From: Octopus bimaculoides
Taxonomy: Eukaryota
Reading direction: 5' to 3'
Length of the DNA: 64,000 bases
Assembly (NCBI RefSeq): GCF_001194135.2
Contig: NC_068994.1
Location: 41,457,657-41,521,656 of the forward strand
Shown in pieces: positions 1 through 64,000 of this stretch. The notes beneath the pieces are model-generated. The model was not told where the DNA came from and made no database searches. It was given only the letters and a program-made list of their open reading frames with translations. Numbering within the stretch: the first letter of the stretch is position 1; every line of letters starts with the position of its first letter. The position numbers and the translations under genes are program-made.

Positions 1-210
1 ACAAAAATTGTTCAGGCAAATTTCCCTCCCTTAGTTAAAGACCTGAAAACTGTGCAATCTGACCTCATTTTTGAGGCTTTTTTGTAGTGAAAAAGAGTTG
101 TTGTCCCAAAAACATATTTTATTTGGTAGCTGAAAGATTATTAAATCTTTTTATACCTCATATGTCAAAATTGGCTACTCAGTTTTCGAATCCATAAGGA
201 ATATACAGAA

Positions 211-241
<31 letters not shown>

Positions 242-410
242 CTGTCTTAAATATATAGATACCAATATTGTTTATGTAAAATATCGCAATATAGTTGCTT
301 TTTATATTTAGTTTACAAAAGTCTTGTTGTGAACTTGTGTGTTATAACATATCTTGGGAGGGTCATTATGTCAATAAAAAAATAAACACACACTGATTCT
401 ATTTAGCTTC

Positions 411-447
<37 letters not shown>

Positions 448-714
448 ATTATTGGTGAATTGCTGAACCATATAACCAAATTCTAACTAATTCATTGTTT
501 GATTAAGTATTCAGATTGATTGACCAAATGATTAATCAAACAATTGATTAGTCAATTGGTTAAATGGTTAAACAACCAGATAATGATAATAAAAGACAGG
601 AAATAGAAGCAGTACATGTGTTTATTATTGGCAGAATGACTCTCCTGAGATACAACAAAAGATAGAAATAATATTTTCATATATATATATATATATATAT
701 GAACTAAATGAATA

Positions 715-910
715 ACTGTTTCTGACAAAGACCCAAGATCTGAAATTTCATGGGAGTAGGTTAGTCAATTAAATTGATCCAGTATTTGGCAGCACATTAT
801 TTTATTGGACCCAGTGGATTAAAATAAAGTGGACCTCAGAACTTGAATTCAGAATGTAAAGAGCTACAACAAATGCTGTAATACGTTTTGTCTATTGCTA
901 CCACTTCACC
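715..910 (-). mobile_element. SINE family B, highly diverged
   Basis: aaattgatccagtattt...ttttattggacccagtggattaaaataaagtggacctcag...gaattcagaatgtaaag. Confidence 0.55.
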
Positions 911-3039
911 ACCCTTGTATACAGTATTAATAATACAATTAAATTATATTGAGAATCAACAATACAATAAGTTGTAATTGAAATAATTTCTAGAATATTG
1001 TTATGAGAAAAGGAAGACACATAAATTTAGTCTTGAGGTGAGTCTACTAGTCTGATTCGATTCATAGTTGCAGCTATTTTACTTTGCATTGGTAACATTC
1101 AAAAGAACAGCATGAATACCACACAAATTCATTTCCTCTCCCCCTTTCTCACTCTCTCTCTCTCACTTACTCTTTTATAAATCTTCCTAAGAAAGAAATC
1201 AATTTAGAGAAGAAATGCTTAATTCCATATTCCACAAATTTCGAATGTAGCTATTAGGCAAAATGTAGCAAGGAATGTAACTTTTTAATGCAAGGGTGGC
1301 GGAAGAAATATGACTACATTAAAACAAAAAAAGCAAAATTAAAATTGAAATAAAAATTAAAATGTATTCATTTAAAATTATAAATTGCAAATTGTAAATT
1401 GCTAGTATTGTATAAGGGATTGAAACAAAAAAGTTTTCTTCAGGCATTCACAGTCAAAAGGGGTGAAGAAACAACACTTAAGCAGTAAAGAACAACTACA
1501 CAAACTAAAAAAAGCAAAAAAATCAATCTAGATAATAGTAATGGTTTAAGAGAAGAATTAGTGAAAAATAACAAAAATTCCTCTTCACAAAATGAATGGA
1601 AGCATAAAAAATATTTTTGATTCAATAAGAAACCATAAGTATGACACAGTTGTTCATAAAATAGCCTGATTAAGAATTTTCTTTCAATAGAAAATCTAAC
1701 ACAAGTATACCTTCTAAAATAGATGGTGTCATGGAATTACAGAGAAGGAATAGAGGCTTCTAATTTGTTCATTTTCTTTAGAAGGTACATATTTATAAAA
1801 TATTTAAGTATGTATTTACACACTCATATGTACACTCACATAGACATAAATACAGACATACCTTTATCTATGTGGGTGAAAGACCCTCAGTTATGGCAAA
1901 GCAGAGTTTCAGTTTTCAATAAATCAATGAAATATTATGAATACTTTGCTTCATATGCTGAGTATGCCTCCCTTGTTGTTTGTACTCCAAAATCTGAGGG
2001 ATAATATGTGCATGTGCACGTGTCTATATGTGTGTGTGTGTGTGTGGGTGTGTATGCATGCAGATGTGTATGTAAATGCAGACAAACATACACAATATAT
2101 CTATACCTATATATAAATATATATATTTACATATATATATGTATATGATGCCAGGCAGTTTGATTCAACTCCACATTACCTAAGGTTTCTTGAGCATACT
2201 ATATATATGTGCATATATGTGTATCTGTAAGTGTGTATGTATTTGTGTGTCAATGTGAGTGTATGTGCATACATACAATGCTTGCCTAATGGTAGTTCCA
2301 ATGGGCATGCATAATTTATTTGTCAAAAATATGCACTGGAACTAAGTTACTTCTCTTTCATATAATGTCTACTATTTTTGACACCCAATAATTTTCACAG
2401 TTCTCAGGCACTCACACTCTATCAGAACATATTCCAGGTATTTCTCACTATTCATTGCCGTTCTTAAGTACTTCCAGCCTATATTTTGTATCCATGATAT
2501 TTGCTCTGCCTAACTCTCTTTAATGCATTGTATAAAGCCTTCAGGTTGTGCTTGAGAACATCTTTGTTGTAAAGTGCCTTAAAATTTTCATGACCATATT
2601 TCTACTCTAATTACTCTGGTTATGTGTTTCAATTAATTTTGAAAATAATCAAGAATCTTCTTTATTATGCAAATATTTGGAACATAACATCAAAAATGGA
2701 TTTTAGATGAAATTACAATGGATTGTCTTTATTTGAAGATACTAGTATGAAAACCATACAGCTTTTGAATATTGTATTCATTAGATTTCTCAATGGAATC
2801 TTGTATGAAGATTTTTAAAATATACTATAAAACCATAACCAGAAGGTGACTTTTGTATTTTTTACCCTTTTTCATTTAATTCTTGCACAGGGTAGCACAT
2901 CATGTCCTTAAGCAAGGCACTTCATTTCATGCTGCTCTGTCTGCTCACCTGACAATAAGTTCCAGTAAAAGCAACAAGTGTGATGAATTGAGAGGAAAGT
3001 CTTGTACATTAAGTCGACTAGGGTAAAAATCCCCTTTGG

Positions 3040-3345
3040 TCATGAATGTCCATAGGATTGCACCTAGAAAGTTACCCTCCAAAGCACAAGTTTGGGCAAG
3101 GTTGTTTTATGGTAGGCCAGCAGTTGCCTGTACATACCAAACTCCCCTCTCCATGCCACCCATGTTATCCAAGAGAAAAGCAAAGGTCGATACAGCTTGG
3201 CACCAAGTGATGTTGCAACTCATTTGTACACCTGAGTGAACTGGAGCAACATGAAATAAAGTGTTTTGCTCAAGGACCCAACACACAGCCTGGTCCTGGA
3301 ATTGAAAGCACTATCTCGTGATTGTGAGCCACTGAACCATGCACT
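3040..3345 (-). mobile_element. SINE family C
   Basis: Minus strand ggctcacaatcacgag...ttcaattccaggacc...gtccttgagcaaaacactttatttcatgttgctccagttcactcag. A related fragment lies at 17345-17440. Confidence 0.75.
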
Positions 3346-4099
3346 GTTGAGAAACTTGGTCTAAATACTTGCAACAGAAAGGGTTGCATTAAAGGCACAC
3401 ATAAGCCTGGTGGTGGAACTAAAGTGTGTGATGCTATTACCTTGTTTGTACTAAAAGGGCTAATATCAAAATTTTAACTGACATTTTAAAAAATATGCAG
3501 ATATATTGAACTGTTTGCAAACTGATATTGTGATAAAATAATTAAATGTCAACGAAAGAATAAACCAATATGATATGAATTGTAGAGTTAATATAGATTG
3601 AAACACTGATTTCAGTATCAAATGACAATAAATCTGAGTTGAGAATGTCAGAATATTTGTTTATATCACTAAAGAAATAAATTTAGATGAAAATTAAGAA
3701 ATTCATCATCATCACTATAGCACATAGAACATATAACAAGAATCTCACAAGCTTATAGTGAAGCCATTTTTCAGTCACTGGACCTGCAAGAAATAGCAGC
3801 CAAGGCTCACCCAAATCATAACCAATCAACTTAAAAAAAAACAGAAATTGTACATCAGGTAAGCATCGTCGTCATCGCTATCATTGTAGGTGGTGTCACT
3901 GTGGCATTATTGTTGTCATTGTCATTACCGTTGGGCTTCTTTAAGTAGCTGTGCACCAAATCACTCACAAGTCTTTGGCTGGCACTGGGCTATAGTAAAA
4001 GACACTTGCACATGCAGTGGTACTGAACCTGAAACCCCATGGCTGGGAAGCAAACTTCATAACCACGGTGCCATATATTATTACCTATATCCCTCTTAC

Positions 4100-4640
4100 T
4101 ACACAGAACCATTTGACTTTGTTTGCTACCCTTCATTCTTAATACTATCCTTTCTACCCACTTTCACATTGATAACTCTCAACCATATATCATCTCCATC
4201 TCTTTCTCTTTCTCTGGTCCTTCTCCTAACTACTGTACCATCGTTAATATTCTGCTGGTCTTCATCTTCCCATTTTTCTGCACTGACAGTCATTTCCTAC
4301 CTTGCACCAACTCATATATATCGTAGGTCATTTTCCCACTTTTTATACCCCATCCACTACATCCACTCTTCAACCCTAACCCAATTTGTACAGTTTCTAT
4401 CGGCTCTCCCCTACTTTTCCTGCTTATTAGCCCTCAGCACTTGTTCCTTATTAAATTCATTCCATCACCCATTATCCATTTTTAACCATCTCTTACTCTC
4501 CTGTACATTCTTCCAGCCTCTACCCACCTGTACTCCCCGTTCTCTTGTTCCCACTCTCTTTATGCACCCCATCCCCATTATTTTATCTCTTTCAAGCTCT
4601 AATCTGATTACTTACACCTTCTCTTCTGTAATATGAGTAG
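4100..4640 (+). mobile_element. Possible highly decayed Penelope-like RT thumb region
   Basis: Pyrimidine-skewed stretch giving FLPTFTL, TDSH, SFSHFL and RSLVPTLFMHP, weakly recalling HPxLKFT, KPTDSH, PFSQFL and RVPLVLTYHP in that order. Confidence 0.3.
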
Positions 4641-4779
4641 TCAAATAGCTCCTCTAAAGCCGTAACCTATTATGGCTTCTACTTCCATACTTAAGGCTCT
4701 CATCTTCAAGTATAAGCTCACTTCCCTTTCTACAGTAGCCCCCATTTATTTGAAGGTCTTGTTAGTGTTGCAAGCTGTC

Positions 4780-4965
4780 TGGTGATCTCAAAGTGATAGT
4801 TTCATGAAGTAAGTACCCAGTATGTGCTGTAAAGTGGTTGGCACTAGAAAGGGCATCCATGCCCAAATAGAAACAGTAGAGCACAATGCAGTCTTGGGAC
4901 CCACTGGGTTTTGTCAAACTGTGCCAGCATGGAATATGGACTTTGAATGATGACAATGATGATGA
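4780..4965 (+). mobile_element. Family D / RTE-type 3' tail fragment
   Basis: ...gggcatcc...aactgtgccagcatggaatatggactttgaatgatgacaatgatgatg. Confidence 0.55.
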
Positions 4966-6294
4966 TGGTGTGTGTGTGTTTGTCTCCTTGTTTTGACATT
5001 GTGTGACAGTTGTAGACAAGCGTCATTGATACACAAACAATGTTATTTGTCTCTCATCTTCCATAAAATCATGTCTGGCCATGAGAAAAATTATTTTGCT
5101 TGAAAACAGGTGATGGTTGGCGACAGAATGAGCATCTAGCCATAAAAAATATAGCTTGATGAACTGTGTTTCTTCAATGCAAGAATGTAAAAGGGGTTGT
5201 GAAAATGATGATGGTAATTACTTAAGATAAACACGCAATGTATATTGAATTAAAGCATTTAGAGTTAGTTTCATAACATTAAGTATATCAAAATAAGAAC
5301 TGTTCCACATGACTTATTAATATATTAAAGGTATCTTTTCTTCAGGGATTATCTCTTATATGAGCAGGTGTTTTGATACTGTATCTAATTAGACATCTGA
5401 CCTCTGCTTAGGATAAACACCCTATCTGAGGCCCCTGTAACTGTTTTGGAGGGAAAAAAAATAAACATCAATGAAGTACATTGAATAGCTGCTGTAAGTT
5501 GCTGTGGCCTATCTTCTCTTAAACCTACCTGGTCACTCAAACTTATGATTAAAAGGACATTCCATCTGTGGCCACACAAACATTTTATGAATATGAAAGG
5601 CTACAGAATCTAAAATGTCTTGTCCTTATTTAAGATGGTTGGGTACAATTTGAGGTCAATGTAAATGTTTTGCTAGCCATTCATGTGACTAAGCAGAGGT
5701 TCCTTTGTCATTTTATATACCGTAGGTTAACCTTTATGGCAAACTGGCATACAGCCTTCTCTAAGTATGGATGATTGACACTCCTTAACAAAGACATTAT
5801 CAAACACATGCTCAATGCCTAATGCATTAAACAGAGCAATGAGTGGTAAAGAAATGAAAAAGAAATTCTGAGAGTGATAATCAAGTATGAGAAATAAACA
5901 TTTGTTTGAAATGTAACATCCATTTAGTTGTCAGACATTTCATTGTTGTTCTATGACGACTACACGTGAATAAAAGATATTGACAGCTATTGATTTATCC
6001 AGCTCTATTATATGGAATATTATATAATTTTGGAAATGAATATGTATATTTTTATTTGATATTATTTTTCCATTAACGACTCCAATACTCGAGTAGTACT
6101 TTATTCTATCGACATCAGATGAATGAAAGGTGAGGTTAACTTCTACAGGATTTGAACTTAAAATATAAACATTTGGAACAAATACTGCAAAGAACATTGT
6201 CTGACACTTATATGTTTCTGCCATCCACTGACCTTAGTCTATAAATATAATAATGGTTGGTCTGTCCACATTAATCTGTAAGGAGAATAGGGCT

Positions 6295-6470
6295 GGTTTC
6301 CCAGTTTTTCTGGTGTATATATTCCTCCTAGGAATATATACACCAGTCCATTGCAGGGTTACTTATTTTTGCCAGCTGAGTGAACTGGAGCAACATGAAA
6401 TGAAGTGCTTTTCTCAAGAACACAAGGGATTGCCTGGTCCAGGAATCATGAGTCCAACAACCTCGCCATT
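6295..6470 (-). mobile_element. SINE family C fragment
   Basis: cagctgagtgaactggagcaacatgaaatgaagtgcttttctcaagaacacaag. Confidence 0.6.
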
Positions 6471-7594
6471 AATACATGCACCTTCACATAAATATAATAT
6501 TGTGTGTTTGTTTGTCCCTACCGCCGCTTGACAAATGGTGTTGGTTAATTTACACCCACCTAATTTAGTGACTAAAATGTAACCAAAACAATAAGTACCA
6601 AACTAAAAATTAAGTACTGAGGTTGATTTGTTTGACTAAACTTTTCAAGGCACTGCCATAACATGGTCACAGTCAAATGACTGAAACAAGTAAAGAATGA
6701 ATGATATCCAGTAGCAAATTGTTACAAAACTGGGAAAATACTGAGAAGCTCTGATGAAAATCTGCTGGGGTTGGCAGTATTTAGAAATCTGTTGTTTTGC
6801 AGTCATAATTAATAGCATCCCTTTAATGAATGCATAAAGAGCAAACAAAATATATCCCAATAAAAAAAAACAAGAGAATTACTTTACTATACAAAAGAAA
6901 AAGCCAAATACAAAATAAGCACAAAATAAAACAGTAATATAGAACTAATAATGGAATCAGTCACTGTATTATCCACAATTACTCCAAAAATAAAGCTTGA
7001 TAGAACAAGCTTAATGAAAGATCAGTGTAGAATTGTTTCAATTATTAATAAAGAATATATGAAGCGGTGAATTGCCATTTTTACTCTCATAGACAATATT
7101 AAACGGTCAAGAAGACCGTTTGTTTCATTTATATTTTTAGAGATGTAGAATGTATAGCTGAAACTACCCACATCTTTGTTTCAGTAATGGACTTGCAGAG
7201 GCAGGCAGATTAAATTGTTTAGTGTTTTGAACTGTGAAATGTGTATATGGACAATTGATTGAATAGCAGCCTAGTAACTAATGGGGTATCAGCGCCTTTA
7301 TTAATGCTATCTTGTGTTCCGGCTGAATTTATGCAATTTCCTAAGGCAAAGTTTAGTTAGTAGCAAATATATGCAATCAAGAGGTGAAACTAATTACAAG
7401 AAGAATGTTTGCTTTTTATTTAAAGTAATAAAAATTTCTATTCAATAATGATTACTTAATTGATAAAATGAATTATTAGTAGGATAACTAAACAAGTTTA
7501 TCTAAAATTTTTAAAATTGCAAAAGCATTGTTCAGTTTTCTTTTGGATTCATTTTTATCTCATTCTTGCTTTGGTTACTTACTGCTACTCAACC

Positions 7595-8000
7595 TTTGGC
7601 AGCGTGGCTAGGAAGTTTTCTTTGCAACTACATGGTTTCAGGTTCAGTCCCGCTGCGTGGCACCTTAAGGAAGTGGCTTCAGCCATAGCCCTGGGTAGAC
7701 CAATGCCTTGTGAGTGAATTTAGTAAATGAAAACTGTGTGGAAGCCTGGTATACATGTGAATGCATGTATGCATGTGTTTTTTTGTGCTTGTGCTGTGTT
7801 TGTTCCCCAGCTTCTATTTGACAACAAGTGTTGTTTTTTTTACATCCTGTAACTTAGCAGTTCAACAAGAAAGACCTGTAGAATAAGTATCAGATTTAGA
7901 CAAAATAAATCAGAAGTACCAGGGTCAGTTTGTTTGGCTAAAATCTTCTGAGGTGGTGCCACAGCATGGCCACAGTGCAATGACTAAAACAAGTAAAAGA
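7595..8000 (+). mobile_element. SINE family A, diverged
   Basis: ggttcagtcccgctgcgtggcacc head; ...cagcatggccacagtgcaatgactaaaacaagtaaaaga tail. Confidence 0.8.
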
Positions 8001-8264
8001 TGAACGACGAAAATACTGTCTCTTATATTGTAATTATTAAATCTAAGACATCGAATTTCATACAAAAGTTATCTTTAATAATAATGTAATTATCTCTTAA
8101 AGAAATCTTAAACCATATACCACAAAAAAATCTATTATTACAATAAGTAAAACTGAAAATGCTATCTCACAGCTGAAAACATTAAAACACAATCTTTCAA
8201 AAAACTGAGAATGCTAAAATATAATTTGGTAGCAACCTAGACCACTAAAATACTATCTACTAAG

Positions 8265-8483
8265 ATACTGGTTTCAAATTTTGGCACAAGGCCAGCAAAT
8301 TTCGAGGGAGCAAGTAAGTTGATGACATTGACCCCCAATGCTCAACTGGTATTTATTTCATCAGCCCCAATAGGATGAAAAGCAAAACTGACCTCAGCAG
8401 AATTTGAAACTCAGAGCATAAAGGCAGATGAAATGCTGCTAAGCATTTTGCCCTGCCTGCTAACAATTCTGCCAGCTTGCTGC
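8265..8483 (-). mobile_element. tRNA-derived SINE, family B
   Basis: Minus strand ggcagcaagctggcagaattgttagc...gagtttcaaattctgctgaggtc...ctggccttgtgccaaaatttgaaacc. Multi-copy. Confidence 0.85.
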
Positions 8484-8496
8484 CTTACTGTCTGGT

Positions 8497-8945
8497 CCCA
8501 ATGTGCACTACTTTTGGCAAGTGTCTTCTACTATTGCTCTGGGCATACCAATCCCTTGCAAGTGAATTTGGTTGAAGGAAATTGTGTATAAACCTGTCAT
8601 ATATATATATATATATATATATGAGTATGTGCATGTATGTGTGTGTATGTGTGTGTATGTGCCTGTATGTGCGTATGTGTGTCTGCACATGTATGTGTAT
8701 ATGTATGTATGTGCATGTGTGTGTATATCTGTGTATCTTTGTTGTTTGTTATTCCTTCAGCATTGCTGCTTGACAATTGGTGTTAGTTTGTTGACATTCC
8801 CATAATGTAATAGTTCAGTAAGTGACTGATTGAATAACTACCAGACTTTAGAAAAATCAAAAGCACTGGGACCGATTTGTTCAACTAAAACCCTTTAAGG
8901 TGGTGCTCCAGCATGGCTGCAGTTCAATGACTGAAACATGTAAAT
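8497..8945 (+). mobile_element. SINE family A with expanded internal microsatellite
   Basis: ggcaagtgtcttctactattgc...; internal (TA)n/(TGTA)n; ...gtggtgctccagcatggctgcagttcaatgactgaaac tail. Confidence 0.8.
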
Positions 8946-10431
8946 ATATAAAAGATTGGTGTATATCTACTAAAATAACTTGGTTATCAAGTGCACATTT
9001 GATACAGAATGATTACAGAATGATGACAAATGATCTAGAAATTAAGAAATTAATGAGCTACTGTTGAATAAATCTAACAAAAATTAAGAATTTTGTAACA
9101 AATCCAAAACAGAAGTAACAATGAAATAAATATTTTACAAATAAGAATTGTAGAATAGCTTGGAAAAAATGTCACTTGTTAGATGTGAAGATGGAGTAAA
9201 ATGTCAAACATGACAGTCAAAACATGAAACAAAGAATGACACGAAAGGTGGTGCTTTGCTGTAAATGCTTTTGGCCAATCATTATAGAATACAGTGATTG
9301 ATTTATACAAATGTCACAACTTAAGAAGGAATCAATTGAAATATATTATTTCCTGAAAAACAAAGCCCAAACTGTTTTGAGTGTGAAAGCTAAATTCCAT
9401 AAACAAGTCACCTTTTTTCTAATCTTCTTGCATAAATATACATAGCAGGCGACCTCTTTGATGCAAAAGTGATATCTCCTTGATCAACCTGTTTAATAAC
9501 CTTGGTTAGGTTTGATTATGCAGAATGAAGGTACAGAGAAAGTTAATCAAGTAATTAAGAACAGCTTGTTGGGTATTTCTCACATATACACTATATTACA
9601 GTCAGGTTGGTTATTGAGGAATATTGTCTACTAAGGAATGTTGTTTTCAACCGCTCTGTGGATGAGTCAGTAATTTTTTAATGATTTATTTGTGAAGAGA
9701 GCAACACGAGTTTGATTAGTGAATGAAGTTTTAAATTTGTAAGATTTGCTGGAAAATTATAATTAACCAAGAACAAAATTTAGACAGAATGTTCCTATCA
9801 ATGTTGCAGTATTTTTGTCCTGCTTAAGTTTTGTTTGCTATTTTTTCTTCTATAAGGTGAGAGATACTGAATTTTAAAATGGTTGTAATATCATCCAAGA
9901 TTACTCCTGACATGGTTAGGTATTTTTAGAAATTTGAATATACAGTTGCTGAGGCAGCATTCTACAGCAATCATCTAAGCTGGTGATTTTTAAATGGTGT
10001 GCTGCTGCATCACACTGGTTCTCTGTAAGAAATCTTATAAAATTAAGGCTTTGGAAAGTCCTATAATAATACTTGAGCATCTTGAAAAATATACCTTTCA
10101 TTTTATTTTACACATATATTTCCTTTTATTCTTTTAAGTGTTTCAGCTTTAAAGCTGCAGTCATGTTGGGGCACCACCGTTGTATGATTAATAAAATAAA
10201 ATAATAGGCCTTTTATTTTTCTAAAATTTTAACTTCTATTTTTAAGAAAAATTTTCTATACAAAACATACATGTAAATTTTATTTAATTTCATCTCTAGT
10301 ATACCACAAATTCAAAATAATTAAAAGCCATTTATATAATCTATTTGCATATTGAAACATGCAGTGTAGCGACCTGACCACCTGTGAAAATATGGCAAAA
10401 TGAATGTTATGATGAGTGGGACACTTAATGA

Positions 10432-10465
<34 letters not shown>

Positions 10466-11303
10466 GTATATATATATATATACAGCTTAATCTCTCAAGC
10501 ATTTTGTAGTTTCTAAGTCCTGCTCAGCTGTCCTTCTTACCTATCTAATACTTTTTCATGTGTCATTTGCCTCTTCTGCTCACTACAACATGTGTGTAGC
10601 TTATTGTGTATGTGTGTGTGTGTATACATATATATGTATATATACACTCATACACATTCATATATAGAATATAAAGAAAGTCAGGAGATATGATATGAAT
10701 ATATTTATTTCACTAGTTGATATCTAAACGATTACAATCATATCATAGCCAACATCATGGAAAAATGATTTATCTTAGTATATAACAAATTATTTTGCAT
10801 GTCTTCAATAGTGTATACGTTATAAATTATATAGTATTATTGTATATTTTACAAGCTAATACAGAATGAATATAACCATGATATTCTATGAATTTGATGA
10901 ACTAGCCTTTTATACCGGTGTTAGTTCATAAAATGTACAGTAATACTATGTAATTCATAACATATACACTATTGCAGACATGTAAAATAATTTGTTATAC
11001 ACTAAAATAAATTATTTTTCCATGATATCAGCTGTGATATGAATATAATCATATGGACATCTACTGGTGAAATAAATATATTCATCGCATATCCTCTGAC
11101 TTTCTTTATATTCTATCTACTCCTAATGAAATAATTATTACTAATTAGATTTACAGGATTTCAACTGCATAGGACTATACATTATACCCCTGTGACTTGG
11201 TTTACTATGTGGTTGGCAGCCTGGTTCACTAAAGGAGCTTTTTTGTTAGTACCACCAGATAAAATAAATCCATATATTGTGCATTAAATAAATCCATATA
11301 TTG

Positions 11304-11335
<32 letters not shown>

Positions 11336-11340
<5 letters not shown>

Positions 11341-12095
11341 AAAATAAAAAATAATAATAATAAGGCAGAATGCTAAACTGAAAGCATAGTTTAATATAGA
11401 TGTGCATAAGGAGGACTAAAAAGGATTTCTAACCGGCTTTCATTGCATGGCAAATTTTCAAGAAGAGGGGAAATGAAAATAATGTTTTTTACAAAAATAT
11501 AAAAAATATATAAAAAAATGAATATACCAATGCATTATATTGTCTTTGAGTTTTTAAAGTTCAATGGTAATCCATGTAGATAATTGTTAGATAGATTAGG
11601 ATGCATGGAATTAAGAATCATGTTGTGTTTAAAAAAGGCTGAGAGTTTATGTGTTAAACAGGAAGTGTGGTGTCAAGACAGGAAGTGTGTGTAAGGGAAG
11701 ACAATTCTGTGGGTTTTTATTCTTTAGTTTTAGTAAAGAGTAAAAACCCACAAAATTGTCTTCCCTTACACACACTTCCTGTTTAACACATAAACTCTCA
11801 GCCTTTTTAAAACACAACACCATTCTTAATTCCATGCATCCTAATCTATCTAACAATTATCTACATGGATTACCATTGAACTTTAAAAACTCAAAGACAA
11901 TATAATGTATTGGTATATTTATTTTTTTATATATTTTTGTAAAAAACATTATTTTCATTTCCCCTCTTCTTGAAAATTTTCCATGCAATGAAAGCTGGTT
12001 AAAAATCCTTTTTAATTCACCTTATGCACATCTATATTAAAATATGCTTTCAGTTTAGCATTCTGCCTTATTATTATTATCTTCTATTTTCCTAT
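11336..12095. repeat. ~760-bp near-perfect palindrome (foldback/MITE-like element)
   Basis: Arm 11336-11726 is the reverse complement of 11734-12095, with a 7-nt loop (gttttag). An 86-bp uninterrupted match spans 11533-11618. TA dinucleotides flank at 11337-38 and 12093-94. Confidence 0.95.
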
Positions 12096-12499
12096 TATTT
12101 CTCCACGTGCGGTTAACGCAACTCCACCATATATGCATGTATGTGTGCACATATATAATGAAAAAAGGGAAAACACACACTTACCTTCAATTGGCCGGGG
12201 AACAGTTATTGAATGCCGCGTGGTTTCTAAATTGATGTAGGTTTGATAGGTTTGGTTATTGTATTCAAAAGTTCGATAGTATGGCAATAACAAGTAAAGA
12301 TCTGCTATTATTCTTTACAAATATATTGAGTGTGTTGGTGCCTTACAGTGCATTAGTTTTAGATATCAGACTAAGCTCAAGAACCCTCTTCTGTTTCATC
12401 TTTTACAATCAGATTTTTTTTTTTAATATATAATTTCAACAAATGCCTTCAAAGGTCTGATATGTATATAATTACAGAATATGTATGTGCTCTTGTTTT

Positions 12500-13126
12500 T
12501 TGGGTTTTTTTTTTCGCTTTTATTTATTCTTTCTTTTTTTTTTGAAGTTTTCGAGATGTACTTCAATTCTTTAGTTTGTTTTTTGTTTTTTTGTTGTTTT
12601 TTTTTTTCTTTCTTTAAGTATTGTAAAGAACTTCATCCATGCTGCCTTCAACTTATGAACTCCGTTAAAATAAAAGACGAAAAAATGTTTGTGAACATAA
12701 ACAAGTATTAGTGTTATGTACAAGTTATATCAAAGGCTATATCACTTTTTTTTCAATTTTTTTTTATAGTTATAGGTATTGTATAAAACATTGTCCTCCA
12801 TACATTTCAGATTTGATCAGAAAATTACATTTATAAGGCTGGGATAGTACAACATATGTTACAGGGTGAGTGCGTATGATATTTACACTGTATTGTTTGA
12901 ATGGAATGTATTAATGATATAGTTTGGCATACAGACAGAACAATATTATCAATATAGTAACAAAAAAAATGACAAGCTGGAAATATATATATTCTCAGCT
13001 TGTATCATATCTGGAACAGTATACCAATTATTTTTATCAACAACAATTTCATAGTGTTTGGCTTTATTGGGTGTTCTCTTTTAAACTTGTTTTAGGTAGA
13101 CTCTAAAGCAACTGAATATACATCTT
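12500..13126 (-). other. Candidate 3' UTR of the protocadherin
   Basis: Non-repetitive A/U-rich sequence after the TGA. Overlapping AATAAA hexamers (AATAAATAAA, minus strand) at 12519-12528. Confidence 0.35.
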
Positions 13127-13197
13127 TCATAAAGGTTTGATAACGGTTATAGGTTGTAGATTAGATCTGGGCTTGTTCACCAATGGAGTGCAGGAAT
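13127..13197 (-). CDS. Pcdh: Probable terminal coding exon of the protocadherin: (D)SCTPLVNKPRSNLQPITVIKPL*
   Basis: Very strong acceptor ccattctattttcttcttttacttcttcag|AT. Phase-1 joining gives GAT plus 22 codons and TGA at 13129-13127, followed by AU-rich UTR-like sequence. No homology check was possible. Confidence 0.55.
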
Positions 13198-13949
13198 CTG
13201 AAGAAGTAAAAGAAGAAAATAGAATGGTAAATAAATGATTTAAAACTAACTTTCTTAAGCAAAAAGATAGGTTTCAGAAAAGTTTTAATGAAAGTATTCA
13301 ACACTTTTACAGGAATTATACTTGTGACTCATCATATAGATGTTCTTATTTAATTACTTTCTTAAATGGATTTACTTTTTAATTTCAAAGATCTTGAATT
13401 TGTTAGAGAATCTCATAATGTTCTAAATATGAAAGTGAAAAAAAAAAAAATCTATAATCACTGTGAATATTTGGCTTCAGGAATTTTAAAGCTTGTGAGA
13501 GACAATTCCATAATTAAGGCAGTTCTATATTGAAGAAAAAATTATGTTTTGCAGTAACTAGCTGGATTTAAAGTTAATGGACAGACAAGATTGCAACGAA
13601 AGCACAGAAATAATATTGAAAGTTAATAATATTGAAAATTGGTAGATTATTTCATTAGCAATGGAATCACAGAGTTTGTAAGAGACTGAAAATGAACCAA
13701 TCAGAGAGTTCGAAGAGAAACTTAATTTTAGAGGGAAATTACAGAAGAATATTTTATTTTAGTTTCATGGTAATGAAGACAGAGAGCAAGACAGAAGAAG
13801 CAGAGGAGATATAAAACTGATAACCATTCTAAGTGAATCGCAATTTCATTGGAAAATGTTCTGCAACACACTATGGAAACTGAACTATCTGTAGTGTGAA
13901 CATAAATTACAGCTCGTGATACTATTCAATGAAGATAAACATAAAATTT

Positions 13950-14130
13950 ATAAATAGGTACAAGGACTCAAATTTTAACAGGGAAAAATAAATGATTATA
14001 CTAGCCCCAATATTTGTCTCACTGGTACCCTATTATTTTGACCCCAGTGGAGTGGGGTGAAAGGTTAAGGTAGCCTTGGAAAGATTTGAACTGAGGACTT
14101 AAGAAAACTAAACTAAGTAGCATAAGGCGT
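13950..14130 (-). mobile_element. SINE family B, diverged
   Basis: tacaaggactcaaatttt...actggtaccctattattttgaccccag...gatttgaactgagg. Confidence 0.65.
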
Positions 14131-16178
14131 TTTTTCCTGATACCCAGATAAAACTTCTAAATAACAGCAAATAGCAAAATCCTGATAAAAGACTGTGGCA
14201 GCATGACTGCTACTGTTCTTAGAGCATAGATTGTTGGAACAAGATATGTAGTACATCTTTTACTGTCTGCTGCAAGTGTAATTTGTAGCTGAAAGCTGAT
14301 GATGATGACAATGACGACGACAGCACTGATGAATGTACATACCAGAAAATGTAGATGGTAAAGTTGACAGGGCAATTGTTAATCATCTGAGAGATTAGAA
14401 GTTCATGTCCTTCTTATTACAAGCAGCATGCTTTGCCTATGGAACGACATTTTGCTTGCAGTCCCCAAGTGTATCAAGCTTTAAGTAAATACTATTTCAA
14501 CATACTTTAATAGTATGCTCAGAGGCACAGAAGTTAAATATGCTGTTGACTTTGCTATACTGAGTTCCGTTCCTCCTATAGAAAAAAAATTTCACCTTGG
14601 ATAGTCTGGCTCCATATTCAGGGAGAAATTAATCTTCAAATCATGGTGAATAACAAAACTGAAGAGTGATTCAGAAAGAATGGAAGAGCCCAACAATAGA
14701 AAATATTCTTATGTTGATATTCTTTACTCGATTTTAATAATTTTCTGAACACCACCTTTAAGTGTTTTAAGCCTATCATATCAACCCCAGCACATTTTAT
14801 AACTCTATCAAATGGTTAGGTGACCCTTTGATATGAAAGGGTGATTTGATAAATCATTTTACACAAACATAACGTGTGTGCGTGTGTGTGTGTGTATGTG
14901 TAGATATACATACATATAATATCTATATTTATTTTTATCTGTGTATATATATATGCATGTATATGTCTGTACATATGTATGTATATTTGTGTGTGCATGC
15001 ACGCATGTGTGTGTGTGTATATATATATATAACTATATGTATATAGTTGTGCACGAGTGTGTGTCATTTATTTAGACTGGTCAAATGCCCTGCTATTTTG
15101 AAGTTTACTCAATGTGTAGTTGATTCTTCAGACAAGATAACTCAAGTCATTTTCACAAAGTAGTATTCAAATTGGGGCCATTTTAGAAGCACTATCCACG
15201 CTGCTACACAGTAAGATCGAACCTGGAACCATGAGATTGTGAAGCAAACTTCTTAACCACATACACCTATGCTTGTGATTCACGATTGTAGCTATAACTG
15301 AAATAATTAATCCATTTACAGCAGTATCCTGTTGACATTTTTTCTCTGAACAAAATTATGCTTCAGCCTGAATTCAATTTTAAATCTTAATTCTAATAAG
15401 ATTAATTTTGCTTTATATTCTACACATTTGATTTGTGCTGATTCTTCTTCTAGATCAAAATCTATTTTAATGGATGCATGTGATCAGAAAGTGGGAGACA
15501 GTTGTTCTCACCAAACCAAATGTACAAGAATCATATTCTTTTTTTATTCTAGGTGTGTATGCACTTTATAAACAAAATACACCATTTCTTTTTCCTTTAA
15601 TCCATTTCAGTCTTTAGACTGCAGCCTTGCTGGGGCATCATCTTGAAAGGTTTACATCAGTGATTCTCTACCATTTTTCACCCACAGACCCTTTGATTCC
15701 TATTTTATTCAAATGGACCCTCATAACCATTTGATATTTGAAAAATCCTATTATATTTTTATAATTGATTATAATTAATTATAATCATTTATTAAGAATT
15801 GTATAAATAATTGTTAAAATATTTTGTGTATTGTAGAAGTATAATCAATTTATTGCCAATAAATTTTAACATCAAAATCCTATATGGACCCTCAACGATG
15901 ATGATGATGAGAAGGAAGAGAATGTAGATGATTATGATGATGATGATGACAATGGCGATTATGATGACAATGATGATGATGGCAACAAGGAAGAAGATGC
16001 AGATGATAATGATGACCGTGATCCTGATGATGATTATTATCTTTTTTCTTTTCTGTTTCATAGGTTCAGAGGTTTTCATTAGGTCAGCTGAGTCAGTTGT
16101 CCAGTAATTTAACTTCATGGATACATGGTAACTTTGCAAGCAGGGAAGTTAAAAATATACAGGTATTGAGTGACTCAC

Positions 16179-16329
16179 CTGGAATCTCTTCATACTCTCC
16201 GGAGTCACCTTCACTCCAACCATGTCCGAAATCAGTATGAGAAGACAGAGTCTCTCTCCTAAGACTTGGAATCATAAGTGTACTATCTTCTAGTATGCTG
16301 TCTGTAGTTGCTATTCGCTGGATACACAT
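16179..16329 (-). CDS. Pcdh: Protocadherin second coding exon, cytoplasmic: MCIQRIATTDSILEDSTLMIPSLRRETLSSHTDFGHGWSEGDSGEYEEIP
   Basis: Acceptor tattattttccttacttccag| is phase 0, matching the upstream donor. 151 nt open frame. Donor CCAG|GTGAGT is phase 1. The peptide resembles the acidic DSGxG-type motif of protocadherin tails (recalled similarity, not searched). Confidence 0.8.
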
Positions 16330-16459
16330 CTGGAAGTAAGGAAAATAATAAATTGGTGTAGAATAACATGCATGTGAGTGATGGGTAGAGGGAGTATCAG
16401 ATAGAAAAGGGTGATGTATGTACATAGGAGTGAAAAGAAAACCATGTGTGTGTGTGTGC

Positions 16460-16515
<56 letters not shown>

Positions 16516-16532
16516 TATATGTATATATGTAC

Positions 16533-17219
16533 NNNNNNNNNNNNNNNNNNNNNNNNNNNNNNNNNNNNNNNNNNNNNNNNNNNNNNNNNNNNNNNNNNNN
16601 NNNNNNNNNNNNNNNNNNNNNNNNNNNNNNNNNNNNNNNNNNNNNNNNNNNNNNNNNNNNNNNNNNNNNNNNNNNNNNNNNNNNNNNNNNNNNNNNNNNN
16701 NNNNNNNNNNNNNNNNNNNNNNNNNNNNNNNNNNNNNNNNNNNNNNNNNNNNNNNNNNNNNNNNNNNNNNNNNNNNNNNNNNNNNNNNNNNNNNNNNNNN
16801 NNNNNNNNNNNNNNNNNNNNNNNNNNNNNNNNNNNNNNNNNNNNNNNNNNNNNNNNNNNNNNNNNNNNNNNNNNNNNNNNNNNNNNNNNNNNNNNNNNNN
16901 NNNNNNNNNNNNNNNNNNNNNNNNNNNNNNNNNNNNNNNNNNNNNNNNNNNNNNNNNNNNNNNNNNNNNNNNNNNNNNNNNNNNNNNNNNNNNNNNNNNN
17001 NNNNNNNNNNNNNNNNNNNNNNNNNNNNNNNNNNNNNNNNNNNNNNNNNNNNNNNNNNNNNNNNNNNNNNNNNNNNNNNNNNNNNNNNNNNNNNNNNNNN
17101 NNNNNNNNNNNNNNNNNNNNNNNNNNNNNNNNNNNNNNNNNNNNNNNNNNNNNNNNNNNNNNNNNNNNNNNNNNNNNNNNNNNNNNNNNNNNNNNNNNNN
17201 NNNNNNNNNNNNNNNNNNN
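16533..17219. other. Assembly gap (others near 28388-28440, 39421-39623, 51646-51768, 53173-53182, 54029-55016, 59864-60003)
   Basis: Runs of N, almost all flanked by (TA)n/(TG)n. Confidence 0.99.
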
Positions 17220-17237
17220 CCATGTGTGTGTGTGTGC

Positions 17238-17293
<56 letters not shown>

Positions 17294-18769
17294 TATATGT
17301 ATATATGTACAAACACATATATCTATATCTATGTATCTCTTACCAGTAGTCACCCATGCATACCAGCCTCCCCCTCTCCATTCCATCGATGTTATCCAAG
17401 GGAAAGACAAAGGCCAATACAACTTGGCACCAGTGACATTACATAACATTAGTTATGCCTTTGTATTGCTTCTGTAACAAACTTTTACTCTCTTTGAAAT
17501 AAGAACTTCCACTTCTTTAAGATGTTTCAACAAGTATTTTTTAATATTCCTTTTTGGCCCACTTGTTCTACCTCTCTTCACTCTTCCTCTTGTTTGTATT
17601 TAACACTCAAAAGCACTTTGTTATTAAGTATGTTTCTTCTACTACCTTCTGTATTCACTCCCTTTACATATTATAGTATTTTCTGATCGTATTAAGTAGA
17701 TCACTTAGTCTTTGATTCAGTTATGTAGTTACATACAGCGTTTCACCACTCTGGTTAGCATGCTGTTTCCTGTCATGCTATTTACAAGTTCTGCAGTAAA
17801 TGTATTGGTGTTAGAAAAGTAAGATCTTGGATATATTTCATTTTAATATTGTCTTACTGGATCATTCTTTAACAAATTCCAGCCCCAAACTTATACTGTC
17901 TCTCTCTTCTGAAAGTTATGTTGTAATCTAGATTATACATTTGAATAAAAACCACCATCACCATCACCACCATGAACAAGAACAACAATGACAGCAACGA
18001 CATCATTTTTATGTCCATGTTCTAAGTTGGCACGAGTTAGATGGGCCATCATGGTTTGTGTCAGTTCTTATAGAGCAGGGGCCACTTCCCTTGCAGATGA
18101 GTTAGAAGATCATTCCTTGCTTATGTGTTTCAATTTTAGCTTGACATCAACTGCTAGATTCCATTCCTATCACCAGTTGGGCAAAATGCTCGACAACATT
18201 TCTTGTGGATTTACATTCTGAGTTGAAATGCCACTGTGATTGACTTTACATTTCATCCTTTTGGAGTCAATAAAATAAGTCCCAATATCTAGGCTTTGCT
18301 AAAACTTAGAATTAATTATAGCATGGTCAGAAATCCTTCCTCTTGTTGACTTGTAACTGGGTTAGAAATTCAAATTATTAAAAAGTTATTGCCACAGCAA
18401 CAAATACAGCATTTATGGATTCCTTGTACTACATTAATGGTATTTACATTTGCTAATTGAGTAAATTTATTTAAGCTCTTCAATTAACTGTTGCTGGATT
18501 TTGTAACATTAAACACAACCAAGTCTTTCTTTAGTTAAATTATTTACAATGAGGAAGTGGTATCAAGTATCTAAATTAACTGTCTTTGTCTATCAGAAGG
18601 AGCTAAATTTGTTTTAGAAAATGAATATTCATAATGACTTTATTATATATTGAATAGTTTAATGACAGATAAATTTTACATTGACTCAAAGCTACACATT
18701 TATATGAAAATGGTAAAGTTGGTAGAATGGGTTTAATAAATTTTTCTAATTTAGGCACATGACCAGCAA

Positions 18770-18965
18770 TTGATAAACAAAGGGAGCTACTCAATTACAT
18801 TGACCCTAATACTTGACTGGTACATCATTTTATCCAACCCAGATCAATCAAAGGCGAAGTTTATATCACAGCAGAAATTGAATTTTAAATGGCAACAGTC
18901 AGAAAGAAATACTGGAAAGCATTTTATCTGTTGCCCTAACAACTTTGCCAATCTGTCACCCTATT
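18770..18965 (-). mobile_element. SINE family B, diverged
   Basis: tacattgaccctaatacttgactggtac...aaaggcgaagttt...gcagaaattgaa...ctaacaactttgccaatctgtcacc. Confidence 0.7.
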
Positions 18966-20254
18966 GATTTCAGTAAATGACTGGAAGTTATTTTATCGAC
19001 CTGGGTTGGCAGAAAGGAAAGATGAGTCAAAAATGATGTGAATGCATTTGAAATACCATGTTTTTTTTTTGTTTTTTCTTTAGCATTAAGTGAATCAGAG
19101 ACAAACACCGTCTTAAATAAGATCCATGGATATCACAAGTAACATTTCCTGAAGAACTGACACTTACTTCTCCCATTGCATAGTGAATAGAGAAACAGAT
19201 TTAAGTGCCTTGCACAGAGACAAAATAACATTCCTGGAAGCAGAGTAGAACTCATAAAAACCTATGAACTGCAAAGTCAATATGTAATCCACTTAGATAC
19301 TAGTTTAATATTTCTACTGACATTTTATACCTGTCATAAAATATGATTTCTTACATAAGCATAAGGCCCGAGATATAGCATAACCACTTAGATCAATTCC
19401 TCTACTTGCTTGCTACTTTATTTCATTGACCCAGGAAGGATGAGAAGTGAAGTTGGCCTTGAATATAACAATAATTATACTTTCTATTATTAATATCCTT
19501 TATATAGTTGATCTAATTAACCCTTTTTCTTCATCAACTGTGAAATCTTTCTCTTAGAAACTTTGAACTATAATTTGTTTCAATTTCTTCTAAAATGTAT
19601 TTTTTATTTATTTATTTATGTGTTTCAGCCAAGTGGCTGCGGTCATGCTGGTGCACCACAAACATTTCTAAATATCAAAAGTTTCCTGGTATAGTTTATA
19701 TCAGATAACTTTATATTTTCATTGTTTTTTTGCTTGTAAAATATGGTTCAACTTTATTTCTTTACAGGATATGGCTGCATGGCATGTGATTACAGGAAAT
19801 AGAACCACACAAAAATATGATGTGATATAATATAATATAACATAATATAATATAATGTAATATGATATAATATAATATGATATATTATAATATGATATAA
19901 TATAATATAATATAATATAATATAATTTAACATAATGGATGATGATATATAGAACAACAGATAGTTGTATAAAAGCCAAATTAATTCTTAAGTTGGTTAA
20001 GTTTATATGTGTTAGAAAAAGAAGAATTAACAGTTTCAGGAATGATTCTTCATTTGAGTTAACTCATTATTTTTAAGGTCCATAAGCACCTAAAAAGATG
20101 GTTCTGTATGCAAGCACAGATACACACCAATACTGTAACTCTTATTCAAATGATTTGTAGCATGTACTATGTGTTCATTAATTGTTTTAGGTATTTAGGT
20201 AGTTGTGAGTAAACACAGTCATCCTCAAGGCTCTATCCTCTTGACCCAGTAAAA

Positions 20255-20420
20255 CATCCAAGATATTACAATTAGGGGGGAAAGGAAAAACGTACCAGCA
20301 TCCAGCTGGTACTCTTTTCAACTCAGTAACTTGAAATGAAGAACCTTGCTCAAGGACACAATGTTCTACACGATCCCAGAAGCAAACCCACGACATTATG
20401 ATCATGAGCTCAACATACTG
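20255..20420 (-). mobile_element. SINE family C fragment immediately downstream of the large coding exon
   Basis: gaaatgaagaaccttgctcaaggacacaatg...acgacattatgatcatgagc matches the reverse complement of the family C head and core. Confidence 0.6.
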
Positions 20421-20465
20421 ACTACTAAATCAAAACAATTTTATAACAAAGGATGATATCCTTAC

Positions 20466-22853
20466 CTGAGTAGTTGCTGGTAATGTTCTGGATGAAGAGG
20501 AATCCCAGTCGTTTTGTGATTCAACATCTGGATAAAGCTGACTGCGTGATCTAAACATCTGGCTACTTCTTATGTCATCTGGACTTCTTAATGTTACAAT
20601 AGAATTACTAGTCTCTGATATTAAGTTCCTCTTTTCTCTACAAAACTTATTCATATGATTTAATTTTGCCCCATGAGAGGTATTTTTCAAATTGTTGTAT
20701 CTCACAACACAAGCTGTTATGAAAATAACAAGAGCCACTGATAATATTACTGCTACAACAACAATAACAATGGCTAAATTAAGATTTATCATTCCATCTG
20801 TTTGTTTGTATGTTGCAGTGAGCATTTCTGATGTGTTATTGCTTAATATGACTTTCAAAGACAGTGTAGTTGTTGCTGATAGTGTGGGAGTACCATTATC
20901 TTTGACAGCTACTTTTAGCCTGTATGTCCCAGCATCAGTTTGGTAAATTGGACGAGAGAATGACAAGTGACCAGTGTAAGGATTCACTTTGAACATCAGC
21001 TTGTCATCTCCTCCCACTATTTCATACCTGAGAAAAGCATTCATTCGACTGTCTCTGTCAGAAGCTTTCAGAACAGTAATATTATTCTTTGACTGAGGAT
21101 GATAAAAAATATCAAGACTGAAAGGATTAATGTTAGGGAAAACAAAATATGGAGCATTGTCATTTTCGTCCATAACTTCAACAATAACATTTGCTGTGTT
21201 GTTTAAAGAAGGAATTCCGTTGTCTTTTACTAAAACTTTAAATTTATAAATTTCTTTTTGTTCACAATCTAATGTTCTTGTAGTTGATATAAAACCATTT
21301 TTTGTAATTTTAAAAGGAAGGTAATTTTTATTGCTTTCTAATAAGGAATAAGTTAACTCTCCTCCAACTCCAGTGTCTTGATCAGTGGCATTAATAAAGC
21401 CAATTGGAAAATTTGGTTTCTGATTTTCGTAGGTCAAAAATTTGAAGGTTTGTTTTGAGAACTGTGGCCTTAAATCATTGACATCTAATACTTGAATTGA
21501 GAACTTGCTCTCTGTTTTTAAGGGTGGGGTACCTTTGTCTTGACAAGATATTGTGATATCATAATTGTCTTCTTTCTCCCTATCAACAGCTTGTTTTACA
21601 ATTACTTTATATTCTTTGGACCCTAAACTTAAAAGCTGAAAAGTTTTATGCTTTAGATCACAAATGACTTCACCATTCTTTCCAATATCATTATCAGTAA
21701 CCATTACATAAGCAATGAAACTGCCAATTTTGATATCTTCAGAAATAGCCACTCTGTTTTCAGTTAATGCACTCACAAAGTTCACATCAATATTTGGTGC
21801 ATTGTTTTGTTGGTTCACCACATAAACAACAACCATTGCAATTGAACTCAAAGGAGGTCGTCCTCCATCAGTAGCTCGAATGAATAGCTTATGAACCAAC
21901 GTTTGACCCAATGCAAATATCTTTTGTAGGAAAATTTCTCCAGTTCGTTTATTGAGTTTAAAGTGATCTTTAGCAATATCTGATGTTTTCAGTGTAAAAT
22001 GATAAGTGATATTTGCATTTTCTCCAGTGTCCATATCTTTAGCTGAGAGAACAACAATAGGGGCTTCTTGATGTAATTCATTTTTTATTGAAACATTGTA
22101 GATATTCTGTGAGAAAATAGGAACATTATCATTGACATCAGTAACTGATATCTTTACACCTAGAATACTTTGTTTTGTAGGATATCCTCCATCTTTTGCA
22201 ATTACTTGAAGTGAATAAATATCTTTTACTTCTCGATTTAGTCGTTCTCCTAAATTGATGGACAATTCTGAGGTGCCATCCAGGTTCTTAGAAACTGTTA
22301 ATGTAAATGGCTCATCTTTCTTTTTCTTTAACTGATATGTAATCTGTGAATTCAAAAGCCCTACGTCTTTATCTACAGCATTAGGTAATGATCTTCTGGC
22401 TCCTTTGCTATCATCTTCAGAAAATTCTATTGTTATTTCTTTCTTTTGAAATTGAGGTTTATGGTCATTAATATCTTCTAATATTATCTTGATTTTAAGT
22501 ATTTTCATAAATGTTTCAGCTCTTTTAACTGCAACTTTCACTATCCTGAAACATTCTGTGTTGTACATACAAAGAGACTCAGCATCCAGCTTTCTAGCAG
22601 TAAATAATTTTCCTGTCTTTGAAACATTGAACAGCCCTGAACTTTTGGTTGTGCTATGCTGAAGTTGACTAAATGTAATCAAATGGTGATCCTCCAGATG
22701 TACATTGTGTAGCAAATGTGAATCCGATGCAATATCTCCTAAAAAGCTTCCTTCACTCTTTTCCTCCTCCACATGGTAGGTGAGGTCGACGCAGGTGGAG
22801 ATTGAAACCAGACACAACAATGTCCACAGAGTTACCAGTGTATTATGACTCAT
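20466..22853 (-). CDS. Pcdh: Protocadherin, large first coding exon (796 codons): signal peptide, EC1-EC6, TM helix, proximal cytoplasmic tail. Family-level call only.
   Basis: ATG at 22853 gives MSHNTLVTLWTLLCLVSISTC (signal peptide) then VDLTYHVEEEK. Six cadherin repeats with linkers DINDH, DVNDN, NQQNN, DVNDL, DENDN, plus DxD and xDxG motifs. EC1 has C-X5-C (CMYNTEC). TM is LNLAIVIVVVAVILSVALVIFITACVV. Exon ends at CAG|GTAAGG (phase 0) at 20466. Confidence 0.95.
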
Positions 22854-22902
22854 TACTGCTACAACTTTTGATAAGATGCTAATCTCAAAACATCCCAGGC
22901 AT

Positions 22903-22925
22903 CTGAAAGAAAAGAAGAAAAATAT
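22903..22925 (-). promoter_or_regulatory. 3' splice acceptor preceding the large coding exon; implies an upstream non-coding exon
   Basis: Minus strand tttcttcttttctttcag|ATGCCTGGG, 50 nt upstream of the signal-peptide ATG. The ORF-track N-terminal extension (IIFFFFSF, from a TTG) is this pyrimidine tract. Confidence 0.8.
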
Positions 22926-24407
22926 TATTTTTAAAGTAAACAGTAACAAGTAAAGAAATTAAATATCATTATTACTATAAACTATCTCTATAATTCAGTT
23001 TGCATATTATTTAGCTATTAGTCAACACTGACTGAGCAGACTTATGATCAGTATTCCAGCCATGATCATCTCATCTCTGTACCTAGGGCTACAATATCCA
23101 ATGTAACATTTCATTTTATTAAATAGCAGATAGTGATTTGAGAAATATTTGGCTGCTAATTCTGCAAAAACTTCTTTGTTGGTTTGTGAAGAACTTGGTT
23201 GTGGTCCTCCAGATATATACTTAACCCTCATTTCTAGCTGTGACCACCCTAACTTTTCCTTTTGTGCAGGGAACTGGGGACAACATCATTCAATGTATGC
23301 TGTGATTTGAGAGAGAGAGATTTGGTTGCTATTTTTAGCAAACTGTGTGACAATGAAGTAACTCCCTTGTTGGCTTGTGAAGAGTGTAATTGCTTAGAGC
23401 ATTAGAATGAATCCTTTTATACATGAATCAATGGCACTCTACTGACCTGCGACTATTCAATAAAGAATTAATCTTCTTGAATGTAAAATACTATCAACTG
23501 AGAAAAATCTGTGCTAATGCAATTAGCTGTTGATTATTTATTTTTTTGAGGAAAATGAATTCTAAGTGAAACCAGTGATATTGAGTGATGTCTAGAGTTT
23601 GTGTCTTCTCTCTATGTTTCTGTTATTGATGAAGCCTTACTAGAATAGAAAGCCAAATTATTTCTATACAAGATTTGCAAAGTAAAGTTTTAATTCTATA
23701 ACCAACTAAGCCATTTCAAATAAAGTAAAGTTTGGATATGCTTATCTAAATATATCATCAGACACTCTTTACAATAACAAAAAACATGACTTCTGTCAGG
23801 GTTGTTGCAGCAACATTATAAGACTTCAAGCAAAGCAATGCACTAGAGTCCCCTACATTCACACAACTAGAGCATACATAGATCAGTATGGAGCCTCCTT
23901 AGGTCCATGAGGTGCCTTGCACTGAAAACTACCCTTGTGTTCATGCTTTAAGACAGCACTAGCTTCCAAGCCTAACCATGTAGGTGGATGAACTTCATAA
24001 AGGACATACATTTGCCAAGTTAATGAAAAACTAGACCAGTACAAAGCTGATTTAGATGAGGATCAGTTGTGATTTAGGTGGGGGCCTAACATCTCTTGCA
24101 TTGTGGACTATCTCTTTCTGGAAATGTAAGATGCTGAAGAAGAGAGAACTATTAACCAACTGTTAACCCTCTACTGTACTCTCAATTTCAAATGGATCTA
24201 GGACAACTGATGGCAGCCAATTACCTTCAGCTCAACTCACTGCAGCGAACTAGCTGCTACTAACTCAATGCTGATATTAGAAATAAGACAACATGCTATG
24301 ATATAGAAAAACTAATTTTTCTTTAATTAAAATTCTGTGTTATGAAATAAGTCTCATAAACTCTTTATTAATGTTAAAACTAATGCAATAGGTTTTAAAA
24401 TAGTATC

Positions 24408-24481
24408 AAGTTATAGGGAATTCCTTTGAGTAATTCCCTATAACTTAGAATTCCTTAGTTATAGGAATTCTAACTATAACT
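24408..24481. repeat. Tandem double hairpin
   Basis: aagttatagggaatt-N9-aattccctataactt (15-bp perfect stem), overlapping ttagaattcct-N7-aggaattctaa (11-bp perfect stem). Confidence 0.9.
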
Positions 24482-24770
24482 TTAAAGTATTTAATAGTAC
24501 TAACACCTATTTTAGTTACACATTCCTTTAAGACATTTTGGATGGTATGATATTAAATGTTATAAAAATTACATTTTATGGATATTTTTGTAAATATTAA
24601 CACTTATCATGTATTTTGTTTCCAATTTTGACAATGGGTAATCTGAGAGGATTCTAATCTAATAACACATGGGGTAATTTTTGCATCTGCCCTTTAAGTT
24701 TATTTTTCCAATACTTTAGAAAAAAAATATTGATACAATTATTGCAATTTTGACAGTATTTTAGGTTACT

Positions 24771-24975
24771 CTTTTACTTGTTTCAGTCTTTTGACTGTGG
24801 CCATGCTGGAGCACCGCCTTTAGTCGAGCAAATCAACCCCAGGACTTATTCTTTGGAAGCCTAGTACTTATTCTTTCGGTCTCTTTTGCCGAACCGCTAA
24901 GTTACAGGGACATAAACACACCAGCATCGGTTGTCAAGCGATGTTGAGGGGACAAACACAGACATACAAACACAT

Positions 24976-25020
<45 letters not shown>

Positions 25021-25170
25021 TACGACAGGCTTCTTTCAGTTTCCGTCTACCAAATCCACTCACAAGGCATTGGTCGGCCCGAGGCTATAGTAGAAGACAC
25101 TTGCCCAAGATGCCACGCAGTGGGACTGAACCCGGGACCATGTGGTTGGTAAGCAAGCTACTTACCACAC
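24771..25170 (-). mobile_element. tRNA-derived SINE, family A, near full length and little diverged
   Basis: Minus-strand head gtgtggtaagtagcttgcttaccaaccacatggtcccGGGTTCAGTCCCactgcg (A/B-box-like), internal (TA/TG)n, and a 3' part ending ctccagcatggccacagtcaaaagactgaaacaagtaaaag. Multi-copy in this window. Confidence 0.9.
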
Positions 25171-26348
25171 ATTTTATTTGTTAGATCTAGAATTAAAATT
25201 TTTAATTCTAAAATTTGATCATAGCAGCAAGCTGGCTGCTATAAACTAGTTGCAGTAAGTTGAGTTGTGGCTTGTTGGCAGTGACCAGGTAACTGATTTC
25301 TATCTCAGATGGCCAAAATTCTGAAATTCCTCTTCTAAATGGAATAAAAAGAAATTAATGATTTTTGGATTTGTATTTATTTAGTTTGTAGAATTATTTT
25401 GGTACTTTGGGAGGATCATACTGCTAATGAAAACACATGCACCAGCTGTACTTAACTTCTATTACTTCAGTTTTATTATAAATTAACTAGAATAGTTTAT
25501 TTATTTGTTTATTGATTACTTAATTCATTATAAAACTAAAGTGATATACAAACACTATGACCTTCCCAAAGTGCAACAGTAAAAGGAATACTAATAAAAG
25601 ATATACATGCTGTATATCTTTAAGTCATTTTTTATTTTCATCTTTTTATATATTTTTCATATGATACACTAATTATATTTTTGTAAAAAACTAATTGAAT
25701 TAGCTTCCACAAACTATTGATGGCCTATATACAGGAGTTAAAAAATATCTTTTCATCTAAGCATAGTCCACCGAGTATAGTTTAAGCATAAGCTATTGTT
25801 ATACAGAATATCACATAATAATATATAAAGTTATCTTTGAGTTTTATGTAAAATCTGTCAGAACGAATGATGCTATCCGAGAATTTATTCTATAATCACA
25901 TCTCTTTAAATGCTGGATATGTGAATCTTCCTAATGACTTTTTATTCATTTATTTATAATTTTTTTTTTTTTAAATGTGTATATAGTTGAATTATATTGT
26001 AGAAAGAACTATATGTTTGCTTAATAGGCTGTGTCTGCATACAGTTTGTAGATAAATGCAACACTCTTTGACATTAACAACGAATAGCAAGAATAGAAAT
26101 CCACTTAAGACCGGGAATATTCTGGTCAGCTCAGTTCAGATTTTTCACTTCTCAGAGACTCTGGCATTGTTTACTGACTGACTTGCTAAGTGTTTAAGAT
26201 AAATCTTTAACAACAACACTCTGCTACTTTGAGCCCTTAACTACTGGTATTTATTGATTCCAAAATTTATAACAGGAAATCTTAACATCAGAAAGCATAT
26301 TTTCATTTCATATTGCTTTATATGTATTTATTATTACTGTTATTATTA

Positions 26349-26398
<50 letters not shown>

Positions 26399-28034
26399 TG
26401 TCATTGTTGATAGGAGTTTATACACTACTGGAAACCATTACGGAGTATTCAAGTAATATCGAATGGCTTTTAAGAGACACAAATCTTGCTGATTTAAATT
26501 CAGCATGCTATGGGGGTGAATAAGAAGAGGAAAAAAAAAAAGAGAAAGAGAAAAGGAGTGAGAAGAGAAGATGCATACAGCTTATACAAAAGGAAGCAGT
26601 TTAGAGTTAGTTGTAGAAGCATTTAGTTGAAAGTATTGTCGGTTTATGCAACTAGCTGCGAATGCCTAGCAATAATAGCACAATGAGTAGCAATAATGAA
26701 GCAATGAGTTAGATGTAATTTACTCTTCTTTAACACTTCACCAAAGAAAAAAGGAAAAAAAAAAAAACTTGGAACAATAATTGCTGTGCATTATTTTCAG
26801 TTTGATTTAACATAAAAATAAGAAATAATAATAAAAAAAAAAAAAGGAAGCAAACATTACTTTAAAATCTATTTCTGGTGACAGAAAGAATGGTGGGTGT
26901 GATATTTAATAAAGCTGATATAATGATCCACAAATTTGTAATGCCAAATAATAAATGAAGTAAAGAGATATATAGATGGAAAGGATGAAAGCTATGAACA
27001 AATGCTTTAAGTTAACAAATGGCAAAGAAGAATAATCACTTTAAAGAAAATAAGAAAAAAGATTCAAATGACTGAGTCAGAGCTCATAAAACTGGTGAAT
27101 TCCAATAAATGAGTGAAGTAGACAGTTCCTCCAATCTGTTCTGCCTATAATTACACATGATGGAACATTTCAGCCTGGTGGAAAGCAAACAGAAAATTTT
27201 TCTTTCCTTTTATTTTTCTCTCTCTCTCCACCCTTCCCACCTCACCTCTATCCCCACCACCACCACCACCACCACATACCAATGTTGGTAGTGACTGTGA
27301 AGACAAGAATGTTGAGGAGGTAAATTGCAGAAACTGTAGGATGAAGAATTTGATTAAAAAGAAATATGAATGACTTTATCCCTAGATTAACAACTCTTAA
27401 GTAGAATTTGGTAATATTTCTAGTTAAAAGGTTTTACAAAATGTTGAGGCAAATATGGGAAGCTTAAGTGAACACTGTCGACATTTCAACATGTAAGAAG
27501 TGCTACACAATCAAGGGAAAAAGCATGGACCAAGTAAAGTAAAGCTCAAGTGTAGCCAGAAGCAGATAAGATTAAAGGTGAGAGAGAACAAGAAAAGAGT
27601 TGCAGGAGACAGACATGAAAGAAGAAATTCAAACTGGGTGAGAAGTAGAAAGGAAATATAAGACGAAAGCAGAGAAAAAAAAATTCTTTACAAAGCAATG
27701 AAAAATACTATATAATTTTCTTCAGTTTCTTTCATATTGATAGGGTATATTTTGTTTGTTTCCTTTATAAAAAACATTCTTTTTAAATGATGTTTTAAAA
27801 AGGAAATGAATTTTTTTTCTTATTAAATTTGTGATTTTTCCTTTCAGCTTTAGATTGTTAAAATTTGATAAAATAATCCAAATTGTTGTAGTTTACAGAT
27901 GTGAAAATAAACTTTGCAGTTTAAAAATAGTATTATACAAGCAAAAGGGGCTTATATTAACATGTGTAAAATTTTCGTAATTAACCATTTATTAAAGAAA
28001 TTAATCTACCAGCAAGTTTTTTATGTGGGTTTGT

Positions 28035-28254
28035 ACAGGAGATAGATTCAATATAAAATTTTTATTGGGTACAGCATATGTTTTGACCCATCAGTCTGGG
28101 TCTCATTAGGTACATTGATAATTATATGTCTCACTACAGATTTTTAGTGTCAGCTGACACTAAAAATCTATAGTCTGACATATCTTTATCAATGTACCTG
28201 ATGGGTCAAAACATGTTGTACCCAATAAAGATTTAATACTGAATCATCTCTTGT
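28035..28254. repeat. ~220-bp loopless palindrome (MITE-like)
   Basis: Centre agatttttagtgtcag|ctgacactaaaaatct at 28153/28154. Arms continue as tttattgggtaca...tgtacccaataaa and ttttgacccatcag...ctgatgggtcaaaa, with an extra ~13 nt in the left arm. Confidence 0.9.
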
Positions 28255-28819
28255 TAATTAATAATATATATATATATAAATCCCCAAAAATGAAGAACAA
28301 ACACAAATCAGCAACATGAGAAAAGGAAGATGGAGGAAAAAGATCGCCAACGATTCACATGTGGTTACATTTTGGGGGTGAGGTGTGNNNNNNNNNNNNN
28401 NNNNNNNNNNNNNNNNNNNNNNNNNNNNNNNNNNNNNNNNTAGATATATATGCATATATGTATATATACACACACACACTTTCTTTTAACAGAGTTTTGT
28501 AGCCTGAAACCATTGGTTTTTATATTTTCACTGTCATTCAGCTGAAATTTGTTTGCTTAATGTTTGTTTTTTCATGCAAATGTGGGTTGGATGGGGATTA
28601 ATTTGAAGCAGAATTTTATGGCTGGATGCTCTTCCTGTCACCAACCACAACCATTTTACAGTTAAAAAATTTTCTATTTCAAAGGTTTTCAAAAGTGCAG
28701 AATGATATGTTATAATATCTATTAGAAATGTAAGTATCATATCACCTTTCTGTTCAGGTGATTACAAGTAAAACTGAAGAATTTCAATATTCACATGCTT
28801 TCACACACACACACACACA

Positions 28820-29085
28820 CACACATGCGATGGGCTTTAGAGTTTCTGCTCTCCACATTCACTCATAAGTTATTGGTTGACCTGAGTTTATTATAGGAGA
28901 CAACCAAATTCATGGAGTGGGACTGGACCTGAATGGAGTGGAACCGAACTGGAATGGAGTGGAACTGAACTTGAATGGAGTGGGACTGAAACCAAATAGA
29001 ATAGAACTAAACCTGAATAGAGTGGGACTGAACCTCAAACCCTGTTGTTAGGTGGTTGTGAAGCAAATTTCTTAACCAGTAAAGT
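28820..29085 (-). mobile_element. SINE family A head with tandemly amplified B-box-like segment
   Basis: Flanks match the family A head. The gtgggactgaacc segment is present as six 21-bp units. Confidence 0.7.
28913..29036. repeat. Minisatellite, 6 x 21 bp (tggagtgggactgaacctgaa-like)
   Basis: Unit starts at 28913, 28934, 28955, 28976, 28997 and 29018. Confidence 0.9.
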
Positions 29086-29894
29086 GATGGCTGTACATAT
29101 GTGTCAAAAAATCATGTTTATTAGCTATTTTCATGTAAACACAATCCACTACAACATGAGAACAGTCAAAGATTAGTTTAATGAAAACAAAATAAGAATG
29201 AAAACACGAGATTCAAATTATTGATTATCTTGTGAGCATGATGAAGTTTCAAGTGGGTGTTTATATCGATTAACAGAGACTGGTTTCAATGTACTTACAA
29301 ATGTAAGATGCATTGCATGTAAAAAATTGAAACTTTAAAAAAAATCACTGTTATTGTTTTACTCTAATTCTAGTGGAAAAGAACTTAACCCGTTGCCCAC
29401 AGAGAAGTAAAATTATGAGCAATAAGAGCAATATATTAGAAGCATGAGGTTAACTCTGGACCCTATGAAGCTGGTTGTAGCTGCTGTTAGCAAAAATTAA
29501 TTTAAAAACTTCATAGAATGAACAAAATTGTAATAAGTTATTTTAGTGTGAGGTGTCAAAACATCCTGTATTTTGGACATTTGTTCTTCAAAGAGAAAGT
29601 ATATAGAATAAAGAATATAGGAACATTGGTGGGAAAGATATAAGCTTTACTCTGCATTTTCTTCCTCTCCAAAAAATAAACAGTGCCCCAAACATTGAGT
29701 TTTCATCTCTCAGAGTTAACCAAGCTACATTTTTTCCCTACAAATGTTTATATTTTACAAGTATAGCATTTCCCCCTTAATCTGGGATTATTGCACCAAA
29801 AGATGCTCAGACTTGATAACAGTTATACGTTTATTGCAGAGAATTTGCTTCCATCCACTACATTGTGCATTAAAGTTCATTATCATTTGGTTGA

Positions 29895-30095
29895 GCTTGC
29901 TCAGACACTTTTAACCCACACACACCATCCATCTTGGTCCTGCATTAGTTGATGAAGCTCTTTGGGGAGGCATCCAGTGTCTCTGGTGAGTTGATCTACA
30001 TATTTTGTGTTCAGACGACCTGTTTGAGTATGGCCATGCTTTCCATTCACAGTTGCTATGTTTAGTTTGCCAGTAATGTCCTGCAAAGTACAAGC
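29895..30095 (-). mobile_element. Decayed RTE-like LINE C-terminus
   Basis: FAGHYWQ then, frameshifted, KHGHTQTGRLNTKYVDQLTRDTGC...LMQDQDGW; typical of the extreme C-terminus of RTE-type ORF2. Confidence 0.7.
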
Positions 30096-31469
30096 ATCTT
30101 TACCTTATAAAGGTGGAAACAGGCAAGAGGTCTCAACGTAATTAGTGCCAACAATTATTTTTGATAATGTTTCTCAAGAACTGATGGGCACAACCAATAT
30201 TCTAAATTCAAATCCAGCTCAAGTCAATATTACATATCACCCTTCTAGATTTATTAAACAAAGTACCAGTCAGAAACTGGAGCTGAACTTATCAGCTGTA
30301 TGCTCCCTAATATGTTGTTATCTTAACAACCAGTAATGTTTCTTGCCACCGGGCCAATGAGAAGAATTGTTAGAGCATCCAGTAGAATGCTTTGTGATGA
30401 ACATTCCAGTTCTGTGTGCTCTGAGTTCAAATCCTATAAATGTCATCTCTGCCTTTCATCCAGTTTTGTAGTGGGAGACGGCAGGATGGAGGTGGAATTA
30501 ATACATAAAATACTAGTCTTGTAACAGGGTCAGTTCTTCTCTTTTTATCACTCTTGCTTTCCTTCTGTTTATTTGTATTCATCTCTCAAAAATATCAGTA
30601 GACAAACATACATGTATATGTATATGTACAAACATAGTTAAGCTTAAGGATTCAGATTTGTGTGGGACACAAAATGAGATTAATGGAAGTTCATGTCCTT
30701 GACAAAGTCACTAACAAAGGCTATTTAAGTAAAAGGAAACAGTTGCAAAAGGTGACAGGAAAAATAAAGTGAGGAGAAGCCAGAGATATATCTCATCAAA
30801 ATCACTCCAATATCATAAGGGGTTCATTATGAAAACTCCATATTATTAGACATTTTAGAGTGTCCATCCACCCAGTGCTTTAGAGATGTACATTCCAGTC
30901 TTTCGGATGATTCATAGATGAAAAGTTACCTGTGAAACTATTAGTTAATCAATGAATGCATTTCACTAGACATTCTTGCTTGCTCTGATTAATTCAGCAT
31001 CAGGTTTCTATGAAAATATAATTCAGATTTCATTCCCTGTTGACCAATCTGAGTGACCAGTCTCTTTTGTAGAAATGGAAACTGGCTAAGCCACAATTAA
31101 TACCTCACTTATATAAATCAATAATGTTATAATACCAGAGAGCTGTGTATTTGGCAGCAGTTTTTAGAGGTGTTTAGAGTCCATTAAACTACTGGACACA
31201 TTGCCAAAATAGTTGACCACAGCAATGGTTGGCTCTAGACTGTAGGTATCACTGAATATAATTCTTATTCCTGATCAATTTCCACAACTTATTTCAGTGA
31301 TATATATTTTATATTAGCCAGACAAAATGCTGTGTCTATTACACTGCAGAAGAGACGTTTTAATCACTTAAGAAAATAGAAAATAAAAAATATTGTTATA
31401 TAGACATTTTTTATTCTACTTTTTAATATGACAGTCTACCAGAAGGCTGCAAGCTTGTAATTCATTATT

Positions 31470-31870
31470 ACTTTGGACAAAATGCTTAGCAATATTTCTT
31501 CCAGTTCAATATGTTCTGAGTTCAAATTCCACCAAAGTCAACCTTAGCTTTTTTCCTTTCAGGGTTCATGAATTAAAGTATCAGTCAAATACTAGGGTTG
31601 AATAACTCCACTCCTTATCCTTGTTCCAAAATTAGAAAGAATATTACAATCTACTATAAAATGGGAAAATATTTCATTCCATATCTACAATATGGTAACT
31701 ATCACAATCCTGATAGGTGGAAAATCAGCAGAATTGTTCAAGCATTAGATAAAATAATCATGGCATTTGATGTGATTCACTGCACTCTGAGTTCAAATTC
31801 TGCTGAAGTCACCTTTGTTTTTATTCACTTCAGGGTTGATAAAAGCATACCAACCTGGGATGAGAGGTTG
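31470..31870 (+). mobile_element. Two consecutive SINE family B fragments
   Basis: gttctgagttcaaattccaccaaagtcaacc (~31513) and ctctgagttcaaattctgctgaagtcacc (~31785). Confidence 0.65.
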
Positions 31871-32261
31871 ACGAAACTGTAAGAACATTGAACTGGAAGC
31901 CTGGTGGCTATTTGTGTTCTGAGTTCAAATTCCACTTAGGCTTACTTTAATGGTAAGCTTCATTCATCGCCACCTTATTTAGTGCCAATAACTGGCATCT
32001 TGGGTGTTTTAGCAGAGTTCATTCTGTTGGAAGCATTCAGGTCACATCTCCAGTTTAAGAAGGAAATCCTACGCCATTCTCCCTTCGTCCAACAACTCTT
32101 GGAGACATTTCAAAAGGGTCATGGGTACTGCCACACCCTATCCTTGACTAAAACATGACAGCAAAAAGTACTCCAGAAGTATGGCAAAACTTCTTAGCAA
32201 GTCATGGAAGACAGTCATATTAAAAAAGGAAAATAAGGAATATGACATAGTTTTTGAAACA

Positions 32262-32510
32262 TGGGCATGGCTGTGTAGCTAGGAACCTTATGTAACCATG
32301 TAATTTCAGGTCCAGTACAACAATATTGCAGCTTGAGTAAGTGCCTTCTTCTACAGCACTGGGTCTAGCAATGTCTTGTAACTGGATTTGGTAGATAGAA
32401 ACTGAGAGGAAGCATGTATATGTGTTTACGTATATGTGTATACATGTTTATGGGTGTGTGTGTGATAGTGTATGTGTTTGTCCTCCACCACTACTTGACA
32501 GCCAGTGATG
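32262..32510 (+). mobile_element. SINE family A, 5' half, diverged
   Basis: ggcatggctgtgtagctagg...ggatttggtagatagaaactgag...tgtgtttgtcctccaccactacttgacagcc. Confidence 0.7.
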
Positions 32511-32519
32511 ATAGGGAGA

Positions 32520-33035
32520 TAAAGAGAGGTAAGACTTGGTACAAGCACAAACCATAGAGAGTGGCGGAATAGGAAACTAGCAAAATCTTCTGGGATTTCC
32601 CAATCCAAACAGATCAGGTTCTAGAGCATAACAGAGCAGACCTAGTGGTGGTGGACAAGATGCACCACATAGGCTATATAGTTGATGTTGCATGCTTCTT
32701 TGATCCATGAATAGTCAAGAAGGAAGGTGTAAAGATAGATAAATACAATCTTCTTAAGTACGAAATAGCCTCGCTATAGAAAATGAAGAAGGTGAAGATA
32801 GTGTCAATTATTGTCGAGTCCTAGGGAACAGTATCAGAAGATATCAAGGAAAATTGGAATAGAGTGCCCAGTAGAACTGTTACAAAAGGTTGCCTCCTTG
32901 GCATGGCCAGAATAATCAAGAAAGTTTTAGATAGTTGAAAAGAATGGATAGCATGGTACTGAAAGCTGCAGGTAGCAAACCCATAGTGCATGCAAGACTC
33001 CAGGATTCTAATAAAACCTGTGATAAAGAGAAATG
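32520..33035 (+). mobile_element. Decayed R4/Dong-type non-LTR retrotransposon, restriction-like endonuclease domain and 3' end
   Basis: In frame: WYKHKP*RVAE*ETSKIFWDFPIQTDQVLEHNRADLVVVDK...IVDVACFFDP*IVKKEGVKIDKY...KIGIECPVELLQK...ARIIKKVLDS*, then UTR and (AAT)n. Confidence 0.85.
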
Positions 33036-33272
33036 ATAATAATAATAATAACAATAATCCTTTCTACTGGAGGTACAAGGCCTCAAATTTGTGGGATGGG
33101 AACTAGTCAATTATACCGACCCCAGTGTTTCACTGGTACTTAATTTATCAACCCCCCTAAAGGATGAAGGGCAAAGTCGGCCTCGGCAGAATTTGAACTC
33201 AGAACATAGCAATGGGCAAAATACTGCTAAGTATTTCATCCAGAACACTAACAATTCTACCAGCTCACCGCC
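33036..33272 (-). mobile_element. SINE family B with (TTA)n tail
   Basis: ggcggtgagctggtagaattgttag...ttctgagttcaaattctgccgaggccgactttgcc on the minus strand. Tail at 33036-33058. Confidence 0.85.
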
Positions 33273-33785
33273 TTACCAGACAGTGGCTCTCATGGCTTTT
33301 GATCTTAACTGATTGGAAGTGTTATCATATACGTTGTTTTGTGTTGGTATAAAAGATGGGCTACAGCAAATATTTGCTTGTTAGTTGTTTAACCTTAACC
33401 AGTTGAGTATGTCCCTTATTGGCTGACGATATGTGCATCTCTGATCATGAGCAGAAATAGTGGGGAAGCATCATAGCTATGTGTTGAGAGGAATTCTTTG
33501 GGGTTTGGATAATTCACCTCTGGAAACATGGGTGTTGAATTCAACATCCTTAAACAACCCTTATTCAGGGATCTTTTGAGTGGGATGGGCTACACGACCG
33601 GAAAAAAATCTAACTGGGACCCACCTGCAAGTTCATGTTCTGTTTATCTTGATATGAGATCACTATGTTCAACACATATGGCTGTGATGCATGTGCCTGG
33701 TGTACTGGGTAGTCATGATGGGTATAATGGGCTTCATATATTTTACCCCAGTGTCACTTTGATGGCATGCACTGCTCTCTCACTC

Positions 33786-34099
33786 AATAATAATAATAAT
33801 CAGTGGAAGCTTAGTACTACGATAATACCAGTGGTAACTGGTGCATTGGGAATGGTAAAGAAGGGAGCTGAGAAGTATATTAAGCATCTCCCTGGTTACT
33901 CCAATCTCCATGTACTACAAAAGAGAACCTTGATAGGTACAGCCCATAGACTAAAGAAAGCACTCTCCATCTAAAACGGAATGAATGTGGCGATAATTTT
34001 AGCCTGCATAGCAAAACAAAAGTGCCCTTGCTACTCCTGGCCTCTGGAGGATGCGCGGTACTAAGGCAGCTGAAATAAAGTTATAATGGAAGCCATAAC

Positions 34100-34131
<32 letters not shown>
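33786..34131 (+). mobile_element. 5'-truncated R4/Dong-type retrotransposon in an (AAT)n tract
   Basis: QWKLSTTIIPVVTGALGMVKKGAEKYIKHLPGYSNLHVLQKRTLIGTAHRLKKALSI* (33801-33974) is the REL C-terminal helix region. (AAT)n lies on both sides. Confidence 0.85.
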
Positions 34132-34133
<2 letters not shown>

Positions 34134-34841
34134 CATTATTATCATTATTATTATATATATACATGACAAACGTCTTCAGTTTTTGTCTAGAAAATTCACT
34201 TATTAAGCTGTGGGACCAAACCTGAAATTATGTGGCTGGGATGCAAACATCTTGCCATCCAACCATGACTGTGCTTGTATTTTATTTTTATTTTAAGGTG
34301 TTTTGGATGGCAACACATGAGCATCAAAGGGAAATGCATCAAACACCAATATACATTGATGTACTAAAGAAAGATTGTAAAAAGAGAAAGTTCTGATGTG
34401 TTAGAACAATGTATGTGAGATAAGATGGCTAGGGGCACCCCTGGAGTGCTTGTCTGTGAAAGACCTTAAAATGATAAGATAAAATGGTTGGGTTTGATTT
34501 GCAAGGTAAGGTGTTTCGTGGGAGATTTGGCTGTTATTTCTAGTGTTTTAACCTACTGTATACAGATGTCCCTTGCCTTGATACACAGTTAATATACGCA
34601 GTTAGTTTTAACAGATAGCAAGGTAATTACCTGAGTGTAAATGTAAACGAGGAGCAAAAGCAAAAAGAAGATAGAAGGGGGAGGAGGAGGAAGATGAAGA
34701 GAAGGAGGAGGAGGTGGTTGAAGAAGGAGGAAGAGGAGAACAGCAACAATGATAGCAACAAGAAAAACAAGAAGAAAGAGGAGAAGGTGGAGGAAGAGAT
34801 ACACATTTCGTTAGTTACAACACTCCACTAATATCTGTCAC

Positions 34842-34876
<35 letters not shown>

Positions 34877-35329
34877 GTCTCTCCCCCCTCTCTCTCTGTG
34901 ACTGTCATTCTCTCGCTCCCTTAGTTCAATATCTTCACTAGTTTGATACATTAGCATTGTTCTTCAGATTTTAATAATTTCCTTGATAAATACAGTATTC
35001 TATATCATTTAATTGCTGTACTTGTCCCTCACACATCGAATTACACTAATTTCTGATTTGAAATTTCTTAATATCCAGTGAATGGACCAGGGATCAAACT
35101 GAACTCTAGACAAAAGATTCATAACAACGAGAGAGGATATATTGAAAAGGCGGAGCGAGCATTGTTGAGATGGTGAGATGTTGGCTGAGCTAGATTAGTC
35201 ACTGACACACACACAGAGATATAACTCAATAAAACTGATTAATAATTAGATATGAATGAATTGAAGAAATAATTCAGCCCATCCGTCACGGTGAATAGAT
35301 TTGAAATGCGTCTACTTTCCTTTACTTTC

Positions 35330-35568
35330 ATTATTATTATTTTTTTTTCCATTATCAACGTTGTTACTACCACCACCACCACTGCCGAAACTACAACTAC
35401 TACTAGCACCACCACCACCATTGCTACAACCATCATCATCATCGTCATCGTCATCGTCACCACAAGCACAACCACCACCACCACCACCGTGACCATCACT
35501 GCCATTGAAACCACCACTGCCACCAATACCACCACCACCACCACCACCACCATCGCCACCACCACCAC

Positions 35569-35603
<35 letters not shown>

Positions 35604-35610
35604 CCATTTC
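35330..35610. repeat. Compound trinucleotide low-complexity tract (ACC/CAT)n
   Basis: Read directly. Similar tracts at 15895-16035, 34660-34800, 45450-45890, 48410-48480 and 60945-61110; (TTA)n at 26325-26400. Confidence 0.95.
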
Positions 35611-36135
35611 AGATATTTGTCTTTAGAAAGGAGTATGTTGTATATGATAGTTAATGATGTTGTATATGATAGTTAAACTATTTGTTTCACTGAACAATGA
35701 TAATCGTAGATATGACTGTGAGAAAGGGAGGCTGGGCGGGAATGAGAGAATGATGGAAAGGAAGAAAAATCATAGGAATGGGCACAGCTGTGTGGTTGAG
35801 AGAAATTTACTTTGCAACTACATGGTTCTGGGAACAATCCTACTATGCAGTGCCTTCCACAAATGTCTCCTTCTGTAGCCTTAGGTTAACCAATATTCTG
35901 AGAAAGAATTTCATTGATGAATAGCATGTTGTACACATTCAAACACACACACACACACATGTATGTATTTTGATGTCGCTCATTGGATAGAGTACTTTTT
36001 TACTGATCTTAGCTTAACAGAATTGTAAACTATATATATATATATATATATACATACATATATATATATATATACATACATATACATACATATATATATA
36101 CATACATATATATATACATACATATATATATATAT

Positions 36136-36199
<64 letters not shown>

Positions 36200-36415
36200 T
36201 TACATATATGCATGTGTATACACACGCACACACATTAGCTTTTAATTTAATAACAGTTTGATGCTTTGTAGGCTTATCACATGAACCTAACTCATTAAGC
36301 TTTGAGGAGCCTATGAAATGTTAAGTTGCATATAGCCAAATCAAACTGTTCTTAAATACTAATATATGTAGTCCTACCAGATGTGTTAAATACCTCTTTC
36401 TTTCATTTGTCAACT

Positions 36416-36900
36416 GATCATCATCATCATCGTTTAACGTCCGTTTTCCATGCTGGCATGGGTTGGACAGTTTGACTGAGAACTGGCAAGCCAGTAGGCT
36501 GCACCAGGCACCAATTTGATCTGGCAAGGTTTCTACAGCTGAATGCCCTTCCTAATACCAGCCACTCTGAGAGTGTAGTGGGTCCCTTTTACATGGCACT
36601 GGCACAGGAACCTGTCCGAGGGCACTGGCATCGACCATATTCAGATGGTTCTTTTTATGTGCCACCGGCGCAAGAGCTAGTCAGTGGGCATTGGCATTGA
36701 CCACATTCGGATGGTGCTTTTTATATGCTACCAGCATGGGGAGCCAGTCAGACAGCACTAGCTTTGACCCACACTTGACCCACGTGCCTCCAGCATGGGT
36801 GCCAGTCAAGCAGCACTGGGTCTCAGTCTCTTGTCATTGCCTCTGTGAGGCCCAACATTCGAAGGTCATGCTTCACCACCTCATCCCATGTCTATTCCTA
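36416..36900 (-). mobile_element. RTE-tailed SINE-like element (family D) with internal ~66-bp repeats
   Basis: Plus strand begins (cat)n cgtttaacgtccgttttccatgctggcatgggttgg, the reverse complement of an RTE-type 3' tail; contains gaatgcccttcctaa. Confidence 0.75.
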
Positions 36901-36909
36901 GTATAATAT

Positions 36910-36950
<41 letters not shown>

Positions 36951-37549
36951 CCTTGTAGAATGCTATGCAAAGCTCGTCCACAGTTATTGGGTACCTAATG
37001 TCATCATACAGTTTAAATGCTCTTGTTATTGGATATACATCTGGAATTCCATTGTATCCATTGAGTTTATATACATAGATAGATGATGGACTGAATGATA
37101 TTCTTTATTTAAAATCATTACAATTGTTTTGACACATATTTACACCTGTAGTACTTTGATGTAATGTGTAATCATTATCATCATAAGGTAAGTGTTTAAA
37201 TAAATCCTTCATCAGGCCCTAGTGTCATTTCACTCAGTGACAGAATGCATACCCAAAATGATGATTCTATTTCTTTATTTCTGTATTTTTTATTTTGATC
37301 ACAGTTTTATTTTGTCTGTTATTATAACTATGGCTTTAGTTTTGTTTGTAAACAGCTAAAAATGACACATCATGAAGTGACATCAGGATCTAATGAAGGA
37401 TTTATTCAAACAATCACGTGGGGAGGTGTATTTTACACCATGAATGGATAAAAATGATTACACATCTCTGCAGTGTACAAGTGTAAAAATATGCTCAAAT
37501 GATCATAGTGATTTTAAATGAAGAATGTCATTCATTCCATTTCTATTAT

Positions 37550-37586
<37 letters not shown>

Positions 37587-37799
37587 TGTACGTATGTACG
37601 TATGTATGTATGTATGTATGTATGCACCACTGTGTATGTGAGGTTAAGAAGTTCATTTTACTCCTACATGGTTTCAGGTACGTTCCCACTACCTGTAGGG
37701 CACCTGCAGCACATATCTTCTATTGCAGTCCTAGCTAAACCTTTGAGTGAATTTAATAAACAGGAACTGAAATACAACTCCTCTGTGTGTCTGTGTATA

Positions 37800-37867
<68 letters not shown>

Positions 37868-38101
37868 CAGTATTATAATAGATTATTGCATTCAACATCA
37901 ATATTGAATATCTTTTCCCTACTCTCTTGTTTGTAAATCATATACACAGTATCTTTATGTAAATATCTGTATATACACACATTTATGTATGTGTGTATAT
38001 ATATACACATGTATGTATGTGTATATACACATATATATATATATATACGTATGTATGTATGTGTGTATATATCTATTTATATGTATATATAAATATATTT
38101 A

Positions 38102-38135
<34 letters not shown>

Positions 38136-38641
38136 TATATGCATACATGAATCTATGCATGGATGTATATTCCTTTGTGCTTGAATCTGGGCCTTGGGTT
38201 TGTATTATGCCTCTTTATATCCCATAACTTAGTTGTTTGGCAAATAAAGATTGATAAAATAGAAGACAGAATAAAATATATACTGAAATTCAATGTGATC
38301 AAATGAAAATGGCATCCTTCCATGACCACAATCCATGGAAACTATCTTTTCTACTTCTAAGATTAATGTGGAAAATTTGTAGGTAAGAGAAAAAAATTAG
38401 TTAAGGAAAAAGTTAATATTTTATTGAATGGCTAACATCCAACAATTTCCCTATGACATACCTTTCTTCACAATCAGTAAAGCATTGTAAGTTGTCTATA
38501 AAAAAAACTTTAAAAGGAAGCTTACAATTGTTTAATATCAAGAAAAGTAGAAATTAACAGGTGAAATAATTTATCAATATATGTACATATACACACCGAT
38601 ATATGCATATACGTGTGTGTGTAATTCTATAAGTATATGCA

Positions 38642-38674
<33 letters not shown>

Positions 38675-38721
38675 CGATAGATAGATATGTATTTATATCT
38701 ATCTACCTATCTATCTATATC

Positions 38722-38788
<67 letters not shown>

Positions 38789-39357
38789 GTGTGTGTGTAT
38801 GTGTACCTGTGTTCATATATATGCATATTCTCAATTCACTTTAGTCATAACCTACCAGAATATACAATATACATTTTAAACATCTTTCCTTTACTTATTT
38901 TTAGTTTTTGTTTATAAATTCACATAGAACTTAGTTTACTTAAAAATTTTCATTGAAATACTTCACTGAACATATCTTATTTGATTTTTGTATTGAAAAT
39001 TGGTAATTTATCAGATGACCGAATATGGTTCTCTTGAATAACAGTAAAAACAAATAAACAGAGATACAGATTGAAAAAACAGATAAAGTTTGCAAATAAA
39101 CAAATATCTTTTTACAAGAAAATAAATATATGAAAAATAAAAGAGAAAGCAAGAAGCAAAAAGCAAAAATAACAAATAAGCTTCTCCTTTCCAGTAAAGT
39201 TGAGTAAAAGCAGGTGTTCAGAATATTGTCTTCTTTCACTTAAATGATTTTACTAGAATTTGTTATGTACACATACACACAAACATATACCACACTTGCA
39301 TTCAGATGCCACACATATACATGTGTACATACATACAAACACGCATATATGAATGTA

Positions 39358-39420
<63 letters not shown>

Positions 39421-41023
39421 NNNNNNNNNNNNNNNNNNNNNNNNNNNNNNNNNNNNNNNNNNNNNNNNNNNNNNNNNNNNNNNNNNNNNNNNNNNNNNNN
39501 NNNNNNNNNNNNNNNNNNNNNNNNNNNNNNNNNNNNNNNNNNNNNNNNNNNNNNNNNNNNNNNNNNNNNNNNNNNNNNNNNNNNNNNNNNNNNNNNNNNN
39601 NNNNNNNNNNNNNNNNNNNNNNNCATGCGTGTGTACGAGCACACGCATGCATGCATATGTATATTTAAAAACATTTTGGCGCCATTTATGGTTTGGAATT
39701 TTATCTGAGAAGATGAAGGAACAAAAAAAAAAAGAAAGAAAGAACACCGATCTTTTCTAATCAGCAACATAGATATATTCCTCTAAAATATCATGCCATT
39801 TCTCTATGTGACTTATAAGAAAGAGAAGAAAACAAACAGATAGCAAACAGGGAGGGGAGGGGAGGGAGGGAGTGGCAAAAAAATGAAAAATATATAGAAA
39901 ATGAGAGTGAGCAAGAGGGAGTGGTGGGAGCAAGAGAGAACGGTGTGGTGTGGTGTGGGTGGAAATGAATTAATATAGTTTATTGTTTCCATGTTGGGTG
40001 ATGGAAGCAAGCGAAATGATAAGATAGCCAGCTGTCATGATAACATGGAAAATAATAATGACGTTGATGATGATGATGATGATTCAAAAAAGGAAAAAGA
40101 TTGGAAAATATAATATTACAATAACAACAGCAACAACAACATGCTGTCTATTTACTGTAAGGTGAGAACGGTTGATAGTTGAACTTAATGATGTTGTGTG
40201 TCGTAAGTGATGAGAAATGGATGTTTACGTTCAACTAATATTTAATAAATATATCAATAGATATTGCTACATGTGCATATACTCCCCAAATACGCATGCA
40301 TGCACAAAATACACACGCACACACACACACATGGTTGAAAGGCTAGATAGATAGATAGATATATAGATAGATAGATAGATAGATAGATAGACAGATAGAC
40401 AGACAAGCAGACAAGCAGGCATATATATATATACAATAAATATTGCAAAAGCTGAGACCTACAAGTTTATTTTTATATTTCAAGCACTTTGTACCCAACT
40501 CTGGATTATCCAATCTATCCATTTTTAAGGCAGTAACAAATGGTTTCAGAGAGACTTGTCCACATTTTCTAGTGATTGAGCAACTGTATAAAGGCTTTCT
40601 TAATACAAAACTGAAGATTTTGGTTTTAGCTTCAAAGTTTCCTTATTTCTTCCTGCTAAATTTACAATTGCTTAAGTTTACCATTCTGTCATTTGGGTTT
40701 GGGAATCAGTGAAATTGTTAATAGTTATAAGTTTTTAAATACCAGCAATAGAGCCTTTTACAAAATATATATTAGTCCCAGAATAATATAGGATGTAAAA
40801 AGAAGCAAAAATGGGTTGATGTTCCCCATATGGCCAAATCTGAAAATTTCTTCACGGGCATGTTCAGCAAGACATACACACTTTTAAACATGCACATACA
40901 TGCACACATATACACACATGCACACACGTACACAGACACACACACACACATAAACACACAATGAGATATACACGTCAGAGTTTGATAAACTGTAATCATG
41001 ACAGAAACAAGAGTTGACTGATG

Positions 41024-42555
41024 TCATTATATATAAATAATCTTTCAATTCCTATGTTCTCAATGAACGAATGCTTCATTACATGTAAGATTTTCTTTCT
41101 AATACTGTTTCTCAATGAACCATTACTTGTTAAAACTTGCTATAACATAAGTTTGATAAACGAAAAAAGGAAATATTCCCATGTATTTGGCAAATCAGGC
41201 AAGGCAATACATTGATTTACTTGCTCATGATCATTGCACTTGTTTTATTTGTATTTTTATTTATATATATTTTGATTCACAAAATTTTGCAATGATACGT
41301 ATTGGAGGCATGAAAAAAAAAAAAAAAACATTAGCAAGCTATAATATAGCATACAATATTGAAAGTATTACAATTCCTTCATTTCCAAGTAATGTTTCAC
41401 ACACTACTTAAGAAATAATTGCTTATTAATAGACTATCAGTCAAGAAATTTAAGTTTAATCAAAAACAAAACAAAGAAGAAACTGTTTATATATATTTTT
41501 TACATGGGCAACACTGGATAACTTTAGAAATACACACATGCATACACATTTAGATTTGTAAGGCAGTTTTGGTAAAAATAGGTTAATAAATGACAGGGCT
41601 GTCTCAAATCAAACAATCATTGTCATACCTATCTAGCTATCCAAGGTGTTCTCTCTCCTCTACTCCTCTTTCTTTCCTTATTTTTACCTGTATGTATGTA
41701 TGTATATTACACAACTACAAAATACAGTTATAGATTTTTACTAGTCCTAATGTAAAATACAGCTATAAGCACCCTATCTTTATATACACCGATTTCATGG
41801 ATAGAAAGCAAAGAATTAACAAGATTAATTTTAAATTTGTGTTATGAGTTCATCAATAAGCAAGTATCCTTTTTAACTGCACTTGGAAATACTGCTTATA
41901 AACTCACTATTACTAAAGGCTAGAGTATATCAGAGTGGCTAATTCGCATATATAATGTATTATTTGCACCTATTTTAGTAGATAAATTACTGATCCATTA
42001 AATAAATTTTGTTTCAGTACTAAGCTATACTATAGAGCATATTTATATATTTTAGCTAACATGATATATAACTAACAGATGTAAACATATTATCCTTAAA
42101 TAAGTGTGTGTTTTTGTGTGTATATTCATGAACGATAAAAATTGATCTCTCTGATCTACTTATTCCTTTTGTAATAGTGGGTTTGTAAACAGTGTCTCTA
42201 TGGATAGTGAAAGAGGTACTCAGTTGTTGATGAAAATTCAGCAAGGGTTTGAAATCGATTCAGCTCATTCTTCTTTTCATGTCTATGATGACATAGTATA
42301 TAAGGACAAGATCTGTTCATCTGTACATCAATTACGTTGTTGACTAAAATCTATAGATATTTTCTGTGGTACAGTATAATATTGATATCATTATATATAA
42401 ATAATCTTTCAATTCTTATGTTCCCAATGAACGCTTCATTAGATGTAAGATTTTCTTTCTAATACTGCTTCTCAATGAACCATTACCTTTTAAAACTTGC
42501 TATAACATAAGTTTGATTAACATAAAAAGGAAATATTTCCAAGTATTTGGCAAAT
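41024..42555 (+). repeat. Direct repeat of ~170 bp (41024-41195 and 42388-42555)
   Basis: tcattatatataaataatctttcaattc...aaaacttgctataacataagtttgat...gtatttggcaaat occurs twice with scattered substitutions. Confidence 0.9.
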
Positions 42556-42926
42556 TTTTCTTAGTACCTGATTTTTATGTTCAAGTTCAAATGCTTCTTA
42601 AATCAAATTTACTTTTTATCCTTCTGAAATAATCCTTTCTAAGTTCTTGGTCATGTGGTGGACCAAGGAGAAGATGCAAAACACTCTCAAGGTGACCTTA
42701 AAAAAGTATAAGTTAGAAGAGTCTATTTGAGAAGGTCAAGGTCACTCACTGTGGTAGAGTGATGTGTACTCTAGAGTACAGCACTCGGAATAACAAGTGA
42801 TTAAAGAAACTACAGAGAGAGGTTGCTGTATGAAAAGCAAGAGTCCAACTGAGTCCTGATCCTGCAATTATATGCTGCCATTGTAACTGAATTTTATGCC
42901 AATATCAGCTTTAAAATAGACCAAAA

Positions 42927-43125
42927 GGCAGTGGGCTGGTAGAATTCTTAGCATGCTGGGTAAAATGATTGGTAGCATTTCATTTGTCTTTATGTTCTGA
43001 GTTCAATTTTGCCTTTCATCCTTTTAGAATTGATAAAACAAGTATCAGTTGAACACTGGGGGTTGATGTAATCAACTTATTGCTCCTCCTAAATTGCTGG
43101 CCTTGTGCCAAAATTTGAAATCAAT
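42927..43125 (+). mobile_element. SINE family B
   Basis: ggcagtgggctggtagaattcttagc...ttctgagttcaa...ttgcctttcatcctttt...aaattgctggccttgtgccaaaatttgaaa. Confidence 0.85.
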
Positions 43126-43702
43126 ATTAGGCCTAATAACCCACTTCAGAACCCATGAAGAGTAGAGCTGCTAATCCTGTTATATTCAGGAAAAATGAAG
43201 GATGAATATTGTCACACACACACGTTTGTGTGTGTGTGTATTGGCATTATATACATCTATCTTTGCTTGTCTCAGTGGTGAGTATACTCAGAATTTTGCA
43301 AATATCACTATTGTATCATTTGTGATAGTTTCCAAATGCTGAGTAGCAAGAGAGAATATTTTTTTTGACACTGCAATAAATACTTGTACCCCACTTCTGC
43401 ATTGCATACATTTTCCTCTTGTCTTTAACACACCAAAATGTTGATACACATATAAACAACAGATATACATTTGCTTGCATGTGATTATGCATGTGTCTTG
43501 CAGATTTCTAAATTTTTGCTGGCTCCACTGTTACTGAGTATTGAATATTTTGGATATTCATCTTCAATATAGCTGAATGTTGATTGGTTACTGGAATGGA
43601 TGGTATATCTAAGGTCAATATCCAGAAACATTACCCATCTGATTCTAGTTTCTTTCTTTTCATCCGCCTGTCTGACACTCCCTCAATATGCATGCATGTA
43701 TG

Positions 43703-43734
<32 letters not shown>

Positions 43735-43917
43735 ATGGATTTTCCCATTGATTTCAATGTATGAGAGTCCAACAGCATTTTTATTTCTAATGTTTATATC
43801 TCTCCAGAGACTTTAATCCAGCTAATGATCCACAGACAAATCCAGAGATTGGACATAAGAGAGGATTGCTATACAAAATGTCTGGCATGTTAGACTGAAA
43901 CTCTATCTATCTATCTA

Positions 43918-43986
<69 letters not shown>

Positions 43987-44293
43987 ATATAGTACATATA
44001 GAACTTTGTCTTTGGTCTCAGTTCTTTAAGATGATCCAGGCAGCTTAATTCATAGTTTTTTGTTTGTTTGTTTTTTTTATTACAAGTAAGCCTCCGTTTA
44101 TTGCAATTCAATGCAGTTTTTTCAAATGTTTCAGCTGGATTCTTCATTACTATCAGTTTAGCTTTGAGCCTGTTCTCCTACCCTAGTCAATATTTTCCTA
44201 TTCTTCTTCTGCCAAGGAGCTGGATATACATAAGAACTTTTGGAACCTTATTGTTATTCATTCTGAAAACATTCTCAATTCTTAATTGAAATT

Positions 44294-44341
<48 letters not shown>

Positions 44342-44581
44342 CAATACCATCAATTCTGCATTTAAAGAGTTTAGTCATTACTTCAAAGTTTTGTCATTCT
44401 GGCTCTGTCCACAAATGGTCTTAAGACATCATTTATGAAAGGTATAGAGACTTTTTAATATGTAATAGACAGTTATATGTTTGTTGTGGAGAAGTTAAAG
44501 TATATTAGAAGGGACTGGAACAGATTTTTTACTGTCAAGGAGGTGCACAGCTATGCCGCATTATATAGATATATTCTTTTA

Positions 44582-44950
44582 TTCTTTTACTTGTTTCAGT
44601 CATTTGGCTGGGGACATGCTGGAGTACTGCCTTTAGTTGAACAAATCGACCCCAGGACTAATCCTTTGTAAGCCTAGTACTTATTCAATCGGTCTCTTTT
44701 GCTGAACTGCTAAGTTTACAGGGACGTAAACACACCAACATCGGTTGTCAAGTGATGGTGGTGGGACAAACACACACACACACATATATGACGGGCTTCT
44801 TTCTGTTTCCATCTACTAAATCCACTCACAAGGCTTTGGTCAGCCGGAGGCTATAGGTAGAAGACACTTGCCCAAGGTGCCATGCAGTGGGACTGAACCC
44901 AGAACCATGTGGTCGGTAAGAAAGCTACTTACCACACAGCCACTCCTGCA
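44582..44950 (-). mobile_element. SINE family A, near full length
   Basis: Colinear with 24771-25170 throughout (gtgggactgaacc, agaagacacttgcccaagg, gtaaacacaccaacatcggttgtcaag). Confidence 0.9.
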
Positions 44951-46989
44951 CCTATACATACTTTATATTTTTATATACACATATCATATGTATATTTTAT
45001 ACATACATATACACATTCCTGCATAAACCAACAATAATAACAAAAACTGGCACGATTACTTTTGTGAATAACATATCTAGCAGCCAGAGAATTTTTCCTA
45101 AGAACATGATATGACATGTGAAATGTCATGTCTTATAATATATAATATCATAATATTATAAATTCATTTATATCTGGGATGCTTTATAGCAATATTAAAC
45201 TGATCACAGTAAATCAAATGATATATTATTTTATTGATGGCTGCCCCAAAAGATGAAAGTCCAAGATCACCTCAGTGAGGTTTGAACTAACGATGCAATG
45301 TACCATAGCTAAATTCAGCTGAACTTTTTAATCTGATGCTCTACCAATCCACTAACTTTTTAATCTGATGCTCTACCAATCCACTAACTTAAAACTGATT
45401 ACAGTTTGTGTAGCTAACGATGATGTAACATGACACTGAGAAGGATTATTATGATGATGATGGTGGTGACAATCATGACAAAGATGACAATGACGATGAT
45501 GATGGTGTTGGCAGCAGTGGTGGCGGTGGCAGTGATGGTGATGATGATGATGATGATGATGGCAGTAGTAATGGTGTTGCTGGTGGTGTTGGTGGTGGTG
45601 GTGGTGGTGGTGGTGGTGGTGGTAGTTAATCTTTTTGTTGTTGTGCTGGTGGTGGTTGTGATGATGATGATGACGATAATGATGGTGACAACAATGATGA
45701 CAACAACAACGACGTCAACAACAATGATGATGATGATGAGATGATGATGAAGTGGAGGAGGATGATGGCGGGAGTGATGGGGATCGTGATCGTGGTTGTG
45801 GTTGCACTGGTGATGATAATGCTGGTGATGAATGAGATGATGATGATGCGAATGCAGATACCAATGAAGATAGTGGTGGTGATAATAATCTCTTTAGCAG
45901 CATTGACAGTTGCTTTATTTATTTATTTATTTACATAATTGTTTATTTAATTATTTATCTGTTTGATAGCTGATATCAAGTTTTCAACGAAGACAGTGAT
46001 AACTTATTGTGTTTCCCCCACAGTAGACAACTACCCAACACACACATCTGCAGATTCCTCTCCTTTGCAACCCACATACAACTCTGCTAAGTATTAGATC
46101 AACAACATGGAAAGAAGATAAAATCCTTCTTAGCTATCAGAATTACTGATAACATTAACGACAATATCTCTAATATCAACCACAACACAATAACCACCCA
46201 CGTCATACAAAACCAAAATAAAAAAATAAATAAAAATAACACGAACTATACAGAAATAGAAATGAAATCGCCCCCCCCCCCCCCCCCTGAAAAAAAAGAA
46301 AGATATTAAAAAAAATTATCACAAAATAATCAAGTTCATTTCAATGAAAATAGTAAAAATAATGAAAAATTCAGGAAGAAAAGACAAATAAAATAAAATT
46401 AGAAGCAATAGAATTTACTCAAGAAAATAAATTTAACTCGATTCCCACACAAAAATTGTACGTGGTATGTAATGTCATCGTTTGATATTATCAGTAGTGA
46501 TTTGATTTTGATATGAAATGCAAATCTTTCCGTAGTGACGCAAAATTCATTCAGAATATATGGCCTTTACTATTTCTAATTTCAGTTAAGTTAATAAATA
46601 AGGAGGAAGATTTACTAATGTTTAACCAAAAAGAAAAAAAACAAATTAAAATTAAATAAATGAATAAAAATGAACTAACATTGAATAAATTTACCAAATG
46701 TCATTTTACTATAACATGTCAACAAGCCATACATAGTAAGAAGGGAAACCATGACATGCAAGGTGACACTTTATAACGTGGTATACCAGCACCAAAAAAA
46801 AATACAGATATGAATGTTCTGTCTGTGTGGGAGACGCACGTGTGTACGTGTGCTTGTATAAGTGTTTGTATATGTGGGTGAATGTGTGCAATGAGTTATG
46901 AATTTGGAAAGAAGTACTAAGTTTTCCATTTCTCTTTAGTTAATGTCTGTGTGGGAATTGCACGTTGTGTGTGTATGCATGTATGGGTG

Positions 46990-47031
<42 letters not shown>

Positions 47032-47538
47032 GATTTATGCTTTTTGGAAAGAAGAAGAAGAAGTGTTAAGTTTTCAGTTCCACTTTATTAAATAAATCAT
47101 TTTAAAGTTTTAAGGTCCAATGTTTTAAAAAGGAGAGATATGCAGAAGAAATTGTTAATTTGTAATATTCATGCATTTCCCAAACCTTATTACTAGCAAA
47201 AACAAAGACACATGTTAAATGATTTAGACAGTAATTGATACTATGGTGCAGTGTCTTCCTTTGCTGCAGGGCTTCCATCTTGCTATAAACAGCTTGTCAT
47301 GATATAGTGATATACTGTAGTAAATAAGTGTATTTTCTGATATAAACATGTGTAAGTGCAGTACCTGCAGATATACATATACACATATATATATATATAT
47401 ATGTTTATATATATATATTGGTGGATTGATAGATATACTAATATTTAGCAGAATTGACAGAGTGACTCAAGAGCCAAAAGTTCCGTGCATTAGAACTTAT
47501 CACATGTCTTGCCATCACCAAACCTATATATAAATATA

Positions 47539-47642
<104 letters not shown>

Positions 47643-47889
47643 TTTGTGCCTGTGTTTGTCTCCCCACCACTTCTTGACAACCAGTGGTAATGTGTTTACA
47701 TCCCTGTAACTTAGCAGTTCAGTAAAAGGAACAGATAGAATAAGTACTAGTCATTAAAATAATTAGTCCTGGAGTGGATACATTCAACTAAAAATTCTTT
47801 AAGGCAGTGCCCCAGCATGGCCACAGTCTAATGACTGAAACAATTAAAAGATAAAAATAGAAGATATATGACTGTGTGTGTGTGAGAGA

Positions 47890-47933
<44 letters not shown>

Positions 47934-48099
47934 GTATGTAAATATACACAAACACACATGTATAGACATATCCAACTAATTAATAAGCAGTTTCTTTCAT
48001 TATAGTATAAATATATACTGTTATATGTGTGCATGTGTGTGTATACATATACATACATATAGACACATGTAGTGTGGGCTGCATCTAGGAACAAAAAGG

Positions 48100-48950
48100 T
48101 ACAGAGGAGATGTGAGGGGGGGATGAAAATAATGCATTTTTTTTCTTTTTCTTTTCATAATTTGTGCAATTCCTTGTAGTGTGAAGAAATGTAATGCCAA
48201 GTAGTGTGAAGAAATAGAGGACATTGAGAGGCTGTAAATGGAGAGGTCATTTGTTGTTGAACTGGTATGAAATGGCAGGCCATTAGTTTTCATGGAATAT
48301 AATGGAAATGTTGTAAACATATTCGAGGAAACAATTCAGTTTTGCCAATGTGTTAGTTACTACAGAGTGTGCTTATAATGTAGTATGTAATGTTGATGAA
48401 TATACAACTGAAGAAGATGATGATGATGATGATGATGACGATGATAACAACAATGACAACGATGAGGAGGAAGATGAGGAGTGTGGCAGTTGTGTTGGTG
48501 ATGGTAAACAATAGAAGTTAGTGCTGGTGATATGATGGAGGTGTCAGATGTAAAAACAGAGTGTAAGTTTTAACTTTGGGTGATATAAGTTGATGTAGAA
48601 GAGAAGCAGGCTGAGTTGGTGGGTGTAGTGGTACATAATGCTGCTAGTGTGTTTGTGAATTAGGTGACCAAGCGGTGGCCGTAGGCTGGGGCCTTATGAA
48701 TCAAGCAGGGATCTATGTCTCAATGAAATCAAAAATGGAGTTGGTTTCATTTGAGCCCAACATGTTATTCATAGAGGCTCTGCTATCCTGCTTCTGAACC
48801 TCATCAGAGAGGTACACTTGTGCCACTGCAACTGTCCTCTGATTGGCTAGTTCATCCTGACACTTAAATGCTCTTCTTTCTCTGGTAAGCTTCATAAGTA
48901 GGTCAACAACAATGCTTGGGTGCAGGGATGGATCCAATTTGTGCTAGACA
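48100..48950 (-). mobile_element. Decayed Penelope-like element (RT core plus GIY-YIG)
   Basis: Minus-strand peptides PSIVVDLL...NQRTVAVAQ (cf. QxxGVAMG), YINLYHPKLKLT (cf. FHPALKFT) and, downstream, INITYYIISTLCSN*HIGKT (cf. NVIYCIxCxxC..YIGET) with ACHF. RT-to-endonuclease order is correct. Interrupted by (GAT)n. Confidence 0.6.
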
Positions 48951-49229
48951 CATTGTAGGCCATATTGCTCTGAAGCAGAATGGTAGCAGTATTGATGAAT
49001 GCAAAAAGGTTTGTCTGTAATGCTAGCTCATTTTGTCCTGCTCTAGATTTCCCTTCTGACTTGTTTGGTACCTTGAACAGCTTCCTAGATAACTTCACCA
49101 CTGTTCCTTATAGGAAATCTAATGTAAACTATAGGTACACAGCAGGTACAATAGGATTATATGCATGCTGGCAAAGAAGGAACTGGTTTGCAGCAAATGC
49201 ACAAGAGTAGCTAGACATAAGGCCACACA

Positions 49230-49855
49230 TGACATGTTTTCTATAAATGACCAGAAGGCTTCATAGAAATAACTGACACCTGTTACCCAGGTGACCTAAT
49301 TAGCAGCAGAAGTAGATATTCTGGAAATATTGTAATTAAATTATGGAATAGTTGTAAACAATACTGGTGATGTTACCCCTGCTGACAGCAAAGGGATTCA
49401 CACTACAAGTGAAGTGCGAGTTGTATTATGGATGTGAGTGCTGTGCCATGTTGCATTGGCATTGAATATACAGAGAATATATAGAGGATGTATGAAAGCT
49501 AGAAAGAAATGAGGTAGGTATACTCCTTTGAATGTGTAATGTTAGAGTAAAGGAAAATGGAGTACAAATGAAATGAAAGAAAAACTAGGAATAAGAACAG
49601 TCATATATGGTGTGTCCAAAAGAAGACGTGGTATGGGCATGTAATGCAAATGGAAGATAGAGTCAGTTAAAAGTGTCAAGAGATACAATGAGATGAAACT
49701 TTGAGAAGACCAATGAAGACATAGGAAGATTTCAGGACGTCACTCCACATGAAGGAGGAAACAGAAGACTGCAAAAAAGTGGCAAGGTACTGCACAAGAG
49801 AAAAACAGATCTAACCCATCTATGCAGAGAAAAAACAGATATGAATGATGATGTT
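49230..49855 (+). mobile_element. Decayed RTE-clade LINE, 3' portion
   Basis: Broken-frame peptides EITDTCYPGDLISS (cf. EVVDSFCYLGD), LYYGCEC (cf. LYGSETW), WYGHVMQME (cf. WYGHVMRM) and RPMKT* (cf. GRPRKTW), ending in a (gat)n tail. Confidence 0.75.
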
Positions 49856-50110
49856 AATATATGTGTATATGTTTATTTATGTGTACGTATGTGTATGTAT
49901 ATGAGTGTGTGAGTATAAAGTATAAGAACATTGAATAACATAACATATAATACTTCAGTGTTTTTAGTGGATCATCTTTAAATCTTGACTTTAGAATATT
50001 AAGTATTTACATAATGCACATAATACAAACTATATATAATCACAGTGTTACCATCTTACTGTGTATATACACACATATATACATACATACATATATATAT
50101 ATATATGTGC

Positions 50111-50141
<31 letters not shown>

Positions 50142-50159
50142 TATATTTAGCTTATTCTT

Positions 50160-50488
50160 TATTCTTTTGCTTGTTACAATTGTTAGATTGTGGCCCTGCT
50201 GGGGCACTGTCTAGAGGAATTTTAGTTGAATGGAGAGACCCCAGTACTTAGTTTATTTTAAGCCATATATTTATTCTATTGGTGTCTTTTAACAAACTGG
50301 TAAGTAACAGGGATGTAAACACACCAGCATTGGTTGTCAAACAGTGGTGGAGAACAAACACACACATATTGATATATTTATATTTATACATATACATGCA
50401 TGCTTGCATACATGTATATGAGTGTGTTTGTGTGTATGTGTGTGTGTGCTGGTGTGTATAAATATGTGTATGAATGTATATATGCATA

Positions 50489-50523
<35 letters not shown>

Positions 50524-50700
50524 TATGCATGTGTGAGAGTGCATATCTGGTAAGCAAGAAACACACGCACACATACGCAAACACACACACACAGCAAGCT
50601 TCTTTCAGTGTCTGCCAAATCCATTCACAGGGCTTTGGTTGGCCCAAATCTATAGCAGAAGAGAGTTGCTAAATGTGCCATGCAGTGGGACTGAACCCAA
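50160..50700 (-). mobile_element. SINE family A with expanded internal microsatellite
   Basis: gtaaacacaccagcattggttgtcaa, tctttcagtgtctgccaaatccattcac and catgcagtgggactgaacccaa match family A. Confidence 0.8.
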
Positions 50701-51587
50701 GTGGTTATCCATATAAGAATCAATTAGGTTTGATGTTGGCTTTGGTGATCAGCCGAGAACTGATGTATACAGCATGATATGGCCATAAGCATATATAACA
50801 ATAGATGTGCACATACAGACCTGAATGTACATCAGAGGAAACCCATTCCTACCTCTGCTTCAAGACATTCACTAAAGACTATTACAATCTATTCATATTA
50901 GCATGAAATTATGAGTATAATTATGCATATAATTTACAGACATGTTACTTGCACACATACATTAAATTTATACACACCTCAATTTATTGTTTACACATAC
51001 ATATGTAAATTATAAACACAAACACACACACACACACACACACACACAAATTATAAGATATATCTAGATTTATGTGTATATGTTTATAGGATGTCTATAT
51101 TCATTGTGGCAGTCATCATAAAAGTAAAGAAGTACGAAATAATTATAGCAATACGATGTTTGTACATTTTGTATTACATAACATGTAATTATTTGTAAGT
51201 GAAGACATGAAGACTATCCATTGAAGACACTAAAACGGTGTGTGTGAGTGTGTGTGTTTGTGTGTGTGCGTATTTGTGTGCATATGTATGCGTTATGTTA
51301 TAGAAAGTACATGTTTATACTTAATACACTCAAACATACACATACACATGCACATATGTGCACTTTGTCCCTTTTGGGGGTTTATGCCCCACTCCCTTCA
51401 CTGACATGGGGATGTACACCCTTAGTTAGTTTTGCTCTGCACATCCTGTATTGAGAAAACCCTAGACATAGTCAAGATCTAATATCTGATAAGGAAATAT
51501 CTTGAATGCATTTGGAGACTCTACACTACAAACAGGATGTGCATTTGAGTGTATGTATGCGTGTGTGTATATATATGTATGCGTGTG

Positions 51588-51645
<58 letters not shown>

Positions 51646-51768
51646 NNNNNNNNNNNNNNNNNNNNNNNNNNNNNNNNNNNNNNNNNNNNNNNNNNNNNNN
51701 NNNNNNNNNNNNNNNNNNNNNNNNNNNNNNNNNNNNNNNNNNNNNNNNNNNNNNNNNNNNNNNNNNNN

Positions 51769-51805
<37 letters not shown>

Positions 51806-51820
51806 TACATACATATATGC

Positions 51821-51851
<31 letters not shown>

Positions 51852-51880
51852 TAGATTTATATGTGTGTGTGTGTGTGTGT

Positions 51881-52050
51881 GGAGGCATGTGGTTTAGTGG
51901 TTAGGGTGTTGGGCTCATGATTGAAAGACTGTGCTTTTAATGCTTGGACTTGGCAATGCATTGTGCACTTCATTTCGCATTGCTCTGGTTCACTCAGCTG
52001 GCAAAGAATGTGTAATCCTGCAACAGATCAGCATCCCATTCAAGGGGTCA
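51881..52050 (+). mobile_element. SINE family C, 5' part
   Basis: ggaggcatgtggtttagtggttagggtgttgggctcatgattg...ttcactcagctggcaaa. Confidence 0.65.
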
Positions 52051-52615
52051 ATATATACACCCCAGAAACTTGGAAACCAGTTCTATATGACTCAGGAAAG
52101 ATGTTTTATCCTTTTTTTTTTATGTGTGTGTGTGTGGCCGGAGGGATGGTTATATATATGCATACATATATATATCCCATGTGTGTAGCTATGAGTATGG
52201 GGCTGTATATGTCTTTACATGAGCGCCTTAGTATAGATATTCAAGAGGGAGTTTGTATTTATATGAGTATGCAACTATAATGGCAGCAAAACTAAAATTC
52301 ACAACTAATTGAATAAATCTGCAATAAAAGCTTGGTTGCCACTTGCGCCTTTAATACTTGTGGGACATATGGTATTGGAAAGTCATGAATGTTACAAACT
52401 CCACTTTGGTTATTCCTTAAATCAATAAAATTTATCGCTTATGGGTTACTGGGTCTCAATAAGAAATGTCACATCTATTTATTGTATCATACAATTGATT
52501 GAATATAAATATTTGTTCTTTCACAAAGATATTCCCATTTACTGAAGCTCTCTCTCTCACACACACACACACACATATACACACACATACCACGGCACAC
52601 ATAAATGTACATTTG

Positions 52616-52646
<31 letters not shown>

Positions 52647-53136
52647 AATTTAATTCATGAAATAGTAATATGTATTTTATTATTAATATTATTTTAGGCC
52701 TTAAGTCAATGAAAGAATCATTTATTTATTTATTTATTTATTTATTTATTATTAAATTTATCCCATTTAATCAGATATCAAATAAAAATATGATACATTA
52801 TGATTTTGATGTTTAGTGTTTTGTATCAATATTTATTGCAATACAAATCATAATTCTTAGAATTATGAATGGCACAGATACATAAAAAAAAAAAGAATTG
52901 GAGTATTAAAGGAAAATATCAATGAGAATTTCATCATAGTATTCCAGTATCTTTTTCTCAAATTCATTTGCTGATAGTTTTATCTCTTGAGGAAGTATGT
53001 ACTGGCTGTATACTAGGGGGACATTATATAACACAGTTGCCTGTTATGATTGTGAACTTATACCAGTAGAGTTAACTAATACAAGGCAAAGATATTTCCA
53101 CACGGCATTTAAAGTATATACCTATATGTATGTATA

Positions 53137-53172
<36 letters not shown>

Positions 53173-53182
53173 NNNNNNNNNN

Positions 53183-53219
<37 letters not shown>

Positions 53220-53447
53220 ATGTGTGCATGTATATATATATATATATATATATATAAACAGACACACACACTTAATCTCAGTTCCTTATTTGATTTAGCT
53301 ATTAAAGACATAGACAATGTTTACAAATATAATGATGACAGATTTTGGTTTGCATATTTTTGAGTAAATATCTATATTGCTGTGTTGTTATGAAACAAAT
53401 ATGAAAATCACACTAAAATATACCTATTTATGCGTGATGTGAACATG

Positions 53448-53479
<32 letters not shown>

Positions 53480-53529
53480 AACAAAGAAGAGAAATATAAC
53501 TCAGAACATATGTATAAGTGTTTGTACCT

Positions 53530-53574
<45 letters not shown>

Positions 53575-53945
53575 AACATCCCTGCGTGACTGCGGCTTTT
53601 GAGCTGGAGCTAGTTTAAGGGTTAAAGAGTAAATATAATATATATATATATATTGTTTTGCATGTGTCAGGTAAGTATATTTATTGAATTACAAGTAGAA
53701 ATATATATACATATAATGTGTATATCATTCACTTGTCTTTCCTTTTGTATAACTAATACATTATACATGCAGTCATCACTATAGATATAACTGTACATTT
53801 ATATATACATAATTATAGATATGTTCCTGTATACACAATTATGTCATTTTCTATTTCCATGTACTCATACACTACCTCCACATGCACACAAACCTGCACA
53901 TAATACATACACACACACAACACATACACATATACAATATATGTT

Positions 53946-53949
<4 letters not shown>

Positions 53950-54028
<79 letters not shown>

Positions 54029-55016
54029 NNNNNNNNNNNNNNNNNNNNNNNNNNNNNNNNNNNNNNNNNNNNNNNNNNNNNNNNNNNNNNNNNNNNNNNN
54101 NNNNNNNNNNNNNNNNNNNNNNNNNNNNNNNNNNNNNNNNNNNNNNNNNNNNNNNNNNNNNNNNNNNNNNNNNNNNNNNNNNNNNNNNNNNNNNNNNNNN
54201 NNNNNNNNNNNNNNNNNNNNNNNNNNNNNNNNNNNNNNNNNNNNNNNNNNNNNNNNNNNNNNNNNNNNNNNNNNNNNNNNNNNNNNNNNNNNNNNNNNNN
54301 NNNNNNNNNNNNNNNNNNNNNNNNNNNNNNNNNNNNNNNNNNNNNNNNNNNNNNNNNNNNNNNNNNNNNNNNNNNNNNNNNNNNNNNNNNNNNNNNNNNN
54401 NNNNNNNNNNNNNNNNNNNNNNNNNNNNNNNNNNNNNNNNNNNNNNNNNNNNNNNNNNNNNNNNNNNNNNNNNNNNNNNNNNNNNNNNNNNNNNNNNNNN
54501 NNNNNNNNNNNNNNNNNNNNNNNNNNNNNNNNNNNNNNNNNNNNNNNNNNNNNNNNNNNNNNNNNNNNNNNNNNNNNNNNNNNNNNNNNNNNNNNNNNNN
54601 NNNNNNNNNNNNNNNNNNNNNNNNNNNNNNNNNNNNNNNNNNNNNNNNNNNNNNNNNNNNNNNNNNNNNNNNNNNNNNNNNNNNNNNNNNNNNNNNNNNN
54701 NNNNNNNNNNNNNNNNNNNNNNNNNNNNNNNNNNNNNNNNNNNNNNNNNNNNNNNNNNNNNNNNNNNNNNNNNNNNNNNNNNNNNNNNNNNNNNNNNNNN
54801 NNNNNNNNNNNNNNNNNNNNNNNNNNNNNNNNNNNNNNNNNNNNNNNNNNNNNNNNNNNNNNNNNNNNNNNNNNNNNNNNNNNNNNNNNNNNNNNNNNNN
54901 NNNNNNNNNNNNNNNNNNNNNNNNNNNNNNNNNNNNNNNNNNNNNNNNNNNNNNNNNNNNNNNNNNNNNNNNNNNNNNNNNNNNNNNNNNNNNNNNNNNN
55001 NNNNNNNNNNNNNNNN

Positions 55017-55056
<40 letters not shown>

Positions 55057-55072
55057 TATATATATATTTATG

Positions 55073-55103
<31 letters not shown>

Positions 55104-55454
55104 ATATGTATGTGTATGGCAAGTTGGCAGATTTGTTAAAGCATCTGCTTCAAGGCAATTGTTATAATTCTGTGCATTGTGAGTTCACATCCTATCAAGG
55201 TCAACTTTACCTCTTGTCACTTTGAGGTTGATAACAATAAATCCCAATCCGAGATGATGGATTTGCAGAATTAGTAGTACGTCAGATGAAATTCCTTGTG
55301 GTATCTATTCTGGCTCTGTATATTGTGCCAGTAACACCTGTGATGTGACAGGTACCAATCTTTATCAACTACAGCTTTCCTTCTGGATACCACATACTGT
55401 GGGAATATGAGATTAAGTAGGCCCTACATGAGACACACACACATATACACATAG

Positions 55455-55491
<37 letters not shown>

Positions 55492-55978
55492 TATATATGC
55501 ATATATAAATGCATGCTTATACACAAACACACATATTCATATATTTAAATTCATATAATCAACATGCGTATTACATTCACATATGTATGTGTATGTATAT
55601 TAATATATATAAATATATGTATGTACATATGTGTGTATGTGGTGAGAGAGAGAGATAGAGATAGAAAGAGAGAGAGGTCAATTTTTTCACAATCTTTCTA
55701 GCTTTTCCAAGTTTAATATTATTGTATTTGCCTCCAAATATACCTTTCCATTTGACGTCTGCTAAAAATCATTTGTGCCTGTATGAATATTTATGTATAT
55801 TGTTTTGTATATGCATATGTGTATATGTGCATGTGTGTGTATATATATATATACATATATATATATATACACATATATATATATATACACATATATATAT
55901 ATATACACATATATATATATATACACATATATATATATATACACATATATATATATATACACATATATATATATATAT

Positions 55979-56051
<73 letters not shown>

Positions 56052-56561
56052 CATACACAAATATATACATGTGTATATAAATATACACACATATATATGT
56101 ACACATACATATACATAAATAAGACACCCACACACATGTATGTGTATCTGCGTGACTGCATCTGAGTATGTGTTTGCATATATAGTTGTCAGTACATGTA
56201 TATTTGGAAGTATGAGTCTCTATATACCTCTACATGTCTGAGTGTACCGGTGTATTTGTCTCTTTGCATATTTATCTATAATATAAGACACATCTCATCC
56301 GAAATACCATCTTAAATGTCCAATGCATGTAACCTAGTCAACTAATATCCACCACTCCATTACTCTAAAAGCATCTGATTTACAAATGATCCCTACATTA
56401 TATACCAAGAATAGGATTATAATGTCTCCTTGTATTATATAAAATATCTATTGTGCTATATCAATATATTGTAGATAATATCAATATAGAATTATCTGTT
56501 TGTAGACAACCAACACACACATATGGAAGTAACTTTTGCGGGGCCCTTCTGTTTTACCTTG

Positions 56562-56632
<71 letters not shown>

Positions 56633-57686
56633 GTATCTATATATATTTATATATATATATATATATATACACACACATATACATACATATATATATACAT
56701 ACATATATGTATATGCATGTATAATATATACATATATATGTATGCTAGCATGGAAAGCGGACGTTAAACGATGATGATGATGATATTTATATTTATACAC
56801 ACACACACACACATATTCATACATATACATTTATGCACATATACATGTATGACCTCTCTCTCTCACACACATACACACACATGCTCAGATGCGTGCACAC
56901 ACATACATACATACATATGTATATATGCAAAAACTGTAACAAGATATTTTTGTTTTTTTTTGTTTTTAGTATTGCTATTTTGAAATTAATTTTTCACAAG
57001 TTTTGTAAGAGTGTTTTGAAATATACATGAATAAAGTATTAAGTATCTTTTCAATATTTTTAAAAATTAACAAAATGAAATTTGCTCAAATTTATTTCAT
57101 TTACTTCACTCTTCGATTGATACCAAAATGAAAATAAGCATAATTTTTCAAGTGTCTTAAATTTTCAAATCTTGTTTTCATCTTATATTAAATATGTGAT
57201 GCTATTTCAGAGATTCACACACATTCACACACAAACACAGGCACACACACATATGCACACACAGAGGCATATTTAAGCATTTGCATGCATCTGTGCATAT
57301 GTGTGTGCGTATGTGTGTGTGTGTGTGTGTGTGTGTCTGTGCACATACAGTTATACCTATGCATATTTCAGTGTGAATGGGAATCTGTTGAAGCGTATCA
57401 TATATTCTAAAGCCTAAGAAAGAAGTTCTTTGCTTACTGGGACCTTTCCTGAAACTTTTTTTCATACATACACGCTCACACACACACATACACACACAAC
57501 ACACAGATACACAAATAAGCAAACACGTACAAACACACATTCGAATGCATTTATCTATGCATGTATTAAATCCTTATCTACATGTTTATACATATATATA
57601 TATATATTTCAAATTAACATCTTTAAATTATATATATATATATATGTATGTATGTATGTATGTATATGCGTGTGTGCGTATATGAA

Positions 57687-57731
<45 letters not shown>

Positions 57732-57934
57732 GTATATGTATATATATGTATATGTATATATATGTATATGTATATATATGTATATGTATATATGTATATG
57801 TATATATGTATATATGTATATGTATATATGTATATATGTATATATATATGTATATATATATATGTATATATATATATGTATATATATATTATATATATAT
57901 TATATATATATATATGTATATATATATATGTATA

Positions 57935-57966
<32 letters not shown>

Positions 57967-58114
57967 TCCATATACACTATATATATGTATGTAAATGTGT
58001 GTGTACACATACAGACACACAGACACATAAATATATATATATATATATATATATTCCATATGCACTATATATATGTATGTAAATTTGTGTGTACACATAC
58101 AGACACACAGACAC

Positions 58115-58152
<38 letters not shown>

Positions 58153-60003
58153 GTGTACATACATATATGTGTGTGTGTGTGTGTGGGAAGTTATTAGTAT
58201 ATGTATATATATATATATTTGTATGTTTATATAAATTACCTTATAGTTCCAAACAAATGGGAAGTACGTATATCCTACCTGCATTACATTATCCATTGGA
58301 ATTTTCTGCCGTGTAAAATAGTTTTCCTGTTGGTGAGAGTTCTTCCGTGACTGGCTGTCTTGTGTGTGACAACAGAATTATGTCGGTGAGTGTGTATAAG
58401 CATGTGTGTATGTGTGTAAATCTCTATTTGTGCCATCTATACTGATGTGTCTGTATGCATTAGATTGATGCACGCTTCAGCAACTGACTGGTTGAATGGA
58501 GTTTGTTGTGGTGGTGAAGAATGCAATTGGTTCTTTCTCTGCTTCACTTACCTAGGCAGCCTTCACATGTCTGTTCTGTGCTGCAGTGTGCTGCTCCGAT
58601 ATTCATATATACCCAACGTCATCCTACACCCACTCCACCCACCCATCCATACATTCAATAACATACTCTGATATCTCTATGAATATTCAATAATGACATT
58701 GTCTTTACAAAAATTGACACCCCACCGTCCGCCCACCGCACTTTCACAGAGGCAAAATGTGTTGCTAAAAATAGTTTTGGGTATAGATTTACGCAAAAAT
58801 CCAATATTTAATCAGAAAGAGAATCATGTTTCTTCTAACAAAAATCCATTCACCACTTGTGTCTGACCTGATATTTTATAAGCTTCCCAAACTCTTATTC
58901 ACTGGATAACTATAACTTAGAGTAAAGAAAATGTTTCCAACAAGCCTGAAAGTGGGTCAAAAATTCGCCACCTTGCAGCTGTTTGTTACCTCACTGATTG
59001 AGATTTAAAAGGGAGAAAAAAAAATTTAACTCAGAAAATAATTTAGATCAATTTTCTGAATAATAAAAGTGAAAAAGATATGAGGAAAGAAGTAAAACAA
59101 TAATGAAAGAAAGAAGTGAAAAAGAAGAAGAAACCTGCTACATCCAAAGATTAAGTCATTGATTTTTCAGCACTGAAGCATCTTTTTTCTCTTCTTTCAC
59201 TATTTTAGTTGTTTCCATAGATTTTATTCACTTGGGCCAATTTATTTCTTTAAAGTGCTTAAGCTACAGTAAAATTCTTGCATATTTATTCTTCATTTGA
59301 TAACATGTGTGCAACAAACACACAAAAATGCATCCTCGTGTGCATGCACATGCAGATGCACATGTACACACTTACACAAAACATGTGCACGCACAAATAT
59401 GTACACATGCACGCACAAACACACACACTCTCGCACTCACATAGAGTAAGTGGCAGAAACAGTACTGTGAAATTTCCGCAACACAGGCCACCACCAGCTC
59501 CTAGGATTCAGTTTCATCTAATACACACATATAAATATATAGTTACAGACACACATGCATATATATATATGTATGTATGTATATATGTATATATATTTAT
59601 ATATACATATATAGATATACATATACATATATGCTAATATCTGCACACACACCCTCAATATATATATACATATACATACACACACACATACACACACACA
59701 CATACACACACACAAATATATATATATATATATATACATACATTTCTATGTATATATGTATGTATGCATATAGATACATACATAAATGCCTACATGTATA
59801 TATGTATATGTATATGTGCATATGTGTGTGTCTATCTATATATATATATACACACATATATATNNNNNNNNNNNNNNNNNNNNNNNNNNNNNNNNNNNNN
59901 NNNNNNNNNNNNNNNNNNNNNNNNNNNNNNNNNNNNNNNNNNNNNNNNNNNNNNNNNNNNNNNNNNNNNNNNNNNNNNNNNNNNNNNNNNNNNNNNNNNN
60001 NNN

Positions 60004-60046
<43 letters not shown>

Positions 60047-60241
60047 CATACATATGCATGTGCCTATATGTGTGTGTATGTGTATGCATGTATAATTTAA
60101 AATATTTAGTGAAAGGTTTTAATGTTTATATATTTTCAAGAATTTATCTTAATTGATTCTTATTTTAATTATATATATGTGTGTGTGTGTGTATGTATAT
60201 GTACATATATATATATACATATATGTCTGTTAGTATATATG

Positions 60242-60276
<35 letters not shown>

Positions 60277-60300
60277 CCCCCACACACACAAACACACACA
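53950..60300. repeat. Microsatellite-dominated block: (TA)n, (TG)n, (TATG)n, an 18-bp (cacatatatatatatata)n array near 55850-55990, and an 88-bp tandem duplication at 57964-58140
   Basis: Read directly. Contains gaps 54029-55016 and 59864-60003. Confidence 0.95.
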
Positions 60301-61994
60301 CAGAGAAAACATAAGCGCATGTGGTGCATATGTGTGTGTGTGTGGTGTGTGTGAGGGTTTGTGCAGTTTTTCATCAATGCTACTGTAAAGCTAATAAACT
60401 CGTTCCCCCCCTCTTCCCCTCATCCTTGTGCTCCCTTTCACATCTTTTCACTTCAGTCCCCCTCAGAAGGTTTGCTATTTGAAAATTACAGCTTTTCCTT
60501 TAGCTGACAGAACTTAACTTAAAAATAGCTCTGGATTATGCTGTCCCTGATACATGGAACAGAATCCTTATGGAGTCAATAGAGAAAGAGGGAGATAAAA
60601 GAACAGCAAGAGAGAGAAAGACGGGGGGAGAGATGGTGCTACTGTAATTGTTTTTGTTTAGATTGTTTTAGCTGTGATTGATAGGGAGAAAGCAACAGAG
60701 AAAATTTTGCTCAATTTACTGTCAAAATAAATTATCTCACATTATAAAGCCAGGTCGTTTCAAGCAAGTTTGTAAAAAAAATATTACATCACTTTTAAGA
60801 AAAGAAGGCTAACAGTTCCTGTTATTCTTCTTTAAGACGCTGAAAAAGTGAATAATAATTGTTAAAGTCAGAACTCTGAAATCCTGATTTCAAGACTTTC
60901 AGAAAGTATTTTCACTTTTCCTGTCTTAAAGAAATTCTACAATAACAACAACAACAACAATAGTAGTGATGATGATGCCGATGACGATGATGATGGTGGT
61001 GGTGGTCGGGGGTAGTGGTGGTGGTGATAATGATGATGATGATGATGATGAAGAAAAATGTTGATGGTGTGGTTGTGGTGGTGATGGTAGTAGTAGTAAT
61101 AATAATAGAATTGCTATGAGATGATAGCTTTATGAAGTATAACAATGAGTCATATCATGTACCACGCTAGGTTATAAATCGTCACAAATGGATAACATTT
61201 CCTGGATGAGATTTATCTAGTTGGAAAATTTGGTAGCTGGAAGGGAATTATATGGATTCCAATCACATCTATGTATGTACGTGTGTGAGTGTATTCATGT
61301 GTGTGTGTGTGTGTGTGTACATATATGTATATTTTCATCATTATATATTAGAGATAGACGTAAACTCTGAACGAAAAGTTAACGCCAAGTGCTTTCAAAC
61401 AGCAATGCCCAATATGGTAACAGTTTCTCCTCAATTTGCATAGACAATTCTTCGTCACTTAAATTCAGAGAATCATTGATAACATCATTGTTAAACTGTA
61501 ACCTTCAATGCAATTGTTCCTAATAAGCAATATAAAATGAAAAAGCAAAAAATATATAATTCTCACTTTACAATCACCTGTTTCAGGCTCAGTCCTATAG
61601 CCACAGATCAGCCAATGCCTTTAGAGCAAATTTATTAGACACTCCCTCAAAAAGGTTTGTGGTCTCATTCCAATCTGATATTTTAATATTCTAGTAATTT
61701 CACACAAGTATGACAAATGAAAGTTAATTGCTTGATTGATGCTTTGTAATCCAAGTTATCCATCAACATGTATGTAATTAAAAACATTTTGATTTCAAGG
61801 GAGGTAAATATCTATTTTTGTAAGAAAGAATCAATCGACTTTTTGTCACTTTCTACTTAATGTGAGACACGATATAAAAATAGTTTTGTAAGCTAATCTC
61901 TTTAACCCATCAATTACACAATGCCATCATCACTTACCATGTTGATGTATTTCTCACCTGGTACAGTAAAGTTTAAATCTGCTTGTTAGGAATA

Positions 61995-62191
61995 TACAAG
62001 AGAGTGCTGAAAAGTTCCTGGCATTGGCTAAAAGAAATCCAGGAGAATAAGTTAATTATGATTTTATTCGCACACTTATTGCAGTGGTCCTTCAGTTTTT
62101 CTTAGCCCCTCAAAAGAACTTGGATGGTTGGGCATCCAGCCAGGTTTCTAACAAAACTCTTAATACCAGAACTTTCCAGCATCCCCTCATA
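61995..62191. mobile_element. Mariner (Tc1/mariner) MITE, ~195 bp, degenerate
   Basis: TIRs TA|caagagagtgctgaaaagttcctgg and ccagaactttccagcatcccctca|TA resemble mariner-type CGAGGGG...GAAAAGT termini. TA target duplications are present. Confidence 0.75.
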
Positions 62192-63255
62192 AGTACAGCA
62201 GCAATGCTACAGCACAGACTGTTGATAGTGCTTATGCCAACAGGTAAGTGCCTCTGAGGCACTCAGTGAGAATTCATTAATATTTGTGCTCTCTGTCTGA
62301 AATAATTTGTAATTCAGAGAGGAAGTAAGTATGACCGTGTCATTAAGAAACTTGATTTGAAACCATATAGTTTTAGGTTCAATCCCAGAGTTTGACACCT
62401 TAGGTAAGTGTCTTCTTCTATAGCCCCTCACAACCTTGTTACCAAACAGATGGTTGGACAAAATAGGAAAACAAGTCATACATATATTATATATGTACAC
62501 GCACACACACAAATGAGTTGCATCTAGGAGAAAAGACAGCTTAAATGGGTTTAGAAGCCAAATTCTGTAGGGAGGGCAAATTTTACTGTCATAACTTGGT
62601 TTTATGCTTATTTTGTTTTAAATTTGATTCACTAAATTGGTATGGCATTTACATGAAGATAAAACAGAACTTGAAAAAATATTTTGTTCTTGTGCTTGGT
62701 TGTGCTGAAGCATATTTTATTGTAAATCAGGAGGGTAAAAAAAATCTGGAATGGAGAGGGCATAACATTGATGAGTTTGTGAAAGGCGATGAAAGAATTT
62801 TAACAAAGGTTGCTGATTGGTTGATGAACCAAATGATTAATCAAACAATCAATTAGTTAATTAGTTAAACGATTAACCAATCAACTAATCATTATAAAAG
62901 AAGTGAAATGGAACCAGTGCATGTGTTTCATATTAGTATAATGATCCTCCCAAGATACAATAAAAGAGAAAAGTATATTTTCAATACAAAATTTAAAAAA
63001 ATTAAATTGTGATGGAAACATATTCAAAAAGAAACATAAACTAGTTGAAAGAGAATTATATTTTTAATTTCAAATATCTGAAAGGAAGAAAATACTGCTT
63101 ATGGAAAAACTGCTTTATAAAAATGAATAAATAGAAACACTCCTCTTCTACACCAAAGATTTGTAGGTAGATCAGTTAGAAATAGCCTTAGCCTTTTAAT
63201 ACCATTTCATTCACTTTCAGGATGCTTTATAGGAAATCTAAATGTACTACAGTGA

Positions 63256-63575
63256 TGGCGCATTGTTTAGTGGCTAGGGTATTTGGCTCACAATCGTAAG
63301 ATCATGAGTTCAATTCCTGGTGATGTGTTGTGTTCTTGAGCAAGAAACTTTATTTCACATTACTCCAAATTACTTAGCTGGCAAAAATGAGTAGTACCTG
63401 TACTTCAAAGGGCCAGCCTTGTCACACTCTATGTTATGCTGAATCTCCCTGAGAATTACGTTAAGGATCTACTTGTCTGTGGAGTGCTTGACCACTTGCA
63501 TGTTAATTTCATGGGCAAGCTGTTCCATTGATTAGATCAACTGGAGCCCTCATCATCATAACTGATGGAACGACA
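63256..63575 (+). mobile_element. tRNA-derived SINE, family C
   Basis: A-box-like tgtttagtgg, B-box gagttcaattcc, then gtgttcttgagcaagaaactttatttcac core. Confidence 0.8.
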
Positions 63576-64000
63576 ATTGTATCACATTACTTGGAGGTAG
63601 TTTGTTTTGTGGATCCTAGTGAATGTTGAAAATGGTGGAATCTGAACTCAAAACCTAAAGTAATGTAAGTATTGTAGTTGAAGCTTTAACAATTCTATCA
63701 AGAAATCTTTCTCTTTAATTAATGCGTAAAGTTTAGTGAAGGAGTGAGGTTAATGCTAGTGACTTTCACAGGGTCACCAAGATGGTGAGATGGGAAAGGA
63801 AAACCCTTTCTCTTCAGTTTCGACATTTTTGAGACAATGGTTGAAGAATAAAATGTATGAAGGAAGGAGAATATTGGATATACATAAAACAGGAACATTG
63901 AATGTAGAGGATTTGCGAAAGCTGGAAATTAATTGCAATAACAAGTCTAAACCATGCTCATTGGATAAACAGAACAATTTTGATGATGATGATGGTGAAG

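What the first reader, a model, noticed from the sequence alone, without database searches (positions are those of the whole stretch)
11336..12095. ~760-bp near-perfect foldback about 1 kb past the protocadherin stop codon
Seen: arms of 391 and 362 bp, a 7-nt loop, an 86-bp perfect core and about a dozen mismatches. The left arm has a 20-nt insertion duplicating acaggaagtgtg, and TA flanks suggest a Tc1/mariner-type foldback. Established: long dsRNA is the preferred ADAR substrate and a Dicer substrate, and coleoids have extensive A-to-I editing. Inference: an extended 3' UTR or read-through would give this mRNA a ~360-bp duplex for hyper-editing, endo-siRNA production or local ADAR recruitment. 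As DNA it could also extrude a cruciform.
Basis: partly seen in the sequence, partly recalled or inferred. Interest (0 to 1): 0.75.

Follow-up and report, generated by a model that had tools for sequence, protein, structure and literature searches.

The report
Species-specific 760-bp hairpin repeat behind protocadherin
A real 760-bp near-perfect DNA palindrome lies just past the conserved 3' untranslated exon of an Octopus bimaculoides protocadherin gene, but two sister octopus species lack it, so it looks like one ordinary example of the hairpin repeats already known to drive RNA hyper-editing in octopus.

Summary
The arms are 11336-11726 and 11734-12095, with a 7-nt loop, 16 mismatches, two left-arm tandem duplications (9 and 20 nt) and an 86-bp perfect run. 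As RNA it folds at -526 kcal/mol (z = -66). The window is Octopus bimaculoides chromosome CM046614.1. The minus-strand protocadherin beta-16 gene has three coding exons, and its stop codon (13127-13129) lies 1,031 nt before the foldback.

Two results are new. O. vulgaris and O. sinensis lack the foldback at the orthologous site; there a 2.66-kb O. bimaculoides-specific block (9482-12138, which also holds a second foldback) is replaced by 700-800 bp of SINE-rich DNA. Also, the roughly 1 kb after the stop codon is about 99% identical between species, more than the coding exon. That conservation ends at a consensus 5' splice site (AAG|GTAAGT, intron starts at 12184) that Argonauta also has. The foldback starts about 90 nt into this putative intron.

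It is most likely a MITE-like foldback element or a local inverted duplication. It would be a neutral ADAR hyper-editing substrate if transcribed. Copy number and transcription could not be tested here. The endo-siRNA idea is disfavoured by mollusc small-RNA data. It is a new member of a known kind, of low to moderate interest.

The parts
11336..11726 (.). Left arm of the foldback (391 nt). It carries two tandem duplications that the right arm lacks: 9 nt at 11493-11501 and 20 nt at 11658-11677.
11727..11733 (.). 7-nt central loop, GTTTTAG
11734..12095 (.). Right arm of the foldback (362 nt). 346 of its 362 positions match the left arm, with 16 mismatches (11 transitions).
11306..11338 (.). 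(TA)16.5 microsatellite abutting, and overlapping by 3 nt, the outer end of the left arm. It may be the insertion target or a template-switch point.
12096..12184 (-). 89 nt between the putative 5' splice site (intron G at 12184) and the foldback. Cross-species identity drops within this stretch and homology is lost at 12138.
12185..13126 (-). Highly conserved 3' UTR part of the last coding exon (942 nt). The aligned block 12139-13126 is 98.9% identical to O. vulgaris. The exon ends in AAG|GTAAGT, a motif also conserved in Argonauta hians.
13127..13197 (-). Last coding exon segment of protocadherin beta-16 (…DSCTPLVNKPRSNLQPITVIKPL*), with stop codon TGA at 13127-13129
10661..11119 (.). Second, unrelated and older foldback: 202-nt arms 85% complementary with a 55-nt spacer. 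It lies 216 bp from the first and is also preceded by a TG/TA microsatellite.
9482..12138 (.). O. bimaculoides-specific 2.66-kb block holding both foldbacks. O. vulgaris and O. sinensis have 700-800 bp of SINE-containing DNA in its place.

Best explanation
This is a genuine, non-coding, AT-rich (28% GC) 760-bp hairpin-type inverted repeat found only in the O. bimaculoides lineage. Its most likely origin is insertion of a MITE-like foldback DNA element into a TA tract. It sits on the transcribed strand side of protocadherin beta-16, about 90 nt past a conserved 5' splice site that ends the gene's strongly conserved 942-nt 3' UTR exon. It is therefore probably part of the primary transcript, either as intron or as read-through RNA. 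If so, it would snap back in cis into a duplex of about 360 bp with two bulges. ADAR would then deaminate it promiscuously, as happens to many such hairpins in octopus. This would be a neutral by-product, not a conserved regulator.

Shown here: the structure, its position relative to the gene, its absence from two congeners, and the conservation pattern of the UTR and donor site. Inferred: the transposon origin, transcription through the element, and editing.
For: The arms differ by 16 substitutions (11 transitions) and two slippage duplications. That pattern fits mutation after the arms became two copies and is unlike assembly error.

The window is 100% identical to O. bimaculoides GCA_001194135.2. 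The gene model is supported by orthologous proteins from O. vulgaris, O. sinensis and O. bimaculoides.

O. vulgaris and O. sinensis are collinear on both sides but lack the element.

The UTR block 12139-13126 is 98.9% identical to O. vulgaris. Other non-coding sequence is 91-94% and coding exon 1 is 97.9%. Conservation falls immediately after AAG|GTAAGT, and Argonauta keeps both the motif and the sequence upstream of it.

Self-complementary elements of 150-460 bp recur in octopod DNA. There are four in this window and four in loci L001 and L002. One is orthologous between species, and five of the eight abut an AT-type microsatellite on one side, which suggests TA-targeting mobile hairpins.

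Literature support: O. bimaculoides has the strongest hyper-editing signal and an exceptional density of long near-perfect dsRNA-forming loci (PMC5625713). Most octopus editing lies in introns and 3' UTRs, where hairpins are enriched (PMC9699675).
Against: No second copy of the element was found in the window, in about 134 kb of other O. bimaculoides sequence, or in about 104 kb from three other octopods. This sample only excludes a SINE-scale family.

The TA 'target-site duplication' is uninformative. There is no clean empty site, because the orthologous segment is rearranged in the sister species.

No RNA evidence was available. Poly(A) signals at 59, 599 and 700 nt after the stop could end mature mRNAs before the foldback. 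No downstream acceptor or exon was identified.
Confidence: 0.55

Rival explanations
1. It is a locally generated inverted duplication. A replication template switch or fold-back repair of a break copied about 360 bp of unique DNA head-to-head, and the two arms have diverged by 4.4% since. On this reading it is a single-copy palindrome, not a mobile element. Its consequences for RNA would be the same as in the best explanation.
For: Only one copy was seen anywhere I could look. The spacer is very short at 7 nt.

Arm divergence is 16/362 = 4.4%. This is comparable to or below the 6-8% neutral divergence between O. bimaculoides and O. vulgaris, which fits formation after the species split and absence from the sister species.

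One end abuts a hairpin-prone (TA)16 tract.
Against: In simple fold-back priming at a broken (TA)n tract, the microsatellite should lie near the centre of symmetry, not at the outer end.

A second, unrelated foldback lies 216 bp away. Several others in octopod DNA show the same 'hairpin plus AT microsatellite' layout, which looks like a class of inserted elements.

Neither arm could be shown to be ancestral, because the orthologous sequence is missing in the congeners.
Confidence: 0.3
2. It is a selected cis-regulatory dsRNA of the protocadherin transcript. Possible roles are an editing inducer element that recruits ADAR to nearby sites, a nuclear-retention or stability signal, or a hairpin-RNA source of endo-siRNAs.
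For: It lies within about 90 nt of a conserved exon end of a neural gene, in an animal with extreme ADAR activity (PMC5625713). Long intronic hairpins are known to boost editing at neighbouring sites in mammals (PMC5654063 and PMC3479170, listed).
Against: It is absent from O. vulgaris and O. sinensis, although they keep the UTR almost unchanged. It has no complementarity to any exon or to the UTR of the gene. Molluscs including O. bimaculoides show no evidence of a dedicated endo-siRNA pathway (PMC12479628). The arms are decaying by ordinary substitutions and slippage, with no sign of compensatory maintenance.
Confidence: 0.07
3. It is an assembly artefact of the short-read O. bimaculoides assembly, that is, a false inverted join.
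For: The assembly is gap-rich (seven N runs in the window). The 86-bp perfect run could confuse a de Bruijn graph. The only independent record I could fetch (L003) comes from the same assembly lineage.
Against: A false hairpin traversal would give identical arms. Here the arms differ on both sides of the perfect run by 16 substitutions and two indels. From my own recollection of the genome paper, not checked here, this species' heterozygosity is far below the 4.4% needed for the arms to be two alleles. No N run lies within 4 kb of the element.
Confidence: 0.05

Closest known systems
Palindromic MITEs that are hyper-edited by ADAR, such as the ~200-bp Harbinger-derived repeat of Xenopus tropicalis (Porath et al. 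2017, PMC5625713)
   Same: Both are short, non-coding elements whose whole length is self-complementary with a short loop. Each can form tight dsRNA alone, without a nearby inverted partner. The same paper names octopus as the other species with exceptional hyper-editing and exceptional density of dsRNA-forming loci.
   Different: This element is 3-4 times longer. No family, copy number or autonomous partner is known for it, and editing of this copy is not shown.
Tc1/mariner-derived (Stowaway-like) MITEs
   Same: Terminal inverted repeats, AT-rich sequence, under 800 bp, no coding capacity, and TA dinucleotides at both ends next to a TA-rich target.
   Different: The TA duplication cannot be told apart from the palindrome itself or from the (TA)n flank. 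The termini (…TA|GGAAAATA…) were not matched to any known transposase-bearing element. Multiple copies were not demonstrated.
Inverted-repeat dsRNAs in introns and 3' UTRs as promiscuous ADAR substrates (inverted Alu pairs in primates, non-coding hairpins in C. elegans; reported in octopus in PMC9699675)
   Same: A long intramolecular duplex sitting in non-coding RNA of a protein-coding gene. The expected outcome is clustered, non-selective A-to-I editing.
   Different: Those cases are usually two separate repeat copies in opposite orientation. Here a single contiguous palindrome with a 7-nt loop does the job. Transcription of this one is only inferred.
Editing inducer elements (Daniel et al., PMC3479170 and PMC5654063)
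   Same: A long hairpin in an intron close to an exon of a neural gene. In principle it could raise the local ADAR concentration.
   Different: The Gabra3 inducer element is evolutionarily conserved and is paired with a defined edited stem. This hairpin is lineage-specific, and no neighbouring edited stem is known.
Fragile long DNA palindromes or quasi-palindromes (closely spaced inverted Alu repeats in yeast models, PMC3855049 and PMC10164571; human AT-rich palindromes)
   Same: Long arms, a spacer under 10 bp and an AT-rich centre. These features favour hairpin or cruciform extrusion. The surrounding 2.7 kb is a hotspot of structural turnover between species.
   Different: 4.4% arm divergence and two indels should reduce extrusion. 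No breakage or polymorphism data exist for this locus.

Membership tests
MITE (non-autonomous DNA transposon), Tc1/mariner type | Terminal inverted repeats at both ends | tested here: met
   The entire element is an inverted repeat: 346 of 362 alignable positions match.
MITE (non-autonomous DNA transposon), Tc1/mariner type | TA target-site duplication flanking the element | tested here: inconclusive
   TA is present on both sides if the element is taken as 11339-12092. However, TA is palindromic, the left flank is (TA)16, and TA is 10.6% of dinucleotides. No 3-bp or 8-bp duplication fits.
MITE (non-autonomous DNA transposon), Tc1/mariner type | Small size and no coding capacity | tested here: met
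   The element is 760 bp. Its longest stop-free stretch is 69 codons, which has no protein homologue.
MITE (non-autonomous DNA transposon), Tc1/mariner type | Many dispersed copies in the genome | tested here: inconclusive
   No other copy was found in the 64-kb window, in about 134 kb more of O. bimaculoides, or in about 104 kb of O. vulgaris, O. sinensis and Argonauta. This excludes only very high copy numbers. The whole genome is not searchable with these tools, and ORF-based look-ups had no power because control non-coding ORFs also failed.
MITE (non-autonomous DNA transposon), Tc1/mariner type | Precise empty site in a related genome or allele | tested here: inconclusive
   The element is absent in O. 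vulgaris and O. sinensis. The whole 2.66-kb segment is replaced there by SINE-rich DNA, so no exact empty site can be read.
Drosophila-type Foldback (FB) elements | Long terminal inverted repeats built of tandem subrepeats | tested here: not met
   TRF finds only two small duplications (9 and 20 nt) in one arm and no subrepeat arrays.
ADAR hyper-editing substrate (long cis dsRNA) | Long, nearly perfect intramolecular duplex | tested here: met
   The minus-strand RNA folds end to end at -525.8 kcal/mol, z = -66, with an 86-bp perfect run.
ADAR hyper-editing substrate (long cis dsRNA) | Lies within a transcribed unit | tested here: inconclusive
   The support is indirect only. The 3' UTR exon is conserved up to a consensus donor about 90 nt upstream of the foldback. 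An O. vulgaris gene model on the same strand runs through the orthologous region. No RNA data were available.
ADAR hyper-editing substrate (long cis dsRNA) | Clustered A-to-G mismatches in RNA reads | not testable with these tools
   This needs O. bimaculoides neural RNA-seq mapped with a hyper-editing pipeline.
Hairpin-RNA (hpRNA) endo-siRNA locus | 21-23-nt Dicer products from the arms and a host siRNA pathway | not testable with these tools
   No small-RNA data were available here. The literature argues against it: no evidence of a dedicated endo-siRNA pathway in molluscs, including O. bimaculoides (PMC12479628).
Editing inducer element | Evolutionary conservation together with a neighbouring site-selectively edited stem | tested here: not met
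   The element is absent from both congeners. It has no complementarity to the gene's exons or UTR.
Local inverted duplication (fold-back or template-switch palindrome) | Single copy, with one arm orthologous to ancestral sequence at the site | tested here: inconclusive
   It is single-copy as far as could be seen. The orthologous segment is missing in the only close relatives, so neither arm can be shown to be ancestral.

The most novel reading that the evidence does not exclude
The foldback is a recently acquired, O. bimaculoides-specific regulatory hairpin in a 3' UTR intron of protocadherin beta-16. By recruiting ADAR right next to a conserved splice donor, it would change editing, splicing or nuclear export of this one deeply conserved protocadherin. 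That would make it a natural example of a new long dsRNA rewiring a neural gene in a coleoid.
Probability: 0.05. Interest if true: 0.6.

Novelty: new member of a known kind. Interest (0 to 1): 0.27.

Why it matters
On its own it matters little. Long hairpin-forming repeats in introns and 3' UTRs are already recognised as the main ADAR substrates in octopus, and this copy is not conserved.

It is still a clean, datable test case. It is a single contiguous palindrome with a 362-bp stem, present in O. bimaculoides and absent in O. vulgaris and O. sinensis, next to an almost invariant 3' UTR. Comparing editing, isoforms and expression of the orthologous protocadherin across these species would show directly what a newly arrived long dsRNA does, or fails to do, to its host transcript.

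The more interesting by-product is the UTR itself. It is 942 nt, more conserved than the coding sequence, and it ends at a conserved splice donor. That hints at an unannotated 3' UTR intron in a cephalopod protocadherin.

Tried and rejected
- **Copy number via proteins.** Exact look-ups of two ORFs from the foldback and a homology search with the 69-aa central ORF found nothing. Two control ORFs from ordinary non-coding DNA of the window were also not on record. The method therefore has no power, and these negatives are discarded.
- **Metagenome scan.** An exact 29-mer from the perfect run found nothing in the metagenome contig collection, as expected for an animal sequence.
- **Presence near paralogues.** Two further O. 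bimaculoides protocadherin loci (L005, 102 kb; L006, 32 kb) contain neither a copy of the element nor a copy of the conserved UTR. A third locus was too long to fetch.
- **Argonauta as outgroup for the insertion site.** Only exons and UTR patches align, so the site cannot be compared.
- **Search for the exon downstream of the putative donor.** No patches are conserved between Octopus and Argonauta in the available 5.9 kb. The ≥98% islands in the Octopus-Octopus alignment are no more than chance fluctuation would give.
- **Known RNA families and tRNA-derived SINE signatures.** Rfam and ARAGORN find nothing in the window.
- **Relatedness of the two adjacent foldbacks, or of any of the eight foldbacks seen.** None is related to another, apart from one orthologous pair.
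- **ORFs spanning N runs (16.3-17.5 kb, 39 kb, 54 kb, 59.6 kb).** These are artefacts of assembly gaps.

Full report

Yes. Reading 11100-12400 and running the repeat finder shows one continuous inverted repeat. A global alignment of 11336-11726 against the reverse complement of 11734-12095 gives 346 matches, 16 mismatches and two gaps of 9 and 20 nt. The loop is the 7 nt GTTTTAG at 11727-11733.

Both gaps are tandem duplications in the left arm. One is AAAAATATA at 11493-11501. The other is 11658-11677 and repeats ACAGGAAGTGTG. The longest uninterrupted match is 86 bp, pairing 11533-11618 with 11822-11907.

The minus-strand RNA folds end to end at -525.8 kcal/mol. Shuffles give -137 +/- 6, so z = -66. 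Eleven of the 16 mismatches are transitions. Together with the two slippage duplications, this is what two real copies accumulate over time. A false hairpin join in an assembly would instead give identical arms.

**2. Where is it?**

The window is 100% identical to Octopus bimaculoides GCA_001194135.2, chromosome CM046614.1, around 41.46 Mb.

The only cadherin ORF in the window is 20430-22949 on the minus strand. Its annotated orthologues are 869 aa, come from O. vulgaris, O. sinensis and O. bimaculoides, and fall in one 90% cluster. They show that the gene has two more small coding exons. These are found at about 16180-16329 and at 13130-13197, with canonical splice sites and TGA at 13127-13129.

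**3. Comparison with relatives**

The O. vulgaris locus (L001) and the O. sinensis locus (L004) are collinear with the window at 90-96% nucleotide identity.

Homology stops at window 9481 and resumes at 12139. The 2,657 bp in between hold the foldback, a second unrelated foldback (10661-11119; 202-nt arms, 85% complementary, 55-nt spacer) and several TA/TG microsatellites. In both sister species this block is replaced by 700-800 bp made of SINE copies and GT-rich sequence. A sensitive BLAST of the foldback against L001 and L002, and exact-word searches in all loci, find nothing.

The element is therefore specific to the O. bimaculoides lineage at this site. Because the whole segment is rearranged, there is no clean empty site.

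Arm divergence is 4.4%. Local neutral divergence between the species is 6-8%. This is compatible with an origin around or after the split, with one caveat: a transposed hairpin can inherit arm mismatches from its source copy.

**4. The unexpected neighbour**

The sequence between the stop codon and the break in homology (12139-13126) is 98.9% identical between O. bimaculoides and O. vulgaris, with 976 matches, 11 mismatches and 13 gap columns. Other non-coding sequence is 91-94% identical, and coding exon 1 is 97.9%. O. sinensis agrees.

On the minus strand the block ends in CAATTGAAG|GTAAGTGTG, a textbook 5' splice site whose intron starts at 12184. Identity is near 100% up to the AG and falls to about 85% in the next 45 nt, before homology is lost.

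In Argonauta hians (L002), collinear patches of the UTR are recognisable. The last patch again ends in …CCCCGGACAATTACAG|GTAAGA, with nothing alignable beyond it. The UTR is unique to this gene, with no match at two paralogous loci.

I infer that 12185-13197 is an exon followed by an intron, and that the foldback starts about 90 nt into that intron. I could not find the acceptor or the next exon.

The O. vulgaris annotation carries a small gene model (85-aa product) that starts inside the conserved block and runs more than 9.8 kb downstream on the same strand. This is weak, independent support that transcripts continue in that direction.

Conserved poly(A) signals at 59, 599 and 700 nt after the stop mean that shorter mature mRNAs ending before the foldback are also likely.

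**5. What is the element?**

It is non-coding: the longest stop-free frame is 69 codons, with no homologue. It has 28% GC, no tandem subrepeats and no Rfam or tRNA match.

Self-complementary elements of the same general form are common in octopod DNA. I found four in this window, two in the O. vulgaris locus and two in the Argonauta locus. All are unrelated in sequence. One (28035-28254) is conserved at the orthologous O. vulgaris position. Five of the eight are bordered on one side by an AT-type microsatellite.

That recurring layout, the sharp ends and the TA at both ends make a MITE-like foldback transposon inserted into a TA tract the best guess. The TA flank by itself proves nothing, and I could not find a second copy in roughly 300 kb of octopod sequence. 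My attempts to reach the rest of the genome through protein look-ups have no power, because control ORFs failed too.

A local inverted duplication therefore remains a serious rival. An assembly artefact is unlikely for the reasons given in section 1.

**6. How it most likely works**

If RNA polymerase II reads through it, which the conserved exon and donor immediately upstream make likely but do not prove, the RNA will fold in cis into a duplex of about 360 bp with two bulges.

In O. bimaculoides this is exactly the kind of substrate that is hyper-edited. The species has the highest hyper-editing signal among 19 surveyed, and an exceptional fraction of loci that can form long near-perfect dsRNA (PMC5625713). 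In O. vulgaris, most editing lies in introns and 3' UTRs, where hairpins are enriched (PMC9699675).

I see no sign of selection on the element. It is missing from two congeners whose UTR is almost unchanged. It has no complementarity to the gene's exons. Its arms are decaying.

Endo-siRNA production is unlikely, given the reported lack of evidence for a dedicated siRNA pathway in molluscs, including this species (PMC12479628).

At the DNA level, the 7-nt spacer and AT-rich centre favour hairpin or cruciform extrusion. Such quasi-palindromes are known break hotspots (PMC3855049 and PMC10164571, listed). This fits the structural turnover of the surrounding 2.7 kb but was not tested.

**7. Verdict**

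The element is a new member of a known kind: a hairpin repeat that is a probable ADAR substrate. It is lineage-specific and probably neutral.

Interest is low to moderate. The strongly conserved 3' UTR exon with its conserved donor is arguably the more interesting feature of the region.

Noticed in passing
window 12139-13126 (minus strand); donor at 12185|12184: The roughly 1 kb after the protocadherin stop codon is 98.9% identical between O. bimaculoides and O. vulgaris, and O. sinensis agrees. That exceeds coding exon 1 (97.9%) and other non-coding DNA (91-94%). Collinear patches are conserved in Argonauta. The block ends at a consensus 5' splice site, AAG|GTAAGT, also conserved in Argonauta, which suggests an unannotated 3' UTR intron. 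The UTR is not shared with paralogues.
   Followed up: partly
window 10661-11119: A second, unrelated foldback (459 bp; 202-nt arms 85% complementary, no indels, 55-nt spacer) lies 216 bp from the first. It is also preceded by a TG/TA microsatellite.
   Followed up: partly
window 9482-12138 vs L001 25926-26623 and L004 ~24990-25780: A 2.66-kb O. bimaculoides-specific block is replaced in O. vulgaris and O. sinensis by 700-800 bp made of two same-orientation SINE copies flanking GT-rich DNA. The breakpoints are identical in both sister species. Which state is ancestral is unresolved.
   Followed up: partly
window 440-592 and 28035-28254; L001 3935-4187 and 34319-34538; L002 4843-5116 and 28354-28703: Short self-complementary hairpin elements (150-350 bp) are frequent in octopod DNA, and five of eight abut an AT-type microsatellite on one side. 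Window 28035-28254 is conserved at the orthologous O. vulgaris site. L001 34319 and L002 28354 share a GGGAAGRGTCAT motif near their ends.
   Followed up: partly
L001 25124 onward (corresponds to window ~12930, minus strand): The O. vulgaris annotation has a gene model with an 85-aa product. It starts 197 nt after the protocadherin stop, inside the conserved UTR, and runs more than 9.8 kb downstream on the same strand. Its first ORF is only 15 codons before a stop, so it looks like a spurious CDS placed on a non-coding or UTR-derived transcript.
   Followed up: partly
window 20430-22949, 16180-16329, 13130-13197 (minus strand): This protocadherin has 1:1 orthologues at about 98% amino-acid identity in three Octopus species and about 90% in Argonauta hians. 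Its nearest paralogues are 60% identical or less. It is therefore an old, conserved member of the family and not part of the recent tandem expansions.
   Followed up: no
window 24766-25171, 44579-44938, 47621-47856, 50144-50377, 7597-8020 and others: A SINE-like repeat of about 400 bp is present in several copies in both orientations in the window. It has at least seven copies in the 35-kb O. vulgaris locus, several of which are lineage-specific insertions.
   Followed up: no
window 16533-17219, 28388-28440, 39421-39623, 51646-51768, 53173-53182, 54029-55016, 59864-60003: There are seven assembly gaps (N runs). All long 'ORFs' listed across them are artefacts.
   Followed up: yes

What the first reader, a model, noticed from the sequence alone, without database searches (positions are those of the whole stretch)
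16179..16329. Hidden cytoplasmic exon with a canonical YEEI Src-SH2 docking motif
Seen: RRET-L-SS-HTDFGHGWSEGDSGE-YEEI-P, with YEEI at 16194-16183. Established: pYEEI is the classic high-affinity Src-family SH2 ligand, acidic residues N-terminal to Tyr favour Src-type kinases, and RRxT is the PKA consensus. Inference: this is a signalling module on its own exon, analogous to vertebrate constant exons or the CM1 motif. DFG may be a divergence from DSG. One A-to-I edit (TAT>TGT) would delete the tyrosine.
Basis: partly seen in the sequence, partly recalled or inferred. Interest (0 to 1): 0.7.

Follow-up and report, generated by a model that had tools for sequence, protein, structure and literature searches.

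The report
Conserved tyrosine motif exon, octopus protocadherin
This is a real, already annotated small exon of an Octopus bimaculoides protocadherin gene, and its YEEI tyrosine motif is kept in nearly every octopus protocadherin paralogue examined, so it is probably a working signalling or sorting signal, though that has not been tested.

Summary
On the minus strand, 16329..16179 is a 151-nt exon with canonical splice sites, and YEEI lies at 16194-16183. RNA contigs from eight runs of three octopus species join 20466 directly to 16329, then 16179 to a third exon at 13197.

The exon is not hidden. The spliced 869-aa protein is identical to RefSeq XP_014785611 (protocadherin beta-16, O. bimaculoides).

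The exon is not a shared constant exon. Each paralogue carries its own diverged copy.

One YEEI in the window is no more than chance (0.48 expected). Conservation is the evidence:
- Of 41 octopod paralogue groups, 40 keep Tyr, 41 keep Glu at +1, and all have E/T at +2 and almost all I/L at +3.
- The upstream DSGHGWSEGD core is less conserved in octopods.
- Decapodiform-like sequences keep that core but lack the tyrosine.
- No non-cephalopod relative and no Pfam family was found.

The function is inferred. A phosphotyrosine SH2 docking site is the best fit, because QYEEIP matches the classic Fyn/Src ligand. A YxxΦ sorting signal is the main rival.

Paralogues have isoforms without the module. 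In one paralogue the only difference between the mRNA-derived and genome-derived proteins is Tyr to Cys at this tyrosine, which hints at RNA editing. No such change was seen in this gene.

The parts
20466..22853 (-). Exon 1 coding part. It encodes the signal peptide, cadherin repeats, the TM segment and the first 79 cytoplasmic residues. The donor is CAG|gtaagg after 20466 (phase 0).
   Evidence: ORF and sequence. Pfam Cadherin E=2.4e-73 and Cadherin_2. tblastn of P0001 aa 1-799. RNA contigs with 0 differences.
20703..20783 (-). Transmembrane segment LNLAIVIVVVAVILSVALVIFITACVV (aa 691-717), which places everything downstream in the cytoplasm.
   Evidence: Hydrophobic stretch read from the translation. 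The topology is inferred from the signal peptide plus a single TM segment.
16330..20465 (-). Intron 1 (GT..AG). It contains a (TA)n/(CA)n microsatellite and an assembly gap (N run 16533-17219).
   Evidence: RNA depth is about 0 at 20408-20461.
16179..16329 (-). Exon 2 (the finding), 151 nt, phase 0 in and phase 1 out. It encodes MCIQ...GEYEEIP plus the first base of the next codon.
   Evidence: RNA contigs of 8 runs cover exactly this interval and join exon 1 and exon 3. It is identical in the RefSeq protein.
16249..16260 (-). RRET (AGG AGA GAG ACT), a candidate basophilic kinase site.
   Evidence: Sequence. Kept in the Argonauta orthologue as IRRETL but not in paralogues.
16204..16233 (-). 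Module core D-F-G-H-G-W-S-E-G-D. The family consensus is D-S-G-H-G-W-S-E-G-D. Here TTC (F) stands where relatives have Ser.
16180..16194 (-). Y-E-E-I-P (TAT GAA GAG ATT CCA), the last full codons of the exon. The A at 16193 is the base whose A-to-G change would give Cys.
   Evidence: Conservation is Y 40/41, E 41/41, E/T 41/41, I/L 39/41 and P 29/41 octopod paralogue groups.
13198..16178 (-). Intron 2 (GTGAGT..CAG). It contains an (ATC/ATG)n-type simple repeat near 15900-16060.
13127..13197 (-). Exon 3 coding part. It completes the Asp codon, then encodes SCTPLVNKPRSNLQPITVIKPL and the stop TGA (13129-13127).
   Evidence: The loose end of exon-2 contigs matches 13197-13168 exactly. Sequence. 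Contigs join 13200 to the end of exon 2.
12505..13126 (-). 3' UTR, at least this far. It includes a highly repeated element at about 12562-12623.
   Evidence: RNA contigs are continuous from 13200 down to 12505-12642.

Best explanation
Shown. The interval is exon 2 of a three-exon protocadherin gene of Octopus bimaculoides (protocadherin beta-16, 869 aa). It encodes 50 residues of an apparently unstructured cytoplasmic tail, about 80 residues after the membrane. The exon is one private copy of a module that coleoid protocadherin genes each carry on their own small 3' exon.

In octopods the end of the module, Y-E-[E/T]-[I/L]-P-[G/A], is the most conserved part of the tail. The less conserved core [S/T]-S-x-x-D-S-G-H-G-W-S-E-G-D lies upstream. 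The exon boundary falls one base after the Pro codon, and what follows (exon 3) varies between paralogues.

Inferred mechanism. The tyrosine is phosphorylated by a cytoplasmic tyrosine kinase. The resulting pY-E-E-I-P docks an SH2 domain of the Src-family type (pY-E-E-I preference), coupling protocadherin engagement to tyrosine-kinase signalling. The unphosphorylated form may additionally be read as a YxxΦ sorting signal, giving a phospho-switch. In paralogues the module is removable by alternative splicing, and perhaps by A-to-I recoding of Tyr to Cys. This gene itself was seen only in the full form.
For: Exon and splicing:
- establish the exons and junctions.
- Identity to RefSeq is shown.

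Conservation:
- Among named Octopus and Argonauta sequences, 41 paralogue groups reach the tyrosine column. Y is kept in 40/41, E at +1 in 41/41, E/T at +2 in 41/41, I/L at +3 in 39/41 and P at +4 in 29/41.
- Upstream core positions are kept in only about 35-60% of groups (sequences).
- An invariant Glu at +1 and E/T at +2 go beyond what a bare YxxΦ signal requires, and they match the Src-family SH2 preference pY-E-E-I (established knowledge, Songyang et al. 1993).
- Many paralogues read QYEEIP, the same hexapeptide as in EPQpYEEIPIYL, the cognate Fyn SH2 ligand.

Context:
- AlphaFold2 on the 51-sequence alignment gives no secondary structure (pTM 0.16, mean pLDDT 62). This fits a linear motif rather than a fold.
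- Vertebrate Pcdh-alpha tails interact with Fyn, as cited in PMC6339937.
- All ten paralogue clusters examined have isoforms with and without the module.
- The O. vulgaris mRNA-derived QBA31128.1 differs from the genome-derived protein at one residue of 852, Y843C at the motif tyrosine.
Against: - No phosphorylation or binding data exist.
- Sequences that group with the cuttlefish Acanthosepion pharaonis keep DSG[HR]GWSEGDTG and x-E-E-[M/V/I]-P-G, but have S, R, A, I, G or C in place of Tyr. The acidic-hydrophobic tail is therefore conserved without any phosphotyrosine in part of the family.
- The motif occupies the last 15 nt of the exon. GAA GAG (purine-rich) and CCAG|GT may be partly constrained by splicing signals.
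- Residues before the Tyr (Q/H/L/P at -1) are not the Src-kinase substrate optimum.
- YEEI, YEEL and YETL also satisfy YxxΦ and the core LIR pattern.
- The Y-to-C difference is a single observation and could be a SNP or an assembly error.
Confidence: 0.42

Rival explanations
1. Tyrosine-based sorting signal. The unphosphorylated Y-E-E-I is a YxxΦ motif bound by the mu subunit of AP-2, AP-3 or AP-1. It controls endocytosis or endolysosomal delivery of the protocadherin, and phosphorylation is irrelevant or merely inhibitory.
For: All octopod variants (YEEI, YEEL, YETL, YEEV) fit Y-x-x-[ILV]. The motif lies in an unstructured tail. The review PMC7339444 reports that trafficking of vertebrate protocadherins depends on the cytoplasmic domain and that they are largely endosomal. 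Acidic residues at +1/+2 occur in lysosomal YxxΦ signals such as GYEVM and GYEQF (from memory, Bonifacino & Traub 2003).
Against: YxxΦ does not require the invariant Glu at +1, E/T at +2 or Pro at +4 that are observed. Decapodiform-like relatives lack the Tyr altogether.
Confidence: 0.3
2. LC3-interacting region. G-E-Y-E-E-I acts as an acidic [W/F/Y]-x-x-[I/L/V] LIR that links the tail to Atg8-family proteins.
For: The sequence fits the core LIR pattern with flanking acidic and serine residues. Vertebrate gamma-protocadherins colocalise with LC3 in a way that depends on the cytoplasmic domain (PMC7339444).
Against: LIRs more often use W or F. The invariant Glu at +1 and Pro at +4 are not LIR features. 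There is no supporting data, and decapodiform-like relatives lack the aromatic residue.
Confidence: 0.06
3. No tyrosine-specific function. The conservation reflects the neighbouring DSGHGWSEGD core (for example a phosphodegron-like DSGxxxS serine cluster) together with nucleotide-level constraints of the 5' splice site and a purine-rich exonic enhancer. On this view YEEI is a by-product.
For: The core is the part shared with decapodiform-like sequences, which also keep E-E-Φ-P-G without Tyr. The motif sits on the last 15 nt of the exon, GAAGAG..CCAG|GT. DSGxxS-type motifs are beta-TrCP degrons (PMC13097077).
Against: Splice signals do not explain a TAT/TAC codon kept in 40 of 41 octopod groups while the adjacent -1 position varies freely among H, Q, L, P and others. 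In octopods the core is much less conserved than the tyrosine. This gene has lost the first Ser of DSG yet keeps YEEIP, also in Argonauta.
Confidence: 0.12
4. Shared 'constant' exon, as in vertebrate clustered protocadherins, spliced to several upstream variable exons.
For: Only the general layout fits: a large ectodomain exon followed by small tail exons.
Against: Every RNA contig joins 16329 to 20466 only. The window holds a single protocadherin gene. Paralogues carry their own diverged exon-2 copies, for example L002 with its own exon 6.7 kb downstream of its exon 1. PMC9068888 states that cephalopods do not splice multiple first exons to shared final exons.
Confidence: 0.01

Closest known systems
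pYEEI Src-family SH2 ligand (hamster polyomavirus middle-T peptide EPQpYEEIPIYL)
   Same: Y-E-E-I-P is identical. Many octopod paralogues share the whole hexapeptide QYEEIP. It lies in a cytoplasmic, unstructured context.
   Different: No evidence that the octopus tyrosine is phosphorylated or bound. A quarter of paralogue groups have T at +2 or L at +3. Decapodiform-like relatives lack the Tyr.
Constant exons of vertebrate clustered protocadherins (Pcdh-alpha/gamma)
   Same: A large first exon encodes the ectodomain, TM segment and proximal tail, and small 3' exons encode the distal cytoplasmic tail. The vertebrate alpha tail interacts with Fyn.
   Different: The exon is not shared. Each octopus gene has its own copy, diverged to 24-51% identity between paralogue groups. 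No sequence similarity was detected, and Pfam gives no match for the tail.
Conserved cytoplasmic motifs CM1/CM2/CM3 and WIRS of vertebrate delta-protocadherins
   Same: Short conserved motifs in otherwise divergent tails, encoded by 3' exons and present or absent in alternative isoforms (PMC7339444).
   Different: Styfhals et al. found no CM1-3 in octopus by pattern search. Pfam and the exhaustive profile search found no vertebrate match. A resemblance of DSGHGWSE to delta-protocadherin 'DSG[KR]GDS[DE]' is only my recollection and was not tested.
YxxΦ tyrosine-based sorting signals
   Same: Y-x-x-[I/L] in the cytoplasmic tail of a type I membrane protein.
   Different: Extra invariant positions (+1 Glu, +2 E/T, +4 Pro) are not part of that signal.

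Membership tests
Protocadherin (the gene to which the exon belongs) | Signal peptide, tandem extracellular cadherin repeats encoded by one large exon, single TM segment, non-catenin-binding tail | tested here: met
   Pfam Cadherin E=2.4e-73 (5 stretches) and Cadherin_2. One 2.4-kb exon. 100% identity to RefSeq protocadherin beta-16 of O. bimaculoides.
Src-family SH2 docking site (pYEEI class) | Sequence Y-E-E-I (pY, acidic +1/+2, Ile/Leu/Val +3) in a cytoplasmic, accessible segment | tested here: met
   YEEI at 16194-16183, downstream of the TM segment. No predicted fold.
Src-family SH2 docking site (pYEEI class) | Tyrosine conserved among orthologues and paralogues | tested here: met
   Identical in O. 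sinensis, O. vulgaris and Argonauta. Y in 40/41 octopod paralogue groups. Not kept in decapodiform-like sequences.
Src-family SH2 docking site (pYEEI class) | Tyrosine is phosphorylated in vivo | not testable with these tools
   No phosphoproteome is available here.
Src-family SH2 docking site (pYEEI class) | Phosphopeptide binds an SH2 domain of the same organism | not testable with these tools
   Needs binding assays. The presence of Src-family kinases in octopus was assumed from general knowledge and not checked.
Vertebrate-type protocadherin constant exon | One exon spliced to many alternative upstream variable exons | tested here: not met
   A single junction partner (20466) in 8 RNA runs. 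One protocadherin gene in 64 kb. Paralogues have private copies. PMC9068888.
Delta-protocadherin CM1/CM2/CM3 | Sequence similarity to the vertebrate motifs | tested here: inconclusive
   No Pfam hit for the tail at E<=1. No vertebrate hit in the exhaustive profile search. Published pattern search was negative. No direct profile-profile comparison with delta-protocadherin tails could be made.
YxxΦ sorting signal | Y-x-x-bulky hydrophobic residue in a cytoplasmic tail | tested here: met
   YEEI, YEEL and YETL in all octopod groups that have the Tyr.
YxxΦ sorting signal | Binding to an adaptor mu subunit, with Tyr-dependent internalisation | not testable with these tools
   Needs experiments.
A-to-I recoding site at the Tyr codon | G in RNA where genomic DNA has A (16193 on the minus strand) | tested here: inconclusive
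   Contigs of 8 RNA runs show the genomic letter, but contigs drop minor variants and no raw-read run was available. There is no unusual local RNA structure (z=+1.23). A paralogue shows Y843C in an mRNA-derived sequence.

The most novel reading that the evidence does not exclude
The whole octopod protocadherin expansion (40 of 41 paralogue groups sampled) shares one near-invariant phosphotyrosine docking site, Y-E-[E/T]-[I/L]-P. It is absent from squid and cuttlefish relatives. It sits on an exon that many paralogues can skip, and at least one paralogue erases it by A-to-I editing (Tyr to Cys). Octopus neurons could then tune, by splicing and editing, whether a given protocadherin couples to Src-type kinases. 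This would be a lineage-specific and convergent counterpart of the vertebrate Pcdh-alpha/Fyn link.
Probability: 0.2. Interest if true: 0.75.

Novelty: new member of a known kind. Interest (0 to 1): 0.5.

Why it matters
Published work on octopus protocadherins reports no vertebrate-like intracellular motifs, and the motifs it lists are extracellular, transmembrane, or a generic PP1 pattern (PMC6339937 and its Table S2). How this 168-gene family signals inside the cell is therefore open.

A tyrosine motif kept in almost every octopod paralogue, identical to the textbook Src/Fyn SH2 ligand, gives a concrete and cheap hypothesis to test. The tests would use phospho-specific detection, SH2 and adaptor pull-downs, and Y-to-F tails.

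The split between octopods (Tyr kept) and decapodiform-like sequences (core kept, Tyr absent) offers a natural comparison. The apparent Tyr-to-Cys recoding in a paralogue, if confirmed, would be an example of editing that switches a signalling motif off.

The gene and exon themselves are ordinary and already annotated.

Tried and rejected
- **Tail-only homology search.** The 152-aa query found nothing, although an identical tail is in the database. I take this as a limit of the word index, not as absence.
- **Reads across both exons.** I used short stretches and the loose ends of contigs instead.
- **Reads on the paralogue locus L002.** The aim was to test the Tyr-to-Cys change.
- **Pfam on the tail.** No family.
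- **Exhaustive profile search.** It returned only cephalopod tails plus three spurious hits (P0138, P0141, P0157). No relative outside cephalopods is detectable at this sensitivity.
- **RNA folding round the exon.** Not more stable than shuffles, so there is no support for a local editing duplex.
- **AlphaFold2 of the module.** No fold.
- **Literature.** No paper in the library holds both 'YEEI' and 'protocadherin'. Albertin et al. 2015 is not held. Searches for the delta-protocadherin strings I recalled found nothing useful, so the CM1 comparison stays untested. My recollection that a DSGRGDS-type degron exists in PDCD4 could not be verified.
- **Nucleotide identity of exon 2 across three species.** It is perfect, but this is not significant: exon 1 differs by 27/1434 between organisms A and D, so about 2.8 differences were expected in 151 nt.
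- **Species of the decapodiform-like Logan/ENA sequences.** These could not be read. Their assignment rests on one named cuttlefish protein (P0145) and on grouping with Acanthosepion proteins.

Full report
**1. What is at the coordinates**

On the minus strand, 16329..16179 is a 151-nt open segment. A polypyrimidine tract and ...cttccag precede it, and gtgagt follows it. In the frame that stays open it reads MCIQRIATTDSILEDSTLMIPSLRRETLSSHTDFGHGWSEGDSGEYEEIP. TAT GAA GAG ATT lies at 16194-16183 and the tyrosine codon's A is at 16193.

Four kilobases upstream on the same strand lies an 839-codon ORF (22949..20430). It encodes a signal peptide, cadherin repeats and a transmembrane segment. It contains a donor, ACT CAG|gtaagg, after 20466 in phase 0.

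**2. The exon is real and spliced as predicted**

RNA-derived contigs from four runs of the window's species cover exactly 16179-16332. The three extra letters, CAG, are shared by the intron end and the end of exon 1.

Their overhang on one side is the reverse complement of the last bases of exon 1. On the other side it is a sequence that matches the window once, at 13197-13168. That place is a third exon, ttcttcag|ATTCCTGC. It completes an Asp codon, adds SCTPLVNKPRSNLQPITVIKPL and stops at 13129-13127. A 3' UTR reaches at least 12505.

Two further runs of the same species, one of organism D and one of organism B, give the same two junctions and no other partner. Depth in the intron next to 20466 is about zero.

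**3. It is not hidden**

The spliced product is 869 aa. It is identical over its whole length to XP_014785611.1, XP_014785612.1, XP_014785613.1 and XP_052829062.1, 'protocadherin beta-16 [Octopus bimaculoides]'. The window is therefore O. bimaculoides.

The O. sinensis and O. vulgaris proteins differ at 12-13 positions, all within residues 14-503 (the ectodomain). The Argonauta hians protein is 91% identical overall. Against Argonauta, exon 2 matches at 46/50 residues and exon 3 at 22/23, and GEYEEIPDSCTPLVNK is unchanged.

**4. One exon per gene, not a constant exon**

tblastn finds only this one protocadherin gene in the 64-kb window.

Other octopod protocadherins have an exon-2-like segment of their own. 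It aligns with this one but shares only 24-51% identity between paralogue groups.

For one paralogue, XP_014784425, the genomic locus was fetched. Its own exon 2 lies 6.7 kb downstream of its own exon 1, and the neighbouring gene ends just upstream.

Albertin et al. 2022 state that cephalopods do not splice multiple first exons to shared final exons (PMC9068888). The analogy with vertebrate constant exons therefore holds only for the general layout.

**5. Is YEEI more than chance?**

Alone, it is not. The window's six-frame translation contains one YEEI, against 0.48 expected from shuffles. The evidence is conservation.

I built a 53-position profile from 51 exon-2 modules (A1). Among sequences named by NCBI as Octopus or Argonauta, 41 paralogue groups reach the tyrosine column:

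| Position | Residue | Groups |
|---|---|---|
| Tyr | Y | 40/41 (one Lys group) |
| +1 | E | 41/41 |
| +2 | E / T | 33 / 8 |
| +3 | I / L / V | 21 / 18 / 1 |
| +4 | P | 29/41 |
| +5 | G, A, D or V | all G-initial codons |

The +5 pattern fits the conserved exon boundary one base after the Pro codon. Another group has F-D-D-L and one has lost the module.

The -1 position varies freely among H, Q, L, P and others. The upstream core D-S-G-H-G-W-S-E-G-D is kept at only 35-60% per position.

The tyrosine motif is thus the most conserved element of octopod protocadherin tails.

**6. The wider family**

An exhaustive profile search of 1.84 billion representative proteins returned 42 hits at E<=0.001. 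Apart from three spurious ones, all are cephalopod protocadherin tails or short ORFs that are exon-2 copies read from genomic contigs. Pfam has no family for the tail.

One subset groups with cuttlefish proteins rather than octopus ones. It includes one protein named from Acanthosepion pharaonis. These sequences keep [S/T]SSH[T/A]DSG[H/R]GWSEGDTG very well, and keep x-E-E-[M/V/I]-P-G. At the tyrosine position they have S, R, A, I, G or C.

So the core is pan-coleoid, and the tyrosine is specific to octopods or was lost in decapodiforms. The species of most of those sequences could not be read, so this split is provisional.

In the present gene the first Ser of D-S-G is Phe (TTC), also in Argonauta.

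RRET is kept in orthologues only.

**7. Isoforms and a possible edit**

In all ten paralogue clusters examined, RefSeq lists isoforms that contain the module. It also lists shorter ones in which exon 1 is joined to other terminal sequences, so the module is skipped. For the present gene only the full form was seen.

One paralogue gives a striking result. The O. vulgaris protein QBA31128.1 derives from the transcriptome of Styfhals et al. The genome-derived protein is CAI9732486.1 / XP_029645236.1. The two differ at one residue of 852, and that residue is Y843C, the motif tyrosine (GQYEELPG to GQCEELPG). This is an A-to-G type change.

It is a single observation in a paralogue, and a SNP or an assembly error is not excluded. 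I could not lay reads on that locus.

In the present gene, contigs of eight RNA runs show the genomic letter at 16193. Contigs drop minor variants. The local pre-mRNA folds no better than shuffles.

**8. How it most likely works**

AlphaFold2 on the alignment predicts no secondary structure, so the module is best read as a set of short linear motifs.

Three known motif classes fit Y-E-E-I. They are an SH2 ligand after phosphorylation, a YxxΦ adaptor signal, and an LC3-interacting region.

I favour the SH2 reading (about 0.4). The invariant Glu at +1, E/T at +2 and frequent Pro at +4 exceed what YxxΦ needs. They match the Src-family preference. Many paralogues carry QYEEIP, the hexapeptide of EPQpYEEIPIYL, the cognate Fyn SH2 ligand. 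Vertebrate Pcdh-alpha tails interact with Fyn.

The sorting signal is a serious rival (about 0.3). Protocadherin tails govern endosomal trafficking in vertebrates. The two readings could also coexist as a phospho-switch.

Two points count against any tyrosine-centred reading. Decapodiform-like sequences keep E-E-Φ-P-G without Tyr. The motif also lies on the last 15 nt of the exon, where purine-rich enhancer and donor-site constraints act. Those constraints do not explain the Tyr codon itself.

Phosphorylation, binding and editing are all inferred and not shown.

**9. Comparison and novelty**

The gene, the exon and the protein are already in RefSeq.

The family-wide conservation of the tyrosine motif appears not to have been described:
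- No paper in the library holds both 'YEEI' and 'protocadherin'.
- Styfhals et al. report no vertebrate CM1-3 motifs. They list only extracellular, TM and generic PP1 patterns as octopus-specific.
- Albertin et al. 2015 and Wang & Ragsdale 2017 could not be read, so earlier mention in their supplements cannot be excluded.

I file it as a new member of a known kind: a conserved tyrosine-based linear motif in a receptor tail.

Noticed in passing
P0024 versus P0183 (paralogue; O. bimaculoides copy at L002:12238-12240): The mRNA-derived O. vulgaris protocadherin QBA31128.1 differs from the genome-derived protein at a single residue of 852, Y843C. This is exactly the motif tyrosine and is an A-to-G type change. 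It is a candidate A-to-I recoding event, or else a SNP or assembly error.
   Followed up: partly
Paralogue clusters of P0004, P0005, P0011, P0014, P0017, P0019, P0021, P0076, P0086 and P0024: RefSeq lists isoforms both with and without the exon-2 module for every cluster examined. These arise by exon skipping, an internal donor, or alternative terminal exons. In paralogues the module therefore behaves as an optional cassette.
   Followed up: partly
window 16324-16326 (second codon of exon 2, TGT); alignment: The second residue of exon 2 alternates between Tyr (about 22 sequences) and Cys (about 16, including this gene) among paralogues. This is an A/G difference at the middle codon base, the pattern expected where an edited A is replaced by a genomic G. 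It may also be coincidence.
   Followed up: no
Exon-1-only ORFs of decapodiform-like sequences (e.g. P0053, P0066, P0102, P0146): Their exon 1 ends with a conserved [D/E]-[V/I]-[I/V/M]-Y-[Q/E] immediately before the donor. In P0146 the spliced product reads ...EVIYEEIEGD across the junction, so another Tyr-acidic motif sits at a different place in that lineage.
   Followed up: no
Long octopod isoforms (e.g. P0041, P0087, P0101, P0112, P0136): A second conserved C-terminal element, D-[V/I]-I-[D/N]-L-K-S ... W-N-L-P-x-[R/K]-N-S-F-[T/S]-S-[Y/F]-[S/A]-K-P-L-P-x-[V/L]-P-K, lies beyond the module. The present gene has only a short tail ending ...VIKPL.
   Followed up: no
P0003 (1504 aa), P0182 (1785 aa), P0347/P0349 (about 1718 aa): These database models run from the YEEIPG module of one protocadherin straight into the N-terminus of the next (…HYEEIPGVSDLTYHVEEE…). 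They are probably fusions of tandem neighbours made by annotation, though read-through transcripts are not excluded.
   Followed up: no
window 12562-12623: A short segment of the 3' UTR has RNA contig depth up to about 3,800, against about 52 for the rest of the transcript, and many unrelated contigs end there. It looks like a dispersed repeat embedded in the UTR.
   Followed up: no
window 16430-17320 and 15900-16060: Intron 1 holds a (TA)n/(CA)n microsatellite around an assembly gap (N run 16533-17219). Intron 2 holds an ATC/ATG-type simple repeat.
   Followed up: partly
window 3890-4636 (+) and 57430-58197 (+): Two ORFs of about 250 codons have no Pfam match. Their nature was not determined.
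   Followed up: partly
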